Shown here piece after piece: positions 1 to 64,000 of a stretch of DNA of 64,000 nt (its first letter is position 1; each line of letters starts with the position of its first letter). Origin of the DNA: Candidatus Latescibacterota bacterium (GTDB taxonomy: Bacteria > Latescibacterota > UBA2968 > GCA-2709665); assembly GCA_963662665.2 (NCBI GenBank), contig CAXXJS010000051.1, positions 1-64,000 of the forward strand. Direction: 5' to 3'. The notes beneath the pieces are model-generated. The model saw only the letters and a program-made list of their open reading frames with translations. It was not told where the DNA came from and searched no databases. A program made the position numbers and the translations under genes.

Positions 1-822
1 GCAGGAAGCTGTCGCGGGTTGAGAGCCAAGGTTGGCCTCGATGCCGCGGATAGCCAAGTTCATGTGCGCCAGCCGCCAGGTGGTGGGATTGGACTCCTGG
101 CCGAAGATCGAGATGTCGGTCTTCTGTCCGCCATGGGCTTCCACGAAGCGCTCGGACTGCACGAACATCCCCGCCGAGCCGCAGCAGGGGTCGTAGACGC
201 GGCCCTCGTACGGCTCCAGCATCTCGACCAGCAGCCGCACGATGCAGCGCGGTGTGAAGAACTCGCCGCCGAGCTTGCCCTCGGCCTGGGCGAACTTGCC
301 GAGGAAGTACTCGTAGACCCGCCCGAGCGTGTCGCGGGCTTTGGCGCGATCGTCCTTGAACCCGATGTCGGCGATCAGATCGATTAGCCCATTCATCTTC
401 TCCGGCGCGATGCCGCGGCGGGCGTAGTCGCGCGGCAGCTTGCCCTTGAGGTTCGGGTTGTCGCGCTCGACGGCGAGGATAGCGTCGTCGATCAGTGTAG
501 CGATGTCCGGCCGTACGGCCTGATCCTGGAGGTTCTGCCAGCGTGCTTCGGGCGGCACCCAGAAGATCCGCTCGGCAGTGTATTCGTCGCAGTTCTCCAG
601 CAGGCTTTCGAGCTGAGGCCCGCTGATGCCGTCGGCTTCCAGTTCACCCCTGAGCTCGCCGCGCCGCGCCGCGAAGGAATCGGAAATGTACTTCAGGAAG
701 AGCAGGCCGAGGACGACGTGCTTGTACTCGGCAGCGTCGATCTGACCACGCAAGGCGTCGGCCAACTTCCAGAGGGTTTCGGCGTAGGCCAAGTCGGTGG
801 TGGCTGTGACATCGTTAGTCAT
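1..822 (-). CDS. hsdM: Type I restriction-modification methyltransferase subunit M, N-terminal part (runs off left edge; possible frameshift near nt 13)
   Basis: Manual translation from ATG at 822: [48 protein letters not shown]...GEFFTP...[12 protein letters not shown]...[20 protein letters not shown], which are typical HsdM motifs. Confidence 0.92.
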
Positions 823-1569
823 GTCGTAGTCTAGACGCCCCCCTTCTGATTTCGAGTCTGTCACTCTCCCTAATAAAATAATTGGCGCATCCGAATCTGT
901 GTAAAGCGTTCGACTTGCCAGCGGTTCACGAGTAAACGACCGTGGTCTGCTCGTCGGTGAGCCCCAAAGCATCGACAACGTGTACCATTAGTTCGACAGG
1001 TGCCGCGGATCCTCCAAGATCATGGGTCGCTTGCAAAACCGGCCAGAGTAGATCAGCGATGCTGGGCATATTCACTTCGTCTGACTTATCATCAAGCTCT
1101 CAACGATGAATTGCGTTACGATATGGGCAGCCTTTTTTCGCGAGGTATACTGTGATATCGCGGAAAGGCATACAGCGCATCCTGATACATTAAGCGGCGG
1201 ATTTGACGTCTATAACCCGAAATTCAACTCCTTGGGCGGTGAGTTTGAAACCTCTTTGAGCTTATGTCCGGTGCCAGCATTTCTGAGCTTGTGCGTTCAC
1301 CAGAACATTACTGCAATACACTGAAGCATAAATCCCATAACGATAATGAATACGCTAAACTTGGCTATCCAATTCCTTTTTGACTGTCCCTTTCTCTATT
1401 CGTCCCGAGAATCATCCTCAATCTTAAAGAACGCCTCTGTCTGTGGATCAGGAAACTTCTCCGGCGCAAAACAGAATAGCAAGACACTTAGACCGGGATG
1501 GAAACCGGTTGTGGATTCAACGCCTGTTGGGTGAAGATTTCCGCCCCTGTCCAATTCTCTACCCACTAG

Positions 1570-3267
1570 TCTGAATAATTCACAAAAAAGGTAGTTTCCT
1601 TACCCAAGTCATTGTATTATATTATGGTTACGAGAATAACCTGATAACAATGAACCGGGAGGAAACTACCGTGGCAGGTCAAGATAAACAACAAAGGATG
1701 TCTTTCGCAAGTGTTTCTGGCAAACGGGTAGAAGCCACCTTCGACGGGGGCATGCTGACCAGCGACACCGGGGCGATGCTGCTTCGCGAGGTGGAATCCA
1801 GAATCGGCATTTTGTGTCGGATCGTCGAGGCGATAACAGATCGTCGGCATCCAAGTTACGTGGATCACCCGTCGGTGGACCTGCTGACTCAGCGTGTCTT
1901 TCAGATGGCGTGTGGGTATGAGGATGCGAACGACTGCAATGCGTTGCGTAGTGACCCCGGCTTCAAGGCGGCCTGCGATCGGTTGCCGGTCACCGGTGCC
2001 AACCTGGCCAGTCAACCCACGATGAGTCGGTTCGAGAACCGGATCACCAGAGGTGACTTATATCGTATCGCGAAGGCCTTTGCCGATGCGTTTATCGCCT
2101 CGTATAAGCACCCCCCTGAAGCCATTCTGTTGGATATCGATGACACGGAAGACAAGGTGTATGGATCCCAGCAGTTGTCGTTATTCAATGCGTATTTCAA
2201 GGGCTATTGCTACCAACCCCTGCATATCTATGAAGGGCAAACCGGCAAGTTGATCACGACGGTCTTGCGTCCGGGCCGCCGACCCACGGGCAAAGAGATC
2301 GTGTCGATTCTCAAACGGGTGATCGCCTACCTGCGTAAAGCATGGCCCGATGTCAAGATCCTGTTGCGTGGCGATTCACACTTTTCGTGTCCGGAAGTGC
2401 ACACGATGTGTGACGAAAACGATGTGTTTTTTATCCTCGGACAAGGCGGAAACGCGGTGCTGCTGCGGTTGGCACAGCCCTTGATGGACCAGGCCAAAGC
2501 GCTGTATGCCGATGGGGGAAAACCTGTGCGCCTGTATCGCTGTTGGGACTATCAGGCCGGCAGCTGGTCTTCCCCACGCCGCATCATCTGCAAGGCAGAA
2601 GTCACCCCGCAAGGTCACAATATCCGATTCGTGGTCACCAACCTGAACGGCGCACAACCGTCATTCATCTACAAAACCGCTTATTGCTCACGCGGCAGGA
2701 TGGAAAACTTCATCAAGAATCACAAGACCTTTCTGCATTCCGATCGCACCTCTTGCCACACCTTCCACGCCAATCACTTCCGGCTCTTTCTCCACAGCGC
2801 CGCCTATGTGTTGGTGCACGCCCTGGCCCATATCGGGTTGCGCGGCACCACGTGGACGAACGCCCAGTTTAATACGCTGCAAAACCGCATCTTGAAAGTC
2901 GCCGGGCGCGTTTGTGAACTGAAAACCAAAATCACGTTCCATCTGCCAACGGCGTTTCCACTCAAACACCTCTATCGAACCATGCTCTACAATCTGGGAA
3001 CCGCCATGCCATAACGTTTCCATCTGGAACAGGCCGCCTTCACGTCTTGATTGCTACCACCAAAAGCCATGGAGAAGTCTGTGCTCTTGGCAGTCACAAC
3101 AAGGTCATCCTGACGCCTCCACGCAACCCTGCTACAAAAATACACCCTGAAATCGCTTGAAAACGCCAGTTCCGCACAGCCAGCTTTCTCCTGCGTTCTT
3201 AGACTCACTCGAAAGCTGCTTCTGCTGCACGAATCTGCAATCCCTGACGATTCATGAATAGGTCAGG
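1570..3267 (+). mobile_element. IS1380-family insertion sequence, copy 1 (1698 bp)
   Basis: Same length and apparently identical to 33870-35567 in inverted orientation; imperfect terminal IRs TCTGAATAATTCA / CCTGACCTATTCA; flanked by CTAG at 1566-1569 and 3268-3271. Confidence 0.93.
1650..3014 (+). CDS. IS1380-family DDE transposase
   Basis: FDGGMLTSDTG, GYEDANDC, LASQPTMSRFEN, LDIDDT, RGDSHF and RGRMENFIK motifs. Confidence 0.93.
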   Translation: MNREETTVAGQDKQQRMSFASVSGKRVEATFDGGMLTSDTGAMLLREVESRIGILCRIVEAITDRRHPSYVDHPSVDLLTQRVFQMACGYEDANDCNALRSDPGFKAACDRLPVTGANLASQPTMSRFENRITRGDLYRIAKAFADAFIASYKHPPEAILLDIDDTEDKVYGSQQLSLFNAYFKGYCYQPLHIYEGQTGKLITTVLRPGRRPTGKEIVSILKRVIAYLRKAWPDVKILLRGDSHFSCPEVHTMCDENDVFFILGQGGNAVLLRLAQPLMDQAKALYADGGKPVRLYRCWDYQAGSWSSPRRIICKAEVTPQGHNIRFVVTNLNGAQPSFIYKTAYCSRGRMENFIKNHKTFLHSDRTSCHTFHANHFRLFLHSAAYVLVHALAHIGLRGTTWTNAQFNTLQNRILKVAGRVCELKTKITFHLPTAFPLKHLYRTMLYNLGTAMP

Positions 3268-3578
3268 CTAGGGAGAGAATCTTTCGCTGCCTGAATTCTC
3301 TCCCCGACGGAGAGAGAATCGCCGCGGCGCGTCCAATAACTAGCCTTGATTCGTCACTTTTCGGGGACGTTAAATCGATTTTACGCAAGTTAACAAAGGC
3401 GATCTGACTCTGGATTTCCAGGATACTTCAGGTCACTGGACCTGAACTGAAAAATGTCCATTTTATCGCCCTTTTCGGCCCATTTCGGAAGGTTTTGTCG
3501 CGGCGCCGCGTTGCTGTTTTTTCGTATTAAGGTTAGTATTTACACTACTGTATCCAAATGGATATCATAATCTTGTAA

Positions 3579-3669
<91 letters not shown>

Positions 3670-3726
3670 GCTCGAACGAGGGGACACACCGGAAATCCGC
3701 TCGCGACACCGACTTCCTTCGCCGCG

Positions 3727-4200
3727 TTACGCGTCTTTCCGGCGCAGATTTTGAAAGAACCGCTTCAACATCTCCGAACATGGTTCTCTGAGGACGGATC
3801 GACGAACGTCGATCCGATGGTTAAGCCTTGGATCATCGGCGATGTTTCGCAGCGAACCGCACGCGCCGGTTTTCGGATCGTCTGCGCCGAACACCAGGCG
3901 GGATACCCGCGCAAGCACGAGCGCACCCGCACACATGGCGCACGGCTCAAGCGTGACGTAGACGGTGCAGTCAGCCAGCCACTTCATTCCCGTTCGGGCC
4001 GTTGCGGAACGGATGGCCAGCATCTCCGCGTGCGCCGTGGAATCGCAGTCCCTCAATATGCGATTCTGACCCCGACCCACAACGTTCCCGTTGTGGAAGA
4101 TGACCGCCCCGACCGGCACTTCACCGGCATCGCCGGCGCATTGGGCCTCGGCCAGCGCCAGCCGCATTCCGGCTTCGTCCGCGTCGGTCAATTCGCGCAC
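3727..4200 (-). CDS. tadA: tRNA adenosine(34) deaminase
   Basis: GEVPVGAV, HAEMLAI, TLEPCAMCAGA and DPKTGACGS motifs; GTG start at 4200 preferred over the longer ORF. Confidence 0.93.
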   Translation of the reverse strand: MRELTDADEAGMRLALAEAQCAGDAGEVPVGAVIFHNGNVVGRGQNRILRDCDSTAHAEMLAIRSATARTGMKWLADCTVYVTLEPCAMCAGALVLARVSRLVFGADDPKTGACGSLRNIADDPRLNHRIDVRRSVLREPCSEMLKRFFQNLRRKDA

Positions 4201-4355
4201 CAATCGAGCAAAAAATCGTCTTCCGGAAAACCTCTGAATAGCCTGACAATAATACCGGTTTGCTTCTCCGGCGTCAACAATTTTCCTCTGAAACGGCAGT
4301 TGGCCGGAGGGGCGTTTCCATATCAAAAACCCACGCCGCTTCCCCGCCGAAAGGA

Positions 4356-5666
4356 TCACCCGCGGGCACCCAGCTTCATTGCGAAAAAGGGAATCAGCAT
4401 TTCCCGCTCGTGCAACCCGCCGTGGCGGCCGCCCACGATATCGGAAGGCACGGCGTCGTCCCTGTACGCGTAGAAAAGCGTGGTGCCGCCGAACATCAAC
4501 GCCAGCACATCCCCGATCCTGCCGGAAAACCCAGCCGCCCGCGGCCCGTTTCCCCACAGGCCATCGGCGAGCGCGCGTGGGGCCTTTGCGACGCACGCGG
4601 CTCCGGCCAGCCCGGATTCAAGAGCGGACATGACATCCGTTATTGCGCCGTCACGCACGTGAAAATACGCCGACCGCGCCGTCCCGGTCGGTGGCGCCAC
4701 CAGCCGGTGCTTCAGCCCTGGCAGTTCCGCAACCTGTACGATATCCGCCTCGTCCACTTGAATATGCCCGTGGTCGGCCAGAAGCATGAACGCGGCGTTC
4801 ACGTCCTGCCCCTCGAGTGGCGAAAGCAACTCTCTTTCAATCGAGTAGCCCAGGCTGTAGATCTCTCCCTCTGGTTCTTCACCCCGGGTACCGTATCTGT
4901 GCTGGATCGTATCCATCGTGTCCGTATACAGCCAGATGCACGCGGGCCGTCCCGGATCCGAGGTCACCATGCGTCGAACCTGGATAAACAGGTCCGACGC
5001 ATTCACAAACGGGATTACGTCCGTGGCGCCGTCGTACAACATCTCGGAAAGACCGCTGTGCGCCAGCGACCGATGAATCATGCAATAGGACGAAACCCCC
5101 GCCGCCGTCAACAGGCTGTGCACCGTGGGCACGCCCAGTAGCGCCCGGGCATCTCCGCTGTTCCGCAACATGCGGCCCGGGCGTTCGTCCACCTCGGGAC
5201 TCAGACGGATCATGTTCGCCACGTATCCCCTGTCCGGCAGGTACATCCGGTAGCCCACAACGCCGTGTCCGGCAGGCGGAAGCCCCGTGTGAAACGACGA
5301 AAGCGCCGCCGCGGTTGTCGACGGGAATACCGACGTGAGCGGCACGAACCTTCCCCGTTCCGCCAGCGCCTGGAATCCGGGAACCCGGCCCGATTCCATC
5401 GCCTGCGTCAAGGTCAGGAAACCCAGGGCGTCAACCAGCGTGATGACCAGTTTCTGTGCGCCCTTAAGTACGCCCCCCAGAACCTCTTCTGCCAGCTCCG
5501 GCGACCTGGCGCCGCCGATGCCAAAATGCCTCAACACGGTTGGCGCGACGTTCGCCAGGCTGTACCCGTCGTATGCCGGCCACACGAGTTCATCCGGCAA
5601 TGGCACGTTTCCGATTCTTGCAGGCCGCCGCAGTCGCTTCAGAATCCGCTGTGAAATCGGATTCAT
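4356..5666 (-). CDS. Alkaline phosphatase superfamily protein (nucleotide pyrophosphatase/phosphodiesterase-like)
   Basis: LVDALG, SVFPSTTAAAL, DTIQHRYG, LADHGH and GRHGGL metal-binding motifs. Confidence 0.85.
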   Translation of the reverse strand: MNPISQRILKRLRRPARIGNVPLPDELVWPAYDGYSLANVAPTVLRHFGIGGARSPELAEEVLGGVLKGAQKLVITLVDALGFLTLTQAMESGRVPGFQALAERGRFVPLTSVFPSTTAAALSSFHTGLPPAGHGVVGYRMYLPDRGYVANMIRLSPEVDERPGRMLRNSGDARALLGVPTVHSLLTAAGVSSYCMIHRSLAHSGLSEMLYDGATDVIPFVNASDLFIQVRRMVTSDPGRPACIWLYTDTMDTIQHRYGTRGEEPEGEIYSLGYSIERELLSPLEGQDVNAAFMLLADHGHIQVDEADIVQVAELPGLKHRLVAPPTGTARSAYFHVRDGAITDVMSALESGLAGAACVAKAPRALADGLWGNGPRAAGFSGRIGDVLALMFGGTTLFYAYRDDAVPSDIVGGRHGGLHEREMLIPFFAMKLGARG

Positions 5667-5844
5667 TCCATCTCCAGTCGCTGGGGTTCGTCAATGATCG
5701 GGACAAGGCACCAAATTAGACCGTACCGGACATGATGTCAAGGCCGAATCCCAACACAAAGACGCCCGCCGGGGCCCCTGCTACCGTACGAGAGAACGGC
5801 ACGTTATGCCGCGTTGGCGAAGGCCGCAGAATCCGATTTTGTGC

Positions 5845-5873
5845 TTGACACCACACGCGCCTTGTGGTAATTT
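5845..5873 (+). promoter_or_regulatory. Sigma70-type promoter of tRNA-Asn
   Basis: TTGACA, 17 nt spacer, TAATTT with an extended -10 TG, about 25 nt upstream of the tRNA. Confidence 0.7.
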
Positions 5874-5897
5874 CTTTCCGCTGCCGGATTCGAGGGT

Positions 5898-5973
5898 TCC
5901 GGCGTAGCTCAGCTGGCAGAGCGGGTGGCTGTTAACCACTAGGTCGTAGGTTCGAGTCCTACCGCCGGAGCCA
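5898..5973 (+). tRNA. tRNA-Asn(GTT)
   Basis: TCCGGCGTAGCTCAGCTGGCAGAGCGGGTGGCTGTTAACCACTAGGTCGTAGGTTCGAGTCCTACCGCCGGAGCCA, a 76 nt cloverleaf. Confidence 0.96.
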
Positions 5974-6158
5974 ATTATTCTACCGCCATCCCAGGCAGAT
6001 CGATAAGATCAATAATAGACGCGAAGCCCCGGAAGGCAGATCCTTCGGGGCCTTGTCGTATCAGGAACGAAACGGACACGGGGACCGAAAACCACTAACA
6101 ACGTTCCCGTAACCCGGAATCTCAGATCGGCGTCGAGCCGCGGACGGGAGCGGACGCC

Positions 6159-6614
6159 ATGGATGCAGGTACGGCCGGGAGTTCACCTGAGACCGGAAGG
6201 AATAGAGGCAGGAAGCCGGTCCTCCTTTCTGGCGGCAACCCTCAAATCGCGAAGGCCGACGGGAACGCTCCGGTACGCGACTATATCGCGGCCATGCCGG
6301 GCTGGAAATGCGACGTTGGGCGCCACCTCGACGACCTCATCGTTCGCGCCGTGCCTGACGTCCGCAAGGCCGTGAGGTGGAACTCGCCGTGGTATGGCAT
6401 CGAGGACAAAGGCTGGTTCGCGAGTTTCCACGTCTTTACCCGTTACGTCAAAGTGACTTTCCTCAACGGCGCGTTGCTTTGCCCCGTCCCGCCCGGCTCA
6501 GGCAAGGACAGGGACTCGCGCTGGGTTGACATATACGAAGGCGAACTCGACGAGGCGCAGATGGCGGCGTGGGTCCGGCAGGCGGCCGCCCTGCCAGGCT
6601 GGCGCGGGTTCTGA
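6159..6614 (+). CDS. DUF1801 (YdhG-like) protein
   Basis: LLSGGNPQIAKADG...YIAAMPGWK...KAVRWNSPWYG pattern. Confidence 0.75.
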   Translation: MDAGTAGSSPETGRNRGRKPVLLSGGNPQIAKADGNAPVRDYIAAMPGWKCDVGRHLDDLIVRAVPDVRKAVRWNSPWYGIEDKGWFASFHVFTRYVKVTFLNGALLCPVPPGSGKDRDSRWVDIYEGELDEAQMAAWVRQAAALPGWRGF

Positions 6615-6638
6615 CGACAGAAAGAGATACCGGAAAAT

Positions 6639-7322
6639 ATGGATACCTACCCAAGAAGAAGGTCGTTTTCGGTCCTGACCGTGCGCCTCGGATTTTTTGT
6701 GCTGCTCTTGAACTGCGCCGGCTCCGACGTGGATGATCCGGGAACAGCGGCCGTGAGCGGGCCGACGGTGGTCAACCCGAATCTCGCTTCAGGCGACGAA
6801 CTGAACGCACTCCCGGGAATGAGTCAGGATCTGGCAGGTGCGATTCAACAGCAGCGCCCTTTCCTCAAAATGGAAGCGCTGGACTCGGTTGTCACACGGC
6901 ACGTAAGCGGGGAGGAAGCCGAAAATATCTACGTTCGGATGTTCATTCCGATCAATCTGAATACGGCGAGCAACCGGGAAATACTCCTGGTACCGGGCGT
7001 TGGAGACAAGATGGCGCACGAGTTCGAGGAGTACCGTCCATATACGGCAATTGCCCAATGGCAGCGTGAGATCGGCAAGTACGTGGACGACGCAGAAATC
7101 GCGCGCATGGGGCAATACGTCTTTGTACCTATCGACCTGAATACGGCAACCAGAGAGGAAATCCTTGCCATCCCCGGCGTGGGCAGACGGATGGCGCACG
7201 AGTTCGAGGAGTACCGACCGTATTCGAGCATCGCACAATTCCGTCGCGAAATCGGAAAGTACGTGAACGACCAGGAGGTCGCGCGGTTGGAACGGTACGT
7301 GGAGATTCGACGACAGGAATAA
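6639..7322 (+). CDS. Putative lipoprotein with tandem helix-hairpin-helix (ComEA-like) repeats
   Basis: Hydrophobic N-terminus ending LLNC; repeated (N/D)LNTA..EIL..PGVG..MAHEFEEYRPY units. Confidence 0.75.
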   Translation: MDTYPRRRSFSVLTVRLGFFVLLLNCAGSDVDDPGTAAVSGPTVVNPNLASGDELNALPGMSQDLAGAIQQQRPFLKMEALDSVVTRHVSGEEAENIYVRMFIPINLNTASNREILLVPGVGDKMAHEFEEYRPYTAIAQWQREIGKYVDDAEIARMGQYVFVPIDLNTATREEILAIPGVGRRMAHEFEEYRPYSSIAQFRREIGKYVNDQEVARLERYVEIRRQE

Positions 7323-7360
7323 GGACGATCTATGGCGGATCCCGGACACTCGTCCAATTG

Positions 7361-7396
7361 AAAGACCCCGCGGTAAAGTGCCCGCGGGGTTTTGTT
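7361..7396. terminator. Intrinsic terminator between convergent genes
   Basis: AAAGACCCCGCGG-loop-CCGCGGGGTTTT hairpin. Confidence 0.65.
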
Positions 7397-7434
7397 ATAT
7401 CTATTATGTTATCAATATGTTATGTGCTATTCAG

Positions 7435-7497
7435 TTATTGTATGACTGACAGACCACGTGCCGCGTCATCGGTCAACTGAACATGAAAGGACGTCAT
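7435..7497 (-). pseudogene. Truncated RelE/ParE toxin remnant (20 aa)
   Basis: ATGA overlap with the antitoxin stop; MTSFHVQLTDDAARGL resembles a ParE N-terminus, then TAA. Confidence 0.6.
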
Positions 7498-7769
7498 CGA
7501 TCCGGTGTCCGCTCCCGGAGCCGCGTGATCACGTCCGCCGCTGCTTCCACTTGGCCGGCCTCAATCTGCCGGTTGCCCAGTGCGAGCATCTTGAGCAGTG
7601 CCATCGTCTCCTGTGTCTGTTCAAAGCTGTCAATGTCCTGCAGCACCACCTTGGCTTCGCCATTCTGAGTGATGACCATGGGTTCTCGCTGCTCGCCAAG
7701 CGTGCGTACAATCTCTGACACGTGGGCCTTGAGGTAGCTGATCGGCTTGATCTGGCTGGACAGTTTCAT
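7494..7769 (-). CDS. Phd/YefM family antitoxin
   Basis: MKLSSQIKPISYLKAH...PMVITQNGEAKVVLQD; AGGAGG RBS upstream of ATG 7769. Confidence 0.88.
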   Translation of the reverse strand: MKLSSQIKPISYLKAHVSEIVRTLGEQREPMVITQNGEAKVVLQDIDSFEQTQETMALLKMLALGNRQIEAGQVEAAADVITRLRERTPDR

Positions 7770-8088
7770 GGACACCTCCTTTCCAGTCCAAATATAGTCC
7801 ATAAACAGGTCCGATACAAGCGCCAATTTCGCGGGTCGCCGGCGCGTCAAAGCCAACCAGTCCTCTTCGATACCCTTTCCAATGCGCCGGTTGCGCTTCC
7901 ATTCGGTATCGCTGCGGTTTTCTTGCTGCAAGTTAAACTTCAAGATTGACCTGGACCCATCGAAGTTATATATAGTAAGTACCCGTACATAATTCGTACC
8001 ACTTCCGTGCATATTCCCGCCGTACAAATGGCTGGCTGACCCATCCCGGGGCCGCGGGTTGCATTGATTTCTCCTGGAGGCAGAACGC

Positions 8089-9738
8089 GTGCATGAATTC
8101 GATTTTCTCGGGGATCTGATAATCATACTGGGTTCGGCGGTCCTGGTTGCAACGGTACTGCGCCGCGCGGGCATCCCGTCGATCGCCGGGCTGATTCTCG
8201 CGGGCGCCCTCGCGGGACCCACGGCGCTTGGTCTGGTTGACGACACGCACCAGGTCGAGATGATGGCCGAGGTCGGGATTGTCCTCCTGCTCTTCGGGAT
8301 CGGTCTGGAACTCTCACTGAGCCATATGAGGCGCATGTGGCATGCCATCCTGTTGGGCGGCGGCATCCAGGTGGCCGCCACGATCCTTTGCACCGCGGCC
8401 GCCGCAAGCTGGTTCGGTCTTGCGCCCGGCCCCGCGGTGTTTCTGGGGTTCATCGTCGCCGTTTCCAGCACGGCAATCGTCCTGCGCGGGCTCTCCACGC
8501 GGGGCGAACTGGATGCGCCGCACGGCCGCCTGGCAGTCGGCATCCTGATCTTCCAGGACCTGAGTGTGGTGCCGATGATCCTGGCGGTGCCGTTTCTGGC
8601 AGGTCAGGATGGTACCACGAGGGAAATCGCGGTCGCTGCCGCTACGGGTCTTGCCATTCTGGCCGGTGTGCTTGTTGCAGCCAACCGAATCGTCCCCTAC
8701 ATACTCGGGTTCGTTGCCAGGTCGCGAGAGAGAGAACTGTTTGTCCTCACGGTGTTCCTCGTGTGTTTCGGAACTGCGTGGGTTCTCTCGATGGCGGGAA
8801 TATCGCTGGCGCTCGGGGCGTTCCTCGCGGGCCTGATCGTTGCCGGCAGCGAGTTTCGCCACCAGGCGATGTCGGACCTGATCCCTGTGCGCGAAGCCTT
8901 CGCGAGCGTGTTTTTCGTATCCGTGGGCATGCTGCTGGATGTCTCGGCAGTGTTCGAGCACCTGCTTCCAACGCTCGGGCTTTGCGGCCTGATTCTGATC
9001 GGCAAGTTCGCGATCGTATTCATCATGGGGCTGGTTCTCCGGCTGCCGCTCCGCGTGGCGATCCTTTCCGCGGCCACGCTGTGCCAGATCGGCGAGTTCT
9101 CATTCGTTCTCCTGAACGCGGCCTCCGGAACCGGCCTCCTCGGCGCAGCACTATCCCATAACCTTCTCCTCGCGATCATCCTGTCCATGTTGCTCACACC
9201 CATCGCCATCGCCTTCGCCCCTCACCTGGCGCTTGGGGTCACCCGAATTCCGTGGCTCAACCGGATTCTGGACGCCGAGCCCCCAGGGGTCGACACGCAC
9301 GAACCGCACAGCGACCACGTTATCGTCGCCGGATACGGACGGGCGGGCCGGGAAGTCTGCCACGCGGCCCGGGACGCGGGGTTCGCCTGCGTTGCGGTTG
9401 ACGTCAACGTGGACAACGTACGCAAGGCGCACGCGGCAGGTGACCTGGCGGTGTACGGCGACGTCACCCAGCCGGAAGTCCTGGAAGAACTCGGGTGCAG
9501 GGATGCGCGTCTGGTTGTGGTGACAATCAACGACACCCGGGCCACCGAGGTTGCCGTCCGCGCGGTCCGGCGCGTGGCCACGGACACGCCCATCATCGCG
9601 CGCACCATGTACGACATGGACGAGGGCTCACTTGTGGCCGCAGGCGCCACCCGCGTTATCACGGCCGAAGCGACCACCAGCCACGTTGTCGTCGACACCT
9701 GCCTCGCGGAACTGGGGTTGGAAGAGGCTGAGACGTAG
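8089..9738 (+). CDS. CPA2 cation:proton antiporter with C-terminal TrkA-N domain (KefB/KefC/YbaL-like)
   Basis: Multiple TM segments; GIVLLLFGIGLE, ILIFQDL, LGAFLAG, QIGEFSF; C-terminal HVIVAGYGRAG. Confidence 0.9.
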   Translation: MHEFDFLGDLIIILGSAVLVATVLRRAGIPSIAGLILAGALAGPTALGLVDDTHQVEMMAEVGIVLLLFGIGLELSLSHMRRMWHAILLGGGIQVAATILCTAAAASWFGLAPGPAVFLGFIVAVSSTAIVLRGLSTRGELDAPHGRLAVGILIFQDLSVVPMILAVPFLAGQDGTTREIAVAAATGLAILAGVLVAANRIVPYILGFVARSRERELFVLTVFLVCFGTAWVLSMAGISLALGAFLAGLIVAGSEFRHQAMSDLIPVREAFASVFFVSVGMLLDVSAVFEHLLPTLGLCGLILIGKFAIVFIMGLVLRLPLRVAILSAATLCQIGEFSFVLLNAASGTGLLGAALSHNLLLAIILSMLLTPIAIAFAPHLALGVTRIPWLNRILDAEPPGVDTHEPHSDHVIVAGYGRAGREVCHAARDAGFACVAVDVNVDNVRKAHAAGDLAVYGDVTQPEVLEELGCRDARLVVVTINDTRATEVAVRAVRRVATDTPIIARTMYDMDEGSLVAAGATRVITAEATTSHVVVDTCLAELGLEEAET

Positions 9739-9763
9739 ACAGGGTTGCTCGGCGCGGGGGCGG

Positions 9764-10167
9764 ACCTACCCCCTGACCCCCTTCCAGAAGGAAGTGGGAA
9801 TGTTGATTGGTCAGTTTACCGGTGAGGCGACTCTCAGCTTACCTCCCCCATTCCTTCAGGAGAGGGGCCGAGGGGAGAGGTGCGGGCACTGAGCCTGTCG
9901 AAGGGTCGGCGAAGGGTCAAAAAGGCGCCGGAACGCGGGCCCTTCGACAAGCTCAGGGACCGGCTCGGCTTCTGCGACTCCTCCTCAATGAGCAGGGATT
10001 GCGAGGGTGCGGCCCCGAGAGGCCGGGCGCCCAATGCCGGGCACCCCGGCGAGGCGTGGGTTGTGCTTACGAGGTGATGGCGCATTGTCAGATCGCGAAG
10101 GCCGTTCCTCCCTCTGCATTCCGGCAGAAGAACGATGAAAGTGGCAGACAGGAATGTCTGCCCCACC
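9764..10167. repeat. Cluster of REP/MITE-like palindromes of three types
   Basis: CCTACCCCCTGACCCCCTTCC / GGAGAGGGGCCGAGGGGAGAGG pair; CTGAGCCTGTCGAAGGG / CCCTTCGACAAGCTCAG inverted pair; GGCAGACAGGAATGTCTGCC hairpin. Confidence 0.6.
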
Positions 10168-10226
10168 TTCACACCCGCTTCCGACATGCCTCAGGGCCGG
10201 TGTCAGTCTAAGGGGACCAGAAGATC

Positions 10227-11009
10227 GTGCACCGACGAGCAGTGTTAGCAACTATCGTCCTCGCGTTTCTCTTGCTTGCCTCGACGGGTCTGGCGGCAGA
10301 ACAAAGGGACGTGGACGTGGAGGACCTTCGGCGGCGGGCCTTGAAAGGCGAGGCCGAGGCGCAATACCTGCTTGGGATCATGTCCGCCAACGCCATTGGT
10401 GTCAATCAGGACTTCGCGGAGGCGGTCAGATGGTACCGTCTCGCCGCCAGGCAGGGTCACGCGGCGGCGCAGACCGGCCTCGGGTGGATGTACGCCCACG
10501 GTCTGGGCGTCGAAAGGGACCCCGCGGAGGCAATCAAATGGTACCACGCCGCAGCCGCTCAAGGACACGCCGACGCCCGGTTCAACCTGGGAACGGCGTT
10601 CGCCCGTGGCCGCGGCGTGCAGAGGGATCTCACGAAAGCGGTTGAATTTTACCGCTCTGCGGCGGACCAGGAACACGCCGGCGCGCAATACCTCCTCGGT
10701 ACCATCTACGCCAACGCCCGCGGTGTGCCCCGGGACTATGCAGAGGCGTTGAAATGGTTCCGCAGGGCAGTCGACCAGGGCTTTGTACGAGCGCGGTCAC
10801 AACTCGGGATGATGTACGCTCTGGGCCTGGGCGTGGACCGGGACGACGTTTCAGCCCACGCCCATTGCAGTCTGGCCGCCGCTGCCGGTGACAGCCTCGG
10901 CAGCGTTGTGCGGGACAATCTGGAAACGTCGATGACGCCCGCGCAGATCGCCGAAGCCCGGCGACTCGCGCAAGAGTGGAGCAGGAAAGCGAAGTCTACT
11001 CAGGAATAA
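10227..11009 (+). CDS. Secreted Sel1-like repeat protein
   Basis: Signal peptide plus about five AQyxLGxmY..GxGVxxDxxEAxxWYrxAAxQG repeats. Confidence 0.9.
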   Translation: MHRRAVLATIVLAFLLLASTGLAAEQRDVDVEDLRRRALKGEAEAQYLLGIMSANAIGVNQDFAEAVRWYRLAARQGHAAAQTGLGWMYAHGLGVERDPAEAIKWYHAAAAQGHADARFNLGTAFARGRGVQRDLTKAVEFYRSAADQEHAGAQYLLGTIYANARGVPRDYAEALKWFRRAVDQGFVRARSQLGMMYALGLGVDRDDVSAHAHCSLAAAAGDSLGSVVRDNLETSMTPAQIAEARRLAQEWSRKAKSTQE

Positions 11010-11040
11010 TTGGCTTAGCCCAAGTTTCGGTGTAAGAAAC

Positions 11041-11066
11041 GAAAAGGCCCCGGAATTGCGGGGCCT
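11041..11066 (-). terminator. Intrinsic terminator, minus strand
   Basis: AGGCCCC-loop-GGGGCCT hairpin followed by TTTTC on the minus strand. Confidence 0.55.
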
Positions 11067-11072
11067 ATATTT

Positions 11073-11225
11073 GTGCCCGGGTCGAACTGGATTCACGCGG
11101 TCCCCGTGAGTAACGGGACGCTGCCAGGCCGGGAAACGCTGCGGTTTCCACCACCGCCGTAGAAGGCCGCGACTCACCCTCAAAGGGGAGTGATTGTGAC
11201 GGGACCGCCGACGAGCGCCGGGCGC
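11073..11225. ncRNA. Candidate structured RNA, family unassigned
   Basis: Nested complementary segments 11073-11080/11218-11225 and 11097-11104/11201-11208 plus internal hairpins; no credible ORF. Confidence 0.35.
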
Positions 11226-11292
11226 TTTCAGGACATAAACATCTGCCTCGTTACCGTGATGGTTGGATTCGCTATCGGCACCGCAGCGTTGC

Positions 11293-11916
11293 TCATTCAG
11301 CCAACTGTCTCTTGCTCAGATCAATGGAAACGGAAAGTCGAGGATCTCCAATAGGGTCGCCCTGCCTCGGATGTTCGAGAAACGTAATGCTATCATAGAA
11401 GTCATCCAACGCCACAAATACACCGTATTGTTCAGCCCATTCCCTCATCCTTCGATTGCAGCTGTACTTCCACGAAACGACCTCAATACGCCATCCCCGC
11501 TTCTGCATTCGAGACAAATCCGCGTGAAATCCAACGCCATCCAAAAAACCCGCGCCATCGCCGGTCAACATGACGACTGTGCCTGGGTCTCCGTTGTTGT
11601 CGAAACCATCACGCAACATTTCTGTCTGCAATATCTGGTCTACTCCCTGTTCGCGTCCATACAGGGTACCTCGTTCCAGCAGCTTCACCTCCACACCGCT
11701 GTTTTCCAATCGATTCCAGACGCTTCTCAATTCAGGTGGGACCGAACCTGCTGCAACAGCCCGCCTGACAGTTCGCCCCGCGTGCGCCAACTTCAACATA
11801 TTCGGGAAATGTATCCGTACGCGTGATCGGGCTGCTTCGCCTTCCCGGTCAACAGCAACGTCCTGAGCGCCAATAAAGATGTTAGAATTATCCCAATAGA
11901 TGAAAACACCGCCCAT
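11293..11916 (-). CDS. NYN (LabA/DUF88, PIN-fold) domain protein
   Basis: IYWDNSNIF, EQGVD, MLTGDG.GF and GWRIEVVSW motifs. Confidence 0.85.
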   Translation of the reverse strand: MGGVFIYWDNSNIFIGAQDVAVDREGEAARSRVRIHFPNMLKLAHAGRTVRRAVAAGSVPPELRSVWNRLENSGVEVKLLERGTLYGREQGVDQILQTEMLRDGFDNNGDPGTVVMLTGDGAGFLDGVGFHADLSRMQKRGWRIEVVSWKYSCNRRMREWAEQYGVFVALDDFYDSITFLEHPRQGDPIGDPRLSVSIDLSKRQLAE

Positions 11917-12126
11917 CTTTCGTTACCCCCGTATCTTGCCAATCCGTGAATCGAGAGGTCGTTCCATTGTGGCAGGCAATTCGGCCCCTTATTTCTCCCG
12001 TACACGTGCCGTTTGCGTTTGCATCTCGTTTCCCATCCTCTACATCTCCACTCGCAGTGCCACCAATCAAGCTTGTCGATTGTCCTGCATCTGCAGTAAT
12101 CCGTTTTTGGAAATCTCCACAATTTC

Positions 12127-12540
12127 ATGGCGTCTTGTCAAGTAGAAACGTCCTTTCGATCCGTCGGCACGCTCTGCTACCTTGTCGGCCTCAAGGATCC
12201 GGAACATGCTGCCTCAGGCCCCATGGGCGGCGCCATCCTGGAAACGGCGGTCCTGTCAGAAATCGTTCGGAACTTGACCCATCGCGGTATTGATCCGCAG
12301 GTCTATTTCTGGAGAACCACGGCGGGAACGGAAGTCGATTTCCTGGTTCAAACAGGCGCAGGGATCGTTCCCATCGAGGTAAAGTTGTCCGCTGTGCCGC
12401 GCCCGGCAATGGCCTCCGCTATCAGGAAATTCCAGCGCGACAGGAAAGGCGGATCGAAACCGGGTTACATCGTGCATCCGGGCGACGTCCGCTTGCCGCT
12501 GGGACCATCTGTTACCGCCGTCCCTTTTGCCGACCTGTAG
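12127..12540 (+). pseudogene. C-terminal DUF4143 fragment of an AAA+ ATPase
   Basis: GAILETAV...YFWRTTAGTEVDF...PIEVK present but the ATPase domain is missing; a full-length relative lies at 44486-45670. Confidence 0.75.
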
Positions 12541-12711
12541 CATTGAGCCAATGTTCAAATGAATCAGAAAACAACGAGGCCCTCGGAAACGCCGGGGGCC
12601 ATTTTCATTTAAGATTACCGAATTGATTCTATGTGTGCTGTTGTTCCTGACAGTCCACCTTCAGTTCGTAGTCTCGCACCTGCATCCGGGCGAGACTTCC
12701 GCATCGGCCGT

Positions 12712-14226
12712 TCATCGATTCGCCGTATGCGCGATGGTTTCCACGAACTCGGGCGCTTCAACGTCCTCGAAGCGCCTCTCGATGATTGAGACCGCGTCGT
12801 TTTTCTTCCAGGTTTCCCAGTTCTTCCTGATGGCGCCGCGCGCGTTTTCGACGAGTCGGTCCGGTTCCGGGTGAACGATCACAAACCGCCGTCCGTCCTT
12901 GCCGTCGTACCAATCGATCAACTCGCTGTTGACGCCCCCGTCGTCGAAGCCGTACCCACAGACAACCATCGTATTCGCACGTCCAATCGTCGACCGGAAG
13001 CAATAGCGTAGTTCGCGGAATATCCCGGATCCATGTTCCGGGACCGCGTTCGTCGGACCGATCAGCAAAATCCGCGGGCTATGTTCCGCGTACAGAAAGC
13101 TGCCCTCATCGCCAATGCGCAGAGGATAGAGATTGTGAGGGACGCGCCTGATCTGCCCGTCCGTATAGCGGTACCAATCCACGGAGCCGCGCAGCTTCAG
13201 AAACGGAATCGCAACATCCGCGGGGACGTTGCCGGTCCAGAGCGAAACGGCATCCTGTTGTACCGTAAATCCGTCGACGAGCACGATCTCCCGACCTCTC
13301 AGAAACGTCTCGACGTGCGTCTCGTGGCTCAGCGTCGCCAGACTGGCGACATTGAAAGCCTTACAGGCGTGTTCGATGGCGTTCAGATGCCGTACCCGAT
13401 CCTGCGCAGGTTGATGTATCACCAGGCTCTGTGAAACGACGTCCGCAACGTATTTACATGTTTCCCTCATCAGGATTTCCAGGTCGTGGGTCACGGTCGG
13501 CTCGATCAGGCCGGCGCCAACGCCGTTTGCCTCCGTCGCGGTTGCGGCCATCGACGACATCCCGGCTCTCAGGTCATCGACGAACCCGCCGAGCGCCGGG
13601 TTCTCCATCTCGCCGCACGCTTCATCCAACGCCTGACGCGCCAGGAAGTAGATGTCCTCGTAGTCGCCCCGTCTCCCGCCGTGAGCCGACAGGTACGCGT
13701 CCGCCTCGGCGCCCAATCGTTCCGCAATGCCGGCGGGAACCTTCACGGCCTCCACCCTTGGCTCATCTCCGCCACTGATGTAGAAACACCCATCGCCGTG
13801 CCGGGTAACGCCACGGCCCGAAACAACAATGTCGGTCAGTTCTTGCGTGGACGGAAAGCCCGCGGCTACAGACGCGCCCGCACCCAGCAATAATGCGATA
13901 TTGGTATTCCTGTAAACACCATGTCCTTCCCACAACGTGGGTTGCGGCTGATAGCGTTCGACTTCGATGCTGTCTTCCTGCTGGCGGGCCTGCAGGAGAT
14001 CGTAGGACGTCTGTCTCCGCAACCAGTCCTCGGCGTCGGACCAGCCGGCCTTCTCCAATCGAATCGCCATCTCGGGCGAGATGGCCGCGTGCCCGTTGAG
14101 CACCCGCGATAGCGTGTGACGTGCCACGCCCAACACCCTCGCGGCGTCGGTGACGTTGAGGCAGAGCGGGTCGAGCCAGTTCTCTACAATGCTGAGACCG
14201 GGATGATGCGGTTTCTCCACAGCCAT
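12712..14226 (-). CDS. HigA/VapI-type HTH fused to a SIR2-like domain with degenerate motifs
   Basis: N-terminal HPG...VTDAARVLGVARHTLSRVLNGHAAISPEMAIRLEKA; then LLLGAGAS, TLSHE, KLRGS, CGYGFDD. Confidence 0.8.
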   Translation of the reverse strand: MAVEKPHHPGLSIVENWLDPLCLNVTDAARVLGVARHTLSRVLNGHAAISPEMAIRLEKAGWSDAEDWLRRQTSYDLLQARQQEDSIEVERYQPQPTLWEGHGVYRNTNIALLLGAGASVAAGFPSTQELTDIVVSGRGVTRHGDGCFYISGGDEPRVEAVKVPAGIAERLGAEADAYLSAHGGRRGDYEDIYFLARQALDEACGEMENPALGGFVDDLRAGMSSMAATATEANGVGAGLIEPTVTHDLEILMRETCKYVADVVSQSLVIHQPAQDRVRHLNAIEHACKAFNVASLATLSHETHVETFLRGREIVLVDGFTVQQDAVSLWTGNVPADVAIPFLKLRGSVDWYRYTDGQIRRVPHNLYPLRIGDEGSFLYAEHSPRILLIGPTNAVPEHGSGIFRELRYCFRSTIGRANTMVVCGYGFDDGGVNSELIDWYDGKDGRRFVIVHPEPDRLVENARGAIRKNWETWKKNDAVSIIERRFEDVEAPEFVETIAHTANR

Positions 14227-14800
14227 GACATTTGTCCCTCGGCGGTTGTGGTTATACAGCTCGACGCCGTACGCTGCGCCCTCCGCGTAATATCGTTGTT
14301 AATTCGGCAGTCGACTGATTCACAAAAAGTTACAATCCCGATAGATCGTGTAAGGGGGAGTGACTTCGAAGATATTTATCCGAGGGAGGGCGTTCTGCAG
14401 GACATCTCCGGGCGGGGACTCTCCTGAATTTACGTGTCTATACCCAACGTAAAAGGCCGCGTTGATGGAGAATGTTGCGTTTTTATAAATGTATCGCGTA
14501 CCGGTACGCGCGTCAAGTGGATTCGTGCCCGCCCGGACCACGGGCGCGCATTGTATATTCGATATAAGAGGCGGGTCGAGAATATCAAAGGCTGACGCTG
14601 ACGGAATTTCGGAGATTGACAGTTCGCGGTTCAGATTTGGGGCAGGCATTCGTGCAATTTACAGCACCGACACGCCATCGGTCCGCGCCGCCTTTTCGTC
14701 GAAGCTGTATAGCGGATTGGCTCCGGTGCGTTACGATACGTTCGTTTCTTAAGGAGGCCCTTTCGAATCGTTCGTCCTGGAATCGATGCACTCCAGTCCG

Positions 14801-14845
14801 AAAAAGCGAGACCCCGACGGGAACTTCCATCGGGGTCCTTTTGTG
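14801..14845. terminator. Bidirectional intrinsic terminator downstream of coaE
   Basis: AAAAAGCGAGACCCCGA-loop-TCGGGGTCCTTTT. Confidence 0.6.
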
Positions 14846-14916
14846 TTCTGCGCGGAGGCGGGTGGCGCATCCGGTCTGATGACTATCGGTCTCGTGACTT
14901 TCCGGAAGTCACTCTC

Positions 14917-15513
14917 TTACAATTCCAAAATCCGTCGCCAGACCGCCAGCGCCCGTGTCTCCAGGTTCGCCACCGATCCCGCGTTTTCTATGACGTAGTC
15001 CGCGGCCTTAACCTTCTCCGATTCTGACATCTGTGACGCCATCCGGTCCCGGACCTCGGCTTCGGACAGCCCCTTCCGTTCCATGGCCCGCCGAATCCGG
15101 ACCCCCTCCGGCGCCGTGACAACCACCAGAACGTTGCACAGTTCGCGATGGTCGCCCCACTCCAGGAACAGCGCGGCGTCGATCACAACGGACCTGCCCG
15201 GACACTCGTCGAGAGCGCGACGGGAATCCTCCCGCAACATACGTCCAAGAGGCGGCCATACAATGGCATTCAGCCGGTCCCGCGCCTCAGCCGAAGCGAA
15301 CGCGCGCCGCCCCAGTTCCCGGCGGACAAGGACCCCATTTTCATCAAGAATATCCCCGCCGAAACTATCGGCCAGCGCCCGCAGAACCGCCGGGTCTTCC
15401 ACCGCATCGCGCCCCACCTCGTCCGCCTCGATCACGTACGCGCCCTCCCGGGCGAAAACGTCGCACACCCGGCTCTTGCCCGCACCAATGCCTCCAGTAA
15501 CCCCGACAATCAC
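14917..15513 (-). CDS. coaE: Dephospho-CoA kinase
   Basis: VGVTGGIGAGKS P-loop, RLNAIVWP, DAALFLE, ADYVIEN. Confidence 0.93.
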   Translation of the reverse strand: MIVGVTGGIGAGKSRVCDVFAREGAYVIEADEVGRDAVEDPAVLRALADSFGGDILDENGVLVRRELGRRAFASAEARDRLNAIVWPPLGRMLREDSRRALDECPGRSVVIDAALFLEWGDHRELCNVLVVVTAPEGVRIRRAMERKGLSEAEVRDRMASQMSESEKVKAADYVIENAGSVANLETRALAVWRRILEL

Positions 15514-16454
15514 GACCGGTCCCCGGGTCGACGTACCCGCAATCGCAGGCGCAGCGGCAGCGCGTCTTCGGGAGACTCCTCATCCCAGCGTTCGATCACC
15601 CGCCTGTTGCGGACCCGCACCGCAACGAACACGCCGATGAGCAGCAACGTCATGTAAAGCCAGAAAGCCTCCGCAGAGGTCAGCAAGGCCGTTGTACTGA
15701 ACCTTCCCTTTGCGTATTGGGCCCACTCCCGTTCGAACTTCCGCGGCGTGAACCCGGTAAGCCGATACAGAGCGACGTCGAACGAAACCCCGGTCTTGAG
15801 GGAGTGCACGATCTGAGCCACGGCGTTGGGACCGCCCAGGTGGATCAGGTACAGGACGGCAAGCAGGCTTTCGGTATACGCCAGCCTCGCCTTTGAAGAC
15901 GAAAAACCGAGGACCCCCTCGATTTCCGCCAGCGGAACCAGCCCGCCCGAAAAGATCGCGTAGGAGACCTCGGTGCTTTCCCGCAGTCGCCATTCCTGCG
16001 CGGCCCACATAGCCACGCCTTCGTCGAACCAGCGCGGAACCCGCGCCTGCGTCAGTTGATACAGCAGAATATGAGAGATTTCGTGCCGGGCCGTTTTCAG
16101 GACCTGCCCGCGTTGCCCCGGCAGCAGGCGCAACACGGCGATCCGTTCTTCGGGGAAGGCGCAACCTGCCCCCCAGTGGGGCACGCGCCCCCGCGTAACA
16201 GCCTGAAAGAGCGACTGCGAACCGGCCACGTAGATGATAATTGGGACATCCCCACCACCGCCCAGCTTTTCCGCGACATCGGACCTACCGATGATCAATT
16301 CATCCAGCAGGCCCCGCGCAAACGTGCGATCGACGTCCTGAAACCGCACCGACAGTCCCTCCCGTTCGAGCCGCTCCCAGCCCGCCGCGGCCGGAACCGG
16401 CCGGAAGACCAGGCAGACCACCCAGATCAACGGGCAGAACCGCCGGGCGATCAT
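15510..16454 (-). CDS. Membrane-anchored peptidase MA-like metallopeptidase
   Basis: Signal peptide, HEISH (HEXXH), PRWFDEGVA, C-terminal TM helix. Confidence 0.78.
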   Translation of the reverse strand: MIARRFCPLIWVVCLVFRPVPAAAGWERLEREGLSVRFQDVDRTFARGLLDELIIGRSDVAEKLGGGGDVPIIIYVAGSQSLFQAVTRGRVPHWGAGCAFPEERIAVLRLLPGQRGQVLKTARHEISHILLYQLTQARVPRWFDEGVAMWAAQEWRLRESTEVSYAIFSGGLVPLAEIEGVLGFSSSKARLAYTESLLAVLYLIHLGGPNAVAQIVHSLKTGVSFDVALYRLTGFTPRKFEREWAQYAKGRFSTTALLTSAEAFWLYMTLLLIGVFVAVRVRNRRVIERWDEESPEDALPLRLRLRVRRPGDRS

Positions 16455-17314
16455 CGTCGTTTCCTGTGACCCAGAAACTTGAAGAAGTCCGTGCGCAGGG
16501 GCAGCACGACCGTGGTCGTGCCCTGGGTGAGCGTGCGTTCGTAGGCCTCGAGCGTACGTTGAAACTCGTAGAATCGGGGGTCTTTCTGGAACGCCTTCGC
16601 GTAGATCGCCAGCGCTTCGGCATCGCCCTGTCCCCTGATAAGCTGCGACTTCTGGAACGCGTCGGACGTGATGCGCGTAACCTCAAGGTCGGTCTCGGCG
16701 CGGATCTTGAGGGCCGCCTCTTCACCCTCGGCGCGATATTCCTTCGCCTGCCGGGCGCGCTCCGCCCTCATCCGGTCGAACACGTTCTTCTTGTTTTCCT
16801 CGGGCAGGTCGGCTCGTTTGACACGCACGTCCACCACCTCTATGCCCAGTTCCTCCGCGTCCTGGCGCGATCGCTTCGTGACCTTATCCATAATTACTTT
16901 CCGATTCCCGGAGACGATTTCAGTAAGCGTCCGTCTGCCCAACTCCTCCCGTACGGCCGCGTAGATGATATCGTCCAGGCGGGATTGGGCGCCGCGCACC
17001 GTCTGCACGGACTTCAGGAATTTCAACGGATTGACGATTCGCCACCTGGCGAAATTGTCCACAATCAGGTTTTTTTTGTCCGACGTGTAAATAGGCGCCG
17101 GTTCGGCGTCGCTATACAGCAGGCGGTTATCGAAGGAGTGAAGCCGTTCCACAAACGGGACTTTCCAGTGCAGGCCCGGGCTCCGGATGGTGCGCCTGGG
17201 CTCGCCCAGCCGGGTTACGACCACCTGCTCACGTTCGTCCACGGTGAACAGGACCGATTCGATAAGGAGACCCGCCACCACGACCGCCACGATTGCCTTG
17301 ATTAACGATTTCAT
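16451..17314 (-). CDS. hflC: Protease modulator HflC
   Basis: SPFH domain; TSDKKNLIVD, RMRAER, FYEFQRTLEAY; follows hflK. Confidence 0.93.
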   Translation of the reverse strand: MKSLIKAIVAVVVAGLLIESVLFTVDEREQVVVTRLGEPRRTIRSPGLHWKVPFVERLHSFDNRLLYSDAEPAPIYTSDKKNLIVDNFARWRIVNPLKFLKSVQTVRGAQSRLDDIIYAAVREELGRRTLTEIVSGNRKVIMDKVTKRSRQDAEELGIEVVDVRVKRADLPEENKKNVFDRMRAERARQAKEYRAEGEEAALKIRAETDLEVTRITSDAFQKSQLIRGQGDAEALAIYAKAFQKDPRFYEFQRTLEAYERTLTQGTTTVVLPLRTDFFKFLGHRKRR

Positions 17315-17316
17315 CC

Positions 17317-18318
17317 TTAGTTCCCTCCTGCCGTGGTCGGTCCGGCGGATTTTTGTGCGTTGGGCTGCAGATTCAACAGATTCAGAAAACCGCTCCCCTT
17401 GCCATCGGACTCAATCACGTATTTCTGGATACCGGGCAGAATCTTCTCCATGGTTTCCAGATAAAGCCTGACCTCGGTCACCTCTTTGGCCTTGCGGTAT
17501 TCCGTTAGCACCTCCAGGAAACGCTCCGCGTCACCCTGGGACCGCTTGACGCGTTCAACCGTATATGCCTCCGCCCCCCGGGTCATCTTCTCGGCCTCGC
17601 CCCGCGCCCTGGGGATCACTTCGTTCCGATACGCTTCGGCTTCGTTGCGCAACCGCTCCCGGTCCTCGCGGGCGCTGGCGACGTCCTTGAACGCGTGGTC
17701 CACCTCACGCGGCACGGAAACCGTCTGCAACTTCACGTTCTCCACGTGCACGCCGATCTCATAAAGCGCGAAGACGTCCTTTACCTGCTCCTCGATCTCG
17801 CCCTGGATTTTGAATTTCCCTTCGGTGAGCGCCTCGTCGATCGGGGACCGTCCAAGGACCTGCCGAAGCGCCGCTTCCACCACGCTCCGGACGGCGTGCA
17901 CCTGGTCCGCAACGTTGAACACATAGTCTTCAATGTCGCTGATCCGATACTGGACGATGAGTTCGACGTTCACGATATTCTCGTCGCCAGTGAGCATGGA
18001 CGCCTCGCGGGTCACGGTCTGATACCGGGGCGCCGGCTCCACGGCGATGGTCCGGAATCCGATCTCCACCCGCTTCACCTCGCTCACCCGCTCGATTTCC
18101 ACGGACTCGATCGGCCACGGCAGATGGTAGTGAATGCCGGGCTCCGACACCCCCATGGAGTTCCCGAACCTCAATACCACCGCCTGTTCGGCGGGCTGCA
18201 CGATGAAGATCCCGCTGAGCAGCCACAACAGGACAAGAATGCCCAGCCCGTAGTAGACCAGCCGGGGACTGAAGGACAGGTCGAAACTCGGCCGACCTGG
18301 AAAGTCATATTGTTGCAT
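17317..18318 (-). CDS. hflK: Protease modulator HflK
   Basis: MLTGDENIV, NEAEAYRNEVIPRARGEA, RLYLETME. Confidence 0.93.
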   Translation of the reverse strand: MQQYDFPGRPSFDLSFSPRLVYYGLGILVLLWLLSGIFIVQPAEQAVVLRFGNSMGVSEPGIHYHLPWPIESVEIERVSEVKRVEIGFRTIAVEPAPRYQTVTREASMLTGDENIVNVELIVQYRISDIEDYVFNVADQVHAVRSVVEAALRQVLGRSPIDEALTEGKFKIQGEIEEQVKDVFALYEIGVHVENVKLQTVSVPREVDHAFKDVASAREDRERLRNEAEAYRNEVIPRARGEAEKMTRGAEAYTVERVKRSQGDAERFLEVLTEYRKAKEVTEVRLYLETMEKILPGIQKYVIESDGKGSGFLNLLNLQPNAQKSAGPTTAGGN

Positions 18319-18398
18319 AGGACAAACCCCTGTAGAGAGTGGTCGGCAACACCCTTGCGGGATGCCGCCGGAAGGAGACGAAACGGCGTGCGAACGTC

Positions 18399-19325
18399 TT
18401 ATTGATCCAAATAGTCACCGATCCGACACATCTGCTTGACACCCCTGAGGCAGCACGTGACGCCCGCGACCCGGTTGGCGAACCGGCTTGCCGCGACCAC
18501 ACTGCCCGTTTGCAGAAACGACCACGTATAACCCATCAGGAACGCGTCTCCGCATCCGGTCTCATCCACGGGAACGTCCGCGGCCCGGGACGGGTAACCC
18601 TGAACTTCAACCCCGCCCTGCCGGTTCCTCGCGATCGAATCGGCCCCGTGTTCGCCGCGGGTAATCAACAGCGCCTTCGGTCCAAGCGCCAGTACCCGCT
18701 CGCCGAATCTCCGGGTGGCCTCGCCGCTATCGAGTGCCTCGCCCGCCAGCAATTCGCCTTCGCGTTCGTTCAACTGTACGACGTCGGCGCAGCCCAACCA
18801 CGACTCCCAGCGGGGTGGTACGCGGAAAAACCTGCGGTGATTCCCGTCGATTCCCAACGTGAGGCTGTGAACGTCCATCAGCACAAGGCCGCGCGCCGCT
18901 TTCCGGAAGGCCTGCATTGTCTGCAGTTCAAGCTCCATCCCGGTAATGAAATTGAAACAGATCGCGTCGCAGTCCAGAAACGGGAGAAGACGCCCGGCCG
19001 CAAGCGGGGCCACGTCGCCCAGAAGCGTTTCGTACTTCCGTCCCCGAGAATTGTACGTCAAAAAACAGTGGGGATTCCGTTCGGAAACGAACCGCACGCC
19101 ATCCAGGCGCACCGACGGCCAAGAACCCAGCAGATTCCGGACGTCGTCTTCGACGTCTTTGCCCACGTTGCACACCGGAAAAATCGTAGCGGATCCCACC
19201 GCGGCGAGTGCCGCGATACTGTAAAGGATCCCGCCATAACTTTCGGTGCGGATCCCGTCGGGCGTACAAATCGTATCCCGGTTGATTGATCCGACCACCG
19301 CGATACGGCGCGTGTTTCCGGACAT
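18399..19325 (-). CDS. PfkB family carbohydrate kinase
   Basis: VVGSINRD, LNEREG, ITRGEHG, DETGCGDAF. Confidence 0.88.
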   Translation of the reverse strand: MSGNTRRIAVVGSINRDTICTPDGIRTESYGGILYSIAALAAVGSATIFPVCNVGKDVEDDVRNLLGSWPSVRLDGVRFVSERNPHCFLTYNSRGRKYETLLGDVAPLAAGRLLPFLDCDAICFNFITGMELELQTMQAFRKAARGLVLMDVHSLTLGIDGNHRRFFRVPPRWESWLGCADVVQLNEREGELLAGEALDSGEATRRFGERVLALGPKALLITRGEHGADSIARNRQGGVEVQGYPSRAADVPVDETGCGDAFLMGYTWSFLQTGSVVAASRFANRVAGVTCCLRGVKQMCRIGDYLDQ

Positions 19326-19437
19326 TGCCCACCTCAGCGGGGATAGTTTTTGAATCTACCACAAATCCCGGGAGGTGTCAACCCCGAATCCCCGCTCGAT
19401 CACACCGCCCGGCACTGCCGTCCGAACGCTGCCCCCG

Positions 19438-21520
19438 TCATCCCGCGTGCCCGGTCCGCTCGTCCAGGTTTACGGACTCGACGCTCCGGCGCAATGCCTT
19501 ATGGCTTTCGAGTTCCGGATCCCCGTCCAGAAGCCGGACCGCTTCCTCCCGGGCAGTGCCAACCAGGTCCACGTCCCGCGCAAGGTCGGCGAAACGAAAC
19601 TCGGGATACCCTGCCTGCCGCGTGCCGAAGATCTGTCCGGGCCCGCGGATTTTGAGATCCATCTCCGCTATTTCAAACCCGTCGCCGGTAGTGGTCATGG
19701 CGTCCAGCCTGGCGCGTGCTTCGTGCGTTACTTCGCCTTCCGGGCCCGCAATCAGGATACAATACGAGCCGGCGGACCCGCGACCCACCCGGCCCCTGAG
19801 CTGGTGGAGTTGCGCCAGCCCGAACCGTTCGGCGTGTTCAACCATCATCACCGTCGCGTTTGGGACGTCAACCCCGACTTCGATCACCGTTGTGGACACC
19901 AGGACATCCAGGGCGCCCGCCCGAAACGCGGCCATCACCGCCTCCTTCTCCTCGTACGGAAGCCGGCCGTGCAGCAGCCCCATCCTCAGCCCCGACAAGA
20001 TGCCGGCCCGCAACTCCTCGAATGACGCGGCCGCGGCCCTGAAATCTCCCTCGCCGGAGGCGTCGATCATTGGAAAGACAATATAGGCCTGTCCCCCTGC
20101 CGACACCTGTTCGCGCAGAAAACGATAGGCTCTCTCCCGGTCCGCCGGCGTCCGCCATCCGGTAATCACCGGTTGACGCCCCGGCGGCAGTTCGTCGAGC
20201 ACGGTTACATCCAGGTCTCCATACGAATGTAAGGGCCAGCGACCGTGGAATCGGCGTGGCCGTCATCACCAGCAGATGGGCGCCCGCCTCCTTCTCCAGC
20301 AGAGCGGCGCGTTGTAATACGCCGAATCGATGCTGCTCATCGACCACGGCGAGCCCCAGCCGTGCGAAAACCACGCCTTCCTGCATGAGCGCGTGGGTAC
20401 CCGCGACGAGTTGGACGCGGCCGGAGGCCAGGCCGTCGAGCACCTCACGCCGCTCATGCTGAGCCTGACGTCCGGTCAGGCACGCGACCGTAAGCCCCAG
20501 CGGCGCCGTGAGTGCGTGGATGGTTGCGGCATGCTGCTCAGCCAGAATCTCGGTGGGGGCCATCAGCGCCGCCTGGGTTCCGCCGTCCACGGCAGTCAGC
20601 ATCGCCGCCGCGGCCACGATCGTCTTGCCCGAGCCAACGTCGCCCTGCAGCAGCCGGCGCATGGGCCTGCCGCGCGCGAGGTCACCGCTAATCTCCTTGA
20701 ACGCCCGGCGCTGGGCCCCGGTTGGGTCGAAGGGCAAAGTCCCCATCAATCGCGAGGCCAGGGCGCCCGATAAGGGAAATACCGGCCCCGGCCTTTCGTT
20801 TCGGCCCGGCTGCAAGGCCCGCAGCCGCAGCTGAAAAAATAACAATTCATCAAACGCCAGCCTGCGTCGGGCTGCCTCAACGTCCCGAACGTCATCCGGA
20901 AAATGCAGCATTCTCACTGCCTCGCCGAGCGAGAGCACCCCGCACCGGGCCCTCATCCGGACCGGAAGGGGATCCACCAGGTCCACGTCTTCCAACGCCT
21001 GAAAGATGACGCGCCGCAGTCCGCGGCTCGTGAGGCGCTCGGCCTTCATACGCGACGTTGTCGAATAGACGGGAACCACGCGCCCCGTATGGAGACGGGT
21101 TCCATCCTCACGCTCCGAAATCACCTCGACGTCCGGGTGAACCATCTGTCGCTTTCCCCCGAACCGGGTCACTTTTCCCCCGACGGCAAGGAGGTCGCCG
21201 GGCGTAAACGCCTGCCGGAGATATCGGTTTCCTGAAAACCAGACGCATTCCAGCGTGCCCGATTCGTCTTCCAGCACCAGAACGAATCGGGGCCGCCGGC
21301 CCGGAACCGCGTTCCCCGCGCGGACCGTGGCGACGGCCGTGATTTCCGCACCAACCTGCAGGTCCGCGATGGGCGACTGCTGCGTGCGATCCACGTACCG
21401 GTACGGCAGGAAAAGCAGAAGATCGGCCAGGGTCGAAATCCCGATCTCCCGGAGCAGACCCTCCCGTTTCGCGCCGATGCCGCGCACGGTACTTACTGAA
21501 ACTTCCAGATCGGGTAACAT
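19438..21520 (-). pseudogene. recG: ATP-dependent DNA helicase RecG, split by a one-base frameshift near 20225 (real or sequencing error)
   Basis: QGDVGSGKT, DEQHRFG and MTATPIPRSLALT in one frame; YGDLD, TTVIEVGVDVPNA and QLHQLRGRVGRG in the next. Confidence 0.88.
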
Positions 21521-21864
21521 CGACCGGCCTTTCGTGACGTCGGAGGATCGAACGGACGCACTGTGCCGCCCCTTTGACCCGCGTTTCGTTTTGCCGGCGG
21601 ATGCGTTCACGATGACGGTCACGGGGTGATTCCACGTAAACATCCAACGGGCGCAACGCGGGATACGGCCGTTCGTGCGAATATAGATAATCAGCAATAC
21701 ACCGTCAAGAACCCGCCCCGCGTTCCCGCGGATGGAGAGCGGGGAATAAAGGGCCGCATTTTCCTTGTTGCCGTTACGCCCGCGACCTATCTTTGGTGGC
21801 GTTGGCGCGAGAGACGAGATTTACCTGCGACGATTCGACGTGGCAACAGCGATGGAGGATGACT

Positions 21865-22566
21865 ATGGGGCCCGAATCGATTCACGATGCCGCTGGCAGT
21901 GGCGACCTGGAAACATTGAAGAAAACAGTCGAGGAACGGCCTTCGGCAGTCAACGAGGACGACCGGTACGGGTGGCGCCCGATATTTCACGCCGGTTTGC
22001 GCCGCCGCCTGGATGCGGTCCGGTATCTGATCGACCACGGCGCGGACCTGGCGGCACACGACGGCGACGCGATACACTACGCGGCGGAGGTCCCCGACAA
22101 CAAAGAGGTCGTGTCGTTGCTTGTCGGGTACGGCGGTCTGGACGCACACACGAAACCCGCGAGCGACACCGCGCGCCAGTTCATCTACGCGGTATTTCTG
22201 GCCAACGCCGCCCGGGTTGACACCATGCTCCGCGCCAACCCGGTGTTGGCACGGGAGCGCTATGCGCGTGGGGACACCGCCCTGCATCACGCCGCCCGTA
22301 ACGGCGACCTGGAGATCGTTAAGCGGCTCGTCGGCCACGGCGCCGACGTCAACGCCACCTCTGACAACGAACATTTCCCCCTGTACTGCGCCGCCGGACA
22401 CGGCCACGCGGAGACGACGCGATTTCTCCTGGAAGGCGGCGCGGATCCGAAAGCGACGATGGCGGATGGGAAAACGGTCACGGAATGGTTGAAGCAATAC
22501 GCCGATCAGGACCGCCGAATGAGATCCTGCCTGGAAATCCTGGAGAAATGGATGTTGAAGTCGTAA
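21865..22566 (+). CDS. Ankyrin repeat protein
   Basis: GDTALHHAARNGDLEIVKRLVGHGADVNA and similar repeats; GGAGG RBS. Confidence 0.88.
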   Translation: MGPESIHDAAGSGDLETLKKTVEERPSAVNEDDRYGWRPIFHAGLRRRLDAVRYLIDHGADLAAHDGDAIHYAAEVPDNKEVVSLLVGYGGLDAHTKPASDTARQFIYAVFLANAARVDTMLRANPVLARERYARGDTALHHAARNGDLEIVKRLVGHGADVNATSDNEHFPLYCAAGHGHAETTRFLLEGGADPKATMADGKTVTEWLKQYADQDRRMRSCLEILEKWMLKS

Positions 22567-23202
22567 AGAATACGGCGGTTCGGGCGTCTGCAGCGCGTTA
22601 ACACAGGGTCCTTCATACCTCAATCCGGATGCGAAATTGCGGACGCCACCACCCGCCCGCCCGGTGAAATCAACAGACCTTGAGGATGAGGAATAAATTC
22701 CCTTGACAACGCTTGCGGCATTTCTTTTATTAGGATAACGTCTAGATATATTTACACTTTATTTTAAGTTTATACTCCCCCAGCACGCGTAAGCAGTCGC
22801 TACCCGGAAAGGTTCTTTATTGCGGCACGACGGCCTACGTTTCAGCGGAAGGTGCGGATTAGGCAAGCCATCCTGCCGATCGCCAAGCCATTCCGGGCGC
22901 GTGGGCTGAACATTGCAGGTCCTCACACCTTTACCGCTACACGTGGGTCTGGCGTCCAAGCGATACAAATTAGCGCGGTACACGTTTTATTACATCCTTA
23001 AGAACTGAAGTACCCCAAGCTGATCTGACAGATCAGGTAACAGCAGTTTGCATATGGCAACACGCTGAAATCTGAAGGTGGTTTTTTTGTGGGATGTTCG
23101 TGACGGGAGGCACACCAGACGCCCACGCCGTCCCGTCGGTAACCGTTGCGGCCACATTCTTCCACGGGCCGCGGCAAGTATCTAATTTTTAGGGAGGTAG
23201 AC

Positions 23203-23532
23203 ATGGCAGGTAGAGTTATCGTAGGTCTCATCGCCCTCGGTGCGATCATTGGGGGCCTGGCGGGCGACGCGATCCTTGGAGAGGGCATCCTGGCGCTCGT
23301 GCTGGTCATCCTGGGTCTCGCCTATGCGGGCGTTGCGATCGACGCTGAAGACGCAACGGCCTACCTCGTGCTTGCAGTTGCCGTCGGCGGCGCGGGAATG
23401 GCGAACGTACTTGGCAACATCCCGGGAATCGGCGAGAAGCTGGACATGATCGTCGATCTGGCCGGTGTTTCACTGAATGCAGGTGTGGTCACCGTGTTAG
23501 TGCAGAAGACGCTGAATCGCCTCAAGGGTTAG
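23203..23532 (+). CDS. Small hydrophobic membrane protein of unknown function
   Basis: GGGAGG RBS; 109 aa, Gly/Ala/Leu-rich with 3-4 TM segments. Confidence 0.75.
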   Translation: MAGRVIVGLIALGAIIGGLAGDAILGEGILALVLVILGLAYAGVAIDAEDATAYLVLAVAVGGAGMANVLGNIPGIGEKLDMIVDLAGVSLNAGVVTVLVQKTLNRLKG

Positions 23533-24148
23533 GCGCCTTCACGGAAAGAGTTATCTGTAACGCCAGGCACGACTCTCGTGATATACAAGGCTTCCGGCCA
23601 CAGCCTGGCCGGAAGCGCGAACGATATCTTCCGCGCCTCGGATTTCGACGTCCACCATCGAATAGCGGATGCCGCGACGTCAGCGTTGGAATGACAGTTT
23701 GCGAACGAGAGTGGGGAATTCTCTTTACACCGCGTCCGCTCTTACAATTACGGTCGGATTCTGACGATCCTGCGTAACACACGGGGGAAGACCCCTAGCT
23801 GCCAAAAAGCGGTAGTTGAATGGCTTCTTAACAGGTCGCCGGGTTTATTGCCCTCAGTTCCGGCGACCTGTTCGTATATACAGGACCCCCGGGGAGGACG
23901 CCCGGGGGTCCTGTCGTATGCGCCACCGCCGTAGTGCAGGCCCCCCGGACTGCAACGGCGGGTTCCGGTACTCCAGGCAGTATCCGGACCTTTGGAATTT
24001 TCAGCCCATTCCAATCGAAATGCGGGCTCTGTGTCTGCAGCCAGTGAGCCTCAGCCGACCATCGGTATCGACTCCCCTTCTATCGACGGTCCTCACAACT
24101 GCCGACGGTTGAACCGAAGTCCACCACACGCGCGCGGATACACGGACG

Positions 24149-26266
24149 ATGTCGCTCCCTAACCCTCTGCGAAATTCCATACTGGTACTGGTACTGGTTC
24201 TCACCGGATGCCAACCGGACGAAAAAGTGACGGTTTCCGGCGCCGTAGCGAAACCGGGATTGTACCGGTACGTTCCCGGAAAACCTGCGGCGGATTATCT
24301 GGAAGACGCCGGCGGCGCAACCGGGGAAGCACTGTTGGACGAGGCCTACATGTCGCGGACGCGGACCGATACGTCCGGATCGGCGGAACCCGGAGACGTG
24401 GCGGTCCCGCTGTCGGAGAATCCTGAGATATCGCCAGGTGATGAGATTCGGATTCCCGGACGCGTTTATGACGTGCGATTGGACACGGTTCGCCTCGTGG
24501 ATGACGTCAGGCTGGTCGCCGGGAATCGAATCTATCGGATTCCCTCGGGCGCCCTCGTAACCGGAGGGACGGAGCGCGGCGTCCAGGCGGCGCTGATACT
24601 GGGACGGGGAAAGGTATTTGAAACGCCCGATACGGCGAAGGCGGTGTCGGCGTTTCACTATCTGTATATCCATCTGCATCCCGGACAATATCCGCGCCTG
24701 GCGCGGTTTACCCAAGAGATCGTGGACAGCCTGGAAGTGCTTGAAGACGCCCACGTGATCCACGGGCGGGCTGCAAACACACTGGAACATCGGCGCGGCG
24801 GAGGTCTGCAGCTTCCCCCCGACGGGTATTGGCGGGTGATCGAAGGCTTTTTCCTGGCCCCGAGGAAGACATCGGGTCCCGCGAGAGGCATGCGCCGGCG
24901 GCGGTTCGAGGACGGACGCGTGTTGACGACCTTTCCGGACGGGCGGCGACGCTGGCAGCATCCCGACGGGCGCGTCAGCGTGGTGGCTCCGAGCGGCGCC
25001 ACCGAGGACAGGTTTCCCGATGGACGAATCGTGTTCACCGACCGGTGGAAAAACGTGCGCACCGCGTATCCCGACGGGCGGGTCAACGTGGCGTTTTCAA
25101 GCGGCGCCATGGAAGACCGGTTTCCCGACGGACGGATTGTCAGACATAACGTGGATGGCGACGTGGTTGAACGATTGCCTGACGGCAGGACCCGCCGGGT
25201 CGCTCAGGACGGGCGGCGTGTTTCCCGGCTGACCGACGGCTCCGTCATTCATTCCGGTCCCGCGGACAGTGTGGTCACCGGGGTGGAGAAACATGCCCGG
25301 GGGACGTCCCGCGAACCGGTCGCGTCGACCGGGGCCGGCGGTGGCCCGCCACGGCTCGACGAGGGAAGTCTGCGTATCATCCCGGCCAGTGAATATGCGA
25401 CGATAAATGGCACGACCCGTGAGACGTTTCCCGATGGACGGTGGGTAGAGACCGATCACCGCGGCCGGAAAATCACCGTCTGGCCCGACGGGAGAAAGGA
25501 ACTCCGGATGCCTGTCGGCTACGGTTATCCGGGTCAGTTGAAAACGGGGCTTGCAACGGTCGACCGGCTTCCCGGGGGCGTCGCCGTCGGCGAAGAACTG
25601 ACCGTGTCCGGGCAGGTCCATGGCGAAGTGGAAGATATAAGTGTCATCGCGTTCCTTGTGCCCGATGGAGATGCGATCGAAGGCGACGTGCGCAGGGTAG
25701 AGCAGCGGTTTCACGCGCGGTTCCGGTTCGGCGAGGCGGGGCACTGTCGCGTTCAGGTTCAGATTGTATTGCCCAAAGCGCGCACGTATACGGTTTCCCA
25801 CCAGTCCGTGATTGTGGGCAACCCCGATGAACTGGAAGACGAAGTCCTTGAAATTGTTCCATATCCGGGGGACGATGCCGCGCAGTTGTTTCTGATCGAT
25901 CGAATCAACGCGGCCCGGAAGCGAATTCGACGCCGTCCGGTATCTCCGCATCCCGAGTTGATGAACGTGGCCCGCATCCGGCTGGAAGAGATGCTTGCAC
26001 AGGGTATCGTATCCCATTTTTCCATGGCGGGACTGGACGTTGGGTGGCATACGACCTACCGGCGGTTGCCCTTCCACCGCGTGAGCGAAAACGTGGCAAG
26101 AACGGATTTGGTCGAAACGATGCATGCAGGCTGGATGCTGAGCGCGGGGCACCGTGCGAATATCCTGGCGAAGCACTGGACGCACGTGGGGGTGGCGGTT
26201 GCCGAAGCGGAGGAATCGGTCTGGGGCGTTCAGGTGTTCGGGCAGCGTTTCGAACGGAGCCCTTAG
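24149..26266 (+). CDS. Lipoprotein with SLBB-like domain, (F/Y)PDGR repeats and C-terminal CAP/SCP domain
   Basis: Lipobox LTGC; VTVSGAVAKPGLY; many xPDGR repeats; INAARK...SHFS...SENVA...WMLSAGHRANIL. Confidence 0.75.
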   Translation: MSLPNPLRNSILVLVLVLTGCQPDEKVTVSGAVAKPGLYRYVPGKPAADYLEDAGGATGEALLDEAYMSRTRTDTSGSAEPGDVAVPLSENPEISPGDEIRIPGRVYDVRLDTVRLVDDVRLVAGNRIYRIPSGALVTGGTERGVQAALILGRGKVFETPDTAKAVSAFHYLYIHLHPGQYPRLARFTQEIVDSLEVLEDAHVIHGRAANTLEHRRGGGLQLPPDGYWRVIEGFFLAPRKTSGPARGMRRRRFEDGRVLTTFPDGRRRWQHPDGRVSVVAPSGATEDRFPDGRIVFTDRWKNVRTAYPDGRVNVAFSSGAMEDRFPDGRIVRHNVDGDVVERLPDGRTRRVAQDGRRVSRLTDGSVIHSGPADSVVTGVEKHARGTSREPVASTGAGGGPPRLDEGSLRIIPASEYATINGTTRETFPDGRWVETDHRGRKITVWPDGRKELRMPVGYGYPGQLKTGLATVDRLPGGVAVGEELTVSGQVHGEVEDISVIAFLVPDGDAIEGDVRRVEQRFHARFRFGEAGHCRVQVQIVLPKARTYTVSHQSVIVGNPDELEDEVLEIVPYPGDDAAQLFLIDRINAARKRIRRRPVSPHPELMNVARIRLEEMLAQGIVSHFSMAGLDVGWHTTYRRLPFHRVSENVARTDLVETMHAGWMLSAGHRANILAKHWTHVGVAVAEAEESVWGVQVFGQRFERSP

Positions 26267-26404
26267 CAGCCCGTTGGAAAAGTCCATCCGGGCTGCGGCC
26301 GGCCTCGCCTGCAGAGCAACTTTATCAACGGACTGTTAACGGCAAACGCCGTTGCCCTTCCCTGTGCCCGGAACACAGGGGAAAATAAAGTGGAAAGAAA
26401 ACGC

Positions 26405-26431
26405 TTGACAAAACAGACATACGTCTGTTTT
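26405..26431 (+). promoter_or_regulatory. -35 element with overlapping palindromic operator (candidate SOS box)
   Basis: TTGACA at 26405-26410 abutting AAAACAGAC-ATAC-GTCTGTTTT (26410-26431), upstream of imuA. Confidence 0.6.
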
Positions 26432-26496
26432 TTTGTTTGTGAACGTTCCTTCAGCAGAATGCAGAACCGTTTTCACTCCCGGAAAAGGTCATCGAA

Positions 26497-27162
26497 GTGC
26501 GGCGCGTATCGGGCAATATCAAACCAGAACGCTTTTCAGCCTTACAGGACAGCGGGTTACAGCGCCTCCGGGCCGATCTGAACAGGATCAGGGCCCGAAC
26601 GAAAACGCCGCGCTGGTCGCTGGCGCAGTTGGCCGGGCGCCTCTGCGAACTCTCCTCCAATTCAGGAGCCGGTCTGCTCACGGCTGCCTTCCGGCTGGTG
26701 CTGGACGCGCAGATCGGGCATGAGCCGGCGGCCTGGATCACGGCCACGCCGGATACCTTCTTCGCCCCCGATGCAGCCGAAAACGGCGTGGACCTGAACG
26801 CCGTCGTGGTCATCCACGTGCCCGATGCCCAGTCCGCGGCGCGTTCGGCGGACCGGCTCCTGAGGTCGGGCGCCTTTGGTCTGATCGTGATGGACCTGCA
26901 CGCCGATCCCACAATTCCGTTTCCGCTTCAGGCGCGCCTGGCCCACCTGGCGCGCGCCCACGACACCGCCCTGCTCTGCCTGACCTCAAAAGCCGGAGAG
27001 ACGCCTTCGCTGGGGCCGATGGTCTGTCTGCGAGGGCAATCCTCCTGCCAGCGCCTGGGGGTCGACCGCTTCCAATACAACATCGAGATTCTGAAGGACA
27101 GACGTCATGGACCGGGTTGGCGCCACACCGAAATCTGCCGCGGGCCGGACGGCCTGCATTAA
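26497..27162 (+). CDS. imuA: ImuA / RecA-like mutasome accessory protein
   Basis: LAGRLCELS, FFAPDAAENGVDL, LLRSGAFGLIVMD; no intact Walker A; first gene of the cassette. Confidence 0.8.
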   Translation: MRRVSGNIKPERFSALQDSGLQRLRADLNRIRARTKTPRWSLAQLAGRLCELSSNSGAGLLTAAFRLVLDAQIGHEPAAWITATPDTFFAPDAAENGVDLNAVVVIHVPDAQSAARSADRLLRSGAFGLIVMDLHADPTIPFPLQARLAHLARAHDTALLCLTSKAGETPSLGPMVCLRGQSSCQRLGVDRFQYNIEILKDRRHGPGWRHTEICRGPDGLH

Positions 27163-28609
27163 TATCCGGGAGTTGCCGCTGCAACTCCTGCTGAGAAGGC
27201 ACCCGGAGTGGCAGCGGAGACCGGTCGCGGTGGTGGAAAAAGAGAATCCCCAGAGCCCCATCCTCTGGACGAACTCAGCGGCCGGCCGGGCCGGCATCCG
27301 CACGGGAATGCGATATGCCTCCGCCCTCTCACTGGACCGGAACCTGTGCGCGGGAACGGTTTCCGAGAGGGAAACCCAGGCCGCGGTGAGGCAGGTCCAC
27401 CGGCTTCTGGACCGTTTCAGCCCCCGGATCGAGCCCTGCGACGACGAACCCGGGATTTTCTGGGTCGATGCCAGCGGACTGGACAAGCTCCATACCTCTC
27501 TCGAAGACTGGGCCGGACAGATCGACTCCCATCTCTCCCGGCTGGCGCTGAAGGCCAGTATCGTCGTCGGCTTCAGCCGTTTCGGCAGCTATGCCATCGC
27601 CAAATCGGCAAGCCGGGTGACCGTGTTCCCTTCTCTCGAGGTCGAGGAGGCGGAAAGCCGCATGGTGCGTCTGCTGCATCTGCAAATCGACCCGAAGCTG
27701 CGCGACCGGCTCGAAAAACTGGCCGTTCGTACCGTGAGCGACTTCCTGGCGCTTCCCGCGGGGGGCATCGCGCAGCACCTCGGCGAGCAGGCCTGGCGCC
27801 TTTATCGTTTTGCGTCGGGAACGCTGTCGCTGCCAATTCAATCCCGAAAGATCCCCGAGCCCCTCCGCGTCCGGATGGACCTGGATGAGCCCGAATCCAA
27901 TGCCCAGAGACTCCTTTTCTGGATCCGGGGGCGGCTGGATCCCCTGTTGCGGGCGACGGCGGCAAGGTGTCAGGCAGTGGCGGCCCTGCATCTGCAACTG
28001 CTGCTGGAAGACGGAGACCGGCATTGTCAGCGCATCCAGCCGGCAAGGCCGACTCTGGAAGCGCCGGTCTTGCTGGACCTGCTCCGTTTGCACCTGGAAA
28101 CGGTCTCTTTCCGCACTCCCCCGGTGGAATTGGCCCTCGAGGCGGAGGGCGTGACCGTCTCCGCCGAAACACTGAACCTGCTGCAGCGGAATCCACGCCG
28201 CAATATTGAGGCGGCCCTGGATGCCCTGGCCCGGGTTCGCGCCGAGTTCGGCCCCGATTCCGTGCTGTCGGTCCGGCTCAAACCGGGGCACCTGCCGGAA
28301 GCCCGTTTCGAGTGGCAGCCCTTCAGGAAGCTTGCCGCAGCCAGTCCCCAACCGGTCCCCATGCGCCCCCTGGTGCGGCGCGTCCACGCCTGCCCCGAAC
28401 ACCTGGAAGGGGCTTCCCTTTACCATGTGAAAAACCGGAAGCCGGCGCCGGGGGCGGAGCGCCCGCCGGGACACGCGATCAGTGGAGAATGGTGGCGCCG
28501 GGAAATCCGGAGAGACTACCGGTTCATCAAGACCCATCGGGGAGAACGTCTCTGGATCTACTACGACCAGCAAATGCATCGCTGGTACGCCCAGGGTCGC
28601 GTCGAATGA
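27107..28609 (+). CDS. imuB: ImuB, inactive Y-family polymerase-like protein
   Basis: Y-family fold features (GIRTGM, FSPRIEP, WVDASGL) without the catalytic acidic motif; C-terminal [12 protein letters not shown]. Confidence 0.85.
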
Positions 28610-31600
28610 CCGCGCCCGCCTCCAATCCGCCCTACGTCCCCCTCTGGTGCAAGAGCAACTATTCCTTTCTTGAAGGCGCCAGCCATCCCGAGGAGCTGGT
28701 CGAGGCCTGCCGGCAGAACGGCCTTCCCGCCATGGCGCTCACCGACCGGAACGGCGTGTACGGGATCATGAGGGCTCAGGTTCAGGCCCGCCAGGCGGGC
28801 ATTCGCCTGATCGCAGGATCGCAGATCGGCCTCCAGGACGGATCGGAGATCCTGTTGCTGGCCCGAACCCGGAAGGGCTACGGCAATCTCTGCCGCCTGC
28901 TGACCGACGGGCATCTGCGTTCTTCCAAAGGAACGTGTAAACTGGGCCTGGATGAAGTATGTCGCTGCAATCCCGGCCTGATCGCCCTGTGGATCGGACG
29001 GGACGGGACGGAAGCTCCCGCGGAGGACGGCCCGGAGCCCGTGCTGGAACAGCTCAAAGCGGCATTCGAAGACCGTCTGTACATTCTGTTGGCCAGACAC
29101 CGTCGGGCGGAGGAGATTCTGCAGGAAATCCGGCTCCGGGAACTGGCGGACCGGTTGGGCCTTCCCACCGTGGCCGCCGTGGAGGTCCTCTATCACGCTC
29201 CCGAACGGCGCCGCCTGCAGGACGTTCTCACCTGTATCCGGAAAGGCGTAACCCTGTCCACGGCGGGCCGTCACATCCAGCCGAACGACCAGCACGCCCT
29301 GCAGCGTCCGGACGATCTGGCCCGCCTGTTTATAGACGATCCGGAATCGGTCGGGCGAACCCGGGAAATTGCCGACCGCTGTTCCTTCTCGCTCCAGGAA
29401 CTGCGCTACCGCTATCCACTGGAACGCGTGCCGGAAGGCAAAACCTCCATCCAGTACCTGCGCGACCGGACGTTCAAGGGAGCCGCCCGCCGGATGGGCG
29501 AAAAGTTCCAGGACCAGATTCCACAACTGGAAAAGGAACTCAAGCTGATCCAGGAACTGGAGTACGAAGGCTACTTCCTGACCATGTACGAAATCGTCGA
29601 GTACTGCCGCCGTCAAAAAATCCTCTGCCAGGGCCGGGGGTCGGCGGCCAACTCGGCGGTGTGCTTCGCCCTGGGGATCACCAGCGTGGACCCCACCCAG
29701 GTGGAACTTCTCTTCGAACGCTTCCTGTCCAGGGAGAGGGCCGAGCCTCCGGATATCGACCTGGATATCGAACACAATCGCAGGGAAGAAGTGATCCAGC
29801 ACATGTACGAGAAATACGGGCGCGACCGCGCCGCCATGGTGGCCAACGTGGTGCGTTACCGGTACCGGTCCGCCATCCGGGAAGTCGGCAAGGCGCTGGA
29901 GATTTCAGCAACCAGCCTGGACCGCCTGGCCAAGCTGGTGTCCCATGAAAACTGGAACGACGCCTTCATTGCGCAGGCCGGGCTCGATCCCCGGAACCCG
30001 GCCCTGCGCCATCTCGCTTCCCTGGTGGAAGAGATCCAGGATTTTCCCCGCCATCTCTCCATACATCCCGGCGGCTTTCTGCTGGGCCATCGCCCCGTCC
30101 ACGAACTGGTGCCCATCGAGAACGCCGCGATGGACGGCAGAACGGTCATTCAATGGGACAAGGAGGACGTGGAGCAGGCCGGCCTGTTCAAGGTAGACCT
30201 GCTGGGGCTGGGCGCCCTCACCCATCTGCATCTCTGCTTCGATCTCATGCGGCTGCACCGCGGACGGGAGATGTCTCTGGCCACCCTTCCCCGGGGCGAT
30301 GCGGCGACCTTCGAAATGATCTGCCGCAGCGATACCGTGGGGGTGTTTCAGATCGAAAGCCGGGCGCAGATGGCCATGCTTGGGCGCCTCAAGCCGCGCA
30401 GTTATTACGACCTGGTCATCGAAATCAGCATTGTGCGTCCCGGACCCATCACGGGCGGCATGGTGCATCCCTATCTGCGACGGCGCAACGGGGACGAAGA
30501 AGTCGAGTATCCCCATCCTTCCCTCGTTCCCGTTCTCAAGAAAACCCTGGGCATTCCCCTGTTTCAGGAGCAGGTGATGCAACTGGCCATGGTTGCGGCC
30601 GACTACACCCCCGGCGAGGCCGATCAGCTCCGGCGGGATATGGCGGCGTGGCGGCGTTCCGGACGCATCGAGCGGCACCACCGCCGGCTCGTCACCCGCA
30701 TGGTCAAAAAGGGCATCGAACACGAATTTGCCGAACGCATCTTCAATCAGATCCGCGGCTTCGGCGACTATGGCTTTCCCGAGAGCCACGCCGCCAGCTT
30801 TGCCCATATCGCCTATGCCACCGCCTATCTCAAATGCCACTATCCGGCGGAGTTCGTCTGCGCCCTGCTGAATGCCCAGCCGATGGGGTTTTACGAGCCC
30901 GCCACCATCGTCAACGACGCCCGGAGGCACGGGATTGCCGTGCGCCCCGTCTGCCTGCGCGAGAGCCGCTGGGACTGCACCCTCGAACCGGTCCGGTCCG
31001 GCGCGTCGCCCGCTCCGTTCGCCGTGCGCATGGGGCTGCGTTACGTCAGCGGACTGGGCGATACGGACGGACGCCGGCTTGCGGCCGCCGCGAGGGAGCG
31101 CCCTTTTCAGGACCTCGAAGACGTCGCCCGGCGGAGCGGGCTTCGCCAGGACAAGCTGGAGACCCTGGCCGAGGCGGGCGCCTTCGAGTGTTTCGGCCTG
31201 GACCGGCGCGGCGCGCTCTGGCAAGTTCACGGTAATGCAACCCCACAGAAGCCGGCGCTACCACTGAACAACCACGTTTCGCCGCCCCTGTTCCCTCCCC
31301 TGAGTGGGTTGGAGACCGTTGCCTGGGACCATCAGGCCGCCGACCACAGCACGCGGGGACACCTCCTGAAACCGCTGCGCTCCGCGCTGGCCGCCCTGAA
31401 ACTGCCCACGGCGCGCCAGATCAACCGGATGCGGGACGGATGCCGGGTCCGCTACGCGGGGATGGTTATCTGCCGCCAGCGCCCGGGAACCGCAAAAGGC
31501 GTCACCTTCATGACCCTGGAGGACGAGACGGGTTTTGTCAACCTGGTTATCTGGGAAAGGACGTTCAAGCGCTATTCCCTGCTGGCCAAAACGCTTTCCT

Positions 31601-31722
31601 GCATGGGCGTGACCGGGAAACTGCAGGTGGGCGAGGGCGTAACCCACCTGGTGGTTGAAAAAATCTGGAAGCCGAATCTGGATACCGGGCCTGTCCACGC
31701 CAGGAGCCGGGATTTTCATTGA
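28606..31722 (+). CDS. dnaE2: Error-prone DNA polymerase DnaE2 (ImuC)
   Basis: [44 protein letters not shown]-terminal SRDFH. Confidence 0.95.
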
Positions 31723-31869
31723 CACCATTTCCCTGAAGGCCGAAATTGCACGTTCCGGTCAGAGGAACCCAGACCGCATCCCACCCCCCGGCCAGATGCG
31801 CCTTCCGCGCCCGAATCGCCAACCCCGGGGCGTTGCCGGGCCGGCACGAGAACCAGAGGAGACGATCCC

Positions 31870-32556
31870 ATGTGCGGCCGATTCACCCAGATGATGACCT
31901 GGACGGAACTCCACGAGCTTTACACCCTGGCAGAACCGCTCGCGCCGCCGGACCTGCAACCCCGCTACAACGGCGCGCCCACCCAGGACTTCTCGGTATG
32001 CCGGCTGGACGGGAACGGCGACCGGGTGATCGCCAGGCTGCGCTGGGGCCTGGTTCCAAGGTGGGCCAAAGACGTCAGAATGGGCGCGCGTATGATCAAC
32101 GCCCGATCCGAAACCGTCCACGAAAAACCTGCATTCGGCGCCGCCTTCCGCTCTCGGCGGTGCCTGGTCCCCGCAAACGGCTGGTTCGAGTGGCAACGGG
32201 CCGGACACGGAAAACAGCCCTACTTCCTGGTGCTCGCAAACGGATCGCCGCTGTCATTCGCCGGGCTGTGGGAACGCTGGGACAGAGGCGGCGAAGCCCT
32301 CGAGTCCTTCAGCATCATCACCACCGACGCCGACGTGCCGCTATCGGACATCCACCATCGCCAACCCGCCATCATCAATCCCGAACACTTCTCAGCCTGG
32401 CTCGACACCGCGTCATCCGAGGACGCACTCCTCGACCTGGCCCGCGAACCCCGCGCGGGACCCTATGAAATCCGCGCCGTCAGCACCCGCGTGAACAGCG
32501 TCCGGAACGACGATCCGGACATCCTCACGCCCATGTCCCAACAGCGGCTGTTCTAG
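31870..32556 (+). CDS. SOS response-associated peptidase (SRAP, YedK/HMCES family)
   Basis: N-terminal MCGRF with catalytic Cys2, RYNGAPTQ, INARSET, FEW, IHHRQP. Confidence 0.92.
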   Translation: MCGRFTQMMTWTELHELYTLAEPLAPPDLQPRYNGAPTQDFSVCRLDGNGDRVIARLRWGLVPRWAKDVRMGARMINARSETVHEKPAFGAAFRSRRCLVPANGWFEWQRAGHGKQPYFLVLANGSPLSFAGLWERWDRGGEALESFSIITTDADVPLSDIHHRQPAIINPEHFSAWLDTASSEDALLDLAREPRAGPYEIRAVSTRVNSVRNDDPDILTPMSQQRLF

Positions 32557-32713
32557 GCGGAAGGACGAATTGTGGTCAAGACCGGCCTTTATTCAAGTTT
32601 TCGGTTGACCAGACATATGGCCGGTCGTATATAGTGAAAGACTGGATACTGAGTCTTCCTGAAGATCCTTGAGGTACGGAATTCGAGACGGCCGTTGTTC
32701 TGAGAATATCCAT

Positions 32714-33028
32714 ATGGATGCTGAAATTAGAGCTCCTCTAGAGCAATTGGCGGCATTTTGCGAACGCTGGGGGGTCGTCGAACTGGCGTTGTTCGGCTCT
32801 GGGTTAGGCGGCGAACACGGTCCCGAAAGCGATGTCGATTTGCTTATTAGCTTCGATAAAAAGGCGCGGCCAACACTCCTGGACATGGTTCGCATGGAGG
32901 ATGAATTGACCGAATTGTTCGGTCGACCGGCCGACCTGTTAGAACGAGACGCTGTAGAGGCCAGCGACAACTATATTCGCCGCAAAGCGATCCTTGCTTC
33001 GGCGGAGACGATTTATGCGGCGAAGTGA
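32714..33028 (+). CDS. Minimal nucleotidyltransferase (MntA-type antitoxin)
   Basis: FGS-x10-DVD motif, LFGRPADL. Confidence 0.85.
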   Translation: MDAEIRAPLEQLAAFCERWGVVELALFGSGLGGEHGPESDVDLLISFDKKARPTLLDMVRMEDELTELFGRPADLLERDAVEASDNYIRRKAILASAETIYAAK

Positions 33029-33143
33029 AGCCTACTTGCTGGATATGTTGATCAACGCACGCAAAGCCGTCAAATTCGCCTCCGGACTGTCGTACGAAAA
33101 ATTCACACAGAGCGACCTTCACCAAAACGCAATCTTCACGTAG
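33015..33143 (+). pseudogene. Truncated DUF86/HepT HEPN toxin
   Basis: Overlaps the MNT gene; MRRSEAYLLDMLINARKAVKFASGLSYEKFTQSDLHQNAIFT* followed by IEII; no RX4H seen downstream. Confidence 0.72.
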
Positions 33144-33869
33144 ATCGAAATCATCCGACGTATCGTCACACGATCCCACCACCCTCGTCTCTGACCTGAA
33201 AATCCTAAGCCGGAGACTCGCCCAACGCGATCCCGCGATGCGCTTCACTCGGCACCTGTAGATTCCTTCTCACCCAAGCTCCTGCCGAATCCTGACGGTG
33301 GCCCTGTCATGTCCCTCCCACGACCTCGGTTTACGCAAGAATCGTTGAGAATCTTCGTGCGTACGGCAATAATCTTCTGCATATGTACGGACACGTGCCT
33401 TGCCTACCGGCTCGTCGGATCTGAATCTTTGTCGGACGCCCTCGTCGCCCATCACTATACCATCAATGACAGGCTCGACGTCGTCATCGTGGTGGACCCG
33501 ACGATGCCCACCTTCGAGTATCAGACGTTCTACGCCATGGGTTACGCGGATGAACCCGAACATGAACAGGGAAAACTGCACTTCCTCGAACATTTAATCG
33601 GTGGTCCCGGTAGCCGCCCTCCGGGAGACCTCGAACAGCTAATCGCACGCAACGGCGGACAGAGTTCTGCCTCCACGTCGCTGAACATGACCGACTTTAC
33701 ACTGAGGTTTCCCAAGGGCAAATTCGCACTTGCCGTTGAGATAGACCGGGAGAGACTTTGCGATACTCTGATTGATCAGGATAGTATCGAAAGAGAACGA
33801 CAAGTGATACTTACAGAACTCAGCTTAAGAAGTGCAAATGAGTGGACCAGGTTTACCAATCAGTTCTAG

Positions 33870-35567
33870 CCTGACCTATTCATGAATCGTCAGGGATTGC
33901 AGATTCGTGCAGCAGAAGCAGCTTTCGAGTGAGTCTAAGAACGCAGGAGAAAGCTGGCTGTGCGGAACTGGCGTTTTCAAGCGATTTCAGGGTGTATTTT
34001 TGTAGCAGGGTTGCGTGGAGGCGTCAGGATGACCTTGTTGTGACTGCCAAGAGCACAGACTTCTCCATGGCTTTTGGTGGTAGCAATCAAGACGTGAAGG
34101 CGGCCTGTTCCAGATGGAAACGTTATGGCATGGCGGTTCCCAGATTGTAGAGCATGGTTCGATAGAGGTGTTTGAGTGGAAACGCCGTTGGCAGATGGAA
34201 CGTGATTTTGGTTTTCAGTTCACAAACGCGCCCGGCGACTTTCAAGATGCGGTTTTGCAGCGTATTAAACTGGGCGTTCGTCCACGTGGTGCCGCGCAAC
34301 CCGATATGGGCCAGGGCGTGCACCAACACATAGGCGGCGCTGTGGAGAAAGAGCCGGAAGTGATTGGCGTGGAAGGTGTGGCAAGAGGTGCGATCGGAAT
34401 GCAGAAAGGTCTTGTGATTCTTGATGAAGTTTTCCATCCTGCCGCGTGAGCAATAAGCGGTTTTGTAGATGAATGACGGTTGTGCGCCGTTCAGGTTGGT
34501 GACCACGAATCGGATATTGTGACCTTGCGGGGTGACTTCTGCCTTGCAGATGATGCGGCGTGGGGAAGACCAGCTGCCGGCCTGATAGTCCCAACAGCGA
34601 TACAGGCGCACAGGTTTTCCCCCATCGGCATACAGCGCTTTGGCCTGGTCCATCAAGGGCTGTGCCAACCGCAGCAGCACCGCGTTTCCGCCTTGTCCGA
34701 GGATAAAAAACACATCGTTTTCGTCACACATCGTGTGCACTTCCGGACACGAAAAGTGTGAATCGCCACGCAACAGGATCTTGACATCGGGCCATGCTTT
34801 ACGCAGGTAGGCGATCACCCGTTTGAGAATCGACACGATCTCTTTGCCCGTGGGTCGGCGGCCCGGACGCAAGACCGTCGTGATCAACTTGCCGGTTTGC
34901 CCTTCATAGATATGCAGGGGTTGGTAGCAATAGCCCTTGAAATACGCATTGAATAACGACAACTGCTGGGATCCATACACCTTGTCTTCCGTGTCATCGA
35001 TATCCAACAGAATGGCTTCAGGGGGGTGCTTATACGAGGCGATAAACGCATCGGCAAAGGCCTTCGCGATACGATATAAGTCACCTCTGGTGATCCGGTT
35101 CTCGAACCGACTCATCGTGGGTTGACTGGCCAGGTTGGCACCGGTGACCGGCAACCGATCGCAGGCCGCCTTGAAGCCGGGGTCACTACGCAACGCATTG
35201 CAGTCGTTCGCATCCTCATACCCACACGCCATCTGAAAGACACGCTGAGTCAGCAGGTCCACCGACGGGTGATCCACGTAACTTGGATGCCGACGATCTG
35301 TTATCGCCTCGACGATCCGACACAAAATGCCGATTCTGGATTCCACCTCGCGAAGCAGCATCGCCCCGGTGTCGCTGGTCAGCATGCCCCCGTCGAAGGT
35401 GGCTTCTACCCGTTTGCCAGAAACACTTGCGAAAGACATCCTTTGTTGTTTATCTTGACCTGCCACGGTAGTTTCCTCCCGGTTCATTGTTATCAGGTTA
35501 TTCTCGTAACCATAATATAATACAATGACTTGGGTAAGGAAACTACCTTTTTTGTGAATTATTCAGA
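33870..35567 (-). mobile_element. IS1380-family insertion sequence, copy 2 (1698 bp)
   Basis: Reverse complement of copy 1; CTAG at 33866-33869 and 35568-35571. Confidence 0.93.
34123..35487 (-). CDS. IS1380-family DDE transposase
   Basis: Same 454 aa translation as 1650..3014. Confidence 0.93.
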   Translation of the reverse strand: MNREETTVAGQDKQQRMSFASVSGKRVEATFDGGMLTSDTGAMLLREVESRIGILCRIVEAITDRRHPSYVDHPSVDLLTQRVFQMACGYEDANDCNALRSDPGFKAACDRLPVTGANLASQPTMSRFENRITRGDLYRIAKAFADAFIASYKHPPEAILLDIDDTEDKVYGSQQLSLFNAYFKGYCYQPLHIYEGQTGKLITTVLRPGRRPTGKEIVSILKRVIAYLRKAWPDVKILLRGDSHFSCPEVHTMCDENDVFFILGQGGNAVLLRLAQPLMDQAKALYADGGKPVRLYRCWDYQAGSWSSPRRIICKAEVTPQGHNIRFVVTNLNGAQPSFIYKTAYCSRGRMENFIKNHKTFLHSDRTSCHTFHANHFRLFLHSAAYVLVHALAHIGLRGTTWTNAQFNTLQNRILKVAGRVCELKTKITFHLPTAFPLKHLYRTMLYNLGTAMP

Positions 35568-36180
35568 CTAGGGATTGATTTACGGAAGGGAAAACTTCGG
35601 TGGGGTACTCTCGGTGAAGATAACTTTGTTCCCAGCATGGTATCCTCGACGCTGGGGAGCATTCCCCGATAGGGGATGCTCTATGAATATCTGAGAGTCG
35701 AGATAGGGCTGGTTTACAGTACCTCCTGTACTTTTTCGAGGACGGGCAATATCAAATTCCTTGAGATTCTCGCGGATCCGCGAGTCGAATATAGTGAGGC
35801 TCTCATAACGCAGATGTCCGAGTTCATTCCGGGACTTGCAGACAATCCTCGCTTCTGGAAGACCATTGCAGAGTTGCGCGATAACCGTGACTTTGCCGAC
35901 GCCGATTTGCACGAGAAAATGACACCAAAGCATTATCTCGATGATGCGGTCGACGGCGCCCTCTTCAACTTTCCGAGCCGCGAAGACGGCATCAGATCCG
36001 TCACCGACGCTGAGATACGGTCGTTTCTTCAGGAATACTTCGTGAAAGAAAATATGGTTATGATGCTATTCGGACCGAAGGACCACATCATCGAAATCCT
36101 GGAGAAACACTGGCCTGACATGACCATTCACGTGCAGCCCGTAGAGAAGGCCATCGAATAGGCGCCCCCCCAACCCACCA

Positions 36181-37563
36181 ATGAGCCGCCCCCATTCGCC
36201 CCCCGACTCCGATCCCACCCCCACCGGACAGGCGCAGGTCCTGCGCCAGGTCTGGACCATCGCATGGCCGGTTGTCGTAGCATCGATGCTGGACGCCATG
36301 GAGGGGCTTGTGGACATCTCGATGGTGGGACAACTGGGACCGGCCGCGATCTCCGCCGTAGGACTCAGCCGGCAAATCCTGTTCGTGATCATGGTCATGG
36401 CAATATCGGTCAGCACCGGGTCCCGGACGCTGGTCGCGCAATTCTACGGTGCGGGCAGACACGGCGACCTCAGCCAAACGGCCCAGCAGGCAATCCTTAT
36501 GGGAATTCTGCTTTCGGGGGGGCTGGCTCTCGTGGGGAGCACGATCGCGCGGCCGGCGCTGGTCCTGCTGGGCGCGCAGGAGGACGTACTCGTCCACGCC
36601 GTGCCGTTCATGCGCGTCTACTTCGCCGGCATCGTCTTCATGATGCCTAACTACATCATCGGAGGAATATTCGGCGGCGCGGGGGATACCCGGACGCCAT
36701 TGAAGATTTCCTGTCTCATCATCTGTCTGAAAATTCCGCTCTCCTACGGTCTGATCTTCGGGGCGTGGGGACTGCCCCAACTGGGCGTGACCGGCGCGGC
36801 GCTCGGCAGTGTCGTCTGCCGGGCGGTCGGCTGCGCCGTCGGCGTGTACCTGCTTACGTCCGGACGCACTCGGGTGCATATGCGGTGGAACTGGCGGCTT
36901 CCGTTCAACCGGGACATTATCGGTCGGATGATGCGCATTGGCGTGCCTACGGGGGTGCAGGGTTTCTTCCGCAATGGCGCAAGGATTCTGATCTATCGCG
37001 TGGTGGGATGGACGAGCCGGCCCACCGCGGCAACGGCCGCGCTGACCATCGGTTTGCAGATGCGAATGATCGGCATCATGCCGGCCCTGGCGTTTTCCGT
37101 GGCGGCAACCGCGCTGGTCGGTCAGAGGCTGGGCGCAAAGCAGATCGGCGAAGCCGAGCGCTTCGCCGCAAACACGATCCGGCTGTGCATGACGTTCATC
37201 ACCGTCTGCGCCGTCCTCATCTGCGTCTTCGCGCGGGACATCGTCGACCTGTTCACGGACTCCGCGGCGGTGATCGAAATGGGATACGTGATGCTCCTGT
37301 ATTTTACAGCCGCCCAGGTCTTCTCCGCGTTGTCCATCGTGGCCGGGGGCGTCCTTGCCGGCGGCGGTGAGACCAGACCCCTGCTCTACTATACTATTGT
37401 GGCGCAATGGCTGGTTATGCTGCCGCTCTCCTACGTCCTGGCGTTCCTTTTGGATTTGGACGTCGCGGGCATCTGGATCGCATGGTTTATCGGCGGAGCC
37501 GCGCAGGGCGTTATGGCCTGGGTGCGTTATCGCAAGGGCGTGTGGAAACAGACGGTGATATAG
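36181..37563 (+). CDS. MATE family efflux transporter
   Basis: About 12 TM; DISMVGQLG, GAGDTRTPL, LGVTGAALG, LVGQRLGA. Confidence 0.92.
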   Translation: MSRPHSPPDSDPTPTGQAQVLRQVWTIAWPVVVASMLDAMEGLVDISMVGQLGPAAISAVGLSRQILFVIMVMAISVSTGSRTLVAQFYGAGRHGDLSQTAQQAILMGILLSGGLALVGSTIARPALVLLGAQEDVLVHAVPFMRVYFAGIVFMMPNYIIGGIFGGAGDTRTPLKISCLIICLKIPLSYGLIFGAWGLPQLGVTGAALGSVVCRAVGCAVGVYLLTSGRTRVHMRWNWRLPFNRDIIGRMMRIGVPTGVQGFFRNGARILIYRVVGWTSRPTAATAALTIGLQMRMIGIMPALAFSVAATALVGQRLGAKQIGEAERFAANTIRLCMTFITVCAVLICVFARDIVDLFTDSAAVIEMGYVMLLYFTAAQVFSALSIVAGGVLAGGGETRPLLYYTIVAQWLVMLPLSYVLAFLLDLDVAGIWIAWFIGGAAQGVMAWVRYRKGVWKQTVI

Positions 37564-37608
37564 GACCGGTGCGGAGCGGCAAGGGTAGATGATGTGGCTG
37601 AACAAAGA

Positions 37609-37634
37609 AGGGCGCCCACAAGGGACGCCCCTAC
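37609..37634 (-). repeat. GTAG-type REP palindrome
   Basis: Reverse complement GTAGGGGCGTCCCTTGTGGGCGCCCT, between convergent genes. Confidence 0.6.
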
Positions 37635-37679
37635 ACGGCCAGGATAGTGATTTGGTACCGTAAACGCGGTGGTGACCTC

Positions 37680-38219
37680 CTACTCGCGAAGCTGCTTCAT
37701 CTTACGCCCCATCTCGCTGATGCCCGGGGCGTTGCCAACCTGCAGGTAGAACCGGTGTGCCTCTTCGAAGGTGTGCAGCGCCTCCCTGCGCTTGCCCACG
37801 CGCTCAAGAAGCATAGCGAAGCCCCGGAGCGCATTTGCGAGTGAGTGCGTGGGTTTCGGGTCGAGACTTCGGTACGTCCGGATTGCCGACCTGTAGTCGC
37901 GCACCGCGCCTTCCCAGTCACCAAGATCACGGCGGACGTCGGCGACGTGGCGGAGCGAGTGGGCCGCCTTTTCGACATGGTTTCCGGCCACGTAGTGGTT
38001 GTGCCCTTCCTGGTAAAAGTGGAGGGCTCCCTCCCTGTTCCCCTTGTCCCTATCAAACTGCCCGTAGACGTGCGCCACCCGTCCCAGGGATTCGTGGTCG
38101 TCTTCCCGGCACAGTCCTGCCGCCTCGTCCACCAGCCGTTTGCCCCGCTCGTAATCCGATTCCCCCCTCGTTCTCCAGGCCTCGTCCAGCAACTGCGTGA
38201 TCTTCTGTTTAATTGACAT
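37680..38219 (-). CDS. Tetratricopeptide repeat protein
   Basis: Helical repeats such as AHSLRHVADVRRDLGDWEGAVRDYRSAI. Confidence 0.78.
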   Translation of the reverse strand: MSIKQKITQLLDEAWRTRGESDYERGKRLVDEAAGLCREDDHESLGRVAHVYGQFDRDKGNREGALHFYQEGHNHYVAGNHVEKAAHSLRHVADVRRDLGDWEGAVRDYRSAIRTYRSLDPKPTHSLANALRGFAMLLERVGKRREALHTFEEAHRFYLQVGNAPGISEMGRKMKQLRE

Positions 38220-38309
38220 CCCGTTCCTTTCTTCCGGACGAGTGGTAACCGGACGAGAATGTACAGCATCGGGCTCGAGGCGTTTGATTTTACCCTTCAG
38301 CGGGCTCGA

Positions 38310-39056
38310 TCATGGCTTCTTTGGCGTATAGAACAGCAGGGTTCCGATCCGGACGTATCCGACTGAGGAATACAACAACGCGCCGGTGTGAGTCGCGGTC
38401 AGGACGGCCAGTTCCGAACCGTGCGACCGGTCGTCACGGAGCATTCTGCACATCAGCGCCTTTCCAATACCCCGACGCCGGGCGGCGGGCGCCACGTGCA
38501 TGTTCGAACACCACGTTGCCGAGTCCACGACGATGCTCTGAACCCACCCCACAGGCTGGTCGTTTTCGAGCGCGACGTATTGCCTCAGCGGAGCGTCCGG
38601 TAAAAGGTGCTCCGGCAGAATCTGCCTGATCCGCGTTGTCTTGTTCAATCGGTCCGCCGATTCGGCGGTCAGAACACGTTCGATAAGCAATGGGTCCACC
38701 ACGCGTGGGATACGCAGCAGCCGATGCACCATGACCGGTTCGGTTGAATTCAGACGATAATTGAGCGCTTTGAAGTCGGCCCGTATACCGGCGTCGGATT
38801 CACCCTCAGCGCAGATCGCGCAGATGCCGAACTGTCCGCGGGTGTTCTCTTTTGCCACTCTGTCGATCTCGCCGGCATCCATCCCATGGGCGATCCATTC
38901 CTCGCGACGGTACGGACCGCGTTTTCTGGGCGCGTCCCGAACCACCCAGATCGGGCCCTCCCGACTTGCCAGATAGGGATGCGTAAAACTCCTTGTAAAG
39001 CTGAAGCCGCGGGCGAAAACCTCCAGCGCCCACTGCATGAGCGCGTTATCGGGCAT
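38310..39056 (-). CDS. GNAT family N-acetyltransferase
   Basis: VAPAARRRGIGKALM acetyl-CoA motif A; LYSSVGY. Confidence 0.85.
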   Translation of the reverse strand: MPDNALMQWALEVFARGFSFTRSFTHPYLASREGPIWVVRDAPRKRGPYRREEWIAHGMDAGEIDRVAKENTRGQFGICAICAEGESDAGIRADFKALNYRLNSTEPVMVHRLLRIPRVVDPLLIERVLTAESADRLNKTTRIRQILPEHLLPDAPLRQYVALENDQPVGWVQSIVVDSATWCSNMHVAPAARRRGIGKALMCRMLRDDRSHGSELAVLTATHTGALLYSSVGYVRIGTLLFYTPKKP

Positions 39057-39225
39057 GGTATTCTCTCTCCCCTGAATCGCCATGAGCCTGAAAGACCGGA
39101 CGTCCGTTTTGCGCGAAAATTCAACTGGACAGGAGGCGAAGCGCCTCATAGTTTTCGAAGACCGCCGAGACGGTCCTGTTTCAAGACCTCCGGAAAGTTC
39201 GACTTCCAACGCGATCGAACATCCC

Positions 39226-39759
39226 ATGCAAAATACACCTCTGTCGCCCCCTCGGAAATTCCAATCGCCCCCGGTTCGGCTGGATTTTCCACCGTTCGGA
39301 TCGGGCGACCGTATCGGCGTCATCTCCGACTCCCACGGACTCATCAGGCCAGAGGTACTGGAACTGCTGCGAGGCGTCCGGGCGATCATCCACGCCGGGG
39401 ACGTTGGAAAGATCACGGTACTTGAGCAATTGGAACCGATCGCGCCGGTGTACGCGGTCCGCGGAAACGTGGACCTGGTTCCGCCCTGCAGCGACCTGCC
39501 CGAACAACTTGCGTTGACCGCCGGCAGGCACGTGATTCTCGTGACGCACATCCTCGAAGAAGCGGACGTCGCGGGCTTTGATCTCCTGGTGTGCGGGCAT
39601 TCTCACATACCGAAGATTGGCACGTATGGATCGACTGTCTGCCTGAATCCGGGCAGCATCGGTCCAAGGCGTTTTCGGCTTCCGGTCTCGATGGGTTTCA
39701 TCACTGTTTCTTCCGACGGCGCGCTGGTTCCGGAACTTGATACCGTGGAGATAGAATAG
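39226..39759 (+). CDS. YfcE-like metallophosphoesterase
   Basis: ISDSHG, HAGDVG, VRGNVD, GHSHIP, NPGS. Confidence 0.9.
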   Translation: MQNTPLSPPRKFQSPPVRLDFPPFGSGDRIGVISDSHGLIRPEVLELLRGVRAIIHAGDVGKITVLEQLEPIAPVYAVRGNVDLVPPCSDLPEQLALTAGRHVILVTHILEEADVAGFDLLVCGHSHIPKIGTYGSTVCLNPGSIGPRRFRLPVSMGFITVSSDGALVPELDTVEIE

Positions 39760-39801
39760 TCGTGCGGCGGACGAGTTGATTCCAGCACGAGGACTCCTCA
39801 A

Positions 39802-41472
39802 ATGAAAAGCAATCCCGAATCGACGGACAGCACCCATGCGAATTGGGTGATTTCGCGTATGTTCAGGCCTCCCGAGTTGGTGAATTCCGGGTATATTGCC
39901 GAGAGCAAGGGCAAGGGGCCGGAGGTCTGGGCGATGTTCTGCGCGACGATACGGGGCGACCTGGCGCTGATTCGGAGGCTTGCCGGGCGCAATCCCGACC
40001 TTGTCCAATGCGTACATTACTACACTCAACCCATAAAGTTCGCGGTGCGCGAGGGTCACGCGGAGGTCGTCCGTTACCTGCTGAAAACGGGAGTCAGTCC
40101 TTTCTACCGGACCCGGATTTTCCACGACTCGCTGGTCAACCTGGCGGCCGACCGGGAACACGACTCTATCGTGAAAATCCTGGAGGAAGCCATCAGCGAA
40201 CGGAGCGGCGGGTACAGACGGGACACGGAACCCCTTGCGAACGAACTCATCGATGCCGTTCGCGCACGCGATTACGAGAAAACGGCACACATTGTCGGGC
40301 GTTCTCCTGAACGGGTCAGATTGTGCAACGCGAACGGGACCACGGCTCTGCACGAGGCGGTTTCGATCGGCGACTTCCACCTGACCCGTCTGCTTCTGGA
40401 CAACGGCGCCGATATTCAGGCGCAGGCCGGCACGGGCTTCAGCACCGGGCAGAAGCCGATCCACGTTGCAATCTACGCCGGATGGCGGGACAAGATTCTC
40501 ATCCGGAAGAAATCGGCGCTGGCGGGTTATCTGGTCGCCCGGGGCGCGGACTACAATATCCTCGTGGCCTCTGCGTTCGGCGACACCCGGCGCGTCCGGG
40601 AATTCCTGGACGCCGAACCGTCCCTGGCCAATTTCCGCGACACATGCGACATGCTGCCCATATCCATCGCCGCCGGCCGGGGCCACCACGATATCGTGGA
40701 ACTTCTGCTCGAACGCGGCGCCGATCCGAACGCGTCGGAACCGGACGCGCCTCGCGGAAAGGCCCTGCTCGAAGCCGTATTCCGTGGACATACCGCCACC
40801 GCCCGGTTGCTTCTACAGCACGGCGCCGACCCCAATGGCAACGTGGACTCGACCGGCACGGCATTCCACCATGCCAGGAAGTACCCTGAACTCTACGAGT
40901 TGATGAAGTCGTACGGCGGCAGGACGGATATCATCCCCCCGATCAGCGCCGCGGTCAACGCCAACGACCTGCAGGGCGTGGACGACATACTCAAGAGAAA
41001 TCCGGAAGAGATCGCGAACGCGAAACTTGGGAATCCCGCGCGGCGAGGCAGACTTGAAATGGTGAAACTGCTCGTAAAACACGGCGCGCCCGTATCCGGC
41101 GCGAATCACGGCAACTTCTTCCGGGTCTACCAAACGGCGAAATACCTCCTCGATAAGGGCGCGAATCCCAATTACAGGAACTGGCAGGGCATCTCCTCTC
41201 TCCACATGATTGCCCACGAAGGAGACGTTCAGAGAGCCGGTCTTCTGCTCGACTACGGCGCGGAGATCAACGCGATCGAACCGGAGTATTGCGCAACGCC
41301 GCTTGGACTGGCATGCCGGGCGGGTCATGCGCCAATGGTCGAGTTTCTCCTCGGGCGCGGGGCGGACGCCGGCCTGCCGCGCGAACATTCGTGGGCGAGG
41401 CCCCTGGCATGGGCGGAGAAGAAAGGACACCCCGAGGTGGCCCGGATTCTAAGGTCGCACGCGGCAACGTAA
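39802..41472 (+). CDS. Large ankyrin repeat protein
   Basis: Many TxLHxA...LLxxGADxN repeats. Confidence 0.9.
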   Translation: MKSNPESTDSTHANWVISRMFRPPELVNSGYIAESKGKGPEVWAMFCATIRGDLALIRRLAGRNPDLVQCVHYYTQPIKFAVREGHAEVVRYLLKTGVSPFYRTRIFHDSLVNLAADREHDSIVKILEEAISERSGGYRRDTEPLANELIDAVRARDYEKTAHIVGRSPERVRLCNANGTTALHEAVSIGDFHLTRLLLDNGADIQAQAGTGFSTGQKPIHVAIYAGWRDKILIRKKSALAGYLVARGADYNILVASAFGDTRRVREFLDAEPSLANFRDTCDMLPISIAAGRGHHDIVELLLERGADPNASEPDAPRGKALLEAVFRGHTATARLLLQHGADPNGNVDSTGTAFHHARKYPELYELMKSYGGRTDIIPPISAAVNANDLQGVDDILKRNPEEIANAKLGNPARRGRLEMVKLLVKHGAPVSGANHGNFFRVYQTAKYLLDKGANPNYRNWQGISSLHMIAHEGDVQRAGLLLDYGAEINAIEPEYCATPLGLACRAGHAPMVEFLLGRGADAGLPREHSWARPLAWAEKKGHPEVARILRSHAAT

Positions 41473-41568
41473 CAGTATCGGACAGTCCCTTTCGTGAACG
41501 CGTTCCCGCGTGCCCGCCAGCCGAACGGCGACAACCTGGAATGCATCGATGCGGACACGTGCAGGGCA

Positions 41569-42288
41569 TCAGGCCCGTCTGTGCGATTGCCACCATCTGG
41601 CGATGGGAAAGGGAGAATAGACAAGGGAGAACATGGCCAGGCCGACGACGTCGAGAACAACGAGGTACCATGGCCACGGCAGGAAGAAGAATGGCGATAC
41701 CGTGCCCCACGGGGGTTCGGAGAGATACATGTAATTCGAATCGCACAGGAGGTTGACAACCGCAACAACCGCCGCGAGCACGTGGAGCCCCACGAACGCT
41801 CTGAAGAGCCCGCCCGGCGTCGGTCGCATCTTCAGGCCCCACGTGGCGTAAAGGACCCCGGTAACAATTCCGGAATGTGCGATGAAATACTGGATAAACC
41901 GGTACTGCGGGTAATCAACCGCCAGGTTGCCGGGCGTAACTACCGCGTTCGCCGATCCGACGAGACCCCAGAAGTAGGCGATTTCGTAGGCCTTCTGATT
42001 GTGGAATATCAGGGTGATGGACGTTGCGAACATCGCGATGCCGCAAAGGTGGAGGGGCAGGAAATATCGCAGGAAGATATCGGGGCCGTACCCGGAGATC
42101 CGGAATCCCCAGTGGATCAATTCGTTGCCGAGGAGGAGGACTCCCAGCACAATGCCCAGAGTGGCGGCTGTCCGCGGCGATGCCCGTTTCGCGAGCAGCG
42201 AAAGCAGCACCGGCAGGGCCACCGTCAACGCCATCGCCACCAGATGCGGCGGCCCGAACGGCTGAAATCCGCCCGTCAAACCGCCCAT
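41569..42288 (-). CDS. YwaF/TIGR02206 family membrane protein
   Basis: LPLHLC, YFIAHSG, SNYMYL, PWPWY. Confidence 0.85.
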   Translation of the reverse strand: MGGLTGGFQPFGPPHLVAMALTVALPVLLSLLAKRASPRTAATLGIVLGVLLLGNELIHWGFRISGYGPDIFLRYFLPLHLCGIAMFATSITLIFHNQKAYEIAYFWGLVGSANAVVTPGNLAVDYPQYRFIQYFIAHSGIVTGVLYATWGLKMRPTPGGLFRAFVGLHVLAAVVAVVNLLCDSNYMYLSEPPWGTVSPFFFLPWPWYLVVLDVVGLAMFSLVYSPFPIARWWQSHRRA

Positions 42289-44237
42289 CCCTCACTCGAA
42301 GTCAGGTCTCGTCCCACCCGCCACCTTTCGCCCGATACGCTGACGGTTATCTCCACGCGGTCATCCCCTGCCCGCACGCCAGCGGGCAGTTCGGCCGAAA
42401 CGACCGGCGGCTCCGTGCCGCGATAGGGAACGATCACCGAGGCAAAAACCGTGGGCGCCTGGCTGTCCAGCGCGAACCGGAACGCCCTGCGCGGCGTACG
42501 GTACCCGTAGTCCCACGCGAACCAGCCGGTCTCTTCGACCACGGTCGCCGAAGCACCGTGGGCCGCCTGCACGACGACATTCGCATCGTCAAATCCCGTG
42601 AACGCACGGTTTCCCCCACCGTTGAACGTGACGTCGCCAGGCGCAAACTGGAAATGCAGGGCCAACTGACCGGGCGCAATGCCTATCGCCTCGTCAAGGA
42701 AAACGAAGAAGCGACGGTCAACGAACCAGACCGAACGACGGTGGATCAGACCGGGATAGGACCCGTTCTCCACCACCAGGACGTCTGAATCAGACCCTTC
42801 GGAGACCCACATCAGATGGCGCGCGTCGTCGGCGATATCCCGGCCGTCCAGCGTCAGGGTCTGATGCACCGAGGTCTGCCGGTGCCAGGCCCGGGCCTCT
42901 TTGTCCCGGCCATACGTGTAGAACCCCGTATCAGGCATCAGCCAGCGTCCGTAGGCGTACAATTCAAACGTCCCGTTATCGGGCTGGTCGTGGCTCGAAA
43001 TCGCGGGCGGAGAACTGTGAAACGCCATGTAGACCTGGTCGGGACCCCAGTCGTTTCGCATCACGCAGAAGCCGGCCTCCGTAAACGCGTGGCTCTTCCG
43101 GTCCGGGAGGGCATCGCGATTCAGATTCGCCCTTGCCGCGTATTTGGGATCGCCCAGCAGTCCGGTCGCCCGGACCAGTTCGTTGTATAACGGCCACCTT
43201 GTCCGATCGTCCGTGGTTTTCAACGGCCGCGAGCCATCCCCGAACATGGGCGGACCCAGGTCCGGCGTTGCGATCCAGAAGATGTAGTCGTACATCTTCC
43301 GCACGCGCTCCAGGAACGATTCCGGAATCTCAATGCCGAACGCGTCCAGGCGGCCGAAGATCTCCACGGCGTCCCTTAAAACACCCTGATGATAGCCGAA
43401 GGACCACTCTCTCTGGACCCCGTCCACCGTTGTCTGTCCCAGGATATTTTCCTCCACGCGCGCCAGCCCCAGTTCCATCCACTCGCGAGCTTCCCGGAAC
43501 TCGCTGAACGTGTAGGCAACGTTGATGAATCCGCGCTGCTCAAACACGGCCTTGTTGTGAATGAGGCCCATCGGAATCAGCTCTGTTTTCGTCTGGTGGT
43601 CGTACAGACTCGCAAGCAGCACGCCGAGGAACTCCGGCGTGAACGCCTCCGCCTGAACCAGGCCGCGAAACGCCGCGCAGATATTCGTCGCCCGGATGCC
43701 CGTCTGCAGGTCCAGCCACGCGAATCCCTTCCAGAATTTGTAAACCGGATGGGTTCTGGCGTGTTTTTCGAGCGGATGTTTCGATATCCAGTCGGTCGCC
43801 AGATCGACGAATGCCCGCGCGTACTTTTCGTCGCGGGTTGCCGCATAGGCGTTGACGAGCGGTGCGGCCCAATAGAAACGATAGAGGACGCATACCCATT
43901 CGATATCACCGGGCGCGTCCCACTCCCAGTCCATATCGTCGCCGTACTGGGCCTCTTCGTACGGCCCCCATTGGAAGATGCGGCGGCAGATCTTGTTCGC
44001 CACTGTATGATCGCCTTTTCCGCGGGTCTCTTCCAGCGGGTATTTCGCACGGTAATAGTCCAGCAGCGCGGCAAGTGCGCCCAACCGGTCACCGGAATCA
44101 AATGCCTGTATTACCTGCTCCATCCCGGTTCCTGTCAGATCCAGTTTTTCGAGAATGTGTTCCGGGTCCATTGACACCAGCGGCATCTCGTGATCGATCT
44201 GATCCGCGCCCGCGGGGCGCTCCACAACGTAAGTCAT
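42276..44237 (-). CDS. Heparinase II/III-like polysaccharide lyase
   Basis: DGVQREWSFGYH, HDQPDNGTFEL, DTGFYTY, HQTLTLDG. Confidence 0.82.
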   Translation of the reverse strand: MTYVVERPAGADQIDHEMPLVSMDPEHILEKLDLTGTGMEQVIQAFDSGDRLGALAALLDYYRAKYPLEETRGKGDHTVANKICRRIFQWGPYEEAQYGDDMDWEWDAPGDIEWVCVLYRFYWAAPLVNAYAATRDEKYARAFVDLATDWISKHPLEKHARTHPVYKFWKGFAWLDLQTGIRATNICAAFRGLVQAEAFTPEFLGVLLASLYDHQTKTELIPMGLIHNKAVFEQRGFINVAYTFSEFREAREWMELGLARVEENILGQTTVDGVQREWSFGYHQGVLRDAVEIFGRLDAFGIEIPESFLERVRKMYDYIFWIATPDLGPPMFGDGSRPLKTTDDRTRWPLYNELVRATGLLGDPKYAARANLNRDALPDRKSHAFTEAGFCVMRNDWGPDQVYMAFHSSPPAISSHDQPDNGTFELYAYGRWLMPDTGFYTYGRDKEARAWHRQTSVHQTLTLDGRDIADDARHLMWVSEGSDSDVLVVENGSYPGLIHRRSVWFVDRRFFVFLDEAIGIAPGQLALHFQFAPGDVTFNGGGNRAFTGFDDANVVVQAAHGASATVVEETGWFAWDYGYRTPRRAFRFALDSQAPTVFASVIVPYRGTEPPVVSAELPAGVRAGDDRVEITVSVSGERWRVGRDLTSSEGWAV

Positions 44238-44485
44238 TTCTCTTCCCTCGATGACGGGTTGTCATTCCGGTGAATCCGACCAACAGCTTATCGGCCCCTC
44301 CAAAACGCACCTAAATTACGTTCCGGTCGATGCGTTGGCAATACAATTGTTGGTGATTTTACAGGACCTGGGAACATGGATGCACGGGATGGGCAGGATG
44401 AAAACCGGACACCGCAGCTACGCATGTGTATATTTGAAAGTAGTACTTGCAGATATGCTGTTATTTCAGTAATTTGGCAATCCTT

Positions 44486-45670
44486 ATGATTCCTCGCGAA
44501 ATCACAGACCGACTGGTCGGGCTATTCAAGCAGTATCCCTTTGTTACTGTGACGGGACCGCGGCAGTCCGGCAAGACGACGCTCTGTCGCGCCGCGTTTC
44601 CCCATCTCGAATACGTCAACCTGGAAGCGCCCGATCAGCGCCTGTACGCCGAAACCGACCCGCGCGGTTTTCTTTCACAGCACGGTGATGGCGTCATCCT
44701 GGACGAGATCCAGCGGGTCCCGCAACTCCTTTCCTACCTCCAGGTCCTGGCTGACGAAAATGGCGGAAACAGTCTGTACGTCCTCACGGGCAGCGAGCAG
44801 TTCCGGCTCTCGAATTCCATCAGCCAGTCCCTGGCGGGACGTACGGCGCTGCTGTGTCTTCTGCCGTTCACCCTGGACGAACGCAGACGCGCGGGCGGCA
44901 GCGACCGGGTCGATGACATCCTGTACTCCGGGTTTTATCCGCGAATCCACGACCAGAAACTGGATCCACGGCAGGCGCTGGGCGATTATTTCGAAACATA
45001 CGTCGAGCGAGACGTGCGCCGCCTTGGCGAGATCCGCAACCTCACCAGTTTTCGTCAATTCGCGCGCCTGTGCGCCGGGCGCGTGGGACAGTTGCTGAAC
45101 GTCTCCTCGTTAGGCGCCGACGCGGGCGTTTCCCATACCACGGCGCGGGAATGGCTGTCAATTCTGGAAGCCAGCTTTGTTGTCTTTCAACTTCCGCCTT
45201 TCCACGCGAATATTCGCAAGCGCCTGGTAAAATCGCCCAAACTCTACTTTTTCGACGTGGGATTGGCGAGTTATCTGATCGGAATCGAACATGCCGATCA
45301 GATTGCAACCCACCCGTTGCGCGGCGCGCTGTTCGAGAATGCCGTTGTCGCCGAGGCTACAAAGTACCTGTTCAATCGCGGCCGCCGGTCCAACCTGTCC
45401 TTTTTCCGCGATACACGCGGCCTCGAGTGCGACCTTCTCTATGAAATGGGGAATCGGACTGGCGCTATCGAGATCAAATCAGGCGCCACTGTCGCATCCG
45501 ATTACTTCGATGCGCTGAACCGGATCGCAAGGCTCCTGCCGCAGGTCTCGGACAGGGGACTGGTCTATGGGGGCACGTTTCGTCAGGCCCGGCATGACGT
45601 TGACGTGGTGACGCTGAACGACGTCGGCGACCTGCTCCAGCGGTTCGACAGCAACGATAAAGACTTATAG
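44486..45670 (+). CDS. AAA_14 ATPase with DUF4143 domain
   Basis: GPRQSGKTT, LDEIQ, SLAGR, TYVERD, KSPKLYFFDVG, ECD...IEIK. Confidence 0.9.
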   Translation: MIPREITDRLVGLFKQYPFVTVTGPRQSGKTTLCRAAFPHLEYVNLEAPDQRLYAETDPRGFLSQHGDGVILDEIQRVPQLLSYLQVLADENGGNSLYVLTGSEQFRLSNSISQSLAGRTALLCLLPFTLDERRRAGGSDRVDDILYSGFYPRIHDQKLDPRQALGDYFETYVERDVRRLGEIRNLTSFRQFARLCAGRVGQLLNVSSLGADAGVSHTTAREWLSILEASFVVFQLPPFHANIRKRLVKSPKLYFFDVGLASYLIGIEHADQIATHPLRGALFENAVVAEATKYLFNRGRRSNLSFFRDTRGLECDLLYEMGNRTGAIEIKSGATVASDYFDALNRIARLLPQVSDRGLVYGGTFRQARHDVDVVTLNDVGDLLQRFDSNDKDL

Positions 45671-45697
45671 ATAACTTTTAAACAAGGATTTTCGCCC

Positions 45698-46687
45698 ATG
45701 GACTCGATTCGTTTGGGGCTGATTGGATCGGGCGGTATGGCGCACAGCCGGGCGCGGGCTTTCGAAGATAAGGATGGATGCAGGCTGACCGCGCTGGCCG
45801 CCCGGAACCCGCAAACGGGCGCGGAACTGGCCCGTCAATACGATCTTCCGCTGCTGGGAGGCTGGCAGGACCTGATCGGCCGTTCCGACGTGGACGCCGT
45901 GGTGGTCTGCACCAACAACGACAGCCATGGGCCCATTGCACGGGCCTCCCTGGAGGCCGGCAAACCCGTCTTTCTGGAATATCCCGTCGCGCGTCACACA
46001 GACGAAGGGACCGCCCTGGTCGAGCTGGCGCGTTCAACCGGCACGGTGCTGCGCGTGGCCCATCCGGAGGTCGTGTCCGGCGCTCACCGGCAACTCAAAG
46101 AGGCCGTCGGTTCGCTGGGTGGCCTGCTACTGGCGCTGTTCGTGCGGCTGACGCCTGGGCGAGGTGCGCGGCCGGAGGTGTTGTTCAACATCCACGCGTC
46201 GGGGCCGCCGAGCCTCTTCTTCGTCTACCAGGTCTACCCGCTGGTTGACCTCTTCGGCCCCGCGTCCTGGGTGGAAGGGTACGCCTACTATGACGGAATG
46301 GACAACGCAGGAACGTACAAGCGCTTCGTCAATCGCGTCGCCGTTGGATTCGCACGGGGAGGGTCGGCCGAATGGACCTGGGCGGGCGGAATTCCAATAG
46401 GCAATGCCGAACAACACCAGCGGATGGTTATGGATAGAGGAACGCTGGTTCACGGCGATGGCGGCTGGCGGGTTTCATCTGCCGACGGCAAGGAAACGCC
46501 ACTGCCGTCGACCGGACGAGAGATATCGCTGGAAGGCCTTTTTTTTGAGGAAATTCGCGGCGACAGGCATGATTGGCGATCGGACCTGGATACAGCCCTC
46601 GAGGCCGTTCGCATCGGGCTGGGCGCCGAGGAGGCGGCAAACCGTGGCGGGCGGGTGCATCTGAGGGACGGCGGAACCAACCCGTGA
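45698..46687 (+). CDS. Gfo/Idh/MocA family oxidoreductase
   Basis: LGLIGSGGMA Rossmann motif, VDAVVVCT, GKPVFLEYP. Confidence 0.88.
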   Translation: MDSIRLGLIGSGGMAHSRARAFEDKDGCRLTALAARNPQTGAELARQYDLPLLGGWQDLIGRSDVDAVVVCTNNDSHGPIARASLEAGKPVFLEYPVARHTDEGTALVELARSTGTVLRVAHPEVVSGAHRQLKEAVGSLGGLLLALFVRLTPGRGARPEVLFNIHASGPPSLFFVYQVYPLVDLFGPASWVEGYAYYDGMDNAGTYKRFVNRVAVGFARGGSAEWTWAGGIPIGNAEQHQRMVMDRGTLVHGDGGWRVSSADGKETPLPSTGREISLEGLFFEEIRGDRHDWRSDLDTALEAVRIGLGAEEAANRGGRVHLRDGGTNP

Positions 46688-46761
46688 GGACTTACGCTCC
46701 TGCGGAACCGCTGGCGTGTTCGTCCCGCGGCCCGAAGGCGGCGGCTGAACGGAGACCCAGA

Positions 46762-49503
46762 ATGAACCTGGACAGACACGCAGTCCACATCGGACAGAAT
46801 ATTGGAGAGGGCGCGAGGCTCGCAACGGTTCTCGTCGCGGTCGCCCTTGTGTCCTTTCCGAGCCGGGCCGACGCCGGCACCTTCTCATTCGCCCTCATCG
46901 GCGACGTGCCCTACGCGGATGCCGACAGCATCCGGTTCGCAAGGGTGACCGACCGGATCAACGCGGAACGCGATGTTCAATGGGTCATCCACGCGGGCGA
47001 CATCAAGCGCGGTGGACAGCCCTGTACGGACGCGGTTCTGGAAGAGCGCCTGGAGAGATTCAGCCGTTTCGAGCGTCCATTCATCCTTACGCCGGGCGAC
47101 AACGACTGGACGGATTGTCATCGGAAGATCGCTGGCCGTTTCGATCCGCTCGAGCGCCTTCAGAAGCTGCGGTCCCTGTTCTATCCCCGCGTCGGGATGA
47201 CGCTCGGGAATCGGCCCATGCGGGTTGAATCCCAGGCGTCGGTGCCCGAATTCAGCGAGTTTCTCGAAAATGTCCGCTGGGAGCGGGACGGGGTACATTT
47301 CGCGACCATTCACATCGTGGGGAGCAGAAACGGTCTGCCAGCCTTTCAGCGCCGCGACTCGACCGAAGTTGGCGCGGTCCCGATGAGGACGGAACGGCAC
47401 GACGCGGCGGTGGAGCGGCGCACCGATGCGGGAATCGCATGGCTTCGACAGGCCTTTGCCGCGGCGGGTGAATCGGGCAAAGGACTTTTTCTTACCCTTC
47501 ACGCGTCGATGGGCCTGGAGCAAAAGCCGGCGCCGGACCCGCCCCACTTCCAGGCCCTCCTCGACGTGTTGCGCGAGGAAACAGAGCGATTCGGCCGGCC
47601 CGTTGTCCTCGCGCACGGCGACTCGCACTATTTCCGGATCGACAAGCCGCTTCGACGCAGGGGGGGCGGACGACGCCTCTCGAATTTCACCCGCGTGGAG
47701 ACGTTCGGCGCTGCGGACGTGCACTGGATCGAGGTCACGGTGGACCCCGCCAGCGAGAACGTGTTCAGCTTTGAACAGAGAATCGTGAAGGAAGAACGGA
47801 TGAACGGAAAACAAAGCAAATTGACGGAAAGGACCGGAATGACCGCCGAAAAATCCGGCGAAACGGAACGAACGCCGCAGGACATCATCGACGCCATGCA
47901 CCGCCCGTCCTGGTGTGTCAACACGGACGAGGGACGCCTGTATTGGAAACTGATCGGCGCCGCAATCCGAAACGACGCCGATGCCCTGCGTGAACACCTG
48001 CGCGCGGAACCGGACTGCGCCAGACTGCAGTTCTGGTATACGTCCCCGATTCACTTCGCGGTGCGGGAGGGCAATCTGGACGCGACGAGAGTGCTGTGGG
48101 AAGCCTACGCGCACGACGAGGTGGCCGATCTGATTGCCATGGCCGACGATCGCGGTCACACGTCTGTCGCGGATTATTTGCGGAAAGCCGTTGGGGCCGC
48201 GACGGGCGCATCGGAGCCGCGGCTCCATGCGGCGGTGAAATCCGGAGACTACGCGGAGATCGAACGGTTGCTTGAAGATTCGGACGGGACCGCAAAAGAG
48301 CGGGACGCAGAAGGCAGGACGGCGCTCCACGTTGCCGTCATCGAGCGGGACGAGGCAGCGGTCAGGCTACTTCTCAAGAGCAATATCAAGGTCGACGCGA
48401 CCGACCATGCCGGTTTTCGCGCCGTCCACTACACCCGCTGGCGCGATCTGATGTGGCACCGGCCGAAGGGGAACCCGAAACTGGCGGAACTGCTTCTCCA
48501 AGCAGGCTCACGCGACACCCCCACGCTGGCTGCCGCGAGGGGCGACCTGAATGCCGTACGGGCATTTGTCGCCGCGGACCCGGCGGCCGTGAATGACGGA
48601 GAAAAACTTCAGAAGCGGCCCCTGTCGGCCGCCGTGGAGGGAGGGCACCGGGAAATTGTCCGCTTTCTCCTGGACAACGGCGCGGACCCCGGTCTGCCGG
48701 AGAGTCGCCTTTGCCCCTACGGGTCGTCGCTGATGACTGCCACGGTGGAAGACAACCTGGAAGTTGCGACCTGGCTGCTGGAAGCGGGGGCCGATCCGAA
48801 CGGGCACGTGGACTCCTCGGGGTCCCCCTCGATCCGCGCCCGTTCGGATGCCATGCGGGGGCTGCTCTACGGTTACGGCGGACGCGCATCCGGGGCGTGG
48901 GGCTACGTTCAGCGCGGTGAACTCGAAACTCTGGCTGCTGTTCTGAGATACACCGACGATCCTTTTTCCAACGAGGAGAGCGAGTACCTGACCACGCCCT
49001 ACACGGCCGTAATCAGCGGCTGCGGGCGGATGGAGGAACGGGGAGAATCCACGGACGCCCACGAGGCGATGTTCAATATGTTCCTGCAGCGCAAACACCC
49101 GATGCCCCTCGTGCTGACCGCGTGCAAGACCTACCTCTACCACGTGCCGCGAATGACGCGCCGGCTCCTCGAACACGGTCTGGATCCGGACCTTCCCGAC
49201 TGGATGCGGCGGACCCCGTTGCACGACCTGTGCCGCGGCAACCGGGCCGTGTCCGACCACGCCGGGATGGTGCGCATGTTCCTCGAATTCGGCGCCGACA
49301 TCAACGCGATCGACGAGGAAGACCGGTCAACACCCCTGGGTATCGCCGCACGCGAAGGCAACGCGGAACTGGTCGGGCTGCTCCTGGAGCGAGGCGCCGA
49401 CCCCAACGCGGCGGGCGCCGAATGGGCCGCGCCACTGGCATGGGCGAGACGCCGCGGGCACGAAGATGTCGCAAAGATGCTTCAGGATCGAGGCGCCCGG
49501 TAG
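46762..49503 (+). CDS. Secreted-type metallophosphoesterase in frame with a large ankyrin repeat protein
   Basis: IGDVPY, HAGDIK, PGDNDW, HGDSH, then ankyrin repeats; internal AAGGA RBS and ATG at 47839. Confidence 0.75.
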   Translation: MNLDRHAVHIGQNIGEGARLATVLVAVALVSFPSRADAGTFSFALIGDVPYADADSIRFARVTDRINAERDVQWVIHAGDIKRGGQPCTDAVLEERLERFSRFERPFILTPGDNDWTDCHRKIAGRFDPLERLQKLRSLFYPRVGMTLGNRPMRVESQASVPEFSEFLENVRWERDGVHFATIHIVGSRNGLPAFQRRDSTEVGAVPMRTERHDAAVERRTDAGIAWLRQAFAAAGESGKGLFLTLHASMGLEQKPAPDPPHFQALLDVLREETERFGRPVVLAHGDSHYFRIDKPLRRRGGGRRLSNFTRVETFGAADVHWIEVTVDPASENVFSFEQRIVKEERMNGKQSKLTERTGMTAEKSGETERTPQDIIDAMHRPSWCVNTDEGRLYWKLIGAAIRNDADALREHLRAEPDCARLQFWYTSPIHFAVREGNLDATRVLWEAYAHDEVADLIAMADDRGHTSVADYLRKAVGAATGASEPRLHAAVKSGDYAEIERLLEDSDGTAKERDAEGRTALHVAVIERDEAAVRLLLKSNIKVDATDHAGFRAVHYTRWRDLMWHRPKGNPKLAELLLQAGSRDTPTLAAARGDLNAVRAFVAADPAAVNDGEKLQKRPLSAAVEGGHREIVRFLLDNGADPGLPESRLCPYGSSLMTATVEDNLEVATWLLEAGADPNGHVDSSGSPSIRARSDAMRGLLYGYGGRASGAWGYVQRGELETLAAVLRYTDDPFSNEESEYLTTPYTAVISGCGRMEERGESTDAHEAMFNMFLQRKHPMPLVLTACKTYLYHVPRMTRRLLEHGLDPDLPDWMRRTPLHDLCRGNRAVSDHAGMVRMFLEFGADINAIDEEDRSTPLGIAAREGNAELVGLLLERGADPNAAGAEWAAPLAWARRRGHEDVAKMLQDRGAR

Positions 49504-49538
49504 ACAGAATCCTCGTCGCGAACGGGAGTAATTGACAG

Positions 49539-50105
49539 ATGGCACGCGAGACGGAAACACATCCTCGATTCCTGGCGCTCCTCCGGGGCATTAACGTCGG
49601 CGGGAAGAATATCGTCCCGAAAGACCCGCTCCGCGAGTGCTTCGAAGACATGGGATTTCGCAGCGTCCGCACCTACATTCAGAGCGGTAACATCCTGTTC
49701 CGGTCTGCCGAAACCGACGCCTTGGCGCTGACGGGAAAGATCGAACGCGCCCTTTCTGACCGATTCTCGTACCATGCCCGCGCCGTCGTCCTGTCCCGGA
49801 GCGCATTCCGGCTGGCGGTTGACGCCGCCCCGGAGAAATGGGGAGAAGACGATGCGTATATGCACCATGCGCTCTTCACGCTGGCCGAAACCACGCCGAA
49901 ACACGTTCTCTCCAGACTCCGTGCGCCGAAACCGGAGTTCGAGACGGTCACCGCCGGGCCCGGCGTGATCTACTGGTCGATATCCCGGTCCCGCCCGACC
50001 CGCTCCACGTGGGTAAGGCTGCCGGCCTCACAGGAATATCAGAAGCTCACCGCCCGAAATCACAACACGGTATTCAGACTGACACAACTGTTTGAGGAGA
50101 TATAG
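49539..50105 (+). CDS. DUF1697 family protein
   Basis: LALLRGINVGGKN, VRTYIQSGN, TARNHNT. Confidence 0.88.
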   Translation: MARETETHPRFLALLRGINVGGKNIVPKDPLRECFEDMGFRSVRTYIQSGNILFRSAETDALALTGKIERALSDRFSYHARAVVLSRSAFRLAVDAAPEKWGEDDAYMHHALFTLAETTPKHVLSRLRAPKPEFETVTAGPGVIYWSISRSRPTRSTWVRLPASQEYQKLTARNHNTVFRLTQLFEEI

Positions 50106-50458
50106 TGTTCTGTCCCGGAAATAGGTTGCCAAAATTCGGGCGTCGGAAGGCAGCAAAAACAGCTATTGGCTTTCGGCAGTCAGCTTAAATTAAGACAAAC
50201 AGCAAAAAGCAAACGGCGGAACCACCACGAATCCGTCAGATTGATCTCCCTGAAATTCCTTTCGCCCGTGCGGTTGGGGGGATGGGGGAGATTTTAAAAG
50301 TGAAAGTTGGTGAAAAATTGAAGCCCGTGTCCTCCTCGAACGCAGTTCCAATCAGCCGAAATAGATGAGCGCATTGACGTTAGCGCAAGACACCGCAGCG
50401 AGACGGGATGAATCGGCGGGCGAATGGTGAGATATTTATGGGGCAGGACACTGAGCGA

Positions 50459-50788
50459 ATGGCGGGCGACGAGGAACTCGTCAGCCGGATAAGGACGATC
50501 CTTGCCGACGAGGACGGATTCTCGGAGAAAAGGATGTTTGGCGGGGTCTGCTTCATGATCCACGGCAACATGTGCGTGGGCACGTGGAAGGGGTCCCTGA
50601 TTGTCCGACTCAACAGAGCGCGCCATGAGCAGACGCTTGCCGAGCCGCACACAAGGCCGTTCGACGTCACGGGCCGCGTCATGAAGGGATGGGCGCTGGT
50701 TGAGCCGCCCGCAATCGAACTGGACGATGACCTGATGGAATGGGTGTACAGAGCGGTCGACTACGTCGGATCGCTACCGCCCAAATGA
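50459..50788 (+). CDS. TfoX/Sxy N-terminal domain protein
   Basis: EKRMFGGVCFMIHGNMCVG, MKGWALV, SLPPK. Confidence 0.85.
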   Translation: MAGDEELVSRIRTILADEDGFSEKRMFGGVCFMIHGNMCVGTWKGSLIVRLNRARHEQTLAEPHTRPFDVTGRVMKGWALVEPPAIELDDDLMEWVYRAVDYVGSLPPK

Positions 50789-50827
50789 GGGTGGGACGTC
50801 CATTGGAACCGCGCCAGGGTTGTAACC

Positions 50828-51145
50828 CTACTTTATTGGCGAGAAGGAGGTTGGGATGAGGACGTCGGAGATTACCTCGTCTACGATGGGACCGTTGGCT
50901 TCGGTCCGTTCCCGCGCCTCGATCCATTCGGGGTCTGCGCGGAAAGCATCCCACGCGGTTTTCATAGCCTCATCGCTTTCAAATTCGCAAATGTAGATCA
51001 GGTCATTGGCATCCTTTCGCGTCCAGAATCCGACAACTGTAATGCCGTGCCTGTCGAAGAGACCGAACGTAACGGTTTCAAACCGGTTGAGGATGTCCGG
51101 CATCCGGCCATCGGGGACTCTGTAGGTGCGGTGTTCGTAAATCAT
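50828..51145 (-). CDS. NIPSNAP family protein
   Basis: MIYEHRTY, AWDAFRADPEW, PTSFSP. Confidence 0.88.
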   Translation of the reverse strand: MIYEHRTYRVPDGRMPDILNRFETVTFGLFDRHGITVVGFWTRKDANDLIYICEFESDEAMKTAWDAFRADPEWIEARERTEANGPIVDEVISDVLIPTSFSPIK

Positions 51146-51326
51146 CGGAACGCTCCCTGGTGTGTAGGACCCTGAATCGATCCTGTATGGAATGAAATTC
51201 GCTACGGCCTGCCATGGTAACAAGAATTCAGCCGGATGGAAAGAGCCGCCCCGCCCGGCCGGCGCGCATATGAACGCGTATAACGGAACGTTGAGCATGC
51301 GTGCTTCTTCCGTCTGAGATCGATCG

Positions 51327-52904
51327 ATGCCAGGACGACGTTGCAACTGGACATTGACCGATTGTCAACCTGTCCGGGAGGATTCCGGGAACGTGAGAAC
51401 AGACAAACGCGGTGGCATCTGCTTCCGGGTAGACGACAACAAACCGATTCAGCAATGGATTGAGTTCGCGGAGGTCTTCAACCGGTACGGGTTCAAGTTT
51501 TGCGCTGCATTGTGTCCGGGGAGAATGGCCGGCGACGAAGCCTATACGGCACTGGTTCGGTCATTGCAGGGTCGGGGCCACGAAATCATGGACCACACGC
51601 CCCTTCACAGCGTGGACAAGCTCCCGCTCCCTCACGGCGCCGATGCGGATGCCTGGCGCACGATGCCGGGCGTCGACCACGTGGATGCAACGCGTGTCTA
51701 TCTGACCTATGACGCGATAGATACGAAATTGCTTCCGGAATATCGTGCTGATATTTCGGGCAATGTGATGACAGGACGGACGCCTCAGGTTCTGAACGAC
51801 CCCAACCAGACGAGATTCATCGCCGTCTACCTTCCCGCTACAGGCCGTGTGTTTCGGTTCAGGCAGATCGAACATTCGGGCGACGCCACGTTGGCGTTGC
51901 GCAGTTTCTGGGACGAAGACAACGTTGATCTGGGTGAACTGCGGGACGTGGTCTGCCACAAGCTGAGCAAAGCCGACGTCCGGATGACGTTGGCCGCTCG
52001 CAGGCTATTGGCCGAATCGTCCCTCAATCTGTTTGACGAGATTGGTCTGGAACGTCCCCTGACGTGGATACAGCCGGGCTCGGGAGGGTGTTCCGACTTC
52101 TGGCGTGAAGACGTCAAAGTGTGTTTTGGAGACCTGTATGGCTACGTGGCCGCGGCAACCTACCCCGACCGGTCTCTGAAGTGTTACAACGAGGATGATC
52201 CCGATGGAGACAAGTGCTTCGGTATGCAGTGGGGCGACTTCGACGACGAGGCTAAGGATCTGGATTGGAACCTGAAACGAATTGCGGACGGGATCGCCGG
52301 GCGTCGCGTGCTTATCGGCCACAGCCACTTCTGGGAACACGCCATGCCGGACGGTTGGGGCGGTTATCTCGAGCGGGTCGACCGGATTCTGTCCTGGTGC
52401 AAGGACTACCGGGTGCCGGTCAGGACCTATTCGGAGTGGGCGGAAGACCTTTATCGATCGAGACCGGACCCGCACGTGAACGTGTTTCCCGAATTGAATG
52501 TCGATCTGAATGCAGACGGCGTGCCGGATGGATACGACATGCTGTCCGCAGAGCTGGTCCAACGCGGCGGCGGGCCCATTGCCAACGATGTGTTCCTGTC
52601 GGTACGGAATGCCGGGACAATCTGCAAAGTGGATAGACTGGGTGGTCTGGAAAAGGGCGCAATTGCCTTCTCGTTCCGGACACGCGGGCATCCAGGCGGT
52701 TCGATTGAGGCAGACTTCACTTTCTTCGAAGTTGAGACCACGGAGAAACTCACGTTTTCCGTGGGAAGTTCCGAATGGACAGAACGACGCGCGACGGTGA
52801 CGGTGCCCACCGGAGTTTCTCTGGTGAACGTCTCAATTGAATGCACGCGAACTGGAGGCAACACCCTGGAGATCGGCGGGATGCGTTTGCAAGCGCACAA
52901 TTGA
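51327..52904 (+). CDS. Polysaccharide deacetylase-like protein with a possible C-terminal carbohydrate-binding domain
   Basis: FRVDD and GHEIMDHTPLH NodB-like motifs; beta-rich C-terminus; start uncertain. Confidence 0.6.
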   Translation: MPGRRCNWTLTDCQPVREDSGNVRTDKRGGICFRVDDNKPIQQWIEFAEVFNRYGFKFCAALCPGRMAGDEAYTALVRSLQGRGHEIMDHTPLHSVDKLPLPHGADADAWRTMPGVDHVDATRVYLTYDAIDTKLLPEYRADISGNVMTGRTPQVLNDPNQTRFIAVYLPATGRVFRFRQIEHSGDATLALRSFWDEDNVDLGELRDVVCHKLSKADVRMTLAARRLLAESSLNLFDEIGLERPLTWIQPGSGGCSDFWREDVKVCFGDLYGYVAAATYPDRSLKCYNEDDPDGDKCFGMQWGDFDDEAKDLDWNLKRIADGIAGRRVLIGHSHFWEHAMPDGWGGYLERVDRILSWCKDYRVPVRTYSEWAEDLYRSRPDPHVNVFPELNVDLNADGVPDGYDMLSAELVQRGGGPIANDVFLSVRNAGTICKVDRLGGLEKGAIAFSFRTRGHPGGSIEADFTFFEVETTEKLTFSVGSSEWTERRATVTVPTGVSLVNVSIECTRTGGNTLEIGGMRLQAHN

Positions 52905-52997
52905 GAATCCGGTCCTCCGCGGAATAATGCAGTACGGCCCCAACCCCCATTCCGGCGGCCGTGCCCATCCATTTCTACCAACGAAAAGGAACGATTG

Positions 52998-54137
52998 ATG
53001 TCCGAAACTGCCGAAGACTATGATGTGGTGATTTCCGCCGGGCGCATATTCTGCGCCGACACCGGCCTGGACGGCCCGGGCGCCGTCGCCGTACGGGGCG
53101 ACCGAATCGTCGCTTCCGGCCCGGACGTTAGCGGGGCCGCAGGTCTGACGCTCGACTATCCCGACGCGCTGCTTCTTCCGGGTCTGGTGGACATCCACGC
53201 CCATCCGGCCAGGGGCGGATCCCGGTTCGGCGTGGACCCCGATACCCACTTTCTTCCATGCGGGGTCACCACCTGTCTGTCGCAAGGTGATGCCGGCGCC
53301 CTCAACTGGCCGGCCTATCGGAAGGAGGTCATCCACGGCAGCCGAACGCGGGTGCGGCTCGCGCTGCATCTGTCGAAAACCGGCGAATCGCCGCCGGACC
53401 ACTGTTTCGAACACCTTGAGAACGCCGACGTCGACCTCTGTGTGGATACCATCGCGGCAGCGGGCGAAGACATCTGGGGCATCGCCTTCAACACGGTACT
53501 CGAACCTCGTCTCGCTCACGACCCGCGGGAGATCATGCGCCGCGGCGTGGAAGCGGCCGGACGCAGCGGGCGCCCCATCCTGTACGGACCGCGCTTCAAC
53601 CTGGATTTTCCGCTCGAGGAACAGCTGGCGCACCTGCGGTCGGGAGACGTTTTCACCTACACTTTCAGCCCCCGTCCGGACAACATCATCGCAGATGGCA
53701 GGGTGCGGCAGGCCGTCCGGGAGGCCAGAGGCCGGGGGGTGCTGTTCGACGGCTGCCACGGAATGCAGTCTTTCAGCTTTGCGCACGCGGAGCAGGCCAT
53801 CGCCGAGGGATTCCACCCCGATACGATTTCCACCGACCAGTACAATGCTCACCTGGGCGCCGACCCGCCCCACCACCTGCCCGGAACGATGTCAAAATAC
53901 ATTGCGGCCGGCATGCCTGAAGCCGAAGTCCTTGCGCGGGCGACCGCACGACCCGCCGCAATACTCGGCCTGGAGGGAGAAGTCGGCACGCTGGCGCCCG
54001 GCGCGTGCGCCGACCTTGCCGTCCTGCAGTGGAATCCCGACGGACGTCTGCAAGACGTACTCGGCGTTGAACGCCCCGGCGGGTCGTGGGAGCCGCTGGC
54101 CACCGTGAAATCCGGCGAGCCGGTGTCGACCGGATGA
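52998..54137 (+). CDS. Amidohydrolase (dihydroorotase/deacetylase-like)
   Basis: PGLVDIHAH, PDTISTD, GTLAPGACADL. Confidence 0.85.
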   Translation: MSETAEDYDVVISAGRIFCADTGLDGPGAVAVRGDRIVASGPDVSGAAGLTLDYPDALLLPGLVDIHAHPARGGSRFGVDPDTHFLPCGVTTCLSQGDAGALNWPAYRKEVIHGSRTRVRLALHLSKTGESPPDHCFEHLENADVDLCVDTIAAAGEDIWGIAFNTVLEPRLAHDPREIMRRGVEAAGRSGRPILYGPRFNLDFPLEEQLAHLRSGDVFTYTFSPRPDNIIADGRVRQAVREARGRGVLFDGCHGMQSFSFAHAEQAIAEGFHPDTISTDQYNAHLGADPPHHLPGTMSKYIAAGMPEAEVLARATARPAAILGLEGEVGTLAPGACADLAVLQWNPDGRLQDVLGVERPGGSWEPLATVKSGEPVSTG

Positions 54138-54344
54138 ACGTGATGACGCTCCAACCTTCCACGGTATAGTCACGCAGGAACGGTATGAAGGCCATGGAGG
54201 ACGATACTGCCATAATTCTCACGTCGATGCCCGGATTTCCTTCGGGCATCAGATCCGGACTTTGTTTCTGTTACCCGGCTGAAGGCAATTTGTAGCGTCC
54301 ACTTTACACGTTTTTCACACCCTATCGATCGGGGGAGACCCACT

Positions 54345-55295
54345 GTGAGTCAGGAAGTGATCATGATGGTCGGTTTTTTGCTAGGCGCCTATTCTATCGT
54401 TGGAAACGACGCGATCCAGACCCTCGGCACCTTTCTCAGCTCCAACGCGAGACGCCCGTGGTGGGTACTCTGGATCTTCGCCTGCAGCATTCTGGTGGCC
54501 GTTCTCGTTTACGGATGGTGGATCCACGACGACGTCTCCTACGGCAGGCTGGAGAAAATACCCGTTCCAGGACAATGGACCTGGATCTACTGCGTCCCTC
54601 CGTTCGTTCTGCTCCTGCTGACCCGTTGGGGCATTCCCGTGAGCACCACGTTTCTGACCCTTTCGATTTTCGCTCCGAAGGCGCTTCCGAGCATGCTGAT
54701 CAAATCGCTCGCCGGATACGCGACCGCCTTCATTGCGGCCATCCTGATCTATCGATGGGTCACCCGCGGGTTCGAGTCCCGATTTCACAAAACGGAGGGC
54801 CCGACGAGCGGCTGGTGGGTTGTGGCGCAATGGTGTTCGACCGGCTTCCTGTGGAGTCAGTGGCTGATACAGGACCTGGCAAACATCTTCGTCTTCCTTC
54901 CACGCAGCCTCAGCGCGGAATGGTTCTTCTCGGCGGTCGTCATCATGCTGGCCTTGCATGCCATTATCTTCTACAACCACGGAGGCGCCATCCAGAAGGT
55001 GGTCCTGACCAAGACGAACACGACCGACATCCGGTCGGCGACGTTTGTCGATCTGATCTACGGTATCGTGCTGTTGTTGTTCAAGGAGGTTTCCAAGCTT
55101 CCGATGAGCACGACCTGGGTCTTCGTGGGACTGCTGGCCGGCCGGGAGATCGCGGTCGCCTGGAATCAGCGGCACCGCAGCCGCAAGGAAGTGACGCGCC
55201 TGGTATTGATGGATTTCGCGAAAATTACCGGCGGGCTCGTCATCAGCATCGCCCTCGCCTACCTCCTGCCCGAATTGCAGGCGCTGATCGGGTGA
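54345..55295 (+). CDS. Integral membrane protein, possibly Pit-like phosphate transporter
   Basis: About 9 TM; internal duplication GNDAIQ / QDLAN and PVSTT / PMSTT resembling Pit signature repeats. Confidence 0.6.
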   Translation: MSQEVIMMVGFLLGAYSIVGNDAIQTLGTFLSSNARRPWWVLWIFACSILVAVLVYGWWIHDDVSYGRLEKIPVPGQWTWIYCVPPFVLLLLTRWGIPVSTTFLTLSIFAPKALPSMLIKSLAGYATAFIAAILIYRWVTRGFESRFHKTEGPTSGWWVVAQWCSTGFLWSQWLIQDLANIFVFLPRSLSAEWFFSAVVIMLALHAIIFYNHGGAIQKVVLTKTNTTDIRSATFVDLIYGIVLLLFKEVSKLPMSTTWVFVGLLAGREIAVAWNQRHRSRKEVTRLVLMDFAKITGGLVISIALAYLLPELQALIG

Positions 55296-55421
55296 GGAAC
55301 GGCAGATCGATCCGAACTCAGTTACAACAGGCAGCAGTGTATTCTATATGGGAGTCCGGTGAGAATTGGCAGGGGCCAGGGAACAGCCCGGGTTCCCGGT
55401 AAACCACCAGGGAGGTTCTGC

Positions 55422-56711
55422 ATGCGATACCAGGCGACGCGAAACGACGCGCAGATAGAGTCCGTATTCCGGCAGGCCGCCGAACAGTATGCCGCCTTCG
55501 GCGTGAACGCGCACGAAGCCGTGGAAAAAGCAGCCGACGTACCCATATCGCTTCACTGCTGGCAGGCCGACGACGTGGCAGGGTTCGAGACGAACGACGA
55601 AGCCGTGGAGGGCGGCGGCATCATGGCCACGGGCAACTACCCGGGCCGGGCGCGAAACGGGGATGAGTCGCGCGCCGACCTGAAGCAGGCCATCGACCTG
55701 TTGCCGGGGAGACACCGCGCGAACGTCCATGCGTCCTATGGCGACACGGGCGGTAAAGTCGTTGACCGGGACAGCCTGCAACCCGAACACTTCGCCGGCT
55801 GGATTTCCTGGGCGAAGGAAATCGGGGTCGGGCTTGACTTCAACCCCACGTATTTCTCCCATCCAAAGGCGAACGACGGGTACACCCTGGCCCATCCCAA
55901 CAGCGATATCCGGGCGTTCTGGGTCCGCCATGGCGTGGCCAGCCGGCGAATCGCGGAAGCCATGGGCGTTGCCCTGGACGACGAGTGCGTGAACAACCAC
56001 TGGATTCCCGACGGCGCCAAAGACCATCCCGCGGACCGTTACGGACCCCGCGAACGCCTGGTGGAATCCCTGGACGCCGTCCTGGATCCCGCCCTGGACA
56101 TCGGGCCGGCCTGTGTGGACGCCGTTGAGGGCAAACTCTTCGGCCTGGGCGTGGAAGACTACACGGCGGGCTCCAACGACTTCTACGCGAACTACGCCCT
56201 GTCGCGGGGCGTGGTCCTTTGCCTGGACATGGGCCACTTCCACCCCACGGAATCCATCGCGGACAAGATCTCCGCACACCTGCCCTTCCACGAAAAGCTG
56301 CTCATCCACACCAGCCGCCCCATCCGCTGGGATTCCGATCACGTGGTGCTTTTCGGCGACGACGTGCGCAATGTCTTCCTGGAAATCGTGCGGTGCGACG
56401 CCCTGGACCGCGTGTACGTGGCGCTGGACTTCTTCGACGCCAGCATCAACCGGATCGGCGCCTACGTGATCGGCGCCCGGGCCACGCGGAAAGCCATCCT
56501 CTACGCGCTGCTGGACCCCACGCGGCAACTGCAGGAACTGGAGCAGGAGGGCAAACTGGCTCAGAAGCTGGCCCTGATGGAAGACATGAAAACGATGCCC
56601 TTTTCCGCCGTCTGGAACATGACCTGCCTGAAAACCGGTGTCCCCCCCGGCGCCGCCTGGATTCCGGAAATGGAACAATACGAGAAAGAAGTGCTGTCAA
56701 CCCGGGGATAA
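55422..56711 (+). CDS. rhaA: L-rhamnose isomerase
   Basis: ISLHCWQADDV, TGNYPGRAR, LDFNPTYFSHP, WIPDGAKD, LDMGHFHPTE, RWDSDHV, LDFFDASINR. Confidence 0.93.
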   Translation: MRYQATRNDAQIESVFRQAAEQYAAFGVNAHEAVEKAADVPISLHCWQADDVAGFETNDEAVEGGGIMATGNYPGRARNGDESRADLKQAIDLLPGRHRANVHASYGDTGGKVVDRDSLQPEHFAGWISWAKEIGVGLDFNPTYFSHPKANDGYTLAHPNSDIRAFWVRHGVASRRIAEAMGVALDDECVNNHWIPDGAKDHPADRYGPRERLVESLDAVLDPALDIGPACVDAVEGKLFGLGVEDYTAGSNDFYANYALSRGVVLCLDMGHFHPTESIADKISAHLPFHEKLLIHTSRPIRWDSDHVVLFGDDVRNVFLEIVRCDALDRVYVALDFFDASINRIGAYVIGARATRKAILYALLDPTRQLQELEQEGKLAQKLALMEDMKTMPFSAVWNMTCLKTGVPPGAAWIPEMEQYEKEVLSTRG

Positions 56712-56873
56712 AGAAAATCGCGGGACGAGTTGGGAAAACCCACTTCGTTCCGCGGTTCGTATCGGTTGTGATTCTCCTGTACACCCTACCGAATCGACCG
56801 GATATCCCTCCTCCAGATTTACCTACCGCCAATTCCCACATAACAAGCGCAACTCGAAGCGCGATCGCGTTTG

Positions 56874-59800
56874 TTACGTGCCAACCGGATCGTAGGCCAG
56901 CCCGAACACCATATCGGCCATCTCGCGCCTGAAGTCCTTGTCGTCCATATACCGCTTGAACAGCTCGGTGTCATCCTTCATCACTCCGGTCATGACGCGC
57001 AGCAGCGCCTTGTCGTGCTCAATCCGTGCATTCTGGCGGTCGGAGTTCACCCGGGCGTTTCGGAACGCGGTGTCGGCGGCGACGCGGGCCGGAATGGTTT
57101 CTGTGATAAGCTGCTCCACGCGGTCGCGATCTTCCCATGGGATGTCACCAAAGTGTTCGTTGAACACGCGAAGAATGTTGGAGAGTCGATCCAATTCAGG
57201 CTCTGGCTGATGTCCTCCCCCTGACGTCGGTACCGGATCGATCTCGGCATCCTCGTCCGTCAGCATAATATTTCGCATTGCCTGCTTCTCAACCCTGTAA
57301 CTGTCAAGATCGATCGCATCGAGGATCCCCTTGGAAAGGTCCTCTTCCTCGGGCGCCGGCAATTTCGGGACCAGGAAGTTCAGAAAAATAGATCGCTTTT
57401 CCCATTCGACGATGTTGTAAGTAAGGACGGACGAAAGAAAGGCGTAGGTCCGCACGAATGCTTTGGCGTTGCCCTTGAATGCGACCTGGCCGTCTTCGTC
57501 GAGGTCGTGGCGATAGACGGCGACGCATGCGTCCAGGATCGGATCGAGCAGGTCGCGTTCCACACCATCCAGATAGAGCCGCACAAACTCGTCGATCTGT
57601 GTTTCGGAATAGACCTGAACGCCGTCCAGTTCCGCCTGGAGGTCGTGCAGCTTGTTCGGGTCGGTCTCCTCGGCCAATATCGTTGTCCGGTAGAAGTCTG
57701 AAAACGCGTCACGAATCGTATCGGTGTCGTTGAGAAAGTCGAAAACGAACACGTCGTGCTTCTTCGGGTGGGCCCGGTTAAGGCGAGAGAGCGTCTGCAC
57801 GGCTCTGATGCCGGACAGCGTCTTGTCTACGTACATCGTGTGCAGCAGGGGCTCATCATAGCCTGTCTGAAACTTGTCCGCGCACACCGGGAACCGGTAG
57901 GGGTCCTCCCGAAATCGCCTGGCGATCTGCGACGACGGCAGGCCGTTCAACGAGGCCTCGCTCACCCTGGCGCCCCCGTAATCGTGTTCACCGGAGAAGG
58001 CGACCAGGGCCTCGTATTGGCTCTTGCGCTCCTTGAGATAGTCGCGGATGGCATGATAATACTGGATCGTGCGCTCGATGCCGTTCGTGACCACCATCGC
58101 CCGCGCCGCGCCGCCGATTCTGCCCTGCTTCAGCACCTGATCGTGGAAGTGGTCGACCATGATCTCGGCCTTGAGCCGAATCGCGTGATCGCTGCCCTCC
58201 ACAAAACGTCGCAGCTTCTTCTGCGCCTTCCGAACGTCGAATTCGGGATCTTCTTCAACCGTCTTCGCAAGCTTGTAGTAGCTCGCCACAGGCGTGTAGT
58301 GCGCGAGTACGTCCAGGATAAACCCTTCCTGGACCGCCTGCTTCATCGTGTAGCTGTGGAAAGCGCGATGCCTTACCGTACCGTCGGGCTGCGACTCAGG
58401 AGCGCCGAAGATCTCGAGGGTTTTGTTCTTTGGCGTCGCGGTGAACGCGAAGTAGCTGGCGTTGAGAAGGAGCTTGCGCGACTCCATCAGGCGGTTGATC
58501 CGGTCCTCAAAGGTGTCCTGATCGTCCTCTTCGCCCGCCTCCGACAACGCCTGGGCCATGGCCGCGCTGGTGCGACCCCCCTGGCTCGAGTGGGCTTCGT
58601 CGATGATAATGGCGAAGCGCCTCCCCCGCTGTTCGTTGCCGATCTCGTCCAGAATGAACGGAAACTTCTGGACCGTGGAAATGATGATCTTCTTGCCACT
58701 CTCGATGAACTGACGCAGATCGCCAGAGCGGTCAGCGTGCCCGACGGTGGCCGCCACCTGGGCGTATTGTTTGATTGTATCGCGGATTTGACGGTCCAGG
58801 ATGACCCTGTCCGTGACGACGATGATCGAGTCAAAGACCGGAGCGTCGTCCTTTTCGAGTCCGATCAACTGATGGGCAAGCCAGGCGATGGAGTTGCTCT
58901 TGCCGCTGCCTGCGGAGTGCTGGATCAGATATCGCTGTCCGGCGCCGCGGTAGCCCGCGTCGGCCAGCAGTCGGCGAACCACGTCGAGTTGATGGAAACG
59001 CGGCCAGACCTGGGTCTTTCGCCTCTTTCCGCTCTTTTCGTCCTTCGACGCAACCACCTGCGCGTAATTCTCCAGGATGTTGGTGAGACTCTCCCGGGTG
59101 AGTACTTCGCGCCAGAGATAGGAGATCGAAAGACCGTTCGGATTGGGCGGATTGCCCGCGCCGTCGTTCCAGCCGCGGTTAAACGGAAGAAACCAGGACG
59201 CCTTGCCCTTCAGGTCTGTACAAAAACGCACCTCGCGTTCGTCCAACGCGAAGTGCGCAATGCACCGCCCGAACTCGAACAGCTTCTCACGCGGATTCCG
59301 GTCCTTTCGATATTGCCAGACCGCATCGTCCACCGTCTGCTTCGTGAAGCTGTTCTTCAGTTCGAACGTGAACACCGGCAGTCCGTTGATGAACAGCCCG
59401 ATGTCCAGCGCCCGCTGGGTATCGTCACGGCTGTAGCGAAGCTGCCGCGTGACGGTGAAGCGGTTCAGGGCGAACAATTCCTGTGCCTGCGGGTTGCCGG
59501 CCGAGGGCGTGCCGTAGAACAGATCAAGGTTCAACGCCTGGTGCTTGATCCCGTTACGAAGGACGTCAATGGTGCCGCGCTTGCTGATTTCGCCCTGGAG
59601 CCGGGTCAGGAATGAGCGCCGCACGGGACCATCTTCGGAAAGCGGCAACGCCTCGGCGGCCTCCGGCTGGGTGGCGCACAGGAATGCAGACAGTTGCACC
59701 AGATCGACGCAGAACTCACGGTTATAGTCGTGGGGATTCCCGCAACTCCAACCGACGCCGCCATAACCCACAGGCGGTTCTCCCACGGTGCCTGCAGCGG

Positions 59801-59879
59801 AGGGCTCACAGGCATGGCCTGTCATGGCGGTACAAATCAGGCGTTCAAGCCCGCGTTCAGTGGTGTCTGTAGCAATCAT
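56874..59879 (-). CDS. hsdR: Type I restriction endonuclease subunit R
   Basis: D...ELKN nuclease motif, HSAGSGKS, DEAH, FTATP, QTLSRLNR. Confidence 0.95.
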   Translation of the reverse strand: MIATDTTERGLERLICTAMTGHACEPSAAGTVGEPPVGYGGVGWSCGNPHDYNREFCVDLVQLSAFLCATQPEAAEALPLSEDGPVRRSFLTRLQGEISKRGTIDVLRNGIKHQALNLDLFYGTPSAGNPQAQELFALNRFTVTRQLRYSRDDTQRALDIGLFINGLPVFTFELKNSFTKQTVDDAVWQYRKDRNPREKLFEFGRCIAHFALDEREVRFCTDLKGKASWFLPFNRGWNDGAGNPPNPNGLSISYLWREVLTRESLTNILENYAQVVASKDEKSGKRRKTQVWPRFHQLDVVRRLLADAGYRGAGQRYLIQHSAGSGKSNSIAWLAHQLIGLEKDDAPVFDSIIVVTDRVILDRQIRDTIKQYAQVAATVGHADRSGDLRQFIESGKKIIISTVQKFPFILDEIGNEQRGRRFAIIIDEAHSSQGGRTSAAMAQALSEAGEEDDQDTFEDRINRLMESRKLLLNASYFAFTATPKNKTLEIFGAPESQPDGTVRHRAFHSYTMKQAVQEGFILDVLAHYTPVASYYKLAKTVEEDPEFDVRKAQKKLRRFVEGSDHAIRLKAEIMVDHFHDQVLKQGRIGGAARAMVVTNGIERTIQYYHAIRDYLKERKSQYEALVAFSGEHDYGGARVSEASLNGLPSSQIARRFREDPYRFPVCADKFQTGYDEPLLHTMYVDKTLSGIRAVQTLSRLNRAHPKKHDVFVFDFLNDTDTIRDAFSDFYRTTILAEETDPNKLHDLQAELDGVQVYSETQIDEFVRLYLDGVERDLLDPILDACVAVYRHDLDEDGQVAFKGNAKAFVRTYAFLSSVLTYNIVEWEKRSIFLNFLVPKLPAPEEEDLSKGILDAIDLDSYRVEKQAMRNIMLTDEDAEIDPVPTSGGGHQPEPELDRLSNILRVFNEHFGDIPWEDRDRVEQLITETIPARVAADTAFRNARVNSDRQNARIEHDKALLRVMTGVMKDDTELFKRYMDDKDFRREMADMVFGLAYDPVGT

Positions 59880-60008
59880 ACAACATCAATCCTGCGAAGG
59901 CACGCTTCAGGACTGCGCCAATATCCGGTCGCGCGCATTCCTAAGCCATGAATCATCGGCACACAAGCGGGCGACTATAGAAGGTAACCGGAGCTCGTTT
60001 TTGGGCGT

Positions 60009-60350
60009 CTATGTGCCCCGCGTTTTCTTGCCCTGCCGGATGTCATGAGCCGAAAACAGGCATTGCCGTACAGCGTCGACATGCGCCTTCAGGGGGCGAT
60101 ACGTCATGCTTTCATAGCTGGCAACGTCAACCGATAAGGGCAGATTGCTCTCGTTGAACAGAGTCCACAGTCTGTCGATCGTGGCATCCCTGACGTCTCC
60201 GTGAACGACAAGATCAACGTCGGAATTTTCGCGGTAGTTTCCCGTGGCCCTCGATCCGAACAGGTCAACCTGTGTGATCTCATCGGCGAAGTTGGCCAAA
60301 ACTGCCCGAATCGTCTCGAGCTCCTCATCGACAAGTCCGTGGTCAATCAA
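60009..60350 (-). CDS. Minimal nucleotidyltransferase (MNT antitoxin)
   Basis: LFGSRATGNYRENSDVDL (GS-x10-DxD). Confidence 0.88.
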   Translation of the reverse strand: MIDHGLVDEELETIRAVLANFADEITQVDLFGSRATGNYRENSDVDLVVHGDVRDATIDRLWTLFNESNLPLSVDVASYESMTYRPLKAHVDAVRQCLFSAHDIRQGKKTRGT

Positions 60351-60777
60351 TGTCGGCCTCCTTCTCCAAAAGAACCAGGTAAAGGTCTTCCATTGCGGTA
60401 AGATATCGGATGCGGATATTCTCTATTACCGCTTCAAATTGCTGGAAATTGTAGGTATGGGACATCTTGTTTCGTGCATCGAGTGCGTCCATCCATACCC
60501 TCCCGTGTTCGGTCAGATTGGTCTCGAAGGCCTTTCTGATGACGTTCCTCGGAGTGGTCTGTTCAAATACGACGCCCTCGTGCTCCAAATAGTCCTTCAT
60601 GACGTTCCACGCAAGTTCCATCGTGTATTCGAACCTCTGGATGGTTCCTTCCTTTTCAAGTTGGCTCAGTCCGGACTCACTCAACGTCTCTATCGCTTCC
60701 CGCAGCAACGTAAAGGCACGCTTGTAGTTGGAGAATCTGTACCTCCAGCGTGGAGTCGAGTGGCTCATATTTCTCAT
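60343..60777 (-). CDS. HI0074-family HEPN protein (putative RNase toxin)
   Basis: EGTIQRFEYTMELAW and RNKMSHTY (RX4HXY); overlaps the MNT gene. Confidence 0.88.
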   Translation of the reverse strand: MRNMSHSTPRWRYRFSNYKRAFTLLREAIETLSESGLSQLEKEGTIQRFEYTMELAWNVMKDYLEHEGVVFEQTTPRNVIRKAFETNLTEHGRVWMDALDARNKMSHTYNFQQFEAVIENIRIRYLTAMEDLYLVLLEKEADID

Positions 60778-60857
60778 AACCTCTTGTAAATGCGGAATTT
60801 CGTGACGATTCCCCGTGTCACGTTCGTTCTGTTTGGGGCGTTCAGAGGTATCGGTGT

Positions 60858-61292
60858 TCACCGTGAAACCTGCTGGTCCGTGAACGGGTTTATGACCCGG
60901 AGGCCGTCGTAGTCCTGCTCTGTACTCAAATCTTCGGAATACACGGCATCGCAGCCCAGGGCGTGGGCTGCGGCGAGAATTGCGGCGTCCCCATAGGACA
61001 GCCGGAAGCGCTGGCTGATAGTGACGCCGGCGCGAAACACGTCGTGAGTGACGTCCTGCACTGGAAAGTGACTGATGCTCTCGATGAATTGCAGCGCATG
61101 GTCCTGGGTGATCGCTCCAGGACGGCTGGCGCGCGTTGCCTGGTGATAAAACTCTTGCAGAACCTGCACAGACAGTGCCAATTCTCCTGTGGTCAGGAGG
61201 TTAAGGGCGCGAAGACGCTTGTCAGCGTCCTCGGACAGAGCACTCACCGCGTACAACAGCACGTTCGTTGCGACAAAGCGCACGGCGCTCAC
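60858..61292 (-). CDS. PIN-domain (VapC) toxin with the first catalytic Asp replaced
   Basis: FVATNVLLYA, SVQVLQEF, SYGDAAI, YSEDL, VINPF. Confidence 0.82.
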   Translation of the reverse strand: MSAVRFVATNVLLYAVSALSEDADKRLRALNLLTTGELALSVQVLQEFYHQATRASRPGAITQDHALQFIESISHFPVQDVTHDVFRAGVTISQRFRLSYGDAAILAAAHALGCDAVYSEDLSTEQDYDGLRVINPFTDQQVSR

Positions 61293-61630
61293 CCGCCCTC
61301 AGGATCTTGGTTTTCGACGGCGGCCGCTGCCTCGGCTTCGGCCCTTGCCTTGGCGCGGTCGTATAGTTCCTCCCGAGACAGGTTGTCGGGCATCCGCAAT
61401 CCGCCGCCGTTGGCGGTGATCTTCTCGATCACTGCGTGCAATCTCCTGCGACGGCGTTCGGCTTCCGTCTCAACGTCGGGCCCCTCGTCCGCTGTTCCGA
61501 CGACACGGTCCGCAGCCAGGTTCTTCAGGAAATCTCGCACCAGGGCGGATACCGATGTATCCAACTCCGCCGCACGGATACGCGCGAGCCGGTGTGTCTG
61601 TTCGTCGACGGATACGGTGATATTTCTCAT
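61289..61630 (-). CDS. VapB-like ribbon-helix-helix antitoxin
   Basis: MRNITVSVDE...ARIRAAELDTSVSALVRDFL...LSREELYDR; overlaps the PIN gene. Confidence 0.8.
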   Translation of the reverse strand: MRNITVSVDEQTHRLARIRAAELDTSVSALVRDFLKNLAADRVVGTADEGPDVETEAERRRRRLHAVIEKITANGGGLRMPDNLSREELYDRAKARAEAEAAAAVENQDPEGG

Positions 61631-61877
61631 GGTCACAGTCTCACATTTTCTGTCTTTGACAATTTAAGATTTAATCATCCGACGGGCAACTCCAGCGGCG
61701 GCGCGCGAACTCTGAGAGTTTTACATCAAGGGCTGGTTTATCACGCTACCGCAAGCGTCAGGCCTGCGCCACGGTACACATACTCGGACCTATGGGACCT
61801 TGTCGGGGCGTTAAGCGGCAGTGATGGACGCCTCCGTAAGCACCGTCGTGGATGCCAAATGACCAGTTTGGTTTCCG

Positions 61878-62762
61878 TCACCTACGGCGCAGACGCGTTA
61901 CCCCGATACTCCGATATCCTTCTTCTACATCGAATAGCTCAATCTCACTTCTCTTGTCAAGAACCGGCAAATTCAAATCGGCCGGGACTTTTCCAAATAC
62001 AAACTTCGTGATGTCGTCTCGGAAAATACACAAATCGTACCGTCCACAATAGTCTGGTCCCCAGAGTTCTTCTATTCGATCACCCAGATCACTCCATTCT
62101 TCAGAATTCATCCTGACGGCGTACCAGTCACGATACTTCTCTTGACGATTCCTTTTCAATCGCCAGCTATGGGTGTGTTGAGATGGATGAAATCGCTCGT
62201 GAACGACCCATTCCACAATCCGCGTAAGCCCATACGTGATCTCATGCAGGTAGTCCACACTGACCAACGGCATTTTCCCGCTCTGCATTTCCTCGATAAG
62301 GAAGTACCGCCAATCGAAGGAGCCAAGGTCTCTATCTCCATCTAGGTTTTCAAGGAAGTCCTCGATGGAGTCAAATGGAAATCGTCCTAATTCCGCATGT
62401 GCTGTTGCCTTGTAGTCATCGAAATATTCTCCGAGAATCGAATTATCATTTTGGTCAAGAAGGCCGAATAGAACAGAAAGTGCATGCTCTTTGGGAACCT
62501 CCTTCGCCCGAACGTGAAGAAGGGCCTTGAATGCTTCCTCAACCAGGAAGTATCCAACAACTACAAAGCCCCACCCTTGAGCAGATTCGTGGCCCGGAAC
62601 CATATCTGGCAGTATTGGAGACTTTCTGTATTTCTCTTTCTCCTTCTTCAAGGCCGTATCTAACCAAGTCAGGATCCAAGAAGGCTCTTTGAACTTGATG
62701 GCCTGTTTCGGCTTCTCTATTCCCTTGCCCTCTGGAGGCTCGTTGTTGTCGCCGTCCTTCAT
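61878..62762 (-). CDS. Hypothetical protein, HEPN-like
   Basis: YFLVEEAFKALL...KEHALSVLF...WRY pattern; lower GC; ATGA overlap with the hsdS stop. Confidence 0.55.
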   Translation of the reverse strand: MKDGDNNEPPEGKGIEKPKQAIKFKEPSWILTWLDTALKKEKEKYRKSPILPDMVPGHESAQGWGFVVVGYFLVEEAFKALLHVRAKEVPKEHALSVLFGLLDQNDNSILGEYFDDYKATAHAELGRFPFDSIEDFLENLDGDRDLGSFDWRYFLIEEMQSGKMPLVSVDYLHEITYGLTRIVEWVVHERFHPSQHTHSWRLKRNRQEKYRDWYAVRMNSEEWSDLGDRIEELWGPDYCGRYDLCIFRDDITKFVFGKVPADLNLPVLDKRSEIELFDVEEGYRSIGVTRLRRR

Positions 62763-64000
62763 ACGGTAACGTCCGTTTCGATTGCGTACTCGTCCGCCGA
62801 TTTCTCGGTGTCGCGGTGAACGTCTTCCTCCGGCAGTTCAGCCGCCGCCTCGCGCACGTCAAGTTTTCCCGTGACGACATCGGAAATCAGGCGGGTGCGG
62901 TATTCGTGGAGGAGGTCAATTTCGCGTTCAGCTCCTTGGATCGCCACATCAGATCTCGCTGTCTCAAAGTTAATCCACTCAAGAATTGTTGTCTGATCCG
63001 CCAGTGTGGGGTAAAGCAACCAACAGTCACCCAGCGCTTCACGGTTGATTTTGGGCATGGCAACCCGCATTGAGCATTCGACAGTGTATCTAGTCACATT
63101 GTTCGACAGAAGCAATTGCAAAAAAAATGAAGGGTTGATCTCATCCTTTCGCACTCGGATCGGGTATATGTCTGCGCTGCAAATTCCATCGACTGGAGAG
63201 ATCGCTGCCTTGCGCAGGTTCGGACGAATTTTGCTATAGACCACGTCTCCGGCAGTTACTTCGTGTTTTCCACTGTCAGCACCCTGTGCCTCTGCAGTCT
63301 CAAAATCCGTTATTTTTCCGAGCCTTGGCGCAATGTGGTTTGGCGCGATAAGTACCTTATGTCGGTGCTCTTCAAGGCGCGGATCAACCAGACTACTTGG
63401 GATGTAGGCCAAGAACTTAAGCCGCTTAACTGCCCAATGCATTGGAACCTCTCCTAGCCACCTCACGCCGGAGTCCCTGTAGGCCGGGAAGGGCTGGCCG
63501 GTTCGGACGTCGATCTTGCCCGTGACAGCCTGGTGGATGATGGCCTGCTTCTGCTCATCCAGCAGCACAATCAGCTTCTGCTTGGCGCGGATGTAGCGCT
63601 GGATGCGCCGGTCGGCGCGGTCGAGGAAGCGGACGATGGCGGCTTGTTCGGGCAGGGGTGGTATTACCACAATTAGAGCCTTGATCATACCGGAATTTAG
63701 TCCGTGCATGATCGAGCCCTTACCTGAGACCGTGATTTGTTGTTTTATATATGGGGACTCGTCAATTAATAACACAGCGAATTTAGGACAGATTGTATCG
63801 TCCAACCGCAACCGAAGTAAATGGGAATCCATTATGCCAGCGGCTGCACCGCTGGGAACACCGGCACACCTTCCGCTTGTACCCATCATTGTTACCAGTA
63901 GATCGCCGGGAAGTACTTCGCAAGCGGCAAGCTCATCGAACTTCTCTTGGCTGATAAATTTCGTTCCGCACAAGAAATCATTGGAAATTACATTGGCCTG
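62759..64000 (-). CDS. hsdS: Type I restriction-modification specificity subunit S (5' end beyond the window)
   Basis: PPLPEQAAIVRFLD, QAIIHQAVTG, DSGVRWLGEVP, EYRTRLISDVVTGK with two variable TRDs. Confidence 0.93.
   Translation of the reverse strand, partial: QANVISNDFLCGTKFISQEKFDELAACEVLPGDLLVTMMGTSGRCAGVPSGAAAGIMDSHLLRLRLDDTICPKFAVLLIDESPYIKQQITVSGKGSIMHGLNSGMIKALIVVIPPLPEQAAIVRFLDRADRRIQRYIRAKQKLIVLLDEQKQAIIHQAVTGKIDVRTGQPFPAYRDSGVRWLGEVPMHWAVKRLKFLAYIPSSLVDPRLEEHRHKVLIAPNHIAPRLGKITDFETAEAQGADSGKHEVTAGDVVYSKIRPNLRKAAISPVDGICSADIYPIRVRKDEINPSFFLQLLLSNNVTRYTVECSMRVAMPKINREALGDCWLLYPTLADQTTILEWINFETARSDVAIQGAEREIDLLHEYRTRLISDVVTGKLDVREAAAELPEEDVHRDTEKSADEYAIETDVTV

Follow-up and report, generated by a model that had tools for sequence, protein, structure and literature searches.

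A HigA antitoxin joined to a SIR2 domain with an eroded catalytic centre in Candidatus Latescibacterota

Defence SIR2 proteins are known as suicide effectors that burn NAD+ and depend on a separate sensor or partner. The nearest solved fold to the protein described here is the SIR2 subunit of SIR2-HerA, or Nezha (8wld, 8uae, 8j4u, 8w9l). With solo SIR2_2 proteins it has in common the fold and the motifs G-A-G-x-S / T-L-(N/C)-H-D / K-L-H-G-S-x-(N/D)-W / G-x-x-N-K / G-Y-(G/S)-F-G-D-K-G-I-N. It differs from solo SIR2_2, however, in that the His, the residue at the Asn place of the second motif, the Asp and the N-K loop are all replaced in the protein of the window (the whole stretch of 64,000 nucleotides that was analysed). 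Unlike SIR2-HerA, it has neither HerA nor another fixed partner, and is joined to HigA instead. DSR2, ThsA and other defence SIR2 NADases share its SIR2 Rossmann core, and their chemistry is that expected of its ancestral, His-bearing form; the window protein, in contrast, has no catalytic His and is without a sensor domain, having neither SLOG nor a C-terminal region of the DSR2 type. In the accessible part of the published record, DSR2 toxicity requires the catalytic His. No description of a HigA-SIR2 or HTH-SIR2 fusion was found in the accessible parts of the literature on SIR2 with HigA/antitoxin, helix-turn-helix or NADase.

Architecture and inheritance of the fusion

The features of the locus are given in Table 1. 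An initial annotation, made from the DNA letters, had described the open reading frame as a complete HigA helix-turn-helix followed by a SIR2-like domain, one part from toxin-antitoxin systems and the other of anti-phage type, and both descriptions held. The HigA part matched TIGR02607 (NCBIfam 'HigA family antitoxin') with 79.6 bits against a cut-off of 47.7 (E 1.1e-22), aa 5-83 covering profile positions 3-81 of 81. Pfam HTH_3 scored 24.1 bits on the fusion protein (cut-off 23), and solved HigA antitoxin structures matched the HigA part at E 1e-10. In L097, where a real higBA operon is present, the HigA that stands alone is 80% identical to it. The linker lies where stand-alone HigA ends and where stand-alone SIR2 relatives begin.

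Table 1. Features of the fusion locus and its surroundings, in positions of the window
Feature	Position	Strand	Basis or remark
NYN-domain gene, syntenic neighbour	11293..11916	-	Pfam NYN 2.1e-7
AAA_14-DUF4143 ATPase gene, C-terminal fragment, convergent neighbour	12127..12540	+	
HigA-SIR2 fusion CDS, 504 aa and stop	12712..14226	-	ORF list, 10 intact orthologs
SIR2_2-type domain, aa 109-504, degenerate catalytic centre	12715..13902	-	PADLOC, PDB profile, Foldseek
GYGFDD	12940-12957	-	checked letter by letter
GPTNAVPEH, eroded G-T-x-N-K-x-x-x-Y loop (T391P, K394A, Y398H)	13033..13059	-	
KLRGS	13183-13197	-	checked letter by letter
Codon 346, CGC (Arg), replacing the catalytic His of KLHGS	13189..13191	-	
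TLSHE (checked letter by letter), counterpart of TTNYD, with Ser300 in the position of Asn and Glu302 replacing the invariant Asp	13321..13335	-	
GAGAS, aa 115-119	13870-13884	-	checked letter by letter; intact
Linker, aa 98-108 (LWEGHGVYRNT), fusion joint	13903..13935	-	pLDDT <50 at residues 90-104
HigA antitoxin/Xre-type HTH domain, aa 1-97	13936..14226	-	TIGR02607, HTH_3, solved HigA structures
Untranslated leader, decayed higB toxin gene (stops, frameshifts)	14227..14487	-	transitive homology
Promoter: -35 TTGACG (14511-14516), 17-nt spacer, -10 TACATT (14488-14493)	14488..14516	-	promoter scan
Putative HigA operator, a perfect palindrome of 14 bp (GCGTACCGGTACGC) within the promoter spacer	14496..14509	.	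direct sequence reading
vapC/PIN toxin gene, 3' remnant of 23 codons and stop, RTGANPLYSFDEKAARTDGVSVL	14659..14730	-	

The SIR2 part is genuine but diverged. Pfam SIR2_2 (PF13289) gave no match to the window protein at E <= 0.1, its gathering score not being reached, although relatives of the protein do reach it. The NCBIfam model NF042942, 'SIR2 family anti-phage-associated protein', scored 23.6 bits over just 22 residues, with a cut-off of 500. Matches were obtained with 19 SIR2 models of PADLOC (best 3e-9) and, in a PDB profile search, with the SIR2 of SIR2-HerA (1.5e-6). An AlphaFold2 model had pLDDT values mostly of 80-91 in the SIR2 blocks and low confidence (54-70) in the HigA part. 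Submitted to Foldseek, the model matched the SIR2 of SIR2-HerA with probability 1.00 and E 4e-9 (TM 0.5-0.6, normalised by target).

Solo proteins of ~390 aa, which form a large family, are the source of the SIR2 half, their identity to it being 37-53%. No family recurred as a fixed partner among 125 neighbour ORFs at 42 stand-alone loci, which were hand-picked, mostly for full flanks, from 73 (among 80 kept), the other 31 being left out. HerA was absent from these 125 ORFs, and from the neighbours of the window fusion and six other fused loci. Neighbours of the stand-alone loci included integrases, transposases, relaxase, reverse transcriptase, HicAB, HigB_toxin, PIN-like, Fic, GmrSD, a methylase with HATPase_c_3, one AAA_14-DUF4143, RhuM and housekeeping genes. 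Searches with a stand-alone member gave one weak match in plasmids (31% identity over 43% of the query) and none in phages. Among relatives of the SIR2 half, searched at 277-882 aa (larger fusions may exist beyond), no other HTH-SIR2 fusion was seen, the eight longer ones (431-640 aa) carrying SIR2_2 alone. The ESM Atlas returned clusters of SIR2_2 alone with scores of 0.79, to be taken as leads and no more. By contrast, another, distant SIR2_2 gene of the same genome has all of its motifs complete (GAGVS, TTNYD, KLHGS and GYSFCD).

Intact orthologs of the fusion, 500-504 aa long and 64-83% identical, were present in 10 of 15 genomes of one genus, always between coaE and a Sel1 gene. The fusion is vertically inherited and restricted to this genus. 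In the remaining five genomes it was split (G002), internally deleted (G013) or without a match (G001, G007, G009); the gene is dispensable within the genus. Values of dN/dS among orthologs were 0.03-0.23 for the HigA part and 0.15-0.32 for the SIR2 part, and the SIR2 domain is still under purifying selection. This is not a chance fusion: the frame is open in 10 genomes and dN/dS is well below 1. Neither of the conditions that the initial annotation had set for its own refutation holds, in that higA and SIR2 are not separate genes in relatives and the substitutions are not confined to this genome.

Promoter, leader and neighbourhood

The promoter block and its palindrome were kept in all 11 fused loci. 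In L097, from a sister genus, higB (92 aa) and higA (100 aa) are preceded by TTGACA-17 nt-TACATT, and the operator core is the same. Retention of the promoter and operator extended to loci with altered leaders: ~130 nt are gone from the leader of L087 (133 nt left vs 255-266 elsewhere), and that of L095 differs by ~45%. Autoregulation of the fusion would act through the putative operator in its own promoter.

The 14-bp palindrome has a single perfect copy in the 4.86-Mb genome, an assembly that is 92% complete and could miss sites. Copies with one mismatch numbered three, as did those of a reversed control, and the six other copies of the 10-bp core all lay inside open frames of 420-1028 aa. 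This confinement of the palindrome to the gene's own promoter gives no sign of a regulon.

The leader is a relic of higB, with significance reached solely by a transitive route through L095. The window leader aligned to the L095 leader with z 15.9, and the L095 leader to the higB gene of L097 with z 10.3; none of 300 shuffles scored as high in either comparison. Of 24 residues at the N-terminus of HigB, 15 can still be read in the L095 leader. Compared directly with higB, the window leader gave z 1.4 by local alignment (31 of 300 shuffles as high) and about -1 by a harsh global DNA alignment. Neither PF05015, even at E <= 10 over the 261 nt, nor tblastn with the HigB of L097 (E 2.9) identified it. 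The in-frame piece that runs into the ATG, ending in YAEGAAYGVELYNHNRRGTNV, accounts for the gene end at 14290 given by the initial annotation. Its proposal that this piece is a higB remnant is supported; higB is not deleted, however, as it had supposed, in that a full-length decayed copy of ~260 nt remains. The HigB toxin gene was dead in all 11 fused loci examined, none having an intact higB upstream of the fusion. The genome has two other HigB-like genes, each with its own HigA, 28-34% identical to that of the fusion. A structured-RNA leader was also considered and rejected in favour of the higB relic. Rfam gave three chance-level matches at 11000-15600, none credible; RNAalifold on eight leaders gave a covariation term of +2.77 with compensatory changes in 2 of 41 pairs; and ~130 nt are absent from the L087 leader.

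The genes around the fusion form a variable island. L001 and L006 have an intact PIN gene at this position, and the vapC stump matches its C-terminus. The DUF4143 fragment (Pfam 1.1e-18; PADLOC PDC-S01 2.8e-21) covers profile positions 82-160 of 160 alone, while L001, L002, L006 and L008 carry full-length copies of 419-476 aa. A NYN gene is present in L001 and L003, with no NYN match in L002, L004, L006 or L008. The window island has no Fic gene. The NYN gene and the DUF4143 relic thus do adjoin the fusion, as had been pointed out, but as syntenic neighbours in the island, no link of partnership being seen. Pfam searches showed no SLOG in the fusion protein and no TIR among the scanned neighbours as marks of Thoeris, and no NAD-metabolism gene adjoins the locus.

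Loss of catalytic residues

The motifs of the SIR2 half were compared with those of its relatives. Profile alignment to PsSIR2 (8w9l) placed the family sequence 'tlchd' on 'TTNYD', for which the consensus of 235 aligned family proteins is TL(N/C)HD. At the Asn place these proteins have N in 115 cases and C in 98, indicating that a non-Asn residue at this position is old and widespread. The His of KLHGS, by contrast, was present in all 216 non-fused relatives. The T, N, K and Y of the loop were conserved in 96-100% of the same 216 proteins, and profile alignment identified 'GANKYSH' as the equivalent of this loop in the SIR2 of E. coli SIR2-HerA. All motifs had been described as altered in the window protein. 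This applies to the changes of His to Arg and Asp to Glu, which are recent losses, but the change at the Asn place is an old, family-wide variant, and the losses in the loop had been missed.

Arg occupies the His place in 8 of 14 distinct fused sequences (and in 7 of 12 fused proteins in another count). On a tree built with the His column masked, four changes were needed, of which at least three were forced by well-supported branches, and a single origin of the change was rejected by the AU test (p 0.0005). In L005 and in L006 the codon changed from CAT to CGT without common flanking variants. A recombination tract behind the repeated Arg was rejected after an informal comparison, in which the two loci had no distinctive flanking variants in common. 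The change from CAT to CGT is one of only two non-synonymous transitions open to that codon.

Erosion of the loop varies by lineage (GPTNAVPEH, GTYKTFSDC, GAIHDVLEY and others). Over 43 family-conserved columns, deviations number 1-7 in fused proteins and 6 in the window protein, compared with a median of 1 (mean 1.1) among the 216 non-fused ones. In the fused clade the His was lost separately at least three times, and further invariant polar residues erode lineage by lineage. Some fused orthologs keep every catalytic residue, others some and others none. The initial annotation had treated the fused protein as a pseudo-enzyme. In this genome the residues needed by SIR2 NADases are indeed gone while the frame is open and constrained; as a property of the fusion per se, however, the claim fails, because other members of the clade are catalytically complete.

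Selection was similar with and without the His. Overall dN/dS was 0.22-0.30 for His-less and 0.17-0.25 for His-bearing proteins, with no difference between them and hence no sign of a change of selective regime at the loss of the His. One catalytically intact stand-alone pair gave 0.27 (n = 1).

Explanations for the locus and comparison with known systems

The explanation we favour, with a probability of roughly 0.45, is that the locus encodes a SIR2 that represses its own expression, is catalytically dead and is retained for a role other than catalysis. A complete HigA antitoxin/repressor was joined to a complete solo defence-type SIR2 inside a former higBA operon, whose promoter still drives the fusion and whose higB toxin gene has rotted into the leader. 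Dimers of the HigA half would bind the palindrome and so shut off transcription of their own gene. In the window protein the His, the Asn-place residue, the Asp and three loop residues are gone, while the GAGAS dinucleotide loop, the fold and the exact length are retained, so that, judged by its residues, the SIR2 half has most likely ceased to be an enzyme that destroys NAD+. It may instead have a non-catalytic job, for example nucleotide binding and/or oligomerisation on the DNA-bound repressor. Several considerations weigh against this explanation: the selective regime shows no change at the loss of the His; the gene is dispensable within the genus; the HigA part of the model is of low confidence; a repressor of its own gene only needs some output, and none is named here; and the repeated Arg could mean that Arg has a role, although few non-synonymous transitions are open to that codon. 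A further proposal, that repeated disarming after its capture by a higBA operon made the SIR2 a ligand-sensing or oligomerising module of a one-component repressor with its NAD-binding shell kept, seems to us quite unlikely.

It is somewhat unlikely that the protein is a relic, formerly a working, His-bearing defence or toxin-antitoxin module, that is functionless here and whose stop codon is yet to come. The whole window island is decaying, as seen in the higB relic, the 23-codon vapC stump, the truncated DUF4143 gene and the missing Fic gene. The piecemeal loss of catalytic residues, and of the fusion itself (split, internally deleted or not found in the genomes given above), is of the same kind. 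However, the window protein and that of L087 are both without the His, through a loss common to the two, and all of the divergence between them (dS 0.42) followed this loss. Their dN/dS was nevertheless 0.25 (bootstrap 95% interval 0.18-0.34), with no frameshift, stop or indel across 504 codons, whereas the higB relic next door, of the same age, is riddled with them. The promoter and operator were also retained even where the leader was deleted.

We consider it unlikely that the protein is an active effector, a single-chain toxin-antitoxin or abortive-infection module in which non-canonical residues, Arg346 included, degrade or transfer NAD+/ADP-ribose. The HigA half would limit expression, and release of the SIR2 would await a trigger, for instance phage shut-off or linker proteolysis. 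Purifying selection equal to that of catalytically intact relatives agrees with uninterrupted use of one function, which may still be enzymatic, and the frame length is strictly maintained. GAGAS, K344, G347, S348, D429 and N433 are retained, and Arg is the replacement for His each time, on at least three occasions. Precedents exist, in the accessible parts of their published accounts, for an HTH antitoxin with an NAD+-degrading toxin (RES-Xre, PMC9503650) and for a HigA-like HTH fused to an effector-type domain (PD-lambda-2, PMC9519451). Against this, the His is invariant in the 216 relatives, and the window protein is without five further invariant polar residues, the Asp beside the Asn place also being replaced. 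Erosion that differs between lineages looks like a site in decay and not like the convergent gain of another.

The initial annotation's proposal in its stronger form, a transcription factor that senses NAD+/ADP-ribose through the dead SIR2 and controls a regulon of other genes, as NrtR does with its dead Nudix, is highly improbable: an enzyme-like domain without catalytic residues beside an HTH, a retained dinucleotide-binding loop and the precedent of NrtR, whose Nudix-like effector and DNA-binding domain regulate NAD synthesis (PMC2330246, in the part accessible), would fit it, but the palindrome is unique in the genome as assembled, its near-copies are no commoner than those of the control, the other core copies lie within open frames, and NAD-metabolism genes are absent beside the locus.

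The genus provides a comparison in its orthologs, which have all, some or no catalytic residues under similar constraint. Such a series could show what use is made of a SIR2 fold after NAD+ cutting ends, as well as the way in which chromosomes tame toxic genes of defence. If the SIR2 half were a sensor or oligomeriser, it would be the first SIR2-derived sensor domain, with a series from live (L003 type) to dead (window type). If the protein were inert, the locus would be a clean case of toxin replacement and decay in a toxin-antitoxin operon.

Several described systems resemble the fusion in part. NrtR also has an NAD-metabolite enzyme fold turned into an effector domain and joined to a DNA-binding domain. 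The folds differ, however (Nudix and wHTH vs Xre-HTH and SIR2), and NrtR has a regulon of NAD genes, whereas the only operator found for the fusion is its own. PD-lambda-2 of E. coli, as far as the accessible text of its account goes (PMC9519451), has a HigA-like HTH with a C-terminal enzyme domain in a defence/toxin-antitoxin locus; there the fused domain is a peptidase, the HigB-like gene is intact and there is a third component. In Xre-RES, MbcTA and NatR-NatT, an Xre/HigA-type HTH repressor is likewise paired with an NAD+-consuming domain, but as two proteins with a RES (ART-like) toxin, in contrast to the one chain, SIR2 domain and degenerate site of the fusion. HigBA type II modules are matched by the full HigA N-terminus (97 aa), by the promoter and palindrome, which are those of the L097 higBA operon, and by the order of toxin then antitoxin, still visible here as a relic. 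The difference is that higB is dead and a SIR2 domain of ~400 aa sits on the C-terminus of HigA. The SIR2 partner at this locus is a covalently attached antitoxin/repressor.

Architecture and distribution of the fusion

In the window protein, a flexible joint connects an N-terminal HigA repressor domain to a SIR2 domain. The NCBIfam HigA equivalog model covers residues 5-83 end to end (E 1.1e-22; 79.6 bits, cut-off 47.7), solved HigA antitoxin structures match at ~1e-10, and Pfam HTH_3 scores marginally above threshold; judged by sequence, the protein is a HigA family member. Residues 105-498 are matched by 19 PADLOC SIR2 models, the top one at 3e-9. Pfam SIR2_2 did not reach E 0.1 with this protein, and the NCBIfam 'SIR2 anti-phage' model gave 23.6 bits, with 500 required. 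An AlphaFold2 model computed from 29 aligned sequences had a mean pLDDT of 75.7, with the SIR2 blocks mostly at 80-91, the HigA part at 54-70 and residues 90-104 below 50. Foldseek ranked SIR2 subunits from SIR2-HerA complexes highest for this model (probability 1.00, E 4e-9 to 4e-7), with SPARSA, archaeal Sir2, human FAM118B and KomBC next; a sequence profile of the SIR2 family retrieved the same PDB entries (1.5e-6). By fold, the protein falls within the SIR2_2 superfamily, though it has diverged. The TIGR02607-type HigA match, PADLOC and Foldseek thus confirm the HigA HTH and SIR2 domain that the initial annotation had read in one ORF, and its four motif strings occur in the sequence exactly as quoted.

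Besides the window's own protein, a search of 5.8 billion proteins found 11 further full-length ones (500-504 aa, 64-83% identity, whole query covered) and ~90 of ~330-480 aa that matched the SIR2 part only (37-53% identity). Among 40 related genomes and the window's own, the full-length fusion is restricted to one genus and is intact in 10 of its 15 genomes. The gene is in two pieces in G002, only residues 1-103 and 425-502 remain in G013, and no fusion was found in G001, G007 and G009, which gave distant HigA-type matches only. The 26 genomes of other genera yielded HigA-only matches (≤80% identity over residues 1-99). A check for homologs of the same architecture, proposed initially, therefore finds a fusion conserved within one genus and not an accident of this genome.

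The fused genes occupy the same chromosomal place, in the order Band_7, Peptidase_MA_2, CoaE, a stretch that varies between loci (Fic, VapBC), the fusion, AAA_14-DUF4143 in convergent orientation, NYN in some loci, and finally a Sel1-repeat gene. The island is most reduced in the window, where Fic is missing, vapC is a stump and DUF4143 is down to its last 79 profile positions. At the two related loci with an intact PIN gene in place of the stump (L001 and L006), an upstream partner and a Fic gene accompany it. AAA_14-DUF4143 is the convergent neighbour in every fused locus having that flank; the window and L003 have truncated copies. The hairpin between the two genes may serve both. In two database proteins, close copies of this HigA domain are also joined to a HigB-like toxin piece (P0179, 182 aa) and to an Era-like GTPase with KH domains (P0105, 701 aa), joins that may reflect faulty gene calling across broken loci.

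Features of the fusion locus and of a second SIR2 gene in the same genome
Feature	Position	Strand	Remarks
HigA-SIR2 fusion CDS	12712..14226	-	single open frame, 504 codons
AAA_14-DUF4143 ATPase fragment (PADLOC candidate PDC-S01)	12127-12540	+	convergent neighbour of the fusion
Terminator-like hairpin	12578-12600	+	9 pairs (8 G-C), then T-rich tail; between DUF4143 fragment and fusion 3' end
vapC/PIN toxin gene 3' stump	14659-14730	-	23 codons (RTGANPLYSFDEKAARTDGVSVL, stop); intact PIN gene at this place in L001, L006
Second, distant SIR2_2 gene	contig C30 of the window's genome (G000), ~130688-131953	-	open frame, 422 aa; GAGVS, TTNYD, KLHGS, GYSFCD

Origin of the two halves

HMMER, run exhaustively over 1.84 billion cluster representatives, found 201 matches at E ≤ 1e-30. 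The best 150 of these include one full-length fused representative (P0013) and two short pieces matching its N-terminal part only (P0111 and P0179), the remainder being stand-alone proteins of ~380-420 aa. In a collection of species-representative genomes, a relative was encoded in 233 of 558 candidate stretches; the 80 kept (7 fused, 73 stand-alone) span many phyla, and almost all belong to metagenome-assembled genomes. Neighbours were scanned at 42 of the 73 stand-alone loci, hand-picked mostly for full flanks. Their 125 ORFs held no recurrent family and no HerA, TIR or Argonaute. Present were integrases, transposases, a relaxase, a reverse transcriptase, TA genes, Fic, GmrSD, a methylase with HATPase_c_3, RhuM, one AAA_14-DUF4143 and ordinary metabolic genes. 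In L058, the AAA_14-DUF4143 gene (4799-5998) shares 4 nt with the start of the SIR2 gene, one case in 42 loci being too few to call a link. The SIR2 family had one weak match in sequenced plasmids and none in phages. The lack of a recurrent partner, the mobile-type neighbours and the near absence from plasmids and phages point to a single-gene, island-hopping SIR2 as donor.

The fusion was born within a higBA operon. At a sister-genus locus (L097), higB (92 aa) precedes higA (100 aa, 80% identical to window protein residues 2-97), and upstream of higB lie TTGACA, 17 nt containing GCGTACCGGTATACG, and TACATT. The GTG start of this higB is 5 nt past the -10 box (2085-2130, minus strand), so its mRNA would be leaderless or nearly so. 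The window promoter consists of TTGACG, 17 nt containing the perfect palindrome GCGTACCGGTACGC, and TACATT, and this type of block is kept in all 11 aligned fused loci (10 intact and the split one). From the -10 box to the ATG, fused loci have 255-266 nt, with stops abounding in every frame; L087, a His-less ortholog with 133 nt, has lost ~130 nt of leader and retained promoter and operator.

The window leader had no match to PF05015 at E ≤ 10, and local DNA alignment to higB gave z 1.4. The leader of another fused locus, L095, matches the L097 higB gene (z 10.3) and still encodes 15 of 24 N-terminal HigB residues, while the window leader matches that of L095 (z 15.9; 0/300 shuffles as high in either comparison). 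Through this intermediate the leader is identified as a dead higB: the toxin once controlled by the HigA half is dead. The upstream EGAAYGVELYNH, first taken for the end of a deleted higB, is indeed its tail (L097 HigB ends EGNTYDVNLIDYH), though the gene was not deleted and remains as the decayed leader. No support was found for a structured RNA in the leader.

Leaders (14227-14487 in the window) have diverged (JC 0.24-0.45 among most loci) about as much as synonymous sites in the HigA-coding sequence (13936-14226; 0.2-0.6), and far less than those in the SIR2-coding sequence (12715-13902; ~1.0 in the same distant pairs). Recombination, mRNA-level constraint or a mutation-rate difference could account for this contrast between the 5' and 3' halves.

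Active-site loss and selection

Conservation was assessed in an alignment of 235 retrieved proteins of ≥330 aa, 21 shorter ones having been dropped. Twelve fused proteins, four partial fused-clade members (P0003, P0014-P0016) and HTH-only matches (three of ≥330 aa) were set aside before columns were counted, leaving 216 non-fused reference proteins and 43 columns ≥90% conserved. The family frame reads G-A-G-x-S; T-L-(N/C)-H-D; K-L-H-G-S-x-(N/D)-W; L-L-I-G-T-F-N-K-x-x-x-Y; G-Y-(G/S)-F-G-D-K-G-I-N. Cys occupies the catalytic-Asn place in 98 of the 235 proteins (T-L-C-H-D, not T-L-N-H-D), with the His and every other conserved residue kept. Since profile alignment to PsSIR2 places T-L-C-H-D on T-T-N-Y-D, and K-L-H-G-S on K-L-H-G-S, Cys-for-Asn is an old trait of a large sub-clade.

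The speciality of the fused clade is the loss of otherwise invariant residues. Position 346 is His in 216/216 non-fused proteins and Arg in 7 of 12 fused ones; substitutions also affect Asp302, Thr391, Asn393, Lys394 and Tyr398, each in 3-8 of the 12 fused proteins. Fused proteins deviate at 1-7 of the 43 columns each, against a median of 1 and a mean of 1.1 for non-fused proteins (two outliers at 7). The window protein deviates at six (D302E, H346R, P385R, T391P, K394A and Y398H); P0005, representing the fully motif-bearing L003 type, does so only by the clade-wide P385R. Two further changes in the window protein lie outside these columns: position 300 is Ser where the family has Cys or Asn, and Asp replaces Gly at 428. 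It retains G115, G117, S119, G319, F320, W330, K344, G347, S348, W351, G390, G424, Y425, F427, D429, N433 and W439. Some sister species keep an intact SIR2 catalytic centre; in this genome it has degenerated, and the window protein lacks the catalytic residues that characterize defence NADases. The claim that the family motifs were altered around an intact GAGAS stands for H346R and D302E, and for GAGAS itself; at the Asn place, where the window protein has Ser, a residue other than Asn is an old variant within the family. The second SIR2_2 gene was not retrieved with the window protein as query at E ≤ 0.001; its canonical site indicates that the organism is not generally intolerant of such sites.

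Fourteen distinct fused SIR2 domains (8 Arg, 6 His) were placed in a maximum-likelihood tree with seven stand-alone outgroup sequences, the His/Arg column being masked. This tree needed four His/Arg changes (bootstrap 5-95%: 4-4), at least three of them forced by well-supported branches. The AU test rejected one single Arg clade (delta lnL 145, p 0.0005), and weakly rejected L005, L006 and P0012 as a clade (p 0.035; grouping chosen after the tree was seen). His codons are all CAT, while Arg is encoded by CGC (window, L095), CGA (L087) or CGT (L005, L006). L005 and L006 have no distinctive neighbouring variants in common, and the G-T-x-N-K...Y loop is eroded differently lineage by lineage. On this phylogenetic evidence, His loss is recurrent. 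Only two non-synonymous transitions are available at a CAT codon, and CAT to CGT is one of them, so the appearance of Arg every time is suggestive, not proof, of selection for Arg itself.

Nei-Gojobori dN/dS for 45 pairs of 10 orthologs was 0.03-0.23 in the HigA part and 0.15-0.32 in the SIR2 part. The window/L087 pair is the cleanest test of selection: neither has the His, Cys300 or Asp302, so their divergence wholly post-dates the loss. Its dN/dS was 0.25 (bootstrap 95% interval 0.18-0.34), with dS 0.42 and no indel. Values were similar for His-bearing pairs (0.17-0.25), His-less pairs (0.22-0.30) and the only usable stand-alone pair (L012/L048, 0.27), indicating that the SIR2 domain overall is as constrained as ever, and the catalytic residues are not. 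The window protein has been kept by selection. A functionless relic would fit the eroded active site and reduced island; set beside this constraint, it seems unlikely. A still-active non-canonical effector would fit the constraint and the retained residues, and fits poorly with the freed catalytic ones. We consider such an effector less likely again.

Regulation, mechanism and known systems

The assembly (4.86 Mb, 92% complete) holds a single copy of the perfect 14-bp palindrome. With one mismatch allowed it recurs at 3 sites, as many as for the reversed control (3), and the 10-bp operator core has 7 copies, the other 6 inside open frames of 420-1028 aa. These distributions argue for an autoregulator and against a regulon, and an NAD sensor controlling one is highly improbable, for all that the GAGAS dinucleotide loop is kept. 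The predicted old higBA promoter drives the fusion, and its putative operator is under visible constraint.

The reading we favour, with a probability of roughly 45%, is an autorepressed pseudo-enzyme. The HigA half, as a dimer, would bind the palindrome and repress its own gene. The ancestral fusion may have put an NAD+-consuming effector under antitoxin-type control, with SIR2 functionally replacing HigB, and this effector would since have been disarmed repeatedly. In the window, the SIR2 domain probably no longer cleaves NAD+; in DSR2, a His-to-Ala change abolishes toxicity. As for why such a domain is retained, our best guesses are that it binds nucleotides and so adjusts repression, or that it mediates oligomerisation. 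Of the initial annotation, the observation of HigA fused to a degenerate SIR2 domain is borne out, and its interpretation, a pseudo-enzyme built from TA and anti-phage parts and repurposed as an NAD+/ADP-ribose-sensing regulator or decoy, is partly supported.

The window protein belongs to none of SIR2-HerA, Thoeris or DSR. It resembles Xre-RES, an HTH antitoxin and NAD+ toxin pair (PMC9503650), in working logic, but is one chain with a SIR2 fold; PD-lambda-2, a HigA-peptidase fusion (PMC9519451), likewise hangs an enzyme on a HigA-like HTH. NrtR (PMC2330246) is alike in that a dead enzyme for NAD metabolites is attached to a DNA-binding domain, but the window protein is without a regulon.
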